Shown in pieces: positions 1-64,000 of a stretch of 64,000 bases of DNA (positions within the stretch are counted from its first letter, which is position 1; every line of letters starts with the position of its first letter). The notes beneath the pieces are model-generated. The model was not told where the DNA came from. It ran no database searches and worked only from the letters and a program-made list of their open reading frames with translations. The stretch lies in contig JARDVH010000140.1 of the NCBI GenBank assembly GCA_030324005.1, positions 18,239,106-18,303,105 of the forward strand, given 5' to 3'. Both the position numbers and the translations under genes were made by a program. The DNA is from Negaprion brevirostris (lineage: Eukaryota).

Positions 1-406
1 TATGAGGAAAGGCTGAGGGACTTGAGGCTGTTTTCGTTAGAGAGGTTAAGAGGTGACTTAATAGAGGCATATAAGATGATCAGAGGATTAGATAGGATGA
101 ACAGTGAGGCCTTTTTCCTTGGATGGAGATGGCTAGCACAAGGCGACATAGCTTTAAATTGAGGTGTGATAGATATAGGACAGATGTCAGAGGTAGGTTC
201 TTCACTCAGAGAGTAGTAAGGGCATGGATGCCCTGCCTGCAACAGCAGTGGACTTGCCAACATTAAGAGCATTTAAATGGTCATTAGATAAACATATGTA
301 TGATTTTGGAATAGTATATGTTAGATGGGCTTTAAATTGGTTTCACAGGTCAGCGCAACATTGAGGGCCGAAGGGCCTGTACTGCGCTGTAATGTTCTAT
401 GTTCTA
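1..406 (+). mobile_element. CR1-type LINE 3' end (RT C-terminus remnant plus tail)
   Basis: YEERLRDLRLFSLER-like coding remnant, gggccgaagggcctgt stem and (gttctat)n tail. Confidence 0.85.
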
Positions 407-580
407 AAAACCTATTTGGTTCACTAATGTCCTTCAAGGAAGGAAATCTGCTGTCCTTATCTGGTCTTGCCTACACGTGACTCCAGAGCCACAGCAATGT
501 GGCTGACTCTCAGCTGCAACTAGGGATGGGCAATAAATGTTGGCCAGCCAGTGATACCCATGTTCCACTTATGAAAAAAA
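407..580 (+). mobile_element. 3' part of an elasmobranch SINE/LINE-tail repeat
   Basis: ggttcactaatgtcc...gggatgggcaataaatg...aaaaaaa. Related sequence recurs at about 40230-40395, 44080-44300 and 45780-46190. Confidence 0.6.
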
Positions 581-2228
581 AGTTTCTGAGGACCAATGTA
601 CCCTTCCTGAGGCATCCTGCAGAGAATTGCTCACATCAATCCAGGAGTAGCCTAATCAGGGCTTAGTGTAGCTGCAGCATAACTTGAAATCCCTTGTACT
701 CTATTCATCGCCAGCATCGTCATCCTCCACCCTGCAGTGGCTTTGGGGATGGGCAGGAGGAGAGAATCTAGCAGGTGCCAAAAAGTTGGAAACTTGCCAG
801 CATAAAAACCCTTTGTAATTCTCCCACTGACTGGTAAATGGCAGGTAGGTGGTGAGTAGATTTTCCCATTTCCTGTAGATGTGAATGTCATTTCTATTAA
901 CTTGCATGCCACGTGTACTCATTAAAAGTCTCAAATCTGTTTCAAGAAGAGTGGCATTTGAAAAAGAGTGATATGCAAAGGGTGGACCTCAGTTCTGTTG
1001 AGATTTTCATGTGAATACAACCTACACAGCCTACCTGCCATAGCCCTGTGCTGCTCTTGTGCAGAGTGTCTCTCTGTTGGAGCATCCAGCTCCATCTTGA
1101 GCTCGTTTTTATAGACAGCACTACGCGGTGGGACTCATGGACCCTTCACCTGGACTAACTTTGGCCAGTTCTGTGCCTTGGGTGGACTGCAGGGATCTTT
1201 CACTTGCGGTGCTTACCACCATTGTCTGCATAGACAGAACTCTGCTGTGGGACTAATTCACCCTCCAGTTTGACAGATGGAAGTTCAACAGGGGATGGGA
1301 TATGAGGTGAGGGTGCAGCTGATGAGCACAAGGAAGATAAAGGGGAAGGAATGCTATGCAAGGGCAAGGGGAAGGGAAAGGAAAGGGGGCATGATGGAAG
1401 GCAAAAGGGACAAAGAGGTGGAGGAGAATGAGGAACAATGGAAAGCAAAGGAAGGACTGAGGGGCGGGAAATCTGTTTTGGGAGAGATCCACATGGGCAG
1501 TGATGGTCTTGAGGTGCGGGGCGGTGGAGGTTGTCAGAACGTCCAGCACCTTTTCAATGGGATCCAGTTATAGTAGGGAAAGCTGGAGAGTATTGGCATT
1601 GTTCTACGTGTGCATCCTGAGGCTCAAGGTAGGCAAGACAGTATAAGGGAGAGAGGGTCAAACTCAGGCCTAAAGCACAGGTGTCGCAGTACCATCTTGA
1701 ATTCCTAAATGGTTGGTGTACAAGAATGAAAGTAAAGACTGGGGGTAATATGAGGCAATGTGGGAGGATCACTCAACCGGGCTATGGGGATCCTTCTTGG
1801 AATGCACACTCCCTTGTTGGAGCCACTACAGTGGACAGGATCCAGGTGACTTACAACAGAGAGAGGCTTTGTTGCCCATGAAGCAACTGAAAGCAAATCA
1901 TTTCATTGTGCGCTGTTAAATAGATAGACAGAACACATTGGCTTCACATCATAGTGTCTCAACATCAACAAAACATCAGGTCAGAACACAGCCTCAGAGA
2001 ATGAAGGCAATAGTGAGGGCACAGTTGCATCATTTGCATTTATGCCATCCCACCATGAAGGGCAGGCACAGGTTAACAATCAATGCCATTCATCACAAAT
2101 TACTTTTCACGAGCAACTGAATGGTCATAATTCAAAGAATGGTGGGCAGATCTACTTTGCCGGAATAATTTCATTCACACCTTAGCTCACACCCCTGCAC
2201 TCCCCCCAAACCCCGATCCCCAGGGCTC

Positions 2229-2492
2229 GATAGAATCATAGAATCTCCACAGTGCAGGAGGCCATTTGGCCGATTGAGTCTACACCAACCACAATCTCAC
2301 CCAGGGCCTATCCACATAACCCCTTCTAATTCCCTAACAATAAGGGACAATTTAGCATGGCAATCCACCTAACCTACACATCTTTGGAGTATAGGAGGAA
2401 ACCACAGCACCCGAAGGAAACCCACGCAGACAGGCTGGAATTGAACCCGGGTCACTGGCTCTGAGAGGCAGCAGTGCTAACCCCTATGTCAC
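2229..2492 (-). mobile_element. tRNA-derived V-SINE/HE1-like SINE
   Basis: Reverse complement of gttagcactgctgcctc...gacccgggttcaattcc head, the V-domain body and a (attctatg)n CR1-like tail. Confidence 0.9.
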
Positions 2493-2779
2493 ACCTGTGG
2501 AATGGGATGCCTCCTGTGTGTGTTGTGTGCTGGATTCTCAGACGTGAGGCTGCATCAGGCACAATACAATCAAGGCACCCAAAGTTGTGCAGCCCCACAT
2601 CCCTCTTGCAAGTCTCTCAATCAGAGGTTCCCTTTTTGCACCCTATCACCATTTCCGTCTTCAATCTTTACTTTGAGGAAAGGCAAAAGGACAAATGGAT
2701 CCAGGGCTCCAGGTTGTGTTTCTCAACATCCGCATTCAATGGAGGAGATGTGGTGTCAGTGTACATAGCCTTAGCAGGA

Positions 2780-3580
2780 AGTATTGCCTGGGTGGATGTG
2801 GCCAAGGGGAGAGTGAGCATGAACAGGAGGGTGAGACCCAGACAACAGAGGCAGCTCACCACACCAAAGGGTTTATCATCAAAATGTCTCCAACTTAAAA
2901 ATTAGTGGGAAGCAGTGTGAGACATACCTGTGATTGTTCTGAGATACATCATATATGCCAAATTCTTCGTGAAGACCTGATACTACATAGTGTTAGCGGT
3001 TTCCCCTTGCCAGTGACTTTAAAGGTGATGACAGCACTTGATTTATTTGCCTCTGGTCCTTTCCATAGATCAACAGGGGACCCGAGCCACCCAATCTCTC
3101 AGCCCACATCACATTGCTGCATTAAGAGGTTGCCAATGCCCTTTACAGGAAGGCACATCACTGTGTCAGGTTTACTCTGGACAAGGATAGCCAGACTCAG
3201 GTTCACCATCTTCACAGCCATCTCAGTCTTCGCAAGAATGCAGAGTGCAAAAGACTGCACGCGTACGGCTATACAGGATTCCTGGCAGCAACCCCTAAAT
3301 GTGTATACCACAAGGGCCATCATCCCGTTAATGTACAACTAGCATGTGAACATCACAAACACATCCTGCATATGTGCACATTATCCTGGGAGTTGCTGTG
3401 ACTCCCACATCCTTGGCCATCCCACAGTGAAGGGCAGGTGCCTGGGAGTTTCAAGAGGCCAGAATGTCTGTAGGGATGGCTGTGGCTGCTGAGCAAAGGT
3501 ATAATGCTGCTCTCAGCTCTGCACTCTTATAGAGCAGACCACAGGGTTTCTGAAGATGTGGTTCAGATGACCAGGACATT
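2780..3580 (+). pseudogene. Decayed PIF/Harbinger (HARBI1-like) transposase
   Basis: Motif remnants appear in order across frameshifts: RVYHQNVSNL, PLPVTLKVMTALDLFASGPF..ISQPTSHCCIK, FARMQSAKDCT(H), HYPGSCCDSHIL, EQRYNAA, IEQTTGFLKMWFR. The LGDKGY segment appears deleted. Confidence 0.85.
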
Positions 3581-3699
3581 CATGTACCCATCCAATGAAT
3601 GACAATTTATTTACAGTGATCACATATCCCTGAATCAGAAGCAACATCAAAACCTTTTATCTTTTGTAGCCCTAGTACTATGCCTTGGTGCAGTCCAAA

Positions 3700-4380
3700 A
3701 ATCTGCAATAAAAGGTGGTGGCAGCCTGCTACATCCTGATGTCTGTGATGATCTTGGCAGAAGTCCTCTGGTTGCATAAGACCTGGAGGGCACTGGCTTA
3801 TCAGGGTCACCTGCTCACTTTGCACTGTTGGAATGCATGCAGACATAGGCAGAGGGGATTCTGAGCAGCTCCACACTCTTGGAAGTCTCTTGAGATCCCA
3901 GGGTGCTCATCCTCCCTGTGGGTGCCAGCCTGACTCCTTCAGGAGCCAAAGCATCTGGAGGAAGGTGGAGGTGCCTCGCTCTATCGTCCACATCCTGATG
4001 GTGCCCACCACGATGTGCGGCCATTACGTGCAGGGTCGAGTGCAACTCCAACAAGTCCTGCTGGACCAAGATTTCCATGGTGGTCATCAAATTTCCTCTG
4101 ATTCTTATTAAACTTATTGAACATCAGAAGAGTAGGCAGGTAGGTGGATTTGGGAAGAGAATTCAGACCACCAGACCAGAATTTCCATTTCTAAAAAGTA
4201 AACCTTTGGAACAGTTTACATCATGGAGGTTCCTACATATTTCAATCAGCAACTGCAGCTGAATTTGATGTACTTCCTTTCAGCCCTAACCTTCCGGGTT
4301 ATGAAATTACATTCGCCATCATGATTCCAAAAATGGTTAATTGCCAATCATTGGGCCAGGTGAGCTGTAGGATTGCCCCC
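3700..4380 (-). mobile_element. Probable remainder of the Harbinger element (decayed convergent second ORF and TIR-like ends)
   Basis: GC-richer sequence with a convergent ORF remnant (MTTMEILVQQDLLELHSTLH). TIR-like motifs gagaattcagacc (about 4158) and ggattgccccc (about 4370) resemble the ends of the MITEs in this window. Confidence 0.4.
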
Positions 4381-4889
4381 ACAAAAAAAAAGCCAACCCC
4401 TCATTTTTAATGACCAAAAAAGGAGGAACACAAGGTGGGAGGTGATGACAATGAGGAGTAGATCAAGCAATTAAAGCAGAGATTACAAATTGGGCAGTTG
4501 TAAAGCTTTAAGGAATTTCATAGACACGAAGCAGAGGATCGAATGAGTTGACAATGGGTGAAGGCTGGTAATGAAATCAGGGGTGGTTACAAGTTGATTA
4601 CAAAATAGGCAAAGGAGTTTTTCTAGGACCCTGCATGGTGGAGCTCAGGAGATGACAAAGTTGTAGTGTTGTAGAGCTCGAGGTTGGAGGCAACAGAGAC
4701 ATGAAGGTAGGGCATGGATATTTGCACCAATATTATATTAGAAATGGGTAGTTTTTGAGATGAACAGAATATGGGATTGGAAGCTCAATGCAATCAGGAT
4801 GCAAAGGCTGTGCAGCTCAAGTGAGCCAATGGGAAGGTGGACGAAATAACAGTTAAGATGTAGTGCTTCTGGACAGGATTATTTCAACT

Positions 4890-7800
4890 TTGCATTCAAA
4901 ACTTTTTAAATATTTATTAGCCATAGTTGCATTAATTTTCTATTTCAGGTACTAACTGAGCTATATGCCACCAGCATTTTGTCTTTTAAATTTCATTAAC
5001 ATCCACATAACCAAAAAAAAATTCNNNNNNNNNNNNNNNNNNNNNNNNNNNNNNNNNNNNNNGAGAACATTGTACTTCATACAACAGTGCATTACTTCAC
5101 ATTAAGCAACTTAGCACACTTGCAATAAAAAAAATTGTACAGTGGAACATCCCATAATGCAAAATAGCATACAGTGACAATCTAACATGAAGTGTAGGTA
5201 GGACCAGTGACAGAAACTGCAAATTGTCAAGTGGACTGATTAAGCCTCACAAAGTAAGTCATGAAGTGAAAACTACAGCCTGCACAACAGAGCCTGTGGA
5301 ACAAAATAAAATTGTCAAGTGCTCCTACTTGATTCGTCCTAAATGTTTTGTTCAGTTTTATCTGAAGGCACGGTCATGACTTGTGCCAAAACAAATATTC
5401 TGTGCTATGATAGTCTTGAAAGGTGGTGCCATAAGGCTGAAGATAAAGTACTAGATTTTAAAAAGCTAAGTAGTAGTATTCGTACTACCGTATTACAAAA
5501 ACAAGACTTAAAAATGAAGTTGTATTCATACAGCACATGCAATCACATCNNNNNNNNNNTCTTATGAACAAACAATGGTGTAAAAATCAGTTTCACGAAT
5601 ATGAACCAAATGTGAAAACTGAATGCCAAGGCAACAGACGGCACGCACACAGTCTGTAGGGTACAGCTATAAGTTAAGAAAATGTACAGCTCAAATATTC
5701 ACAATGTAAACAATATAATAACCACATTTTAAAAAGACCACATATAATTGCTTCATATAAAAATGCCCTTTAAAAGTTGTTGAACTGCAGTGGTTTGAAA
5801 AACAAATTCCAATAGCAGGCTCCAGACTCTCGATATCTGTATTCAAACTCTTGAGCATCAATATGCTGTCTGATCCTCTTAGATAATTTCACATCATGTT
5901 CCAGACAAAATTCATTTATCAGTCTTAATATCCTCCTCTAATTTACAACAGAAGCCATATTTAGACAAAAATGGATATACAGCAGTATTAGGAGCTTGTA
6001 GAGATAGCAGTATCTAAAAAAGTCAGTAAAAATTGTTGACACCCCACTTACTTTGCTACACTTTGAAAGCTATGATTAATTGCATAATTTCAGGTTAGGA
6101 TAGGAAAGGCAGGAATCTTTGAAATCAAACACATCCAACAGCAGCCCCGTCGTCAAAATGATTGTGCAAACCCCTCCTAACTGGCTGAATGTGCTTCAGG
6201 TTGCTATGATGTGAGTTGAATTTGGTACCAAGATGAGGCACCAGATGAAATGTAACTGCCAGCAAAATAGTGACAAAAGGAAGTGTACAGTCAAACTGCT
6301 CTGTTTGAATGGTCACTTGATGAAAAATGTACTAAAAGGGAACACTTTGCATATCTAAAATAAAGTATGCAATGTAGATTTCCAAAAAGACAAATGTGCA
6401 TCTCATAGACAAAAAGGGAACAAATAATGCTAATTATAGTTGGAACCCAAAACTTCATTTCTTTTGCTCTTTTATCATGGCTTAAATTTCACTTTTAATG
6501 AATGTTTCAAATACCTTGTGGTTTAGACATCACAACTTTTTCCAAAATTATTTCTGAGTGATTGAGATTGGTTGAGTCTTTTATAATGATGTTTCTGCCT
6601 ATTGTTTTGCGTCAGTTGCATTGCATTTTAATTATTTTGTTAAAAAGATACACATATCCAGGATATCCCAGCTAAACCCAAGACCACATGGCTCTGCAAA
6701 ATGTTATTCCATAATATGTGTATGTTGCTTAAAATTAGATAACAATTTAATGTACGGAATATGAGCAGTGCTTACAGCTTTTATTACACCAAGTATAATT
6801 GTGCAATTTTGAGAGGTGGTACAGAACATCAACAAGACTAGATGAGAACACAGGAAAACAGTCGTATTTGCAAACTACGTACATGGGAGAAAATCATTAT
6901 TACAAAGATACTACCAATATTCTCAACATATTTTCCACAAGTTTCCAGTACAACATCTAGCTTAGGTACTGCAGTATTATTAGATGGAGCAGTATAAATT
7001 ATTCCCAGTAGTACGAGTGTTTATCGATCAAAGGAAAATGTTGACGTTCTTATTGCTGTAACCAAATTGAAGTAAAAATAGATGACATATTTCAATTAAA
7101 ATAGTTCCAGTTTAAAATAATAATTGTTGGCCCTATGAAATGTACTCTCAATCAGGGGAGTTAGTGGAGAAATGTTGAATATTATACATGTAGCAGGAGT
7201 AAAGACAGTAAATTTAGATTCGCCCCTTTAACAAAATACAAAAACCCATACCAGAGATTTATAAAACTAAAAAAAAATCACAAGTTTTCTCTCTTTAAAG
7301 GAGAAATCACATTCAAAAGTGATTTCCTATTTAGGTTGGTTACACAGGATGAATTTATGTCCTTCCAATGGGACCAACAGATGGCACTTTAGGGGTAGAA
7401 TACACAAAAGGATATAAAGAAATGGCAGAGAACAGTTATTACAAGGATTCCCCTTTAAACTGATGTGGAAGGTCTTATCAAAAGCCCACTGCAGTGTTCA
7501 AGTAATAATTCACATTAACCCTGAATGCAAACCACCTTAAAAGGAACACACAAACTAACACAAAAACAATTTGTAAACCCATTTCATAGTGATGGAAAAT
7601 GAGGGAGTTCAGCAGGTCAAAAATATTGCAGCTAACAGTCACCATATAGCCCTGCTAAGAGAGTTGATCTCAATTTTACTGTAAGCCAGCTTGGGGATGA
7701 TTAAGGAATAGTGCAATCTAGATTCTGTTGTGCACTGCATTTCACTATAACACATGGAATATATTCCAAGGGCTCAACAGCCATTTTCACAAGATTACAT

Positions 7801-8290
7801 AAGAGTAGTTTTGAGGGGGAAGAATTGCATCAGTAAAGGTGGTGATGGAATAAATGGTCAGTATTCTCTGTTAGCAGGAGGTTTAGATTAAGTACATAAC
7901 ATTCAATTAGAAAGAATGTTACTTTAAAGCAAAAAGTGACATCGCATTTTTAAAGTACAGGACCTATCACACACAGAACTTATTACATGGAACAGTTTTT
8001 CCCTGATTTCAATTAGAGGTATGTTAAACAAACTGGTTGATTTAACTGCAAGCGTGTTCAGTGTTAGCTGGTGTGCTCTTTTAAATAAGATCTTGTAGTT
8101 AAAGGGTTTGGTTTCACATAATTTTAAGTCAAAACCAACTACAGAAATAAAGCAAGAAGTCTAAGGTCTATATACGGTCATTGAGAAAATAAAACCCACA
8201 TTTAACAATATATAGAAAATAAATTGTAAAGTGCATGTTCCTTGAAAAACACCTGCCTCTCATAGGGAAGCCTCGCTTTGGGGCTTAGGG
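4890..8290 (-). other. SSH2: Putative SSH2 3' UTR (about 3.4 kb)
   Basis: AU-rich sequence following the stop codon, with no recognisable SINE or CR1 copies. It ends at a candidate poly(A) signal, beyond which repeat-derived sequence begins. Confidence 0.6.
4913..4918 (-). terminator. Candidate polyadenylation signal AATAAA for SSH2
   Basis: tttatt on the + strand, i.e. ggctAATAAAtatttaaaaagttttgaatgcaa on the minus strand. Located at the boundary between unique UTR-like and repeat-like sequence. Confidence 0.55.
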
Positions 8291-10396
8291 TCACATGGTA
8301 TTATATAAAGGATTGGTTGTGCGTTTTTTCTCAATTGCTGTTTTTAATCGCTTTAGCGGATGATTTCTATAATGGCGCTGTCGGGGTGCTATAGCTGTCA
8401 GTGGGGTGGGACAGGGTGTGTCTGGGTCAGAAGGGGAGGAAGGCTTTATCTGTGGAAGATTCTCTTCTGTACTTGCCAATGGATTTTCTTGGGCTGACTC
8501 AACTGCTTTGGCATATTGCATTAAAGACTTCTCTACAGGCTTGCTTTGTACAACACTTTTTGATGCTTTAAGCTGCTCTGCAGAACACATTGTGGGCTGA
8601 GGATTTTGCTGGAGAATAGAGATGGAAATACATTTCTTTTTGCTGGGCTCATCTTCCACAGCACATTCAGTTCTGTACTCACTTGGACTTTGCATGGTCC
8701 ACGGCGTGTCCTGGTTAGAGCCTGAAAATGCTTGGTAAGTCTCAGAACTATTGAAGCTGTTTCTAACTAAATCATCCCTTGAAAGCTCCAGGTAACCCAG
8801 TTTAGCAATAGATGCTGAACGTTTCATCTGTGATGGAGTTGTGAGGCCTGCCTGCCTTATCTTAGCTTCTATTTCCTTTNNNNNNNNNNNNNNNNNNNNN
8901 NNNNNNNNNNNNNNNNNNNNNNNNNNNTCATTGCTGGAGCCATCGCTAAGATCATGATCAAGATTTGAAAAATTTAATATCGCCTGCATTTCTCTGATAC
9001 TTTCATCAAATCTGCTGAAACTCAACTCTAAATCCTCATGATTCAGCACAGTGATGTAACCACCTTCTGCTCCTTGCAAAGGCCTCATTTTGGTGTCAGC
9101 TTCCTGAATCCCCAAATGTTGCTTACCAAGGATTTCTGCATCAGTATCTGTACTCGACTCTGTGACACCGTCCAGGTGCAGTACGTGTGTCTGACAGTCC
9201 AAGTCTTTTAGTGGCAAACGTTTTGCATCACTAACAAACAAAGCAACTTCATACTCCGAGAAGCTGTCAACATCTTTTGAAGGACTACAAGGTTTGAAGG
9301 TCTTTTCTTCAATTTCTTTGTTGTGGATTTCGGCCAAACTTACAATGTCCAATAATGGTAATAATTGAGGCTGGCATGGATTACCAGCGGTTTCTATTAT
9401 TTCCAGATCATCTGCAGTCTGGATGATGGCCTTATCTTCCTTTCCTGGAGATTCATCTTCAATAACGATCTTTTCTTCCGCTGTCAAGGAAAGGGTATCA
9501 TTGTTTTCTTGAGATATTGGGGGTTTAAATACATGAGTGTATTCAATTATCTCAATTTTCTTTGGAAGCTGGGTATATGAATCTGGTACTTCGGGGGCTT
9601 CAAAAGAATGGATGTTCCTATGTTCCACAGTGCTCAAAGAGCCAGGTTCAGCTTGTTCCACTTGCAGTCTTGATTCTAACGGATGCTCTATCTCACACAA
9701 CTGAGAGTCTAAGACTGGTTCTTGATTAGGAGATACATCAAGCTCAAATAACAAACATTGGTCGTCAGCAATCCTTTCTCTTCCTTTCTCCTCGAGTAAC
9801 GATTCAGGAGAGACAGCTTGACTCTTGTTTATCACCACAAATTCACCAGCTGTAGCTCCATCAATTTTGGAATTTTTACGGATTGGTAACATTACTAATG
9901 ATTGGTGCTCTTGCTCTTGTTTCATTCGTTCTTCAAACTCCTGAGTTGCACGTTTTACTGAGCCAGGACACCATTTTGGCACCTGTTCATGACTTATACT
10001 TTCATCTGGTATACTCTCTTTAATGGCTGTCTCCTGGCATCCCTCATAGCTTTTGGCTGTTAAATGCATCTGAAGACCTGCATTGTCCTTGGCTTCAAAC
10101 AAATCAGTGGCTTTTTTGTAATTGTTTTCAGCAACTGAAAAATTGTTTGCAGAAAGGTTTTTTGCAGTGTTACCGTTTTCAGAAAGCCAATGAAAATCTG
10201 CTGGTAGTTCATGAACTGTATTCCTCTTTGGTGTTTGGGTCTGGTTAGTGGCAACATTTTCCATCTTGCTTTGGCACAAGGCTGAACTGTGGCTGGACTC
10301 TATTCCTGTCACTATTTCTTTCACAGAAATAACATTTAATGACTGAGACCTTGTTAAGGAAGATTTCTTACTGGACGATTTTGAAATCAGATTTTC
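8291..10396 (-). CDS. SSH2: SSH2 last coding exon: ENLISKSS...ISVKEIVT...KWCPGSVKRATQEFEER...MKRSASIAKLGYL...KKRTTNPLYNTM*
   Basis: Extends ORF 8291..10324 in frame to the acceptor ttttcctcag at 10397. The C-terminus KKRTTNPxYNTM is diagnostic for SSH2 rather than SSH1 or SSH3. Contains an in-frame 48-N gap (8880-8927). Confidence 0.96.
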   Translation of the reverse strand, partial: ENLISKSSSKKSSLTRSQSLNVISVKEIVTGIESSHSSALCQSKMENVATNQTQTPKRNTVHELPADFHWLSENGNTAKNLSANNFSVAENNYKKATDLFEAKDNAGLQMHLTAKSYEGCQETAIKESIPDESISHEQVPKWCPGSVKRATQEFEERMKQEQEHQSLVMLPIRKNSKIDGATAGEFVVINKSQAVSPESLLEEKGRERIADDQCLLFELDVSPNQEPVLDSQLCEIEHPLESRLQVEQAEPGSLSTVEHRNIHSFEAPEVPDSYTQLPKKIEIIEYTHVFKPPISQENNDTLSLTAEEKIVIEDESPGKEDKAIIQTADDLEIIETAGNPCQPQLLPLLDIVSLAEIHNKEIEEKTFKPCSPSKDVDSFSEYEVALFVSDAKRLPLKDLDCQTHVLHLDGVTESSTDTDAEILGKQHLGIQEADTKMRPLQGAEGGYITVLNHEDLELSFSRFDESIREMQAILNFSNLDHDLSDGSSNXXXXXXXXXXXXXXXXXKEIEAKIRQAGLTTPSQMKRSASIAKLGYLELSRDDLVRNSFNSSETYQAFSGSNQDTPWTMQSPSEYRTECAVEDEPSKKKCISISILQQNPQPTMCSAEQLKASKSVVQSKPVEKSLMQYAKAVESAQENPLASTEENLPQIKPSSPSDPDTPCPTPLTAIAPRQRHYRNHPLKRLKTAIEKKRTTNPLYNTM

Positions 10397-10566
10397 CTGA
10401 GGAAAACAGAATACAATATCAGCACAACATTATAGCTTTTACATGATCTCTGCATAAGCAAACCCCATCCCACAGAAGTAAACACTTTAGATTATAAACA
10501 CAGAGGAGTAATTTTTAAAGAACTTTACACTTTGCATAACACGTGCACGCACACAATAAATTACAT

Positions 10567-11373
10567 CAGGGGTTCCCAAACTGAGGTCCGCAGGAGCCGC
10601 CCATGGAGTCTATGACAAGACAGACACATTTGAAAAAAATCCTCAGGGTTGTCCAATCAGAGGCTGGCTCTTTCAGCAGCTAGCCTCTGACTGGGTGACC
10701 ATGGAGAGAGGAGCAATGGGAAGAGAGGACCTCAGAATGGAATGCAGAGCAGATAACAGAGCATGGGATGGAGTGATGGTGTCTAGAGTGTGTCTCTGAG
10801 CACATGAGAGAGAGAGAGAGTGGGAATGAGCTTGAGAGGGGAGGCAAGTGTGTGTATGAGAGAAGAGAACACAAGTGCGTACAGAGTGGGTGGGTGGGTG
10901 AGTGGGTGGGTGAGGAGGAGGAAGAACAGATATAACAGGTACGTCAGAGAGGAGGAGATGCAAATATGATAGAGAGGGGAGGGGAGAGGAGAGATGTGTG
11001 AAGAGAGAGAGGTCTGTATGTCCAATGGGAGTATCAGCTTTCCTGCATCATTTCTCCTATTAAAAATGACAGAAATTTATATGACTTAAAATATAAAAGG
11101 AGAACTTCTTAAACATTACCAATTATCCACTTCTAAGGGGGTTAACATGAGGGGATCATGTAGCTGGTGAATGTATTTGTGGCTGTGTGCCTCTTCCCCA
11201 TTCCTAATATATACATACATAGATAAAGCTAGAAAAGATTTGTTTATATTTGGTTTCTGTGCTCACACCTACTTTGTGGCACAAAAGTGGTGTCAACATT
11301 GAGATATTTGGGGTTCCCTGATGCACATGGGAGATCAATAAGGATTCCATGGCTCAAAGTTTGAGAAACCCTG
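10567..11373. mobile_element. Non-autonomous hAT (Charlie-like) DNA transposon
   Basis: TIRs CAGGGGTTCCCAAACT / AGTTTGAGAAACCCTG (14/16 complementary). 8-bp TSD aattacat / aattatat. GA-rich interior. Confidence 0.88.
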
Positions 11374-12277
11374 AATTATATGAATACTGATGAAATACAA
11401 AATACTTAAGTAAAACATTCATGTGCACTTTGAAATTTCAAGTTCTCTGTCACATTGCTCCACCCATTAACATTATAAACCTTATCCCAAATGGAAGGAA
11501 AGCATCCTTGCCCAAGAATTTGGAGTTGAACTGATCAGTGCTAAAACACACAAAGTTAATTCAATGGGAACAATAGTACAATACTATATACAAATATATC
11601 AATTAATTTATTTCTGATGGCCATATTTGTGTGCCCAAGGCAAGATATACAAGTACTATCGTATGGAGCAGCTTTCCATAGTTGCCATTCACTAGCAACA
11701 TGAAGCATTCTAAGGAGTACTGTGGAAGACAGCCTTTAGCAGAAATAGTTCTTTGTTCACCATTTCCAACATGGTTCAACTCCAACCTGACAAAAGTTCC
11801 TGCCAACTGCAGCAATGTTTTATTTCTCATGTCCGAAGTTCTGGCAACAGTGTTAAACATGGACCATTTCATCCTCTGGGTTTACAATCAATAGGAGCTA
11901 GGTTGTACATGACTTAAATTAATTTCACACATGGCAGACAGAGAGAGAGAGATTTGCAATCTATCAGACTGGGATGGATTCAAACCCCAATTCTTGGAAG
12001 TAGAATGACAATGTGCCACCAACATAGATCTCCAACATATTTGGCAACTAACCATACTGGAAAAAGAACTAAGTCAGAACAATAATATAATGGAAGACAG
12101 ATGCAATTTGAACAAAAATGATAATGCTTAAAGAACATAGTTCATAGAGATTAAATTTTTTTTTGAAATAATTAGCATCGCAAGCTGAAATACTTTAAAG
12201 TTGTACAGCACATTTTGCTCAGTTCATTAGTAATTACTTCTGATGGTTTGAATTGATAAAAACTGCAGTATTTTTAC

Positions 12278-13148
12278 CTTATTAGATTTTGTATCATCAT
12301 TCATACACTGGTCTCTTGCATGAGCCACTTTATCCAATGAAATCTGCTCCTGACCATTTGTAACCTGCTGTTCTTTCCCAAGGGTTTCTTGTGCAGTCAC
12401 CTTAGCAACAGGGCATTTCCCCCCACCAAGCTCCTCAGTTTTTGAGTGTGACTGGCTTCGTGCCCCATTCTCCTGTGAAAGTTCAATGAATTTTTCTCTG
12501 GCACTGAAGAAGTCAAGTCGATCAATACTTAAGTTGTTAATTCCAGCATCTACATTTGATGATGAAACTGGAGAAGCCAGTTCCTGTGAAGTTTTATGAT
12601 CTTCTAACAGGGGTGCAATTTCAAGAAATGGTGCTGAAATGTTGTTTGAGTTTGAACTAACATCTTTTTCCGATTCATCTACTTCTAAAGAAGTCAACAT
12701 CATGGAATGATCAGGTGAAGATAAAAGTCCATTCAGTGACAAGACTTCTCCTGGTTTGTTAGAGTGGCTGCCTTGGAGAGGAAGAGTATCTAAGCTGCAA
12801 CCTGCACAACTCTTGGTGATACTACTGGAGGTCACTGATGCAGGCATTGTTGCAGAAGAGATGCTGTTGTGCAACTCATCGGGGTCACATTTTAAAGGCA
12901 TTTCATTCTCTGTAACGAGTCTAAAAGTTGATTCATTTTTATCCTCATGGACTCCAGGTAAAAATGTGTCCAGGACATCCGAGAATTGAGACTGACATAG
13001 ATGCTCAGTAAGTGGATCAGTTGGCATTTCTGTAGTGGAAGTACTATCCCTTCTGTTTAAGTCAACAGTAGATTTATTAATACGCTCACGGTGATCAGAA
13101 AGGTCACTGTCAGAGTGCGATCGCCATAGCTTATTGTGCCGCTGCTTG
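12278..13148 (-). CDS. SSH2: SSH2 coding exon (approx. exon 14): SKQRHNKLWRSHSDSDLSDH...DRLDFFSAREKFIELSQ...KSNK
   Basis: Lies within ORF 12227..13273. Contains the SSH2-specific LWRSHSDSDLSDH and DFFSAxEKFxELSQ motifs. Acceptor caatgcag, donor AAG|gtaaaa. 871 nt. Confidence 0.95.
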
Positions 13149-13559
13149 CTGCATTGAAAAAATAAAGATGAATAGTTTAAACAAAAGTCATTGTCAAAGC
13201 AAATTATTTCAGGCATAACACAACATATGGTTATATAATGCCCAATCACACAGACATACCTCAAACATTCCACCCAAATTAGTTTTCAGATGCAATCAGT
13301 GTTATCTTAAGTACAGCAATCACTTCTTTCCCCAACAATATCTAACAATAGCCTCTTAAAAATGTCCCAAAACACAAACTACAATAATTACTTTGAAATG
13401 TCTAGACTCTTGTTGCTTAAACACTGCTTCCATTTTGGACACAAAATTCCTCAAATACAAAAAAAGTACCTCTTGATTTATTTTTAGTAGGGTGAGGTAG
13501 GAATGCTCAGGATTACTAACAACTATCTGAAAAAGCAGAGCGGGAGAATCAGTTTAACT

Positions 13560-13695
13560 TTCATCACCACCAATACTGCAGCACTCCTCTTGAACTGCAC
13601 TGAAGTGGCAGTATAGATTATGCACTCAGGTCTTAGAGAAGCTTGTGCCTAATCTTCTGATTCAGAATAAGGTGAGTTCAAGCCAAATTGACAAG
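13560..13695 (-). mobile_element. Old Deu-domain-type SINE (SacSINE1-like) 5' fragment
   Basis: Reverse complement resembles a tRNA head followed by tgcataatctata...cagtgcagt...gagtgctgcagt. A similar remnant lies at about 45320-45560. Confidence 0.5.
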
Positions 13696-14613
13696 AAAAA
13701 TAATTCCAAGAATTGAAAGTGTAAATAAATCTGATCTGAAATTTTTGTTGTGAGGGTAAAATCACCTGCAGCAGCTAGACAGGCTAATGTTGATGTCAGA
13801 TTTGCAAAATCCATATAAGTCTTTTCCTCGTTTTCTCCCCATCATAGCTGGAGACTCTTTGGGATAATTCTGGTAACTGACAAGTGGGTTGGCAATGATT
13901 GATAAGATAGTAAATTCAATTGGTTCAAAGTGAGAGAACCAACAAGCAACTCAAAATCATTGCGTTTATTTGCCAAATGAGAAAAAAACTTTCAATCTAT
14001 CTTTTGCAGGAGTGGGAACAATCTTTAGCCATTAAAAAATTCTGCAAGATGAAAAGAGACTAGTTTATCATACAAGCCTCATTGGAAGGCTGATATAATC
14101 CAAAGCATTTCTAACGCACTACTAAGCGTTGACTTCTTTACTGAATACCTGTTGATGCAAAGAAAATAAAGCAACCAGATCATCCACATAAGTCCCGCAT
14201 CTGTAGGTGGAAAGATGTAAATAGATTATATTAACCCCAAAACGAACTGGTTTTTGGGCACACTTTATGTTGTTTTCGTAAAGAATATCTTAAGCAGTTA
14301 CTGTAGTCATACAAGAGGGACTACCTTCATGTGTAAACACTCAAGCCATCAGTATTAATGTGGACAATGGAAAACATGAAAAATGATATGCTGCTACCGC
14401 TGGACCACAAGGAGTTCAAAAAGGTAGTTAGTGACATGGTACCAGCAGCTCCCACCTCCCTTCCATTGCCAGGTTTCCCCACGACATAACTGTCCAAAAT
14501 GCACTTTAGGAACCCAGTTTAAATAAGTTAATTAAGTGTCTTGCCTTTCTTTTCTCCGCCAAAACTGACTCCCTACATTCTGTCACTTGAAAAAGCAAAG
14601 GGTGCATACACAA

Positions 14614-14811
14614 AAGCTGGATTTTCCAGCTCTTCCTGCTGGTGGGACCTTCCAGTCCTGTAGAAGGCAATCACCCTCATGGTGGGTTCCCTGGCTGTAG
14701 GGCAGGCAAGCAACACAAATGGTCGTCAGACGATCCCACCAACAGCCAATGGTGAGCCACCTCTGCCACCAGAAAATCTGCCACAGGGGATGGGTGCAGA
14801 AAATCCGGCCC
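14614..14811. mobile_element. Harbinger-like MITE
   Basis: Termini aagctggattttcc / gaaaatccggccc are imperfect inverted repeats of the GG(C/G)nGGA(T/A)TTT type. GC-rich body of about 200 bp. Confidence 0.7.
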
Positions 14812-15827
14812 ACAGTGTTGGGGATGCTTTCCTATATTTAATTCTAAGCACTGTTCTCTACCATTCCACAGCCTCTTGTCTGTCATGGGGGATTAATAGA
14901 GGGCAAGTGTTCAGAGAGGGGAATATGGCAAGGCTATTATAAGCAGACAATATCTCAAATTTTCAAGTACACAAACCCTGTGATGCTCCCACTTAAAAAC
15001 AGGGAAGTGCATAAATGGGCAAGTATAAACAAGAACAAACTGAAGCACGGATATCTCAAACATCATTCCAATATCACATCTGTATTGCAACAACCAATCA
15101 TGTAAATTTGAGTCACTCACTGGCACTTCAATATCTCCAGTGTTTCATATTGTGGTAGAACGTGAATTTCTTGATGTAACATTCCTGGCTTTTACTAGTG
15201 GATGCTGTAATTCTCGTCTATACTAGCAAGGAATGCTGGGCAGGAAACAAATTAAAATCCTGCATATATTGTTAAAAATGCATCCATTAAAAAGCTAAAC
15301 ATTGCTCAAAAATATCAAATTTTTTTTGCTGTTTGATAGTTCTTCAATTGTACTATGACACTGTTGTTGCCACAGTTCCAAGTAAGTTGCATTAAAAACC
15401 TAAATGACTAAAATCGCAACTTCCTAATTACCATATTGGTTTGAATATACTACAGCCCTGCTCATTGAAGTACTTGCATAAAAGTAGGTTATTTGTGTTA
15501 GTATCATCTTTCCTGTTATACAATTTTGACTATTTTGAGATATGAAATGATATTTGTGTTGTGGGAACAAGTGAATTCAAATACTCAGCAGGGAAACAAA
15601 GTTCAGTGGTTTGTAATCTAATATGTTAAACACAAGCTTTCCTTGTGATACAACGTAATCAAAATTCTTTTGTAATGAAACATTATACATAAATAAAAAC
15701 AGCTCAACAACAAACCAAAACAATCTTTTGGATGACTCTCATGTAATTAGAAAATCCAGCCGAAAATTCAAAGAAATGGAAGCAGTGGAAGTGCAAATAC
15801 AAAACGTTAATGAGAAATGGTAGCTCA

Positions 15828-16325
15828 GCATGTGCTGGCCTTGGAAAGGGTCCAAAGGAGGTTCACAAGAATGGTCCCTGGAATGAAGAGCTTGTCGTAC
15901 GAGGAATAGTTGAGGACTCTGGGTCTATATTTGTTGGAGTTTAGAAGGCTGAGGGGGGATCTTATTGAAACTTACAAATTATTGCAAGGCCTGGATAGAG
16001 TGGACATGGAGAGGATATTTCCACTAGTAGGAAAAATTAGAACCAGAGGGCATAAACTCAGACTAAAGGGATGATCCTTTAAAAAAGAGATGAGGAGGAA
16101 CTTCTTCAGCCAGAGAGCGGTGAACCTGTGGAACTCATTGCTGCAGAAGGCTGTGGAGGGCAGTCATAGAGTGTCTTTAAGACAGGGATAGGTAAATTTT
16201 TGATTAATAAGAGGATTAGGGACTATGGGGAAAAGGCACGAGAATGGGGGCAGCCATGATTGAATGGCAAAACAGGCTCAATAGGCCGAATGGCCTAATT
16301 GTGCTCCTATGTCTTATGATCGTAT
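15828..16325 (+). mobile_element. CR1-type LINE 3' fragment
   Basis: LALERVQRRFTRMVPGMKSLSYEE-like coding remnant followed by the ggccgaatggcctaatt...cttatg tail. Confidence 0.9.
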
Positions 16326-16849
16326 AGCAAGCTAGATCATTGTTCTGATCTATGTATAAAAGCAATTAAGAGAACAACTTCTTCCATCTAAACATACATC
16401 GAGCTTGATTCACGAAACAAACTGAATCTGAGTCCAAACTCTCTCCTATGCATCGGTGAAGCAGTCTTCAGTATCAGGAATCAAACTTTTGCTTTTTTCC
16501 ATCTCTCAAAACATCTCAAAATTTAACCTTTGAATTGCACTTTCTGCTACAAGCTTGTTCATTATTCTTTATCTCATGGGTTTTTTTTGTGAAGCATGTT
16601 GGGATGCTCAACACTAAATACATCAAATAAATGCATGTTGCTGATTTTTAAAAAACTGATATTCCAAACAAGCTGGTATCAATTGAACCCATGTGATAGA
16701 AAATGTATTTGTTGAAGACAAAGAAACATTTATTCACAGTTAAAATGAAATTCAAACTTTCCTTAGCTTCTAACTAAATTCTCAAGTTTTTCGTTTATCC
16801 ATTCATTATTTTCCCTATGTTGACCATGGGTGTTTAACCTGTCAAAAGT

Positions 16850-17960
16850 TTACCTCAGCCTGGAATATGTTCATTGACCCAGTCTTCATTGTTATGTGTG
16901 GTAGAAAATTCCAAAGAATGATAGCCCTTTGACAGAAGAAAATTCTTGTCTTTTTAAATTGACCGCTTAGCTTTTAACTAGACCTCTTATTTCTAGATTC
17001 TCCCCACAAGGGGAAACTGCCTCTCAGCATCTATCTTACTTGGAACCCCTCAAAGTTTAATGGCAAGATTTTCCGATATTCCAGCCACACGATACCTAGT
17101 GTAAAGCTGTTCTCTAGGAGTGGGATTCTCTGGTCTCGCTACTGTCAGTGGGATTTCATATTGAAGTCATCTCATGGTGCTGCAAACACCATGGGTGGGG
17201 GTGCACTGATGGCAGAACTGGGGAATCCCACTAGTGTGAACAGCCAGAGAATTCCGGCCTATATGTTTCAATAAGATTACTTCTCATTCTTCTAAACTCC
17301 AATTGGTACAGGTCCAATCTGCTCAACTTTTCCTCATGACAATCTCTCTATACCAGGAATCTGCCTAATGAACCTTTTTCGGAACTGCTTCCTAAACAAA
17401 TAGATCCTTCCTCAAGAAAGGACACCAAAACTTTATTTACACAGTACTTCAGGTGGGGTCTCGCCAATGTCTGTACAGTTGTAGTAAAGTATCCCTACTT
17501 TAATACTCCATCCCCCTTGCAATGAAGGCCAGCATTCAATTTGTTTTCCTAATTACTTGCTCGTATACAAGGACATCCAGATCCCTCTGTCACAACATTC
17601 TGCAGTCTTTCTCCATTTAAATAATATGCTTCTCTAATCTTCCTGCCATAATGGACAACTTCACATTTTCTTACATTATACTCATCTGCCATTTTTTGAC
17701 AATTAATTTAAACCACCTATTTTATTGTTGCAAACTTTGTCTTCCACACTAATTGTTTTCTTACATACCTTTGTATCATTAGCAAATTTGGCCGTAATGC
17801 AGTTGACTCCTTCATCCAAATCAATAAATGGAAGTTCCATCACTGATCCCTGGAACACCCCACTACAGTTACAGTTTGCCAAGCTGAAAATGACCTATTT
17901 ATCTCAACCCTTAGTTTCCTGTTGGCTAGCCAATCCTTTATCCATGCTAGTACATCAACC
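16850..17960 (-). mobile_element. CR1-type LINE RT fragment, interrupted by a MITE
   Basis: ORF 17840..18046 contains WIKDWLANRKLRVEIN..FSAWQTVT (CR1 RT). The element continues to the 3' region on the minus strand. Confidence 0.85.
17061..17260. mobile_element. Harbinger-like MITE nested in CR1
   Basis: Termini tggcaagattttcc / gagaattccggcct. CR1 sequence resumes on both sides (cccctcaaagttt..tatatgtttcaataagat). Confidence 0.7.
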
Positions 17961-19065
17961 CCAATACCATCTGTTTTGTATAACGTAACATCCCAAATTG
18001 TTTTGGCAACTCCTGACATATTATGTGACACCTTTTTCCACTTCATATTGTTTCTGGTACAAGTTCAGCCTGCAGTTGTATTATTTTTAGCACACCTATT
18101 ACCTTGTATTATTTAACAAGATGTCACAAGGTTACAGTAGTTCATGGGATAATTGCTGTTCTACAACACAAATAAGCCAACAGAAATGCCATTTACTATT
18201 TTGGAAAAACAAGACTTCTTTTAGTTGTTAACACAGGAAGTTAGTTTAGTTGTTAATGAAGGATATGCAGAAAACTATGGAGGGGCAAACAAATCGGAAA
18301 ATTTACAGTTTCTCTGTTAATAAGGGAACTATAAATAATGTTCACTAAAATGAAAATTTGCATTTACTCTCAAAAATCAGTAAACCTAAATATTCTATTT
18401 CAACAATAACTGACCACAATAAAGGTATGAAACAATATCAAGCTCAAGTTAAAATTTACAGTTTATAATGCAGATCTCAAGATCATTAAGTTCACTACTT
18501 GTATTATAGATAGAAGCTGGTCTTTTAGTCATAAGATATAAAGAACGACTTAGCCTGGGCATGCTGTGAGCCAAAAGTTAGACCTGCAAATCTTCAATTT
18601 GATAGCTGATGATGATATTTAGTTATTAGTTTTCCCAATTCAAGCAACCATTCTGTCAACTTGACCTTTGGTTGGGATATTAAATCATTCCAACTTTAAT
18701 ACTATGAGAGTACATAGAATACACCCCAAGATGGGTGACCAATTTGTTAGTTGATAGGAACATTCTGACAGTTCTTGGACCGACTAGAGCTTTACGTGAA
18801 GAAGATTGAGTTTAGAAAACTGAATGCAATGCAATATCATTTTTGGTAGTCATAAAATACAGCTTCTGCATGTTAATAAAAAGTGCTTAAACTGCCAAAC
18901 ATTGAATTTATACCATATGCTTCAGTTTATAAAAAGTACAGACATTTCCTGTCCTATTGGCACAAAAAACATAAACTGTGAACACAAGACACAATAACAC
19001 AAAGTAGAATTAGAGAACATTGAACTGCAGGACAGTCTCTCCTACATTATCTCTCTAAGCTTTCA

Positions 19066-19356
19066 CTGTGGTTAGTCTCACAGCATCAAGAGCCTGGGTT
19101 CAATTCCCAGCTTGGGTCACTGCCTGTGTACAGTCTGCATGTTCTCCCTGTGTCTGTGTGGGTTTTCTCCAGGTGCTCTGGTTTCCTCCCACAATCCGAA
19201 AGGCATGCTGGTTAGGTGCATTGGTCATGCTAAATTCTCCTTCAGTGTACCTGAACAGACGCCAGAGTGTGGCGATTAGGGGATTNNNNNNNNNNNNNNN
19301 NNNNNNNNNNNNCACAGGTTTAATTGTGACACTAATAGTTAAACTTTTAAAAACTT
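19066..19356 (+). mobile_element. V-SINE/HE1-like SINE with alternative tail (gtggcgattaggg...tgtgacactaata...aaacttt)
   Basis: tRNA B-box gggttcaattcc and V-domain body. The tail differs from the CR1-like tail. Confidence 0.88.
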
Positions 19357-21473
19357 AAAAGGCAAATTTGGAGTACTGTTTACTCATTAAACTCCACCTT
19401 TTTTTTCCAGCCATAATATGTAAAAGGGTGAAGTATTGGTAGTAGGAAGTTAACTCAATTAACGTATTTTCAAGTAGTTCAACAACTATCCTTGGATATA
19501 CTAATGTAGCATATTATTGGCTTGGAAACAATACAAATTCATTTGCATCATGTTTCATTTACCAAAAGATGCATTAGGATGAAAACCTGTATGAACTCTT
19601 CATCAGAATTTGTCCTGAGACGAGAATTCAATAGTCCATTGTACGGGTCAGCGACACGCACACAAAGTTAATCAGGAAAGATATGATGAAACCAGTTCAA
19701 TGAGCATGGATCACTATTTTTCAGATCCCAATAAATGCTGCAAAGCCTACAGTGCCAACGCCAACACATCTCATTTGTTACAAAATTTGTGAGCCACTGC
19801 AAAAGCATTTGGTTTGTCTTCAGCGGCAGACAGACAGTTCAAAAATGTGTTTTACCACTAGGTTTACTTAGTACATTGATACAAAACATCCAGTAACAAA
19901 GAGAGTGGTGATGGTAGGGTTATGTTTTATGCAACAGTAAACCCAACCTATTGCATTACANNNNNNNNNNNNNNNNNNNNNNNNNNNNNNNNNNNNNNNN
20001 NNNNNNNNNNNNNNNNNNNNNNNNNNNNNNNNNNNNNNNNNNNNNNNNNNNNNNNNNNNNTGCATTACATCCATTATACTAAATATGTGACACGATGGAA
20101 TACTGATAGCAACATGTCTATTTCAAGCTACACTTTTCCAAGCATAACCCAAACTTCTAAGAACTGAATCTAGCAGGTTTGGTGTACTTCCACATATTTT
20201 TAATTCAAGCTGACACATATGGTATTTCCTACTGCCGTCTTTAAACTGGGTTATAACATCCCAAAAGTGGTCAGCATGATACCTACTAAATTACATTAAT
20301 CCAAGCCCAAATTACTGCTATAACAAAGGTTTCAAAGTTTATGATATTTAATGTTTAGTCAGGTTAATTAAAACAGGGAGACAAAAACAATTTTGAGGCA
20401 TTACAAAATAAATAATTATATCGGTGTTGCTCGTGCTGATTTAGTACACATGAAAGATATGAGAAAAATATGAAGTGGATAGAGGTAAAGTGTTTGGTTC
20501 AAATAATCCAGACACAAATTAGGACAAGTATTCAGGAATGTGTGTTTACAGGTTGGGCCAGGGGGTGGGCTGAAAATTTCAGACAAGCCAAATAAATGCG
20601 AAAGCTAATTTTCTTCTGCTACGAGACTATTGTTAAAGTCAATTGAGTGCAGTGTGAATGAAGAAAATGGGTCCAGGAGCACATTAATTCTAAATAAACC
20701 AAAGTCAAACTTTCTCCATCTCAATGGTTAGAAGCATTCTTCATAGAAGACCTTACACACCAGCTTCATGTTCCACTACAAAGTTTTTCCATTTGAAATA
20801 CAAAATGGTTAATTATACCATATTCAGCTAGTAACAGAAAGCCTGCATGCTTTAATCGTCGAGGTCTTGGATAGAAGATCACTAATCACATAATTGAATA
20901 GTCTTTTTTACATTTTCCACAAATAAAACAAAAATACAAGAACACGTTGAGTACTGCAGGGCACAATGAGAATGGATGCCAAGTTCATGGAACTTGCCCC
21001 TATTTGTGGTTTGTTCCAAAGGAATTTAATAATTATTATCTTGTATTGCTATTTCCAGATAGGTCATTCCAATGAAACCAGTTAGAATGGGAGACCCTGG
21101 TTCAAATCATAATTTGGTTTGACATTTCCACTCGCAGCGAGTTGGTAATCTCACACCTAGTTTGTCTGGTTGAGGACCATGCAGACACAAGGTGTGCAGC
21201 TGACTACGAGAGAGGGAAAATTGGCAGTGGCTCTACCTTGGGTTGCACTGCAGGACCTGGTTCTAGAGCATCATCTGTGGAAGTCGTGGAGATGTACATG
21301 GCTGCCCTGCCTGCCGTTCTATCAGACCCAATCCAGTGTGTGTGTGTGCCAGGAGGTAAATAGAGGAAAGAAAATGTGAATCAAGTAAAGAAAAGACAGA
21401 CAAGACACATCACACATCTGATATTGTAAATTAAGGCTAACTGAAAAAGAATGATCGAAGATGATGCACCCAC

Positions 21474-21674
21474 CTAGCCAGCAAGATACCCTGGTACTCT
21501 TCTAGTTGTCGCATGAAGCTCATGTTAGGCTTTGTAACTGTCCGTTTCTCCTTCACAAAACTGTAAGCTTTGTCCAAGTTCCAGCCATATTCTTTCATTG
21601 CATATGCAATTACTGTGGACGCAGACCTGCTGATGCCCATTTTACAGTGAACAAGACACTTGGAACCATTTTTT
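21474..21674 (-). CDS. SSH2: SSH2 coding exon (approx. exon 13), catalytic: KNGSKCLVHCKMGISRSASTVIAYAMKEYGWNLDKAYSFVKEKRTVTKPNMSFMRQLEEYQGILLA
   Basis: Intact CX5R P-loop HCKMGISRS (overlaps ORF 21437..21640). Acceptor ttccgtcag, donor AG|gtgggt. 201 nt. Confidence 0.98.
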
Positions 21675-23905
21675 CTGACGGAAAAAGAAATATATGTTCA
21701 GAATCAAAATTTTCTAAAGTTAAGGTGGTAGCTTGAGATGGTGAGTCTTAGGAATATAGCATTGATAGTAGGTGTTCAAAACTTAAATTTGCCAATTTAT
21801 GCAAAATATGTCCATCCTGGACAACAATGGGAATTTATCAATAAACCCAAACATGTTCCATACTTACAGCTTTACACAATTAAAGCTGGATTAGAAGCAG
21901 GCATACATTTAATTTGGTGTAGAATTTTTCATCGTATGATGAATTCTACCGTCATTCATATTTAGATTATTTTGATTTATCTTGGAGGTTTGAAATGAAG
22001 ATTTTTTTAAAAAATTTGAATGCACCAACAAGAACTCTGATAAAAGATACATAGCCAGTCACAATTTGCTCCTGACAGTTGCAATTAGTCCAACAGGTCT
22101 GGCTAAACTTAATTTTTAACATACACAAAACAATTAGTGAGTAGAAATTTGAACTGATTACATGAAACTGATTCATCTTTAAAAATTAGATTTTAGAATA
22201 AAAATCTAGAATGGCTTGCTGTTTACACTGGAAACCAAACATCACTCAAAATTTAGCTCCATCAAATTATCTTTTTAATTTCAAGACACTGAAAGTCCTA
22301 AATTTTGTGACAAATGGCATGGGTGCTAATGCTTCAAAGAGCTTGAGGAACAACATACTTAATAACAACACACGATACTAGATTTTTAAAAGTTTGAGTA
22401 TCGAAAAGACTTAATTTCTGCCAATATTGAACTTTCCCATTAGGCTTGCGTAAGAGTGAGATATATAAAAAGTACATCATCCAAGTGAATTTAATTGTGT
22501 GTTTGTTACTAGAGTATGTACTTGATAATCTGTACAGATTAGCTGCAGCTTCCATTGTTCACTTCATGGCAGAGCATCAAATGATGAAATAATTTCCCTA
22601 AATTACAAACCTTTTCACTAGAAATCCATCAATTGGGAACAAGCCAAATCACAAACTTTGTAGTTTAACACAGATCGTGAGAATTAAGGGTGTTAAGTTC
22701 ACAATTCTACATCAATTCACAATTTATGTGGGTAATCTTTGTTTACGCTTCAAAATCGCTCAACATCCAACTTTATGGTTATGTTACTGAAACTACCCTA
22801 TTGGCATCTTTGTGAACACAAATACTCAAAAGTGTAGATTAATAGGTAGAGAAGGTCTTGGTACTTTGGAGTCTGGAACTGTTTATTAGTTTTCTGAATA
22901 CAGTGGAAAGCAATCTGCTCTAAAACTGCATCCAAAGTCACCAGGACAAATATTATACTTATGATTCATGTTTTTATACAATGATAATTCGCTCTGAAAT
23001 GAAGAACTATTTGGAATCAAAGATCAGCAGCAGCCATCAAAACATTGAATGACATGAAATTCTGCACTTTACATCCAGGATAACTATGAAATGGTATGAA
23101 TTAAACTCAACACAAAACTCTACTATTGGTATGATGCCTTCAAAACACTATGCAGTATCAAGAGGATTCAAGACTGCAACTCCCAAAAATGTACTTTATA
23201 AGTGAGATGGCATTACTGTAGTAGGTGTGTCTACAGAGGTTGTAATTTCATCTCAGGAATCCTGAGTTAAACATAAATAGCAACACAGCACATTTTGGAA
23301 CTACCATTTCAAAAAACACAGCCATAAATGTCCACGTTTGGAAATCAATGGTTGACGTTCACATTGATTTTATTTCCTAGCTTTCATTATCTCAAATTAT
23401 GACAACTTTAATCAAAATTTCAACTGAGCACACTTACTGTCTGAAATGTTGGCCATTACATTTTCCAGCAAGTCAAATTATGTCCTTTGGTACAATTCTA
23501 GGACTCGGCATGACCAGTATTTTAAGCAGAACACGAACATTCAGGGTTTTTTTTTTCTCCAGTGTTGTTGACAGGACTTAAGATTTAAAATATCATTACA
23601 GCTGGCAGCTACCCACCATCCCAGGAACTCTTTCAGACTTGTTTTAAAACAAAACAGCCTGAAAACCAGACTGATCTTCTGATGTGTATTTTTATATTTT
23701 GTAATAAATGTGTGCAACGGAATAAAATAAAGCTAAATTTATGTTAATACAAAAAAAACTAGGAAAGCTATGCATGGAATGACCACACTATAACTAGTCA
23801 GGCCATCTAGTTCCAACAGACAATTCCTATATAATATACAGATTTTTAAATACTACATTGATAAGAACCACCCAACACCAGAGTGATTTCTATTTAATTA
23901 CATAC

Positions 23906-24052
23906 TTTGCCTTAGAGATGAATTTGTATGTATCATTCCAATATGCAAGCAGATCTGTGGCTTCCTCATCATATACCCTGATGTTATGGTACTCAAATAT
24001 TCCTGGGAAAAAGTTATCAATTTCACGGGTGATATTCAAGATGTACCGAATC
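23906..24052 (-). CDS. SSH2: SSH2 coding exon (approx. exon 12): IRYILNITREIDNFFPGIFEYHNIRVYDEEATDLLAYWNDTYKFISKAK
   Basis: DSP domain including the general-acid loop RVYDEE. Acceptor tatttag, donor AA|gtatgt. 147 nt. Confidence 0.97.
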
Positions 24053-25499
24053 CTAAATAGAAAATTGAAGAAATGATCAGTTTAGGCTCTGCCATTGCCA
24101 TTCAAACAGGTTTAAATTGAAAGCAACTTGCACTGTCAGGTACACAGGGCGAGTTTTAAAAAGCCTATTTTTTNNNNNNNNNNNNNNNNNNNNNNNNNNN
24201 NNNNNNNNNNNNNNNNNNNNNNNNNNNNNNNNNNNNNNNNNNNNNNNNNNNNNNNNNNNNNNNNNNNNNNNNNTAAAAAGCCTATTTTTTGAAATAAATG
24301 TAAATATATTTTGTAGATTGCATTTTGTGAGAGAATTTTCTCTTAGATGTTGTAGCACAATGCAGTACTAAACCAAACATGACTACCCTGCAGGGGGAGA
24401 TATAACCATTATGATAAAATAAAGGATGAATTAATGCGGTAGATACAACAATTGTAATAAAAAACAGGATGAATTAATGTGAAGGTTATTGACTATGAAC
24501 ATAACTGTTTGCAAATGAAAAACTGGCACATCCAAACTTTCAGCAATCAATTTTATAGAGGGATATAGTCAACAAATGTATGCTTATATTCAGTTCAAAA
24601 CTAAACCTGCACCAGATGAGCAAGTATGGTAATTAACTGGTCAGTGCCAACAAAATGTATTCCAATGCTGAAACATGTCAAAATGAATAATGGAGTGAGT
24701 TTCTGGCCCCATAGAGGACAATGTCACCAGATGAAACATCAAGTGAGAACAATGCGTTTCCCCAAGAGCAGGATAAACAAGAACAACAGAAAAATGATGG
24801 AAACCAGGCTGTTCTTGCATACATTCTACTTGCCAGCCCAATGTAAATATCCTCAGCAGTTTCTAGTCTTTCTTTCAGTTGGGGAAAGCAGCTAATTACC
24901 ATTCTTCCAATTTTTAACACAGTAAAACAGCTTTAAGTGAAAAATTCAAAATTCTCTAACAAATATAACATCTGATTTAAAAGCCACCAATAAGCTTCCT
25001 AATTGCCAAAACACAAAAATAAACAATTTTTAAAAATGAATAGGTTATCTTTAGTGAAGGCATTTAAAATATGTTCACAGCTCCATAAATCAACATGTTG
25101 CCTTTAAGGTAAATACATTTTGAGGAAGACTAAGGGGAGAGGAGGAGTGGCACTAAGTAAATTGCTTCTTTAGAAGAAGCAGCACAGACATGGCAGGCTG
25201 AATGGCTTCCTGTGCTGTAACCGCTGTGATTCTGTAGAAGGATTTAATAACATTTTTTGTGATCAAGCCAGATCTTTGAACTAGTTGCTTGCCAAAGAAT
25301 TTCAAACCTGCGGCACTTGGACATAACAGAACAGAGAAGAATATATCAAGGGGGAGAATGAGACAAGAGTGAGGGGAATAATGGTTTTAGTAAGACAACG
25401 GCATCAAAAGTGGAGAANNNNNNNNNNNNNNNNNNNNNNNNNNNAATTAAATGTGGGCCAAAGGCGAGATTATTGAGAATTTAAAATGCAGTAAATGAT

Positions 25500-26135
25500 C
25501 TAGGAGCACAGGAACAGGATGAAGCCACTTGGCCCATCGAGCCTGCTTCGTCATTCAATTAGATCATAATTGATCAACTGGCAATCTCCATATTCCTTGA
25601 ATTTGTGTTTTGAATACACTCAATGATTTTGAGTTTTCACAGAATTGCAAAGATTCATCATCAAGTGAAGAAATTCCTCCTCATCTTAGTCATAAATGGC
25701 CTACCTCTTAGCCTGTGACTACGTGTGGTTTTATAGAGTCAGAAATCTGGAGAAACATTATTTATTTCCACCCTGAGATGCCCTAAGAATTCTGCAAGTT
25801 TCAATGAATTTGCTCCTCCTTCTTCAAAACTCTAGGGAATATAGAGCTAGTCTCTCTCCTCATACAACATCCCAGGGATTAATCTGGTGAATCCCTGTTG
25901 CACTCCCTCTATGGCAAGTATATCCCAACTTCGACAAAGATGCTGAAACTACATACAATACTCCAGGCGAGGGCTCACTAGGGCTCTATATAACTGCAGT
26001 AAGACATCTTTCCTCCTGTACTCAAATCTCCTTACAATGAAGTCTTCCTAACTCTTGCTGCACCTGCACGCTAACTTTTAGTGTCTCATGAACAAGGACA
26101 CTTGTACTTCCCAACCTCTCACCATTTAACATTTG
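25500..26135 (-). mobile_element. CR1-type LINE 3' fragment
   Basis: Reverse-complement tail aggaacagga..gccacttggcccatcgagcctgct and RT-region remnants. Confidence 0.8.
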
Positions 26136-26484
26136 AGAAAGTTTATTTTTCTGGGATGGACAGAGAAAGAAGTAGGGTTGGGAGGTTGAAGCGGAGTACG
26201 AATAGAGCGCAATTCAAGGAAATGATCAGATATAATCTCATCAGTTACAATGGGAGAATGAGGGGTTAAGAAAGGGAACTAAAGGTGTTGTGAAATTTAT
26301 TTTCCCTCAGAATGTACATTACTAGATATATCTGGTTTTTTCATATGTTTCACAAGTAAATTCTGAAATGCTTTGGACTACTGGGAATCATATTAAGTGG
26401 TTTTCATAGAGAGAACATCGACCAAAAATAAATAAGGTCAAGAATTTGCTTATGTCAAGAAATGGCTCATGCATCAAGTCAACT

Positions 26485-26804
26485 GGCATGGTGACAGTGA
26501 TTAGACTGCTGCCTCAGTGCCAAGGACCTGAAATCAATTGCTGGCTTGGGTCACTGTCGTGTGGAGTTTGCACATTCTCCCCTTGTCTACGTGGGTTTCC
26601 TCCAGGTGCTCCAGTTTCCTCCCACAGTCCAAAAGTGTGTGGGTTAGGTTGATTGCTCATGCTAAATTGTTTCTTAGTATTAAGGGATGATAGGGAGATT
26701 ACAGTAAACGTGTGGGGTTGCGGGGATAGGATCTGGGTGGGATTGCTGTTGGCGTAGGCTCGATGGGCCGAATGGCCTTCTTCTGTACTGTAGGTATTCT
26801 ATGA
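26485..26804 (+). mobile_element. V-SINE/HE1-like SINE
   Basis: Head, gtggagtttgcacattctccc body and gatgggccgaatggcc...attctatga tail. Confidence 0.9.
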
Positions 26805-27013
26805 ACATTCAAAACTTTGGGCTGTCCTTACAAAACCCAATAAGCACATTTAACTTGAGCATATATCCAGATTGTAACAGTGAGGGATTTGCGGTACTTC
26901 AAACAGACCAACCCTTCTGTTCTTTATACAATAATGGTCCACNNNNNNNNNNNNNNNNNNNNNNNNNNNNNNNNNNNNNNNNNNNNNNNNNTTTCATTAC
27001 AGAAGGACCTTAC

Positions 27014-27060
27014 CCTCGGCTCTGCAAATCTTCCAAATTGGATGCATTCCACTCTGAGCC
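27014..27060 (-). CDS. SSH2: SSH2 coding exon (approx. exon 11): GSEWNASNLEDLQSRG
   Basis: Start of the dual-specificity phosphatase domain. Acceptor tttgcag, donor GG|gtaagg. 47 nt. Confidence 0.96.
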
Positions 27061-28314
27061 CTGCAAACAGAGATAAGCTGGCTAAGGTTCAGGTTTAATA
27101 GGACGGTCCAAACAGACTTTACTGATATTCAGCACAGAAACGAAGCAGCTCAGGTTACGTTCACTCCCCCCACCCCACAGATGCTGTAATGCACTTACAA
27201 GCATTTGTATTTAAGCAAAAGGAAAGCTAAGTCTCCAACAAACTTGTACAAAGTGTATCAAATTCTTAAATGATCAGACTGGCATATTAAAAGATTTCTG
27301 CATTGGCAACATTACTATTACTTTTCCAGACATGTTTATTTCTTCCAGTCAAAAACCAAATAATTAAATAATTAATGACAACGATGAATATTACCGAGGC
27401 CTGACTTGAAGATGACACAGTGTGAGATAATACAATAGGATCAACTCTACTAATGAGTCTTGTTGTTTCTTCAAGTTTCACAGTAAAAGTGCAAATTTAG
27501 ACACACAAAGAAGAGCGTTGATGTGAAGCCACAAAATAACAGTGAAGTTGAAGAATGCACAGATGTCTGCTACCCATACACTCGCTGTCCCACACAAAAG
27601 ACTACTTGTACAGGTGGCTCACCAGGGAGGAAATACAAGAGTGGAATATCCAACCCCAGGCAAGATGAAAAAAAAACACACTAGTTCCAGGTTATTTTCT
27701 GAATGAACTGATAATATGTAACATTTATCAACCACGCAGTTAAAATGGATTTACTGAGATTCTCTGAAATAGTGTTTATATTTTCCCTGTAAAGGACATT
27801 CTTTGACTTTAAAAGGCAACTGACCATTGGTATCCTTATAAAGCTGGCTGTGATTCAAAATAAGGAGCTTGCCTCATAGTGAAATTTTAATAAAGGAAAC
27901 CCAATCAGAACAACTTCGTAAAGAAAATACTCCCAAAGAAAATCAATCACAGTAGAGATAAGGTAAGTCACAAGNNNNNNNNNNAAACTTTATAACTTAC
28001 CACATCCATAACTAATGCAAAAATGAATAGTCAGCAGTCAGCTGAGACAGGGAAAAAGTATACATTCACGTAGCATCTTATCACATCCTTGGAACATCTC
28101 AAAAGAACTTCACATCCAATGTAATATTTTTATCATCATCACTACTAGCACATCTTCAGATTTCTCTGGAATTAGTCTACACTGACAATGTTCTAGCTTT
28201 GTCATGAAAGGATGAAAATGTAGCCATTTTAAATTATCTGGCCTTAAAGATTCTCTGGTCAAGCTGGTAGGACATTGTGGTAGCATGCCAAGTGCTACAC
28301 CACAAAATAGCATG

Positions 28315-28696
28315 ACAGCAACTTGGATTTATATAGTGTCTTTTATGTAGCAAAAATTCCAAGGTGTTTCACAGGAGTAGGCTGTCGTCACTGATATTAG
28401 GGCAAATGGCCAAAGCTTGGTTTTGAGGAGGAGAAACAAGACATGAAAGGTTTCAGGGAGGGAATTTGTGGGATCTGGTATAGCAACTGAAGTCTATGGT
28501 GCAGTGATTAAAATCAGGGNNNNNNNNNNTGCACAGAAATAGGGAAGGGAGTAGGGAGGCCACGAAGAGATTTGAAAACAAGCATTTGAATTCAAAATTG
28601 AGGCATTGCTGGACCTAGAGCCAACACATGAATAATGGATGACCAGGGCTTGGTACAAATTAGAATACAGGCAGCAAAGCTTTGGATGACTGTATG

Positions 28697-28700
<4 letters not shown>
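28315..28700 (-). mobile_element. Old L2-like LINE 3' fragment
   Basis: acagcaacttggatttatatagtgtc...caaggtgtttcacagg is the reverse of the tail seen on + at about 16588-16645 (tgtgaagcatgttggga...aaatgcatgttg). Confidence 0.5.

Positions 28701-28704
<4 letters not shown>

Positions 28705-28735
<31 letters not shown>
28705..28735. repeat. (CA)n microsatellite
   Basis: About 15 consecutive CA units. Confidence 0.95.
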
Positions 28736-28737
<2 letters not shown>

Positions 28738-29011
28738 AATATTTCCTACAGTCTCAGGCTGCCACAAGGAAAGAGGCTCAGTGAAAGGATGCAAGGCTTC
28801 TCGCAGTACTTTAAATAGGAAACTGAACAAATCACCTTTTGATGAAAGTGGTTAAACAACAAAGCTGTTTAGAAGGCCAGCACTAGAGAGGCATATTGTG
28901 ATTTCCCTCCCTTTTGCTCTCCTTAATTCCCCATCACTCTGGCACCACACTCACACCCACGTAAAACAGTGAACAAGAGAACAAATATCAATTATAGTAT
29001 AATGATCATAC

Positions 29012-29140
29012 CAGGTAGACGTGCTCAAATATCTCAGTTGGATTGTCCATTTGCCTCAAGATTACAATCATCTCATTATCAATATACTCTTTAAATTCTC
29101 TCAGGTTGCAAACCATTTGCATCTCCAATTCTGTGCGAAT
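29012..29140 (-). CDS. SSH2: SSH2 coding exon (approx. exon 10): IRTELEMQMVCNLREFKEYIDNEMIVILRQMDNPTEIFEHVYL
   Basis: Hand translation. Acceptor attacag, donor CTG|gtatga. 129 nt. Confidence 0.96.
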
Positions 29141-29202
29141 CTGTAATCAGTATATAACAATTAATTATTGATATCTGTACATTTCATACAAGATAAAAAC
29201 TA

Positions 29203-29390
29203 CGGCTGGAGTTTTTCAGCTGTTTTGCCCCACTGCCACTGCAAGCGAGGACAGAGAATTTGGCACTCAACCAAATCACCGTTCACTGCAGCGGGATCAG
29301 AGAAACAAAGAACAAAGAAAATTATAGCACAGGAACAGGCCCTTCAGCCCTCCAAGCCTGCCAGTGCAAATGGTCGAAAAATTCCAGCCC
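29203..29390. mobile_element. Harbinger-like MITE carrying a short inverted CR1 tail
   Basis: TIRs ggctggagtttttcagctgttttgc / gcaaatggtcgaaaaattccagcc. Same family as 54122-54257 in the opposite orientation. Confidence 0.8.
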
Positions 29391-29836
29391 ATATCAGCAG
29401 CTAACAGGAGGTCAGAAACTGTTTACTAATAACCCAACCAGTGAAACATTAGTTTTAATGAGTAACTGCATCTGTTTTAAAGTTTGAAACCACTCTTTTC
29501 TGGACTTACATTTCAGAATGAGTTATGTGGAAACTGCATCTACGCTGGAAGATGAAATTGAATACAGTCTACAAAATAGTTAAAAATAGGCAAGCTGGAG
29601 ACAAGCAAGTGCACAGTATCAGTAAGAATCTTCTACAAGGTAAAGATGCATAGCACTTTTCTGAAATTAGGAATTCCAGTCTTTTTAAACTACATCACCA
29701 TACACCTCAAATTGCAAAATATTTATGTTTTGATAAACTATTTTTCTTATTTTTGCAAATTTCAATGAATGAATGAATATATCAATTCAGAACTTATTTT
29801 GAATCCTATTGATCTTCTCCTATAAGGGTACAGTAC

Positions 29837-29930
29837 CTCTTTTGATGTGACATTCTCCAAATCCATCTGCATCATTACCTCCCGAAGTTTTGTTTTGATT
29901 AGTCTTTCTGTCCGTTCTCGCTCTGTTGGT
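29837..29930 (-). CDS. SSH2: SSH2 coding exon (approx. exon 9): PTERERTERLIKTKLREVMMQMDLENVTSKE (DEK_C-like B domain)
   Basis: Hand translation. Acceptor tttacag, donor GAG|gtactg. 94 nt. Confidence 0.96.
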
Positions 29931-30824
29931 CTGTAAATGGCACAAATATCATAATTATTCCTTTATTGGAAAGAAACATGATAAGCATACATGTAAGCTT
30001 TCAAATTGAAGGTCATACTTCCCAGTGAACCCTAAATGACAATTGCCCTACAATATATTTTTTTTAATGCATCCCTCGCTCATGGTTTATCATAATTAAC
30101 AAATTACAGGTGCCTGAAAGGGGAAGAAAAATGCAAATTGCTCCAGAGCAAGTCAACATACACATGAATTCTCAATGTCTTCAACAGCAATGTTCAATCG
30201 CAAACTGTTTTCAATAACATCAATAAAATATTCCTCGCAACTTCCTTCTAAAAATTCAATTACTCAAAATGCTAACATTTATTTTAGATAAAAACAATTC
30301 CCCAGGATGGAGCTTTTAAGGTTACATGAAGTATATGAGCCTACAACTGAAGTGGTTTCAAACAAATCTGGACTTTCAATCCATAACTTTATTAATTCCC
30401 AACTGTGGTAAAAAAAATTCTCCTGGTAATTAATTGAACTTCATAGTTCAAATAACAATTTGTATTTACATGGCATATTCAATGTAGAAAAACATTGAGG
30501 TTTACAGCTGCAAAAGACACCAAACCAAAGATGGAAATATTAGAAAGGGGGGCCAACACACGACTAAAGAAAAGATGTGAAGGCAGATATGGAGGTGGAA
30601 AAGAAGGAGAGTCAATTCCAAAGCGAGAACCCTAAGCAGTAAAAGCATAGTTGCCAATGGTGGGGCGAGAGAGGGAGAAGAGAGCAAAAAGCTAAAGTCA
30701 GAGCAACACGCGTGTGTGGGAAGGAGGGTGTAGACTTGGAAGTGAGAGAGATTGGGAACTGAGTTCACGAAAAGGCAGAAACACAGAGGAACTTTAACCT
30801 CCAGGTTTTGAGATACAGAGGTAA

Positions 30825-31859
30825 AGTTAAGAACAATGCATAATCTTAAGTTTAATTTATATTTGTCTGTTTAGGAAAGAAAGAACACGGTTTGTTTCAT
30901 TTTGGTTTTCTTTGGGAGAGCTTGGTGCTGGGAAGTCTGGAGGGTCTCCTAGCAAAAAAGGTCAGGTTTTCTGGATTTGTTTGTGTACGTGCATTTTCAG
31001 TAAGCTTTTACAACCCTGGAAATGCAGACCAGGAGACATACGAGTAGAATTAGGCCACACAGCCTATCAAGTCTGCTCCACCATTCAATCATGGCCGATA
31101 TTTTTCTCTTCCCATTCTACTGCCTTTCCCCCATAACCCCTGATACCCTTATTAATCAAGAACCTATCTACCTCTGTTTCAAAGACATTCAATGACAGGA
31201 CTTCCACAGCCTTCTACGGCATTTAGCATTTGGGAAACACACAAAGTAGAAAAAACAGTTTCTGGTGACACAAAAAGACAGAAAACAAGGAGTTCAGAGT
31301 ACGTACATCAGAAAGACATTCTAACCAGTCTGATAAGAAATACTGAAAAGCAGCTAGGGTACTGAGTTTAAGGAACTTGAGTTGGCTCTGCAGTTCAAGT
31401 AATAGTCTGTTTAAAGTGCAGTTTTGAATGTCTCAAAGAGAGATACCAGCTTGGAAAAACCTACCTATCCATTATGTTCAGAAATCTGGCGAAGAAAAAG
31501 TTTGGAACATGTCCACCTAAAGCAAGGAGCCTTGGTGTTAAGACAGTGGCAAATCTTTGCTGGGTTTTTATGACTGTAAAGGTATTGCTGCGATAAAAGG
31601 AATCAAGAGAGTTTGAATCATTTTCTAGGGTTTGTATTAAGATCATTCCAAGCTTCTTGGCTGGTGTAATATAGTTTTCTTTCCCCCTTGTGTAATAAAT
31701 GTTTTACTATTTATGTTAAAAGTCCATCAGCAAACTCCTGTGAACTTGTTCAATAACTTTCCTCCACTATTACTTAAAGAAATACAAAGTTAGGATCTAT
31801 CAAGCCAGGTTTTACTCTGAAGTCTGACTTGTCCAGTGTTATCAGTTTGGATCGTAACA
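30825..31859 (+). mobile_element. Probable solo LTR (Gypsy-like), interrupted by CR1 fragment 31030-31220
   Basis: Termini aGTTAAGA...TCGTAACA, near-TSD gtaa/gtga, and internal aataaa near the 3' end. The 3' end resembles that of 48153-50103. Confidence 0.6.
31030..31220 (-). mobile_element. CR1-type LINE 3' end
   Basis: gagtagaattaggccac...ctgctccaccattcaatcatggc is the reverse complement of the tail at 16240-16320. Confidence 0.85.
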
Positions 31860-34800
31860 GTGATGTAATTTCAGCAAGGTCAGAATGATTGACAATTGCC
31901 ACCTGGTGTGGAATAGAACATGAAGAATCTTTGATTCTGGAAGTGACAAGGCATAAATGAACTTTTCAGCAGCTGATGGGTTGAGGCAGCAGAAAAGTTA
32001 TGAAGTCAAAACAAGTAGTACATATCTTATTATGCTCATGTGAATTATCTTGAGACGTTTTCCTACATAGTACAAATACAAACTGACGTGGCAAACGTGT
32101 CTGTCCCTGGACAGAGTAACCACAATGGATTTGTGCTTCAAAAGTTATTTCACAATCATTTTAATTATTATTCATACACATGGGTGAAAGGGGGATTTAG
32201 CATGATGAGTCTCAAGACTTATTCTATCCACAGCTATACTAAATCTTTGAGGACTTGACAGGCTTGATCTAGCCCATCTTACAAATGTTTCCAGCATTTT
32301 ACCACTATCATTCATTGAGCTCTAGTTTTAATTGGATACATCTATATTTTAAACTATCCATATTAAGAATTATCAACTGTGATTAAATATATTCCTGAAG
32401 ATTTCATCACATGACTTGTTCCCACATTCCACCCTATTCGACCAACATATCCATCTTTGTGATGCACTACCTTCCTACGTTAACTGAAAAACGAAAGACT
32501 CATTACCCAATTGGAAGATGCTCAATTGCCAGCCAAACAATGTTCCCCCCACCCCCCAAATTTTCAACATTTTTATATCTGGTAAAGAAATTGACAAAAA
32601 AAAATTGTTTTTAATTTCCCAATTGTTTTCCTTCAGGGTTTTCTTCAGCAGTGTCCTGGAGCTTGGTCTTCAATTCCAGGAGTCTCTAAGCCAATCCTGG
32701 AGGATTAGCAACCCTACCCATATTTCCAACTATCAATGTCACATCTGTTCACCTTCCACAGAAAGGTTGTATCATCAGCTTCCTAATAAGGAAGCAACTA
32801 GATGGTGTCTGCATGTCATGCTATCTTCAGTGCCCAAATTCTTATCACGGTTAGTAAAAATAGTATTCCTAATCAGCAAAGACTTTCACAGCTGAGAGTC
32901 TATGTTCTGGTCTATTAGTATTAGAATGTTCAGATGCAAGACTTGAAAGTTTTCTATCATTAAAAATGAACTGATAAACACTTGAGCAAAAATTAGTGCA
33001 TGTGAAATAAATTGAGAAGGAAAAAGTCTTCAGGCTAACAATGTTTTGTCTTTTACTGAGCTATCTCATTTAGATTCACCAAAATTATTTTAACAGCCTA
33101 AAAAAAAACGAACACGAGAGATGTTAAGGATTTTGGTGATAATTACTGGCGATAATGCACAGCTGCATTTTATTTCTTTATGATCAAATTGCTGTTCAAT
33201 AGAACAATTTGTCAATAGAGATAGGACAGGAATTCTTTGTTTCGGCTATACAGTGAGAAGCTGTTTATATTTTTAAAAAATAGCAAGCTAATGCTTATCA
33301 GAGAATTCTTCTCTTTCCAGGATTTCCCCCAGAAGCATTGTGATGTTGGCCTGGTGTGTGGAATGGGAATGGTAAGAAACAAAAGCAGGTGTAACACAGC
33401 AGTAAGTGACAAATTCAAAACAACTGCTGTGTCCTTGCACTGTTATCTTGGACCAGGCCCCCAAATTTTTGGTACAATCTGGTTAGGGATTAATAACTTT
33501 TTGTTTCAAGTGGACAAAGTTTGAGATCCAAGACACTTTCTAAAGGATAAAACCCCAAGATTCAACAGGTTTTGAACTTGTATAAACTTTACAAGGTCTG
33601 AAAAATAAAATAATTTGCAACACCTCTCATTCTCAGAAGTTATATATGAATTAACAGGCGAACAGTCGTCAAACAGTTTGAACACTGCACAATAAATAGC
33701 AGTTGTGGCCAAAACAGATTCCAATAGCCCATCCAGACTTCAATAAACACAGTCAACCAATCTCAATGAACTCCATCTCTCTTACTGGGGATTCCAGACT
33801 TCACCTTAGAAAATCTTGCCTCAGAATTCATTCCGAAAGTTGCTCCAACCCAGATGGCCTCAATGAAGGCTCACATTACAGGGTCTAAATCTCATCTCCA
33901 TTCTTCCGATTCCCAAAATATGCATTCCAGCACCAATTCAAGCACAACATCAGCTCTTCAACCGCGTCAAGCGGAATACTACTGCTTCAGAGTTACCTTC
34001 GCCCTTTTGGCCTTCAGTATGGTGTTATCAACCTTTTGCTGCCTTCTTAGATGTTCAGGACTTCTCCTGAGCCTTCGTTACATCTGCCAATAGCAGCCGT
34101 TTATCTATATGCACCCCTTTCTCTGTTTTTCTCTTTTTTATTAACCAACCTCATGCTTGTATAGCAGCCACTGCATTTCAAGATAATTCATGATGTGCGT
34201 GCTTTGTGATGTTTCAGTCAAGATGTAAAGCCTTAGAAAATACTTTTTTAAAAATCAATTAACACAGCAATCTTACTTGACTATACCTCACAATCCCAAG
34301 TACAAATTTAAAATCAATAAGTCATTGATGAAAGCAAGGATAACATGAATTCTCTGAAAGCAGATTTGATAAAAAGTGAACAGGAAAGAGATTATTAGCT
34401 CTCGTAAGATCTCAAAGGTCACAAAGAAAACTCAGCTCAACTTATCAACACTCATGAACTCTGATTATTATAACCATGTTCTGTCTCTCTGTTAGCCAGT
34501 ATGCAATATATTGAATGCCTTGTTATTGCTTTGAAACTTGAGTAAAATAATTGTTGGAGACCATTTTTGTCCATGCCAGTTGCTATGCTAATATTTCCTT
34601 AGTTCAAAACAAGCCCATACTTTGTCTACATATTTACAGGTGAACTGAAAATTACAAATAAAAATATGATGTGTCACTTTAGCTTAATTAAAATACGTAA
34701 TGATTGTGATACCTTGAGTTCACATGTAATCTATATAAATTAAAACTGAAATTTTAAAAACAAATATCTTTAACAGTCTCAGTGTTAAAGGTCCCTTCTT

Positions 34801-35053
34801 TTGACTATAACATTTCAGAATAGGATCCCATCAGATATTGTCTAAATATGAAAATCAAACTTCTTCTCTGCTAAAGCATTTAAGTGTCTACATTTCACTA
34901 TAGTGAAATTAGAAATTTTGTTGATTCAAATTATTTAATACATCAGGAGGAGAAAATACTATGTAATGCCTCAACTGACATAAAAGTTGACAGAACACAG
35001 GCTTTTACACAAGACTGCAATCTCAAAATACAAAGTAATAGAAATAGACATAC

Positions 35054-35248
35054 ACATCAGTAAAGAGCACAGGTGAATCAGAGCGGTGAGATTGCACATC
35101 CTGCATTGCATTCCATTCATTAATGAAGGTCTGGTTAGAATTGATGCGGCTCTCATAATAACTAATCCACGTTAGGTATAGGCTTCCAGGGTAGTAGTTG
35201 TGCGTTCTGGCTACCTCACAGGCTTTGTGCAAACTCTGCAAAGCTGAC
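35054..35248 (-). CDS. SSH2: SSH2 coding exon (approx. exon 8): SALQSLHKACEVARTHNYYPGSLYLTWISYYESRINSNQTFINEWNAMQDVQSHRSDSPVLFTDV
   Basis: Overlaps ORF 35023..35241. Acceptor ttttcag, donor GT|gtatgt. 195 nt. Confidence 0.97.
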
Positions 35249-36268
35249 CTGAAAATAAAAATAATTCATAGTTAGAGTCACAGATCAAGGATTCTTCCAA
35301 AGGCCATCAATCCTGTGTTTAAAAATTGAGGTTTTTTTGATAGCAAGGATAACAAAAGACTAATTTGGCTGTACGTTTACCTAAGTACAAGTCCTCATTT
35401 TAAGTTGCCCAGTTAGTCATTCCATTGGATACACTAGGGCTGCTACACACACATAGCTTTAGGATATCAGTTTCAGTGCCAATTCACACTAGGCCAATGT
35501 AGCATGAGCAACCAGACCAGCACATTTAACATCTCTCCTCTTCATCAACCCTATCCTTCCCAACGCTCCCACCATAGCCCCTCTTGATCAATTCTTCCCT
35601 CTCAGTGCCCCTCTCCCTAGCTGTTGCTCACAGCGAGGGAAACAAGCAAGAGGGAACAGGGAGGCGGCAAGTAAAAAGAATTAGTATATTTTTGTTCTTA
35701 AATTTATTTTAGAAGTTATTTCAATTACAAATATAATATACAGTATTTCAACTTAGACTATAATTTTTTTGATGCGATAGGTCCTACAGCACCAACTACA
35801 GCTTTTACATTGGTTATAATAGTAAAATCTGATTCGCTTAACATTGTTTTATTTCAAGTTCCATTTTTTAGGGATGCATTTGATTATGATGCCAAATGAA
35901 AAACATTCTTAGGAAATATGAAGATTCTGGCTGCGACATCAAAGCAAATGTACAATAGGCTTTGTCTAAACCTAGCTAAAATACACAATATGAACTTCTG
36001 GTCTTCATGTCTTACCTGATGGAGCTTTCTCAACGAAACTATCAAAGTTTGCTAGCTTTTGCTGTGCTTAGCTTCTTCACAATTTCTATTGCATAGCCAC
36101 ACAAAATTATGGCACTGTTCTAATACCATTTGCACGTTATTTAAAATAAAAGGTCCTCTTTTAGCTGAAACTGCAACGGAGCTTTGAACTTCATGAGCAT
36201 ACTGATGCTGAAGAAAATTTGCAAATAAACAAAGAGAATCTGCAAAGAAATGTTCAGGGATTTCTTAC

Positions 36269-36334
36269 CACATTGCTTGTACAGATACAGGCTTGAAGAT
36301 GTGAATTCTGTTCACTGTTGACACACTGAATCCT
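36269..36334 (-). CDS. SSH2: SSH2 coding exon (approx. exon 7): GFSVSTVNRIHIFKPVSVQAMW
   Basis: Contains the conserved HIFKPVSVQAMW motif. Acceptor ttctcaag, donor TG|gtaaga. 66 nt. Confidence 0.96.
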
Positions 36335-36944
36335 CTTGAGAAGGAAAGAAAGGCAGACAAAAAAATAATTTGAATTGATCATCAGCAAAGCTTACAGAAA
36401 TAAACAGTACGGTGGCACAGAGGACCACAATATACAGGAAACTCTGGAATGAGGAAAATTAAACAGGGCTGGGCACTCCTAATGGATAATAATCAACAAA
36501 TTATCCTAAATTAAAAACTTAGATTGAAATTTTAAAAAGAACAGAAGCGAGAGAAGGGAAAGTGAGGGGACAAAATACAAAGCACAAAATAGAGGAAGAA
36601 ATAATGAAATAGATTTCCAGGAAAACCACATACAGTAATTAATTTATAGAATTTTTAAAAACAAAATTTCATAAGATAACCATTTATATTTACCATGACT
36701 TTATAGCAGATAACTTCCATTTGTCTGGTGTACACAAGGTGGCAAAATGAATGATTAATTGCCAAGATAGCAAAACAAAATGTTAGAACAAAGCAATTAA
36801 GTTGTTTATTGTTGAAAACTCTCATGATAAATTCTGTTGGCAGCAATTATGTCATAAATGCCATATGTTTGTGATGGATACTGGCCTTCCATTGGTGGAA
36901 GGTTGAGTGAATGCTGGTCACACGATACTGTTCCTAAACGACTA

Positions 36945-37920
36945 CTAAAATCACAGTTCACAGCACAGAAACAGGTCATTTGGCCAAATGAGTGTACGCC
37001 AGCATTTATGCTCTAGATGTGTCCTCCATCCTTCTTCCTCTAACCCTACCATCATATGCTTTCATTAATTTCTTCCACATGCGATCATCTAGCTTGTCCT
37101 TAAATGTATCTATGGTATTCAACTCAANNNNNNNNNNCTTGTGGTAGAAAGCTCTGCATTCTTATGAAGGTTTTGGATAGAGATTTTTCCTTAATTCCCC
37201 ATTAGATGCTAATATGTCCTAGCTTTGGTCTTTCTGCATGACTTTCTCTGTGCTATCACACATGCCTTCAGAATTTTAAAATCGCCCCTAAGTCTTCTCT
37301 TTTCTACAAAGAAGTATAAGCCCCCATTAAGTACATTTCCCTCTGATCCGGCAACATCCTTATGAATCATTTTTTGTATGTTCCCCAATTCCTCTGTCCC
37401 TTTTATAATATGGAAATGAGAATTGTGCACAGTATCTCCTAGTGTTCACNNNNNNNNNNTACCAGTACAGGTGCAGCAATCTTTGAATGGTATGGTATGT
37501 CAAGTGCTTATCCAAAGATTTTTTAAAGGTTGTAGTTTCCAGCTTCAACTACCTTTCAGGCAGTTCATTCCAGATTCCCACAACATTCTGAGTGAAACAA
37601 ACTTTTCTCAAATCCCCCCTGAATCTCCTGCCCCTTATGCTAAAACTATGCCCTCTTGTGATTAACCCTCAACCAAAGGGAACAGCTGCTCCCTATTCAC
37701 CAAGTCCATACCCTTCATAATCTTATACACGTCAATCATGTGCCCCCTCAGCCTTCTCTGCTCTAAGAGAACAATCCAGGCCTATCCAGTCTCTCCTTAT
37801 AGCGCAAATGCTCCATCCCAGGCAACATCCTGGTGAACCTCCTCTGTACCCCCTCAAGTGCTAGCACATCCTTTCTATAATTGACTGTAGAACTGCACAC
37901 AGTACTCCAGCTGTGGCCAA
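36945..37920 (-). mobile_element. Two tandem CR1-type LINE 3' fragments
   Basis: Both have cagcacagaaacagg..ttggcc-type tails and gaactgcacacagtactcc RT remnants. ORF 37209..37430 contains EKRRLRGD. Confidence 0.8.
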
Positions 37921-38449
37921 GAGTGTTTATTAAATAAATATCCTAGATAAAAAAAATATACTGAATCATGAAAGACTTCAAAAAAAGTTAATTTTGTAAA
38001 TAATTTCAACTTGAGCATAAAGTTAGCAATGACCACTTATTTCAACTGTGGTAAAAAAAAAATTAGATCCTTCTCATTCTCTGACAGTGGTTTTATTCCT
38101 AATAATTCTTCTACGCTTGAGAGAGAGAGAGCCAGGACAGTTATAAAGGGAGGCTGTGACAGAGGAGAGCGGTGCTTTAAATAAAAATCATAACTAAAAC
38201 AGGTTTGTCCTCATCAGAAGTTCATTGAAAGTAAATTCCAAACAAGGGTGACTGGATTAGGCAAAATTCAAGCTGACTTTTCTTGCCAATTTTTCTTAGA
38301 TAGGCTCTTATAATCAGCAGTAACATACATCTTCCACCGTCTCAAAGCTGGTATCTCGGAACAAAAAGAATTTTGCTACTTGGCACAGAGTACTGGATTC
38401 CCAAGGTTTTACTATTTGAGATTAAACGTTAGGTACCTAGTGTACTTAC

Positions 38450-38518
38450 CCATCGCCATCCAAATGGATCAATGTGTCACTCCATAATGGAAGAACCAGG
38501 CCCATTGTGCAAGTACTG
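38450..38518 (-). CDS. SSH2: SSH2 coding exon (approx. exon 6): STCTMGLVLPLWSDTLIHLDGDG
   Basis: Contains the conserved LPLWSDT/HLDGDG motifs. Acceptor ctttgCAGCAG (tandem), donor GG|gtaagt. 69 nt. Confidence 0.96.
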
Positions 38519-39123
38519 CTGCAAAGATAATATAATCTAAAATTAGCACTGTTTTTGTATACTTTGTAGCACTGTTTTACGCAGATACTTTCAGCAGAAA
38601 CTACTACAGAGAAGGCATAGCAAAACTGGAACTAGAGTAGATCTGGGCTCGTAAGCCTAAGTACTGTCTGTCTCAGCTCATGTACGGTTGAAAAAAATGA
38701 AAAATATATTTTAACTTGCAAGTGTTAAACACTTGTAGATATAAAGAAATAAATTTGGTAATGGGTTGAAGCACCTTGCATGGTATATTTTCTCTTCTTT
38801 CCCCAACCCAAAGGATCTTCCTTTCCCACCTTCCAAGCAGATACTTAGCTCAAGTTCAGGGAGAGAAACAAACTTGAAGCCTTGAATTGCAATCATTTTT
38901 CTCTCAAATCTTGGACTTTCTAAACTCCTCAGTGTATGTCAATAAGAAAAATCAAGATCAGTGATTCATCTTCAATAAAGCAGTAATATCAGTTAACACC
39001 CACAGAGAGTTAGCAAATATGTTGCATTCTTAATAAGAGAGCAGAACCACACATGATAAATAGGATTAAGCTGTATGACATGCAGCTTCTTTTCCCAAAA
39101 CACTTCAGTTGCATTATCGAGTC

Positions 39124-39363
39124 ATTATTTAGTTTGGATTATGCGAAATGGGCCCTTTTTTGTCCCTCTTTCACAATGGTTCATTCTGTTTGTCTTTGTC
39201 CATCTCTCCCTCCTTTCATCTCTGAGTAATTTAGCCTTGTTAGGTTTTAACCAGCAATTGTTCATCATTTTTGATGCAGTAATATCTATTTTCAAACTCA
39301 TAGCACATCTTAATTAATAGAATTACCTTTGCCCAAAAGATTATTGCCAATATAATTAGATGT
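39124..39363. repeat. Left arm (core) of a long inverted repeat paired with 41775-42046
   Basis: Includes a perfect 31-nt match (ccctctttcacaatggttcattctgtttgtc) and an approximately 120-nt block with few mismatches against the reverse complement of the right arm. Confidence 0.92.
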
Positions 39364-40573
39364 AGTCCAAGAATATTTAACTATGCATGTAGCTGATCAC
39401 AGCCTGAAGTATGCAGATGTGATCATCTCTGGCTGTCTAAACATACTATGGGACACCAAGTTCACACATTATCCTGACTGGAACATACATTTGCAGTTCA
39501 TCATTGGATCAAAAATCTAGGAATTCATTATCTGATGTGGAAACAAGTTTGCAGGAACTGCAGCAATTAAAAAGGTTGATTAACATCTGCTTAGGACAAA
39601 CAAAAAATGTGATCCAGTCAGCATCACCTACATCCATGAACATTTTAAGAGTGAATGCATTTGTTTACTTTCAGTTCTTGTGCTTTTTACTAATCGTCCA
39701 CACTCTTACCAGTGTACTTCTGTTAAAACAACAGGTAGCCAAAGTTAAGTTGTAAGCTTAAAATTATTTATGGAAAATTTATGGAAGCTGCATTGATCTT
39801 ACATAAATGGGTATGAATTTTGGTGTGCAAAAAACCACAACCAGGGTGCACCAAAATTTAGTCTTCATACACATCCTGGACTCCTGAGTGTTTCATCTCA
39901 GCAATAAAAAAAGCACCAGCATAAATATTTGTTAGGTTCAGGAAAGGCTATACAAAACTACAGCAGAAATATCTGATGCTACACCTATCCATTCAGCAAT
40001 GTCCATCATCCCATCTGAATGGTACTAGCAATATCAGACACATTTTCTGGTAGAAAGACAGCCATACAAAGACTTGGAGCTTGGTACCCGATTGTCACAA
40101 GTATCCTCAAATACATTTTTAAATCTTTAAGATGAAATCAATTACACGCAAGGCTAAAGATTTGTTTTGCAGAATGAGCACCGTTGAGCTTCAGCATGCC
40201 AAAAAATAATTTAAGTCAGGAAAACTATATTGTCATACATTTACTGGGTCAAACCCCTGGAACTATCCCCCCCCCAACAATACTGTGTGTGTGTTCCCGT
40301 AGTGCTCCAGGAACACCACCATCTCCTCAAGAGCAATTACGGATGGACAATAAACATTAGCCTATCCAGCAACACTCACCCGCCCCCCCAAAAAATGACA
40401 GACTTATTCTGAGCAAACTTCCATTTTCTCTTACACATTGTTCCACTGAATCCCCAGGTTTATTTTTTCTTAGGAGTGATTCACCTTAACAACATCACCC
40501 AAAGGACAGGCAATATAGAAACATTTAAAAGACAGATATCTGCTTTGTGCAGAAATTGTTTGAACCAGCATAT

Positions 40574-40856
40574 GGGCAACACCGTGGCACAGTGGTCAAC
40601 ACTGCTGCCTTAGTGCCAGGGACTCAGGTTCAATTCCACCTTGTTTGTGTGGGTTTCCTCAGAGTGCTCCAGTTTCCTCCCACACTCCAAAGATGTGCAG
40701 GTTAGGCAGATTCGCCATGCTAAATTGCCCATTAGCAGTCAGGCAGATTAACAGGGTAATTATGTGGGGTTACAGGGATAGGACCTGGGTGGGGTTGTCA
40801 TCGGTGCAGACTCGATGGGCTGAATGGCCGCCTCCTGCGCTGTAGGGATTCAGTGA
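40574..40856 (+). mobile_element. V-SINE/HE1-like SINE
   Basis: gggcaacaccgtggcacagtggtcaacactgctgcc head, body and CR1-like tail. Confidence 0.9.
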
Positions 40857-41774
40857 AAGTGTAAATGAATATGCATGTTTCAATTTTACATTATTGGATA
40901 TAATTTAACATAACTACTTATGCAGGCCTGACTTTGGAAACCCTATTCATTCATTGTGATTATTACTGTGTAGCATTGCTAGAGAGAGCAGCAGTGCTCA
41001 GGGAGACAGTCAACACAAATAACTTGTGTTGACTGCACAAAGTGACCTCATGGAAAGTTTTATAAAAAGCTCCCAATGATCAGAGATTATTGTTGGGTCC
41101 TCCCCCAGCCACATGCTCAAACCGTTTCTAATTGCACCCTGTAACAGGATGGCACTCGAGAACCACTATCCTCAACCATGCAACTATATAAAGAGTGTGT
41201 GTTGTTTTGTTTACATAGCAACAAGCAGACATACATCAACATGAACCTGACAGATACAATGCTAGTTATTTTAAACTTTAAAACTTATTTGCTTCATAAG
41301 ATCTAAAGTTTAGAGAAACGGTGCACATTGACATTGGAAGACAGTCACAGCAGGAAGATCTTTAAAACAGCATTTTCAACCTTATGTCAGGACATCATTG
41401 ATAAAAAACCTTTATCCATCCACTGATAAAGAAAGCTTACGAATGTATGTAGGGGACATGAGCTCCTATCAGAAAACAAAGTATGTTATTCGAGTAAGAT
41501 TACTTAGGTCATGTGAAATTTCTCTCTTGTCATTTAACACAGATTTCTTCTGTGGGGATCTTTTGTTGGTGGTATTTTGCCCTAGCTTGCTGATGCAACG
41601 TTTAGCATTTTATGAATAAAGGTTTAATGTTCAGTGCAGAGATCTGCTGGCAAGAAGCCAGTTAACATCTTTCAGGCTCAGACTCAAGCTACATTATAAA
41701 TCAGTTGTGTGTCTTTACAGAATGTCTAAAGGTTATTTTAGACTCATTACTGTAATCTTATCACACATTAGTCC

Positions 41775-42046
41775 ACATCTAATTATATTGGCAATGACAT
41801 TTTGGGAAAAGGTAATACTATTAATAGAGGGGTGCTACAATCTGAAAATAGAAATTACTGCAGCAAAAATAATGAACAATTGATGGCTAAAAAGAACGCA
41901 ACATACCCAGCAGGAGAGTAAGGGTAAATAAGCCAGACAGGGGAAAGGAAGGCGAGGTGGAAGGACAAACAGAATGAACCATTGTGAAAGAGGGGAGAAA
42001 AAAAAATCAACCCAGGGCCCATTTCACATTATCCAAAGTAAATAAT
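41775..42046. repeat. Right arm (core) of the long inverted repeat
   Basis: acatctaattatattggcaat...gacaaacagaatgaaccattgtgaaagaggg...gggcccatttcacattatccaaagtaaataat is the reverse complement of 39124-39363, with indels. Confidence 0.92.
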
Positions 42047-42496
42047 CAATGTTTTAACAAGATACAGTAATTATTAGCATCAATTTAAAAAACAAGCATG
42101 ATATCCAAGAATGGCTAAAATCATAATCATTATTTCTAATATTATGTTGACTAAAAGTATTTGTTAAATCATGAAACAAATCCTAATTGTTAAAAAACAA
42201 CAAAAACATTTTCTGCATGAATAAGCTGATTTAATTAATACACAAACAAGCATTCTGTAACAACAAGGAGTCAGTTACAAGGCATTCATTCCAGCAGAGG
42301 GGTCACATCACAAAATGTGACAACCAAACCCTTATGGCTAATCATGTTACCTGAATCCTTCAAAAGTAATTATTCTGCGTTATAATTTCAGTATTTATTT
42401 CAGTCTTACATCTTCACTGTATTAAAGCAATGAAAGTTTCACCACCAATTACATATGCTGGTAAAGTGGCAACCGTCCAAGTATGATGTTTCTTAC

Positions 42497-42615
42497 CTAT
42501 CCTTGAAGAAATCCATTCCTAATACAATACTTTCTTCTGTATCTTGTCTGCCATTGGTGGAAACTACCACCATGTACCGCGTTAGATCCAGGTACGCACT
42601 TTCCAACCGCACAGC
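42497..42615 (-). CDS. SSH2: SSH2 coding exon (approx. exon 5): AVRLESAYLDLTRYMVVVSTNGRQDTEESIVLGMDFFKD(S)
   Basis: Hand translation matches the Slingshot N-terminal domain. Acceptor ttccag, donor AG|gtaaga. 119 nt. Confidence 0.96.
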
Positions 42616-43445
42616 CTGGAATTATTTAAAAAGAAAATTTTCTGAAAAAAGTTCAGATTAAAATCTTGATTGAATAAAGCCAAATATATTAGGTCAATTT
42701 ATTACACCTTCTCTCAATCTGGGGATAACTATCCAGTTTGCCTGACTATCAGTATTTATTTCACAAAGGTAGACTGTGCCTACAAACATAGCAACATACA
42801 AGTCAATATCTAAATGTACGTTCAGTGACATGGGAATGCTTATAGTCACCTGATCATAAATACAAGCTAGTTTACAGCTATTGCCAAATCCTTTAACTTG
42901 GATTGGTCATTGCAAAGTACTAAAAGACCAACACATTCTAGTATGATTTCTGTTAAAACTAAACCCTCATTTTTGTTCACTGACCATGATAAACAGAAGA
43001 ATTGGCATGTGGTATGGCTTGTGTATAGTTAAATATTAAAAAAACAGCCTGCTCAGCTATTAAATAAGATCTATTAAGGCTGATCTTGAACCTCACTTTC
43101 CCGCCATAATAACAAAGCTTGAAATGCTTTGTTCCATAAATATTGCAAATATGATTGGATGGAACCTGACCTGTCACAGGCCACTTTTGATTTCAATTTT
43201 GGCACCATTGAACTGAGTGGCTTGTTAGTGTTATGGTTCAGATTGGAAACTCCGATGTGTTTTATGAAGCCTGTCTGAATCGTAAGTTTTGCATTGAATT
43301 TGGCCAGGATAAGAATGAGATGTTTCACTTCAGGTATGATTCAAGTAACCCACTAGGGAGGTTTCATCAAACAAAATTTACTTAAGAATATAATTAACAT
43401 GTATACTAAGAAAATTAGCAAGCAGTTTTATCAAACAAGAAACAA

Positions 43446-43579
43446 GAAAGAAGTCTCACAACACCACCTGATGAAGGAGCAGTGCTCCGAAAGCTCGTGA
43501 TACCAAATAAACCTGTTGGACTCAACCTGGTGTTGTGAGACTTCTTACTGTGCCCACCGCAGTCCAATGCCATCTCCAC
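43446..43579 (+). mobile_element. Penelope-like element terminal fragment with inverted 5' segment and long TSD
   Basis: Perfect 19-bp inverted repeat (43448-43466 / 43528-43546), internal aataaa, and flanking duplication atcaaacaagaaacaa / atcaagcaagaaacaa (15/16). Confidence 0.75.
43465..43499 (+). ncRNA. Minimal type-I hammerhead ribozyme motif
   Basis: CAC-CTGATGA-A-GGAGC(agt)GCTCC-GAA-AGCT-C-GTG: stem I CAC/GTG, catalytic core, 5-bp stem II, palindromic stem III and a UC cleavage site after 43496. Confidence 0.75.
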
Positions 43580-46500
43580 ATCAAGCAAGAAACAATAATA
43601 ATGTAAAACCCTTAACAAATATCTCTACAATGTTCCAGTCAAACTAATCCCACAGACAACAGATGCTCTTCACAGATTTAACACAATACAGACTTATGCT
43701 CACGTGATACTGGGATCAAGGCCGTTAGTTGAATTCTGCAGTCAAATGCTCTTGAGACTCAGAACAGTGTGAAGACAAGACAGCATCCCAAAACACCAGA
43801 GACACTCTGGTCCAGCCCCCAAAAACAGCAGATTTTCACCCTTCAGGCAAACAAGANNNNNNNNTCAGCAAACCAATGTAGTTTTCAAATCAACAGGGAG
43901 AGAGGGAAAACATTTCTTTTCACTTGCTGTCCCTTCTAAAGCTAAACACGTAAACATGCAGCTCCAAACAAACTGAAATCTGTCACCCGACCTGCCCAGT
44001 CTTTTTTCTCCTCCCAATGACATCAGCTAAGGCTACGAGTATGAATTAAAAAAATAACTCAAAAGAAGATACATTAACATCACATGTGGCTGACTCTTAA
44101 TTGTCCTATTTCAGAGGACAATTAAGAGTCAGCCACATTTCTGTAGGTCTGGAGTCAAATGTCGGCCAGATCAGGTAAGGGCGCATGTAACTGAACTAGA
44201 TCAGTGACAACAATCAATGACAGTTGCCATAATCATCATTAGTGAAACAAGCTTTACATTCTAGATTTTATTCATTCAATTCAAATTGCACCAACTGGTC
44301 TGGTGGAAAATATCCAAAAACAAATGTAGGTTTTTTAATCCAACCTGCATAATGAAACAGTGGATATCCATTCATATAAATGGGGCTCAAAAAAACTCAC
44401 CGTCCCATTCTTTCCCACCATACTCAGTAGAATCTTACAGCAAAAAAGCAAAAGGTTCTAAAGACTTAATTTAGGCTAGACAGAACACTCCTTGGCTCTC
44501 ACAAGCAAAATATGCAGATCTGCATTCTCAGGTTTCCCCCACCTCAGCACTTCCTACCCATGAACTACTACCAAAACCATCCCCTTACAATGTATCTGTA
44601 CAAGTAGATGGCCTGATCTTTGCCCATCAGCAACTCGTTAGTTGTCTCTTTCTTGATTTTTAGGAAGACCAATGGTGAGGGTGATGCAAATCAGGCCTGG
44701 AAGTCAAGATATTCCAGGGTTCAAATTTACACTGTCGGGAGGGACGGAGTGGGAAATCTGTACACCCGTGTGTGTATCCTCACACATCCTTCATTAAAAT
44801 TCTATCCAGACAATGCTGTCTATCATAGTACCACAAAAGATCTTGGCGACCAACGCACTTCATTATCACCTGCCACATCACAAGATTTACTGTAACGCGC
44901 ACTTAGTTTTCCCAAGAGAAGTTGCAAAGTAAACTTCCTAAACATTTGTGCAGCAACAGGAGTTATTTTTAGCTATCTATTACCAATAGCAACTTTCATG
45001 CTGTGTTAGGTTTACAATAACCAAATTAGTATAATTCACATTTATAAGAACAGGCTCTTTGTGGAACTTGCATAATTGCACAGGACATCCACCTTATTTT
45101 CACCCTTTTTTGTCTCACTATAAACCATATCTCAGCTGCTTACTCAATGATTTCTGAAAATGCTAATCTTGAGTTGGTTTCTAGGAGTTAGAAGAGGGCC
45201 CTATTTTAAAACTAATTCACCTTCAGACTTCTAAATTTTCCTGAGTTAAAAAAATGTTGCATTTATATCATGCCCTTTTCAACTTCATGAAGTCACTGTT
45301 ACAACACAAGGAAATGCAAAAGTCAATTCTGTGCTTAACGAGCCCAAGTGTCCAAATAACCAATTTTAGTACTATGGGTTGAGGAATAAATATTTGGCAG
45401 GACATGTGCAGACCTTCACTACTCTCTTCCAAATTCTGCCATGGGTGCTTTAAATGCACCCAAAAGGGACCTTGATTGAACATTGCATTCTAAAAGGTAA
45501 TTCCAAAAGTATACTGTTCATGTAATATTACACTGGAGTGCTAGCTGAGATCCTCCAAATCCTTATGGGGATTGCTCTGATTCCCATGGCGGGAGGGACG
45601 GTAAAATTCCGGCCTTAGACTCAATAAATTTAATTTATTAATGTCATGCCTTATAGTGAGGGCAGACCAATTTATGGTTAAGCAGGAGGAGAGTGAGGAA
45701 GCTGTTTCTGTTGCAAGGTACTTTCAATGCAGCTTCTAGATCTAAAAGGCACCTTAAGGAATTTCAATAAAACAGCTGGTAACATTTGTTTGTGTTATTT
45801 CATGGGGTGTCAGCATGACAATGCCAATATTTATTTCCCTTCCCAGCTGCCGTCAAGCCTCCTTTTTGAACTGCTATAGCTTGAATGATGTGGCAATGCC
45901 CAGAGTGCTTTCAGGTAGAGAATTTCAGCATTTTGACCGAATGTTGAAGGAATGACGATATTTTAAAATAAACTTTATTTATTAGTCACAAGTTGATTTA
46001 AATTTACTGTGAAAATATTTTCCAAGTAGGATAGTGTGGGTGACTTAGAGATGGTAACGTTCCCATGCAATGGTTGCGCTAGTTCTAGATTTGAAAGCTG
46101 CTGACAAAGGAGCATTAATGAGTTTCCTCCATATATTTTATGGATAACACTTACTGCAGCCACATAGTGTCAGTGTTGGAGGAAGTGAATGCTAAAGGTA
46201 ATAAGTATTTATGGAATATGGAAAATTGGTAACAGGGAAGGTAAACTCATTGAATAGATGTAATAGATTATACNNNNNNNNNNNNNNNNNNNNNNNNNNN
46301 NNNNNNNNNNNNNNNNNNNNNNNNNNNNNNNNNNNNNNNNNNNNNNNNNNNNNNNNNNNNNNNNNNNNNNNNNNNNNNNNNNNNNNNNNNNNNNNNNNNN
46401 NNNNNNNNNNNNNNNNNNNNNNNNNNNNNNNNNNNNNNNNNNNNNNNNNNNNNNGACACCATACACTCAGTTCCCTCCTCCAGATCATCTATATAAATGG

Positions 46501-47734
46501 TAAATAGCTGAGGCCCCAGCACCGACCCCTGATGATGTGTTTTTGAAGAAGTGTAGCCAGTGCTGTAACGTAGGAAACACAGCAACTGATTTGCGCTCAG
46601 CAAATTCCCACCAAAGGGTCAGCTTTAGTTAACCACAGCAGTTATACAGCTAACATTCAGCGTTTTAGAGATGATGTCAACATAATCTATAATTAAACAA
46701 TGTGTGCAGTAAAATTAAATGCCAAAGATACCATTTGACCAGAATCTTTCAGCAAACCAATTAGTTTTGTTATGCAGCTACTTAGCAAAAGAGTAGCTTG
46801 AACAATGCAGGAAGATCCGCAGCCCCAAATCATTGTACAACTATGCAGAACAAAGACAGATTCAAACAAAAATCTACACTGATCACAATGCGTCTAAAAC
46901 ATTAAATACATTTTTGCTACATTATATTTTTTCTTGGAGACAGGACACCCATAACTTCAGACTGATAAGTGCTCAGGAACGGCAGATACATGTTAAACAG
47001 AAATATTATCATACATCATATCATGATTCACTTTTTGGGATACTTTTTTTTGAGGGGGGAAAGCAGGAAGAGGCAAGCTACAATTGAAGTCAAGTTCTCC
47101 TCAGTCTTATTAGGTTCAATTGTGGATATGGATAGGTCAAACAGGCTATTGTCAGACTACAGCAGGTTATGCCCAAACAGCTAACTGATGGTAACAAGTC
47201 CTCAACAACAGCATACAGAATTAAATGTCAAGAATTGCAAGCAATATTACTGTGTAGCAATGTCATTTGTATAAAGTAACTGCATTTCTGAATTACCTTG
47301 CATGCAAATAGTCCCATGCAATTTCAGCCTTTATGAGTCTGGATTGCTGTGTTTTTAATCAGCCAATTACAATGTAAAATATGCACTCAGATCAGTGAGT
47401 AGGAACTAAGCACTAAGCAACCCCCATTTTTACTAGACAGAACNNNNNNNNNNNNNNNNNNNNNNNNNNNNNNNNNNNNNNNNNNNNNNNNNNNNNNNNN
47501 NNGATACAATTTTGATATTTTACAACAGCTGTACAAGAAGCAAGTTGGTAAAGCCAATGCTCTAGTGAATAGATAACCACAGATTTGTAAACACAGCAGA
47601 CATTATAATTTGATATGACCTAGGTGGACTATAATTCTTAAAGTAAAGTAAACTCATCAAAAAATAAGTGACTGTAGTTTTGAAACTCTGGAAAAGTAAA
47701 AATTGCAATCAAGCACACTAAGATCTTAGGAAAT

Positions 47735-47825
47735 TTAAGCTTATTTATTACTAGTCACAAGTAAGGTTTACATTTACACTACAATGAAGTTACTGTGAAA
47801 TTCCCTTAGTTGCCACACTTTGGTA
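47735..47825 (-). mobile_element. Isolated SINE tail of the alternative-tail type
   Basis: Reverse complement of gtggcaactaagggaatttcacagtaacttcattgtagtgtaaatgtaaacc..ttgtgactagtaataaataaa. Similar fragments lie at about 49043-49112 and 45968-46020. Confidence 0.75.
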
Positions 47826-48152
47826 AATTACTGGAGATCTGTACGTGCCAGTCTGCGTGCTTTGTCTCTATAAGATTCTTCAATGGAAAGCATGCAAGGA
47901 GATCAAAGTTTTTTTTATGGTTCTGACTTCTACTGCTGGGTACCATGATAAGCTGGATTCAAGTGCTGAATCACTCAAGTTGCCATCTTTATATTTTAGT
48001 GTGCAATGGCAGAACAATCCTAGCTCTGACTGATTACACACTATCTTATATAAATGCTGAAATTGAATTTGCACTAGGATTATTTTAGAATAAGTTACAT
48101 AAATCTAAATTTGGAACTGGTGCACGTAAGATGGAGGTTGATTTCTGCATAG

Positions 48153-50103
48153 TGTTAAGAATCTAAATACGAAGCTAGAAAAATGTTAAATATAGGTGTA
48201 ATGTCAAAACCATGTTAAGGGTGTGAGTTTTTGCATAAAAAGGAGAAATGTGGTTTGTACATGTGAATTCAAAGTAACAGATTTATTGAAGAAATGTTCT
48301 CTGCTCTGCACCAATTACAAAATTGGAAGTAAAATAGCAGCCTGCGGCAACACCCTAATGACATCACCATCAAATCATGTGATCAGCTCTTAAAGCAATC
48401 TGCAAACCGTTTAAATATATAAAAAGGTTACAATTTGACACTATTTTCAAGTTTTACTATGAATCTGGCAATTGAGTATAGCAGATATTGGATGGATAGT
48501 GTGAAGAAAATAATGGTAATTTTAAGGGATTTATATTTCTAAACATTAGAAATAAGGTACAGTTTTAAGTGGGTTTAATTTAACATTTCCCTGCCTGGAA
48601 GAGTAAAACCTTTAAGCGTGGGGGTTGTTTTCAATTCCGCTATGATTCTATTGTGCTCAAGGGGGTTAGGATATGAAGAGTAAATGGAAGTAAGTTTTTG
48701 CATAGCAACAGGAGACCACTTTCCAGAAGGAAGGGCTTTCCTTTGTTCATAGTTTTAAGAGCATTTGGAGACAGGAACTGGGGAGTGAACAGCTCCCAAT
48801 TCTGTCAGAAGATGATGCAAAGCTCTAACTTCCTAAGAAACAAAATACAATCCAGATAACTAGGGAATTGGGACAGAAAGAACGTTTAACACAACTGGAG
48901 TTAAGAGAACAGAGATCAAGGTGTTGTTCAGAAGAATTCAAGGTAAGGAAATGCAGGGTTCTGATTAAAGAAGCAATTGCAGTAAACAGATTTAAAGTGG
49001 AAAAGCAAACTTCAGATGTAAATCAGAAGTGTTTATGACTACAAGTTTATTTTATTTATTTGTCATAGGTAGGTTTACATTAACATCGACATGAAGTTAC
49101 TGTGTAAATCCCATTTTACTACAGACTGGAAATTGAGAATTAAAGCAATTATGAATAGCTTGCACAGCAGTCAAGCCAAAGAAATCCTAAAGGGGTCAGT
49201 GTAAATCCTGAACTAGACTTCTGGTTAAAAGTGGAGCAGAAGTTTTATTTAAAAGTGTAATTGGAAAAGCTGGACTGAATTTCAGAATGCCAATCACTAA
49301 GGGAAAGCATATTCCTAGAAGTCATCGAATCCCGATAGTGCACGTGGCCATTCAACCCATCAAGTCTGTACTGACTCTGTGATATAATACCTTACCCAGA
49401 CCTTTTCTCCCACCCTTAACCCTACATATTTCCCATTGCTAATCCATCTAACCTACACATCTTGAGACACTAAGATGCAATTTAGCATAACTAATCCACC
49501 TAACCTGCACATCTTTGGAGTGTGGGATGAAACTGGAGCACCCAGAGGAAACACACACAGACACAAGGAGAATGTGTAAACTCCAGAGACACCCAAGGCT
49601 GGAATTGAACCTGGGTCCCTGGCGCTGTGAGACAGCACTGCTAGCCACTATTGATATTGAGAGAAGATTTTAAAGCATGTTTTTGGGAATAGAGTTTGAA
49701 AACTTCCATGAGACAATCATCTGGCAGGAATTTTGGGAAGAAATCCACAAACACTAACTTGGGTTCAGAGTGGAGTGCATGTATTTGATCACAGCCAATC
49801 TCGTCTGTTAATGAGACCATTGTAGCTTAATCAACTAAGGAGTGAGCATCTGATCTACGTGCATGACATTACTTTGTAAACAGTGTTAATCTTAAAATCT
49901 GTGTATTTATTAAGCCAAAGGGGGAATAAAGGAGTATAAGAGAATTCAATTTTTGCATGTTCAATAAATGCTTTTTCCTTGTTAAAACTAGTTTGACCCT
50001 CTTCCTTCATGTTTTATTAAAAAAAGCAAAAGTTTTAGTCTTTCAGCCAGGGTTCCATTCTGGGATTTCCCATTCAGCTATAAAACCAACAGCAATTATA
50101 ACA
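48153..50103 (+). mobile_element. Solo LTR (Gypsy-like) with nested SINE insertions
   Basis: Termini TGTTAAGA...TTATAACA flanked by a perfect 4-bp TSD ATAG/ATAG, with aataaa near the 3' end. Contains SINE 49320-49650 and a SINE tail at about 49043-49112. Confidence 0.8.
49320..49650 (-). mobile_element. V-SINE/HE1-like SINE
   Basis: Reverse of tagtggctagcagtgctgtctcacagcgccagggacccaggttcaattcc head, body and tail. Confidence 0.9.
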
Positions 50104-50669
50104 ATAGGAACACCTACACCATGATGAGTGTACACTTGATGACTACAATAAATAACTACACTATGACAGCCATTTTTCTTTTATTTAAAATGTGATTTAT
50201 CCTTTTCTTTCCAGATTCCATTTCCAAAACTATGCATCATCCTTCACTGAACATCATTAAGTGAGTTCACTGACTACTGCCAGCACTTCTCTGGGTCAGC
50301 AGTAAGGAATATATAAAAGATCTCTGAATTGGTACCCTAACTTTCTAACTCCCACCAATGTAAAAAAAAATGCCTTCTTCACACGCTTGCAACTCACCAT
50401 AAATTAAATCCCCAACTTTAGTCAGGGCGAAGGGTAGCGGGTAGGGTTGAGTTAGTGAATCAATCCAATGTTTTTGCATTGAACGTTAAATGCAAGGTCA
50501 AAGTTGGCCAGTGTCATGCATATGATCAGACGCTCACTCCTCAGTTGATTCCATGATACATAGGAGTGCGAAAAAAGTAATTCAATTTCTGTGGGAAAAT
50601 TTCTGTCAATTTAGTCAAAGGCATGGTTCTGAAATGGCAGAGAAATGTGCATATACATGGATAACTCAC

Positions 50670-50734
50670 CAAACGGATGTTATCTTCAGGTCGAAGAAGG
50701 GTAAACATTGCTTGTAGGTGCTGCTGAAGGTCAC
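50670..50734 (-). CDS. SSH2: SSH2 coding exon (approx. exon 4): GDLQQHLQAMFTLLRPEDNIRL
   Basis: Lies within ORF 50541..50747. Acceptor tttcaag, donor TTG|gtgagt. 65 nt, with phase consistent with its neighbours. Confidence 0.96.
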
Positions 50735-51084
50735 CTTGAAAGACCAAAAAAAATTGTAAAGAGCTGGATACAGTAAAGTGAAAGCAATTCTGTCATTAAT
50801 AAGTCTTGATTATTTGTGATAGCTCATTGAATTTCAGTTGCCATAATCGCTTTGATCACTGATATATACATGATCACATGACTCTTCCACATATGCATAT
50901 TTTTCCATTTGTAGATAACATTTTAATCTTTATTTTACATGCACAAATCTCCTACTGTCATGCACTAGTTTCAAGTGAGGAAATAATTTAACCAATGATT
51001 TAATTCAGTTCTCATTATAAAAATAATACTTCTTGCCCTTTAAATTCTTATGTTCCTATATATAATAGAAACTGACACTGTAAA

Positions 51085-52540
51085 CTTGATAAGGGCCACA
51101 TCAAAGGTTGCAGAAAATAAAAGCTCATGGCGTGGTGAATAACGTATTAAAATGGATAGAAGATTAGCTAGCTGGCAGAAAACAGAGAGAATGCATCACT
51201 AGGTCTTTTTCTAACCAAGAGGATGTGACGAGTGGAGTTTCAAAGGGGCCTCAGCTTTTTACAATTTATATCAATGATTTAGATGAGCAGATCAAAGGCA
51301 TGGTAGCTGAATTTGCAGATGATGCAAAGATAGATAGGAAAGTACATTGCGAGGAAGACTGAAAGGGGTTGCAGATCAGTATAGATGGGTTGAGCAAGTA
51401 GCAAAAATTTAACAAATGGAGCAGAATGTGGAAAAATATGAACTTGTTCACTTTGGCAAGAAGAATAAAATGGCAGAATATTACTTAAACAGAAAACAAT
51501 TACCAAATCTCAAGGTGCAGGGGAATCGAGGTGTTCTCGTGCATTAGTCACAAAAAGTTGGTATACAGTAATCAAGGCGGCTAGTGGAACGCTGTGCTTT
51601 GTTACAAAAAGAATCAAACACAAAAGTAATGAGGTTATGCTTGTTATACAGAGCATTGGTGAGACTGCATCTTCAATACCGTGTACAGTTTTGGTCTCCT
51701 TATTTAAGGAAGGATGGAAATACATTAGAGGTGGTTCAGAGGATTATTAGATAGTTAACTGGAATGAGCAGGTTGCCTTAAGAGGAAAGGTTCGATAGAT
51801 TGAGCTCACTTTCACTGGAGTTTAGAAAAGTGAGGGATGATGTGACGGAGTATTTAAGATCCTGAACGGTTTTGACAAGACGGACATAGAGAGGTTGTTT
51901 GCTCTTGTGGGCGAGTCCAGGTCTAGGGGCACCGTTTTAGAATTAGCGGTTGCCCTTCGAGAGAAAAAAAAATACTCATCCATCCCTGTCCTAAAAGGTT
52001 TGTGCAACTTTGGAACACTGCCTCAGAAGTCAGTGGATGTAGGGGGGTCACTGAATATTTTTAAGATAGAAATAGGTAGATTCTTGTTAGGCAAGGGAAT
52101 AAAATGTCATCAGGATGGGAATGTGAAATTTGAAACACAAACAGTTGTCTCATAATCTTACTGAATGGCAGAGTAGGCTCAAGGGACAGCACAGTAGCAA
52201 GCATTATTGCTTCATTGTGTCAAAGACCTGGGTTCGATTCATTGCTTGGGTCAGTGTGTGTGGGGAATTTGCACATTCTCCGGGTCTGTGTGGGTTTCCT
52301 CCTGGTGCTCCAGTTTCTTTCCACAGTCCAAAGATGTGCAGGTTAGGTAAATTGGCCATGTGAAATTCTCCGTGTACCCAAATAGGTGCCGGAAAGTGGC
52401 GACTAGGGGATTTTCACAGTAACTTCATTGCAGTGTCAATGTAAGACTACCGTAAGACTATTTGTGACTAATAAATACATTTTACTTTTACTTTACAAAT
52501 GATCAACTTCTACTCCCATTTCATATATTTATGTTATTAT
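51085..52540 (+). mobile_element. CR1-type LINE RT/3' fragment, interrupted near its end by a SINE
   Basis: Decayed RT remnants (FTIYINDLD, FADDAKIDR). The tail resumes after the SINE at about 52497. Confidence 0.88.
52183..52495 (+). mobile_element. V-SINE/HE1-like SINE with alternative tail
   Basis: Head and body as in the other SINEs. Tail gtggcgactagggga ttttcacagtaacttcattgcagtg...aataaatacattt(tacttt)n. Confidence 0.9.
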
Positions 52541-54121
52541 TCTTTCCTATGGCTCAATTATAAATCATAATTTAAAAAATTCAGTCCCTGAGATGCTATC
52601 ACACTAAATCTTTAAATTAGTGACTATTCTTTTACAACCATTGAGAGGTCACTTGATATTTGTTCCCCACAGCTGCAACAGATGCCGCATGATCTCTTCT
52701 AGAGACCAGAATCTAAACTGTGATTATTGAAGAAATCAAGCAAGAGGCTTTTATTATAAAAGGTTAACAAGTTTAATTTCATAACAAACGGCTATGGTCA
52801 TTTGTGACAATTTGGTGCTGCTTTTCTAATTCTGGCTGCAGCACTCACTCAGAAGAAAAGCAGAAAGATGTAAACTCCTGTTTTCGGGTGTTGTGCACAC
52901 CGGGGAAAATCAAATCATAAAATTTCACTTTTACAGATTGAATAATGAAGAAACCAGATTTAAGTTAGATTGATTGGCTGAAAATGCAGAAACTAACCTC
53001 ACTGATTTGTGCATGAATTAAAAGTAAAACTGCATAGCAGAATTAAAGCGAGTAGGCAATTACAAAATGGAAAGCTAGGTGTTGCCAAAAACATGTCCAC
53101 AAGACACAAAGGTATGTTTGTATACAATATATCTGCTCATCTTCATTACTATACAATGCACCAAATAATATTGCATTACATTACAAAATTATACTGTACT
53201 AGAAACCTGTAATTCACTGTTCCAGCTACAATCATTTCTTTGCCAACAGATATTTAATAACAGAACTGAAAGCATCCCAACTGCTGCTTTTGCAAACACA
53301 GTACTTAATATTTTGAACTTGAACCTTGCCATAATGCAAATGTTTCTTCAAGTTGTAATGTAATCCCACTGTGCACAAAATATTTCAATTCATTAACTCA
53401 ATTTAAAAAGACCGGCTTTATGAACTAACTGTAATAAGCACCAAAATAGCAAGGGTAGTCCAATTCTACATCTTTTTTAGATAAAACAATTCAATACTTC
53501 TGTGTAAATGCACCCATCAGATTACAATATAAATACATTCTTTCACAATACTGTGCTGAGCAGCAAGCACTTAAGTGTTTAATATTAATACATGTCTAGA
53601 AATAGTGAATAAAATATGGGTGAGGGTCGGAAGTAATAAATTCCCTCCCAATAGTAATCTCAGGAAATATGTGCCAACCTTGTTTAACTTGTATTCTCAT
53701 TTGCTGGCATGCCTTAAATACACTAAAATAAATGCAGTTCTCCAAATGTTTGGGACATTAAATGTTTTGTTTTCAGATTAAAAGACAGACACAGAGACTA
53801 GGCATAAGGAATACCTTAGCACGTTCCTATGTGAAGCCCAAATCTATCATACTACTTGGATGTTGTTATATTGCTCTCTTTACACTGATAAAAGGGCTGT
53901 GCATTAATGCAGAACTGGCAGCATTACTCAGGACACTAAATACAAAATGCTGGGAGATACGAAAACTCTTCTGCAGATCATCTCATTCCAGTTTAAAGCT
54001 ACAGAGTGTATAGTACAATTGCAGTTTTACGGTCTGCTGTCCTTCTAACCTCATGATTCATCCAAAATATTAAGGAAAATGATGATAATGCCATGTGGGA
54101 AGAAAGGAACAGCAGGAATAT

Positions 54122-54257
54122 TGGAGGGATTCTCTGGCCGTTCACCTCAGCAGGATTTTCCCACCCTGCAGTAGTGAACAGAGATTTGGTTGAGTGCCAA
54201 ACGCTCCATCCTTTCTGGCAGTGGCTCGGCATGAAGTGCCATGGAGAACTCTGGCCA
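54122..54257. mobile_element. Harbinger-like MITE (family of 29203-29390)
   Basis: Termini tggagggattctctggcc / ggagaactctggcc. The body is the reverse complement of the 29203 element (gatttggttgagtgccaaa). Confidence 0.8.
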
Positions 54258-55887
54258 CTATCTGTAACAATTCTGGTTAAAAAAAAATCATACACGCAAG
54301 CAGGATATTATATTATATGCACAATCTTTTTTGTCATGGTAAAATAATTTATCTGGGGGTTTGTTGTTGAAAGAGACGTTTGTAAAATCAGTAAAGTTGC
54401 TAACATGGAACTTGATTCCACATGCAGCAAAGGTTATCAGATCTGCAAGTTTTGAGGGGTAAACATCAAACCATCACTAAAAGTAATGTTAGTTGACAGA
54501 TCTGAATTGTGCTCTCATTCATCTGTGTACATCTTCTCTGCATTACTCAGCATTGTTGTTTCTCGTCAGTACTAGTGAAATTAAATGCATGGTTTCACAC
54601 ATAAACGTGAACTAGCGCTTACATTTATGAAAAAATAAATTTAGCACAATCTTTGCCCATGTTTTTGAAAATGCTTCATTAAAGCATTCAAGTTGTGAAG
54701 GAATCTGTGGTTTCAAGGCTTGTATTTCTTTTAAAAGGACCCTAACCCAAAAGGGAATCTTGCCCCTCCAGTTTCTGAGGAAAATTTAAACTATTAGAAA
54801 CTGAAACTTCTTGGAACACACAAAAGGGCACAAAGCCCTCAGGAGCAGATGCAAATTCTTGCAGGCTGAAGATAAGAGCAAGATCTAGAAGTTAAGAACA
54901 AATAAATGCACTATTGCTGCAGCTTTCCTGCTAATTAAAGTTAACACTGGATCTAAACCATCTAGACGGAGTTGAGAAGGTTCAACAGATGGGTGCCATT
55001 TTTGGTGAAGATTGGACCTGTGGAAATGGGGTTGCTTGAATGCTACCATCCTCTGAGGATCAAGCTCAGTCCAAGGGGAGTGGTGAAGGAGAGGAGCAGA
55101 AATTCTTCATGAGGAAGACAGAATTTTGAAGGACTTTGACTGAGATTGACAATCTATATGCTGAGTCAATTTGTAAGCTCTGTCTTAGTTGCATTGGTCA
55201 TTTAATATGCAATTCATAGTTTATCAATAGCAATTTGCCTGTTGAATCATATCTAACTTTGTTGATTATGGATTTTGAATATAAATGGTTGTCCAAGATA
55301 AAATTAAGTTTTTGCTTTGTTTGACTCTTATATAATAAAAAAAACTTTCCGTATTAAACTATGAAACCTTGCGGCTTCATTCTTTTAGTGAAGAACTGGG
55401 ATTTAAGTTTTAAAAGTAAGTTGCGTTCTCTACTCATATTGCAACATGAGTAGAGAAAGAGCCCTCTACTTTATTCAATACTCCACAGAGCTGCACTTTT
55501 GCACTTTGAAACAAATAGGAGGTAATGAGGAAAAATATTCTGTTTATTACTTGTGGCACATTTTCTGTCTTGCCATCAGCAGAGCACAAATTGCTAAAAA
55601 TACAAGTATTTGATGGGTACACAAGAAATGAGGTTTGACCCACACCAAAGGCCATATAGATTGACTGTGGATTGATGAAGATTGCATATGCAGCCTTCCA
55701 GTAGCTACAGTACTCGTGCTCGGTTTGTGCAAAATCACCTTCTACAGTTAATGTTACAGACAGGACGTGTTTGGAAAGAATGGATTGCTCAATAATGAGA
55801 AATTAAGGAGAATGGGCCTATTCTTTGCAGTTTAGATGAATGGTGACTGTGCTTACGGAATGCTTAGATGGCTTGGCAGGGTAGACA

Positions 55888-56248
55888 GGGACGACATGAT
55901 GGCACAGTGGTGAGTACTGCTGCTTTACAGCACCAGGAGCCCAGGTTCAATTCCAGCCTTGGGTGACTGCCTGTGTGGAGTTTGCACACTCCTCCCCTTT
56001 CGGCGTGAGTTTCCTCTGGGTGCTCTGGTTTCCTCCCACACTCCAAAGATGTGCAGGCTAGGTGGATTAGCCAAGCTAAGTTGCCTCTTAATGTCCCAAG
56101 ATGTGTGGGTTATGGGGATTAGTTGGGTAAATATGCAGGGTTATGGGGATAGGGTAGAGGGTGGGCCTGGATAAGATGCTCTGTTGGAGGGTCAGTGCAG
56201 ACTCGATGGACCAAATGGGTCTCTTCCTGCACTGTAGGGATTCTATAT
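55888..56248 (+). mobile_element. V-SINE/HE1-like SINE (near full length)
   Basis: gatggcacagtggtgagtactgctgc A-box region, ggttcaattcc B-box, body and gcactgtagggattcta tail. Confidence 0.92.
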
Positions 56249-56444
56249 TGAGAGGTTGATTTCCCCGGCTGGAAAGTCTATAATTAAGAGAATAAGTCAG
56301 TCATTTAGGACTAAGGGGAAGAGAAATTTCTTCATTGAGGGTTGTGAACTTTCCCCAGGCATCTGCACATGCTCAGCTGATTATACTCACAACAGAGGTT
56401 GATAAATTTTTGGATACTAAGGAAATCAAGGGTTATGAAGAGAG

Positions 56445-57105
56445 TGTAGGAAATGTAAATTTTGTTTTTTTTTGTACTTTGGACTGTGAATTCTTTTTGT
56501 GTATTTGTAGGAGCTCCTGTAGGTGAAAGGTTAAATTTTAAATGTGTGACTTAAATTGTTTCCTGTGTGACTGGAGTTAAGTCAGGTCACACTGACAGGG
56601 GTTGATGGCATGAACGGATAGCAAATAGCAAAAGGGAAACAGGGACAGACGCCATGAATGCTGTTACTGATTGTGATAGAAAGTCTGGCTTTGAAACAGA
56701 TCAATGGATTTTCGAGCATAATTTGATGAGGATACTGCTAATTAAATGAGTCCAATGGTTATACAGGAAAAACACTAGGATGGGCTGTTTAAGCATAAAG
56801 AATATACTCTTTGGGTTCTGATCACTGATAAATGAGATAAGAACAAAGCAACATGGCAACATAAGAACACAGCAAATCTCTGGCTGCAGACAGGAAAATA
56901 AGACAGAGAGAGAAGAAATTTATTGCACAAATATTAAGAAGCACGAGCAGTTGGTGCCGATAGTATGTTGGAAAGCAATAGCCATCTGAACAAGGAGATC
57001 GTGTGCCTTTGTTTGTTAAGTATAATTTTTGTTTAATAATTTGTCCTGACTGTATTAAGTCCTTCACTGTCCAAAGTTTGTCTGGTCTGACCTGATCTTC
57101 TTACA
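56445..57105 (+). mobile_element. Probable solo LTR inserted in a CR1 3' fragment (CR1 at 56249-56444 and 57106-57180)
   Basis: Termini TGTAGGAA...TTCTTACA (7/8 complementary). The CR1 tail text is interrupted at 56444 and resumes at 57106. No clean TSD is visible. Confidence 0.55.
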
Positions 57106-58005
57106 TAGGACAGGAAAATGGAGATGATGTAGCTATGATCTTACTGAGTGGTGGGCCTACTGCTCTATTTATTACATTATCCAAGTTAAAAACAAAAATT
57201 TTGTAAAAATCCTGCAAATTTTAACATTGAACAGGCTGCTGTTAAAATCAGATTGCAATATACAATAGATGACAAATTAACAAGATGCAGATCTCTATTC
57301 AAAATGGAGGTGCAATGAATTGCTAAAAGGCACATTTCTGGAGTGTAAATTACAGCATTGGGATTTGAAAAAAAAATTTGGCATGAAGTCAAACCTCTTT
57401 CAAAGAAATATTCTTGAATAATTTCAGATGTTGTTTTCCAGTGACCAAACCAGATGAGAAACCTTGCAAAATTATCAAGTCTTGCATCAGACTAGCTCCA
57501 CAATATTTGTTCTCACACTGCCCCCATACTTAGAACAGAAGTACAAACTTACTTCCTTTTTTCAGTTTCAAGAATTACAGCTATTCCAGCACTCATCTCA
57601 GACGTCCAGTAATACCACTTCCCCATAATGAAAAAGTTAAAATTACATTTCCCAAACTCATTTGTATTATCAATAATTAATTTATCTCCACACCTTGTTA
57701 AATCCAGACCTGAACAGACACAAAATGCTGGGAAAATATCTGTGCGAGTATGGAATAGTACTAATTCAGACTGATTGGAGTGGAACACAGTGCAGACTAG
57801 CAATTTAACCATAACTTTACAGATCCTACAAAATGAAATAATCCTTGTTTATTTCAATATAAAGTACTTTACACTAGTGCCTTGCATCAAGGGAATAATA
57901 ATGAACATTAGTGAGGTGTGCGAGAAATAGACAAATGAATCCATTAGATCAACTTTGCTAGGATTCCACCCTGAAAGTTAACTGATTCACTTTTAGGGCA
58001 CTTAC

Positions 58006-58109
58006 CTGCATGTTTATTGCGCCGGTGACTGATTCTGGGTGCAGTTGAGCCATTTCCTCGAGGCAAGAATAGGGCAGCGCCCTTCACAGTCAAGAAGCTC
58101 TCATTTATG
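58006..58109 (-). CDS. SSH2: SSH2 coding exon (approx. exon 3): (S)INESFLTVKGAALFLPRGNGSTAPRISHRRNKHAG
   Basis: Hand translation matches the Slingshot N-terminal A-domain region. Acceptor ttttcacag and donor GCAG|gtaag. 104 nt. Confidence 0.96.
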
Positions 58110-58221
58110 CTGTGAAAATGAAGAGAGAAGGTTCATTGAAGTAAAACAAACTAAAATATTAACATCGGAGCAACTGATTCAACAGCTTAATGATGAACTA
58201 TCGGTACAAGTACTAAAAGCC

Positions 58222-58440
58222 AAATACTGTGGATGCTGGAATCTGAAACAAAAACAGAAAACATTAGTAAAACTCAGCAGGTCTGGCAGCAGCTCTGGAG
58301 AGAGAAAATAAAGTTAATGTTTGAATAGTCAAACAGACTCAACGTTACCTATTTTCTCTCTCCACAGATACTTCCAGAGCTGCTGAGTTTTGCCAACGCT
58401 TTTTGTATTGGTAATTTCTGATGGATGAAGGTCACTAGCT
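58222..58440. mobile_element. Palindromic Penelope-derived hairpin element (decayed)
   Basis: aaaactcagcaggtctggcagcagctctggagagagaaaata pairs with tattttctctctccacagatacttccagagctgctgagtttt. Only remnants of a hammerhead-like core remain. Confidence 0.7.
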
Positions 58441-59706
58441 AGCTACAAGTTCATAAGATAAAACTTCTCTTCTACTTTCAACTGCATACTCAAATGAACT
58501 ATGTATGCCTACTTCGTTAAGAAAGAAACCACGCAAACAGGCCCTCCAGGAAATATAAAATGAGGGAAGAAAAGGACCTCTAGAGAACTGTTTCTGTTCA
58601 TGGGCTAAATGTCATGGTTTCCCAAACAATGGCAAAGTTGATCAGAAAGGAGTGTGAGACAATCTCAAACATGACTTCAAATACAATGCATATGAGATTA
58701 TGGCAGTGCACAATAGTACAATATAAATTTGTGCAATATATACAGATTGGAGAGGAGATAAATGGTTTGCAAGGCACATCTTTTGTGTACAAAAGATCAA
58801 CACAATTATATTAAATGTCTTACGAAATTGCAATTTAAAGTTTGAGCAAAGATTAATTGAAATATAAAATAGTACTGAAAGTAGTCACACTAGAATGGTG
58901 ATGATTCCCCATAAAAAAAATTCCTGGGCAGGATTAGAAATGAGGGGTAACTATTTCAGACTGTTCCAGTGTGAACTCCCCACTCCTCAAGATCCCACCA
59001 TATTCCCCTCCCCAAATCGAGACTCCCAGTTAGTGACAGAATAGGTTGATCACAAGAGAATCTAACAGATTTCTCCTCCAACATTTCAAGCTAAAGTAAG
59101 GGTTTCAATAGGTGCCATTTCCCAAACAGAATGTATTTGCTCCTACATTTTTGAAGCTGATTCATTAGAACAATAAGACTGAGCTACAATATATCTTGTA
59201 TGGAAATTAATATTTCGATGGGCAAGTCATACAATATTGCCACCTCGTCACATTTGAAATAACAAACTGCAACTCTGACCACAAACCACAGTTGTCAGCT
59301 TTGATGTCACACAGAATTTCACTTCTGTGTAATTCTGCTAACTGATAGCATTCTTATAAACATGCCCTGTCAATAGAACTTGTGTCCTGAAATAAATTGC
59401 ACCAGACTGACAAATTGCAAGCTTTCGTACATCTGCGTGCATGTGAATTAAGTAGGGCAATGAGTCTCAATCAACCTCTGAAGGAAAGCAAATTCTGAAT
59501 AGCATTCGGAGAAAATTAAATTTAAGGATTGACCCAATTTTTAACATTGTTGAAATAGGTAAGACTACAATCCAATCAAAATCCTGTAGGCACTACTTGA
59601 AGGGCATCCTGTTTTATCCTTGTCCATGGACATGCAACAAATATTGAATTTGAAGCCCAATTACATTTAATCTGTACATTCCCATGAACTATGGGAATTC
59701 CTGTTT

Positions 59707-59951
59707 CCAGCACAGTGGTTAGCACTATTGCCCCACAGCACCAGGGACCCGGGTTAAAGTCCAGCCTCAGGTGGCTGTGTGGGTTTCCTCTAGGTGCTCT
59801 AGTTTCCTCCCACTCTCCAAAAATGTGCAGATTAAGCTGACTGGCCATGCTAAATTGCCCCATTGTGGTAGGGTAAATATACAGGGTTACGGGAATAGGG
59901 CCTGGGTGAGGTTGCTGTCAATGCAGGCTTAGTGGGCCAAATGGCCTCCTT
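59707..59951 (+). mobile_element. V-SINE/HE1-like SINE (runs into gap)
   Basis: gcacagtggttagcactattgcc...gggacccgggtt head and body. Confidence 0.88.
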
Positions 59952-60051
59952 NNNNNNNNNNNNNNNNNNNNNNNNNNNNNNNNNNNNNNNNNNNNNNNNN
60001 NNNNNNNNNNNNNNNNNNNNNNNNNNNNNNNNNNNNNNNNNNNNNNNNNNN

Positions 60052-60257
60052 TTCACTCAGAGGGTGGTGAGTGAGTGGAATTGGCTGCCGTCGGTGGTGG
60101 TAGAGGCGAACTCGCTGGGGTCTTTTAAGAGACTTCTGGATGAGTATACGGGATTTAATGGGATTGAGAGTTATAGATAGGTCTGGTAGGTATGGATATG
60201 ATTGGCACAACTTGTGGGCCGAAGGGCCTGTTTGTGCTGTAGTGTTCTATGTTCTAT
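60052..60257 (+). mobile_element. CR1-type LINE 3' end
   Basis: FTQRVVSEWNWLP..VVEANSLGSFKRLLD and gggccgaagggcctg...(gttctat)n tail. Confidence 0.9.
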
Positions 60258-60464
60258 TAGAAACAGATTTAAATCTCTTTCCACTGGTTTCCAGCACGGC
60301 CATGACTGCAACTGTTCGCAGCTCTCGGAGACTCGTGTGTGTTCACATGCGCAAATCTCACGAAATGGCTGGCACGCACACTTCTCAACATGACCCGCCA
60401 GAAAATTTGTGGGTCACAATGGGAGAATTGCTACCCCACCCCACCCCCCCACCCCCCCACAGGA

Positions 60465-61048
60465 TCCAGAGGCATACAGCAAGGATCTGCGTTGGGTCCA
60501 CTATTATTTGTCATTTATATAAAGGACATTGGTGACTATGTGGGGGGGTTGGATTAGTAGGTTTGCAGTTGACACAAAGATTTCCGGGTGGTTAACAGTG
60601 AGGTGGAGTGTCTTGGGCTACAAGAAGATAAAGACGGAATGGTCAAATGGGCTGATAAGTGGCAGGTGGAATTTAACCCTGGAAAGTATGAGGTGATACA
60701 CTTTGGAAGGAATAATTTGACAATTGACTATTCAAAGAACGAAGTGACACTAGGAGATTCTGTGGAACAAACGAACTTTGGTGTGTTTGTCCACAGATCT
60801 CTGAAGGTGGAAGGGCGTGTTAGTAGGGTGATGAAAAATGCAAATGGGATTTATCAATTGAGGCATAGATTACAAAAGCAGGGAAGCCATGTTGAGTTGT
60901 ATAGAACTTTGGTGAGGCCACAACGAGAGTACTGTGTGGAGTTCTGGTCGCCACAGTATTGGAAGGATGTGATCGCACTGGAGGGGGCGCAGAAGAGGTT
61001 CAACAGGATGTTGCCTGGGATGGAACATTTAAGTTATGAATAGAGGTG
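60465..61048 (+). mobile_element. CR1-type LINE reverse-transcriptase fragment
   Basis: QGSALGPLLFVIYIKD and ORF 60588..61043 (WADKWQVEFNPGKYEVIHFG...LYRTLVRPQREYCVEFWSP) with frameshifts. A truncated SINE head follows at 61049-61106. Confidence 0.92.
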
Positions 61049-61369
61049 GGGGCAGCACCATGGTTAGCACTGCTGCCTCAATTCTGGCCTCAAGTCATTG
61101 TCTGTACTATAGTGATTATATGATTCTATTTGAAATGGAACCATCTGCTCCTCTGGCCTAAAATATTAAATAGAGGCTTGAAATGTTTTCATGCTCAATA
61201 TACTGGCAAGGTTAAAAGTTACTTTTTAATGATGAACTTCACGATGACATCCATTAAGTACTCAAGTCAATAGATTAATATGGTTAATTTATACTGAAAA
61301 TATTGATACAGAAACAAAATATAAAAAGTATCAAACAGGTATAATAGAAAAATATCAAACAGATCATGT

Positions 61370-61990
61370 TCAGATCTGTACCTCAATTCCAGTAAAATCC
61401 ATCAATCTCCAGTCTTGAAAGTTTTGGTTATCTCCATATTTACACCATTTTGGGGGAAGCAGCACCAGATTGCCATTACCTCATCATGTGTATTAATAAA
61501 TGCTTCTCGATTTTACTTCTATTTGACTGTATGCTAATTTACTATCACCCCCCCTTGTTCAAAATTGCTCCATACAGGAAATAGGTAGTTGCAGGGAAAC
61601 TAATGAATCAATTATAACTTTAAGCACAATAATTAGATCATATCTAAATCATACAACCAAATTAATGCAACCTGTTTTCATAGTTTAATTATTTAAGACT
61701 AGGTAATATTCTGCTAAACTTGCCACCTACCTCTTCCAAGGTCAATATACTTTTTCCACAATGTCATACCCAAAACTAAATGCAGTACTCACTTTGGACG
61801 AGGCCCGGTGAAAGCCCTGTACAACTGAAGCCTTATTTACTACTTTTTTTTATTTCAAACTCTCTTGAAGTGAAGACTTATATTCCAGTAGCAGTTTGTA
61901 GCTATGAGTACATTAATTCTTGGACACCTTTGCTCCTCTTCAGCTACTAGCCTCTTCCATCAAAGCAGAGGACTAGTTTCACTTTCTTCA
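61370..61990 (-). mobile_element. Highly decayed CR1-type LINE fragment
   Basis: cccaaaactaaatgcagtactc and aagccctgtacaactg resemble the reverse of CR1 RT 3' sequence. Confidence 0.5.
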
Positions 61991-64000
61991 CACTAAACTA
62001 TAGAAACAATCTGGTTGCAGAGAAGTGCCACAAGATAATTTTACATTGTATGGTATCTTCCATGCTGAAGAGGCAAGAGGCAAAAATTGTCAAGTTGTTT
62101 TAAGAAATGTATTCTTAAATTAGGAAAAGAATGTTATGAAGACTAAAGACAAATACGTTATCCTTTTTGTACTTTAGAATGTTGCCTCGGAGTCAAAATA
62201 TTCTTAAAAAATGAAATCCAGTGAATGTGAGATAATCAATACAGGATGTTCAATTGAATTACAAACATCAGAAAAGACATCAAGTCACAAATAACAGCTA
62301 CTAATTTTGATGCTACTCCCTCATATACACTACAATGGTGACTCAATCTGGAATGCTAAATATTTATTTTTCTAATGTGTGTGACAATATTCCAAAACAT
62401 TCAGATTGTGGGGTGGACCAGGAGGAACAGGAGCAAAGTGGCAGGGTGGAGGGAAATATATTTGTAAAATAATTCTTAATGAAAAGGGGCCAATTATATG
62501 CCAAAATTAATAAATTGTAACATCCAGTCTTGCTAGAAATTGTGATTGCCATAGAGCAATCACAATTAATGTTAGGCAATTAATTTATTCTTCGCCACAC
62601 CCAGCGCTCTATAGTTAAGTACACACACAGCACTTCATAGTTAAGTACAGTGTTCTCATTACAATGGATGTTTCACTACCTGCATTATACCTCGTGTACC
62701 TCTGTGCTTTATCATTCAAAATTAAATAGCATGTTCCAAAATTGGCTTGGAACGAGGTTAATATGTGCATCATTACATAAATTTAAAATATCTTTTCATA
62801 CTGTTGCCAATTAATGGGGAAATTAAAGTTACACCAAAACATTTGCTTCAATTTCCCAAAGTGAATCTAAATTTTATTTAGGCTTTTGGGTGGATATCAT
62901 GCAGCAAATATTTGTTTTAATGGCAAATGTTCACATTATCCAAAGGTCTAGAGTTAAATTCATGTGCTCCTGGTTAATAATGCGGCTTAAAAAGGAAAAA
63001 TTACATNNNNNNNNNNNNNNNNNNNNNNNNNNNNNNNNNNNNNNNNNNNNNNNNNNNNNNNNNNNNNNNNNNNNNNNNNNNNNNNNNNNNNNNNNNNNNN
63101 NNNNNNNNNNNNNNNNNNNNNNNNNNNNNNNNNNNNNNNNNNNNNNNNNNNNNNNNNNNNNNNNNNNNNNNNNNNNNNNNNNNNNNNNNNNNNNNNNNNN
63201 NNNNNNNNNNNNNNNNNNNNNNNNNNNNNNNNNNNNNNNNNNNNNNNNNNNNNNNNNNNNNNNNNNNNNNNNNNNNNNNNNNNNNNNNNNNNNNNNNNNN
63301 NNNNNNNNNNNNNNNNNNNNNNNNNNNNNNNNNNNNNNNNNNNNNNNNNNNNNNNNNNNNNNNNNNNNNNNNNNNNNNNNNNNNNNNNNNNNNNNNNNNN
63401 NNNNNNNNNNNNNNNNNNNNNNNNNNNNNNNNNNNNNNNNNNNNNNNNNNNNNNNNNNNNNNNNNNNNNNNNNNNNNNNNNNNNNNNNNNNNNNNNNNNN
63501 NNNNNNNNNNNNNNNNNNNNNNNNNNNNNNNNNNNNNNNNNNNNNNNNNNNNNNNNNNNNNNNNNNNNNNNNNNNNNNNNNNNNNNNNNNNNNNNNNNNN
63601 NNNNNNNNNNNNNNNNNNNNNNNNNNNNNNNNNNNNNNNNNNNNNNNNNNNNNNNNNNNNNNNNNNNNNNNNNNNNNNNNNNNNNNNNNNNNNNNNNNNN
63701 NNNNNNNNNNNNNNNNNNNNNNNNNNNNNNNNNNNNNNNNNNNNNNNNNNNNNNNNNNNNNNNNNNNNNNNNNNNNNNNNNNNNNNNNNNNNNNNNNNNN
63801 NNNNNNNNNNNNNNNNNNNNNNNNNNNNNNNNNNNNNNNNNNNNNNNNNNNNNNCGGCTTAAAAAGGAAAAATTACATGCACATTATTTGTATTAAAGAT
63901 TGCGCTGCAAATTCAACACATGCACATTTATATAATGAAATTAATCTTTCATACATTTTGCTTCAAACTTTGCTTTAAAAAGAAAGCAAAGCTACTCACA

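What the first reader, a model, noticed from the sequence alone, without database searches (positions are those of the whole stretch)
39124..42046. Long non-TE inverted duplication in SSH2 intron 5: predicted long-range pre-mRNA duplex looping out about 2.4 kb
Seen: 39124-39363 is the reverse complement of 41775-42046. It includes a perfect 31-mer (ccctctttcacaatggttcattctgtttgtc), a perfect 21-mer (attgccaatataattagatgt) and an approximately 120-nt block with only scattered mismatches. Patchy similarity continues inward (atgtagct..agcctgaa, acatacatt, aaggttga, to roughly 39800/41250) and weakly outward, so identity peaks in a central core rather than at the ends. In the 120-nt block I count 6 transition mismatches that are G-U compatible on the transcribed (minus) strand versus 3 that are not. 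The arms match none of the repeat families recognisable here, and I see no TIR/TSD signature. Inference: an old inverted duplication whose core has been maintained as an RNA stem. It could act as an RNA bridge shortening the 4-kb intron to about 1 kb, as an ADAR substrate, or as a hairpin small-RNA source. This is the best candidate for an undescribed element in the window.
Basis: partly seen in the sequence, partly recalled or inferred. Interest (0 to 1): 0.72.

Follow-up and report, generated by a model that had tools for sequence, protein, structure and literature searches.

The report
Old inverted copy in SSH2 intron
A 250-base piece of one intron in a shark slingshot-phosphatase gene has a back-to-front copy 2.4 kb away, and the two are predicted to pair in the unspliced RNA, but the one copy that could be measured changes as fast as the rest of the intron, so it is likely an ordinary leftover of a DNA copying slip rather than a conserved RNA device.

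Summary
The inverted repeat is real: 39124-39370 pairs with 41768-42046 (208 matches, 36 substitutions, 38 gap columns) inside a 3,978-nt intron of a slingshot (SSH2-type) gene. Both arms occur only here in the genome, with no target-site duplication or transposase, so it is not a transposon. The arms are predicted to pair in the pre-mRNA. The G-U bias (12 vs 5) is not significant, the perfect 31-mer is within chance, and the inward and outward tails are at shuffle level. In four related species (2-6% diverged) both arms are present and collinear, and the 5' arm diverges at the intron's rate or faster. Two other locus-specific inverted pairs occur in 1.35 Mb of background, and 67 of 212 nearby inverted pairs form duplexes at least as strong. 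Strand skew points to the 3' arm as the inverted copy, with the loop not inverted. One hint remains: in one relative the arms seem to share a perfect 30-mer where ours differ at five sites (neutral p about 0.02-0.1). Verdict: most likely a neutral local inverted duplication. Editing and splicing were not testable.

The parts
41768..42046 (-). 5' arm of the inverted repeat (first transcribed; likely the source copy, T-rich on the sense strand)
   Evidence: sense TA skew +0.38; two-copy in genome
39124..39370 (-). 3' arm (likely the inserted inverted copy; skew reversed)
   Evidence: sense TA skew -0.24; two-copy in genome
39164..39194 (.). perfect 31-mer, partner 41964-41994
   Evidence: contig breaks suggest it is still a perfect shared 30-mer in 1 of 4 relatives
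39343..39363 (.). perfect 21-mer, partner 41775-41795
39371..41767 (.). 2,397-nt spacer; single-copy in the two parts searched, apart from one SINE-like repeat; skew of the normal sense-strand sign
   Evidence: 0 of 16 ORFs (loop and 5' arm) with a Pfam hit
40584..40851 (.). high-copy SINE-like repeat inside the loop, 8-9% from the majority of its closest copies
   Evidence: (433 hits in the sample)
42497..42615 (-). upstream slingshot exon; donor GT at 42496
38449..38518 (-). downstream slingshot exon; acceptor AG ends at 38519 (tandem acceptor)
38519..42496 (-). host intron, 3,978 nt; 450 nt before the 5' arm and 605 nt after the 3' arm

Best explanation
The two arms are a single-locus inverted duplication, likely made by one template-switching DNA repair or replication event that copied about 250-280 nt of the intron back-to-front into a site 2.4 kb further along, and likely decaying since then as ordinary intron DNA. 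Shown: the repeat, its two-copy status, its sharp ends and its presence in four relatives. Inferred: the 5' arm is the source and the loop kept its orientation (strand skew); the age is about 7-8% substitution per arm, similar to the SINE-like copy in the loop. Predicted only: the arms pair in the pre-mRNA and would be an incidental ADAR substrate, like the many inverted repeat pairs in this genome. An occasional arm-to-arm conversion is not excluded.
For: Two copies only, while the same search finds a dispersed repeat at about 80% identity (40 scored of 91 candidates). 19 of 36 substitutions are transversions, and G-U 12:5 gives p=0.14 two-sided, or 0.15-0.21 one-sided if sense-strand mutation bias sets the expectation at 0.55-0.58 (assumed values). 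Perfect runs are within permutation range. Word shares of the 5'-arm stretch in four relatives (15, 8, 6 and 3 of 28) fit an arm rate of 1-1.5 times the intron rate; half the rate is 5.4 log-likelihood units worse than the best fit, a quarter 12 units worse. Run X14 has three deletions in the 5' arm (41895, 41951, 41998). The 31-mer seems retained in 1 of 4 relatives, against 1.4 expected under neutrality. Background: 2 other locus-specific inverted pairs in 1.346 Mb (1.5 per Mb, 95% CI 0.18-5.4). 67 of 212 inverted pairs with spacers up to 3 kb have duplex energy at least as low (focal pair included). Loop keto skew is +0.061 +/- 0.022, the same sign as eight other SSH2 intron stretches (+0.020 to +0.068), while the 3' arm has reversed skew.
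Against: Of 32 differences seen in at least 3 of 4 relatives, only 2 fall in the arms (4.9 expected; p=0.11, or 0.19 after removing 88 nt not callable in three runs) and 0 in the BLAST-defined core (p=0.006 binomial, 0.026 against random windows; biased because that core's ends are set by our own mismatches). Both of those 2 turned a Watson-Crick pair into G-U on the transcribed strand. In run X19 contig ends at mirror positions (41832-41861 and 39276) imply a perfect shared 30-mer where our arms differ at 5 events: neutral p=0.008 for that species, 0.023 for any of four, and about 0.1 for any new shared 30-mer. It is the longest of the four low-copy inverted pairs in the sample. The 3' arm's rate in relatives was not measured, only 40 of 441 difference rows were shown, and no distant species was examined.
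Confidence: 0.7

Rival explanations
1. Selected long-range RNA duplex: pairing, not primary sequence, is kept because it shortens the intron to about 1 kb, masks cryptic splice sites in the arms or loops out a pseudo-exon from the SINE-like repeat.
For: Predicted pairing in the whole intron. Mild G-U excess 12:5. The two arm changes polarised by at least three relatives are G-U compatible, and such changes are few in the arms. The shifted perfect 30-mer in X19. Acceptor-like sites in the 5' arm and one of the three best donor-like sites (39326) in the 3' arm lie in the duplex (simple heuristic); human PCCRs are reported to obstruct cryptic sites (PMC8052449, passages).
Against: No slowdown of the 5' arm. 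19 transversions and 38 gap columns. The change at 42018 in X7 and X14 would break a pair unless its partner also changed, which was not visible. Other SSH2 introns of 7-8 kb have no such single-copy pair. Duplexes this strong are common.
Confidence: 0.14
2. Neutral duplicate kept partly alike by recurrent arm-to-arm gene conversion or template switching at the DNA level, with no RNA function.
For: The perfect stretch appears at different places in different species (39164-39194 here and in X12; 39276-39306 in X19). Arm homogenisation is described for short inverted repeats in yeast (PMC8604942, passages).
Against: One indirect event only, p 0.02-0.1. The yeast study covered spacers up to 70 bp, not 2.4 kb. 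Run lengths in our genome fit uniform decay.
Confidence: 0.09
3. Footprint of a 2.4-kb inversion made by staggered breaks, which leaves inverted duplications at both breakpoints.
For: The geometry matches the model in PMC1885836 (abstract): non-repetitive inverted duplications flanking a segment.
Against: The loop keeps sense-type skew (+0.061 +/- 0.022; 3' half +0.102, 5' half +0.007 and uninformative). The four relatives are collinear, but they postdate the duplication, so that says little.
Confidence: 0.04
4. Long terminal inverted repeats of a DNA transposon or foldback element, or two relics of a dispersed repeat.
For: Terminal inverted geometry; arms plus loop (2.9 kb) could be read as an insertion into a 1.05-kb intron, and the SSH1 paralog's intron is about 1.1 kb.
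Against: No third copy of either arm or of the two loop parts searched (positive control). No target-site duplication. No Pfam hit in 16 ORFs.
Confidence: 0.03

Closest known systems
Templated insertions from template switching: MMBIR-type MMB-TI (Osia et al. 2021, PMC8421209, abstract) and TSM hairpins (Monttinen et al. 2023, PMC10710096, abstract and opening text)
   Same: A nearby non-repetitive sequence copied once; TSMs create reverse-complement pairing in one event, often in introns.
   Different: Here the copy is about 250 nt, lies 2.4 kb from its template and is old. No pre-insertion allele is at hand, so junction microhomology is untested. It is not a short-loop hairpin.
[quoted passage not shown] 2021, PMC8052449, passages)
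   Same: Two intronic complementary regions under 10 kb apart with strong predicted pairing, overlapping cryptic-like splice sites.
   Different: PCCRs are defined inside conserved intronic regions and have a median length of 13 nt; the 5' arm here shows no slowdown. The paper's RNA-bridge search needs an arm within 50 nt of an exon; these arms are 450 and 605 nt away. 'SSH2' has 0 occurrences in the main text; the supplementary catalogue was not examined.
Non-repetitive inverted duplicates in Drosophila (Chen et al. 2011, PMC3176832, abstract)
   Same: Inverted duplicates outside repeats are reported as pervasive (20,223 in that genome).
   Different: Those are intergenic, and the authors argue for selection on an expressed subset; nothing comparable is shown here.
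Inverted duplications at staggered-break inversion breakpoints (Ranz et al. 2007, PMC1885836, abstract)
   Same: Non-repetitive inverted duplications on both sides of a segment.
   Different: The segment here does not look inverted.

Membership tests
PCCR / conserved long-range RNA duplex | Complementary regions of at least 10 nt, dG at most -15 kcal/mol, within 10 kb in one gene | tested here: met
   Duplex -272.5 kcal/mol, spacer 2,397 nt; criteria from PMC8052449
PCCR / conserved long-range RNA duplex | Arms lie in sequence more conserved than its flanks | tested here: not met
   5' arm rate 1-1.5 times the intron rate in four close relatives; weak contrary signal; 3' arm rate and distant species not measured
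PCCR / conserved long-range RNA duplex | Compensatory substitutions | tested here: inconclusive
   Only 40 of 441 difference rows seen; one indirect hint in X19; G-U bias p=0.14
PCCR / conserved long-range RNA duplex | Experimental double-strandedness, A-to-I editing or a splicing effect | not testable with these tools
   No raw RNA reads were available for this stretch
DNA transposon / MITE / foldback element | Further copies elsewhere in the genome | tested here: not met
   positive control
DNA transposon / MITE / foldback element | Target-site duplication | tested here: not met
   Outer flanks printed share no direct repeat; age could have erased one
DNA transposon / MITE / foldback element | Transposase remnant between the arms | tested here: not met
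   0 of 16 ORFs of at least 50 aa (loop and 5' arm) hit Pfam at E 0.01
Staggered-break inversion footprint | Inverted non-repetitive duplications at both ends | tested here: met
Staggered-break inversion footprint | Spacer inverted against the ancestral state | tested here: not met
   Indirect: loop skew has the normal sign; no outgroup lacking the duplication was seen
Templated insertion (MMB-TI / TSM) | Single copy of a nearby template | tested here: met
   Two copies 2.4 kb apart, sharp ends, reversed skew in one arm
Templated insertion (MMB-TI / TSM) | Microhomology at the switch points, judged against the pre-insertion allele | not testable with these tools
   All four relatives laid carry both arms
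miRNA-type hairpin | Local stem-loop with a stem of about 35 bp (PMC10710096) or an Rfam match | tested here: not met
   Loop is 2.4 kb; the only Rfam hit in 38400-42700 is far below its gathering score and lies in the loop

The most novel reading that the evidence does not exclude
A shark-specific RNA duplex born in one duplication and now co-evolving: the arms change at normal speed but in step, by compensation or arm-to-arm conversion over 2.4 kb, so that the stem keeps masking cryptic splice sites in both arms and loops out a SINE-derived pseudo-exon in SSH2.
Probability: 0.12. Interest if true: 0.55.

Novelty: new member of a known kind. Interest (0 to 1): 0.17.

Why it matters
As an ordinary result, it shows that single-copy inverted pairs in shark introns should not be read as functional from geometry alone: the background suggests thousands per genome (0.18-5.4 per Mb). 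If the novel case held, it would be a dated example of a long-range splicing structure arising in one mutation and then co-evolving, or of gene conversion between 85%-identical arms 2.4 kb apart. Either could be tested with more shark assemblies.

Tried and rejected
Extension beyond the arms: two scoring schemes, neither above shuffles. Rfam: one sub-threshold hit in the loop. SSH1 paralog locus (40 kb): no arm match better than E 0.03, and its equivalent intron is about 1.1 kb, so there is no evidence that the repeat predates the paralog split. Sequencing runs: no RNA holder listed, so nothing was learned on expression, editing or small RNAs. A site-by-site table of both arms in relatives was not obtained, so covariation stays open. 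Assembly artefact rejected: the arms differ at 36 sites plus gaps, there is no N between 38520 and 42496, and contigs of four other organisms cover both arms in the same order. Literature: 'SSH2 + intron + inverted repeat' (2 papers), 'shark + A-to-I + editing + inverted + intron' (9) and 'slingshot + SSH2 + RNA editing' (2); judged from the listings only, none describes this element. A search for a shark substitution rate gave nothing usable in its listing, so no age in years is given. Earlier scan notes by place and by sequence: none.

Full report
Observation. The repeat is real. BLAST of the window against itself gives 39124-39363 vs 42046-41775 at 74.2% over 275 columns. A gapped alignment runs 39124-39370 vs 42046-41768 with score 280 against 36.8 for shuffles. 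It has 208 matching columns, 36 substitutions and 38 gap columns. The 31-mer and 21-mer are as described. The claimed tails are not: the best inward patch is reached by 88 of 1000 shuffles, the wider inward block by 513, the outward blocks by 869 and 902.

Setting. The arms lie in a 3,978-nt intron (42496-38519, minus strand) between two exons that match the slingshot N-terminal domain PF23040. A downstream exon's best PDB match is SSH2. The SSH2 label, as opposed to SSH1, and the number '5' rest partly on my recall of the human genes. That the organism is a shark is inferred from the 'shark metagenome' labels among holders. The paralog on C133 has an equivalent intron of about 1.1 kb with no arm match. 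A high-copy SINE-like repeat sits in the loop at 40584-40851.

Not a transposon. Each arm finds only itself and its partner in 2.69 Gb (2 of 2 candidates; a 25-mer with up to 2 mismatches, 2 places). The two loop parts searched are single-copy. The same search does detect a dispersed family at about 80% identity from a 102-nt query. The flanks show no target-site duplication, and 0 of 16 ORFs in the loop and 5' arm hit Pfam.

Within-genome signs of selection. Transitions are 12 G-U compatible on the transcribed strand against 5 not (p=0.14), beside 19 transversions. Permuting the 43 events over 251 columns gives a run of at least 31 in 8.4% of trials. The duplex is predicted: -272.5 kcal/mol on the transcribed strand and -262.4 on the other, and 211 of 279 5'-arm bases pair with the 3' arm in the whole-intron MFE. 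That follows from any long inverted repeat.

Background. I self-aligned nine blocks of the genome, 1.41 Mb without N, of which 1.346 Mb lie outside the window. There are 640 inverted pairs of at least 100 nt within 10 kb. Four have no distant hit in the sample: this one and three others. Genome searches show two of the three to be locus-specific (155 nt at 85%, with two short partial hits elsewhere; 102 nt at 93%) and the third to be a local pair of a dispersed repeat. The rate is 1.5 per Mb (95% CI 0.18-5.4). The focal pair is the longest of the four. Of 212 inverted pairs with spacers up to 3 kb, 67 have a duplex energy at least as low, so an ADAR-type substrate of this strength is commonplace here.

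Relatives. Twenty-two runs from 12 studies hold part of the 5'-arm stretch. I laid 4 of them, all contigs, from organisms C, E, F and H. Long pieces differ from the window by 1.8-5.9% and cover both arms in the same order; the listed pieces do not span the whole 3' arm in X19. The arms differ from each other by 14.8%, so the duplication is older than these splits and its presence in all four is expected. Their word shares (15, 8, 6 and 3 of 28) fit a 5'-arm rate of 1-1.5 times the intron rate; rates of 0.5 or less are clearly worse (this assumes missing words are sequence differences). Contig breaks suggest that the 31-mer is still a perfect shared 30-mer only in X12, against 1.4 of 4 expected neutrally.

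Results against my reading. Only 40 of 441 difference rows were shown; 32 of the 40 are seen in at least three runs, and I assume all such rows were shown. Two of the 32 lie in the arms (39364, 41770) against 4.2-4.9 expected (p=0.11-0.19), and both are Watson-Crick to G-U changes. None lies in the BLAST-defined core (p=0.006), but that boundary is set by our own mismatches. In X19, one contig ends at 41861, the next begins at 41832, and a left-arm contig begins at 39276, the exact mirror of 41861. This is the pattern of a 30-mer shared by both arms, at a place where ours differ at five events. Neutral simulation gives 0.008 for that species, 0.023 for any of four, and about 0.1 for any new shared 30-mer. 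The inference is indirect; I did not see those letters.

Origin. Sense-strand keto skew is +0.020 to +0.068 in eight other stretches of the gene, +0.061 +/- 0.022 in the loop, +0.15 in the 5' arm and -0.09 in the 3' arm. The simplest reading is that the 5' arm is the original, the 3' arm an inverted copy, and the loop not inverted, which disfavours the staggered-break inversion model (PMC1885836, abstract). About 7-8% change per arm matches the 8-9% by which the SINE-like copy in the loop differs from the majority of its closest copies (a lower bound, since unclear columns were dropped). The repeat thus needs no special preservation. A template-switch origin is inferred by analogy with MMB-TI and TSM events (PMC8421209 and PMC10710096, abstracts); the junctions could not be tested.

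Comparison. It has the geometry and energy of a PCCR but fails the conservation criterion where I could test it (PMC8052449, passages; the supplementary catalogue, which might list human SSH2, was not examined). It fails the transposon and miRNA tests. Three literature searches (listings only) showed no description of it. Earlier scan notes describe similar single-copy intronic inverted pairs in other genomes and read them mostly as decaying duplications (unchecked AI notes).

Verdict. Most likely a neutral local inverted duplication (0.70). A selected RNA duplex (0.14) or conversion between arms (0.09) remains possible on the X19 hint and the mild deficit of shared changes. Interest 0.17.

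Noticed in passing
window 38516-38521 (minus strand): Tandem (NAGNAG-type) acceptor at the intron's 3' end; the second AG would drop one serine.
   Followed up: no
window 40840, 40484, 40379 (minus strand): An acceptor-like site at one end of the SINE-like repeat and two of the intron's three best donor-like sites downstream of it: a possible pseudo-exon inside the loop (heuristic scan).
   Followed up: no
window 41818-41887 and 39326 (minus strand): Several acceptor-like sites in the 5' arm and a donor-like site in the 3' arm fall inside the predicted duplex.
   Followed up: partly
window 49324-49649 / 55906-56246: Inverted pair of SINE-like copies flanking the exon at 50667-50735, with a stronger predicted duplex (-434 kcal/mol) than the focal pair; could favour skipping or circularisation.
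   Followed up: no
G000:C140:5104778-5105309 (L037) and G000:C140:35156680-35158456 (L102): Two further locus-specific inverted pairs (155 nt at 85%; 102 nt at 93%), used as background. The second has 100 N in its spacer, so a scaffolding artefact is possible.
   Followed up: partly
window 44084-44138 and 43445-43549: A perfect 24-bp hairpin with a 7-nt loop, and a 22-bp inverted pair with a 61-nt loop, in the upstream intron. The first partly matches 455-510 of the window, so it may be a small repeat.
   Followed up: no
L009 (G000:C133:35680250-35681346): The SSH1 paralog's equivalent intron is about 1.1 kb, close to the 1,055 nt left outside the arms in SSH2; probably coincidence.
   Followed up: partly
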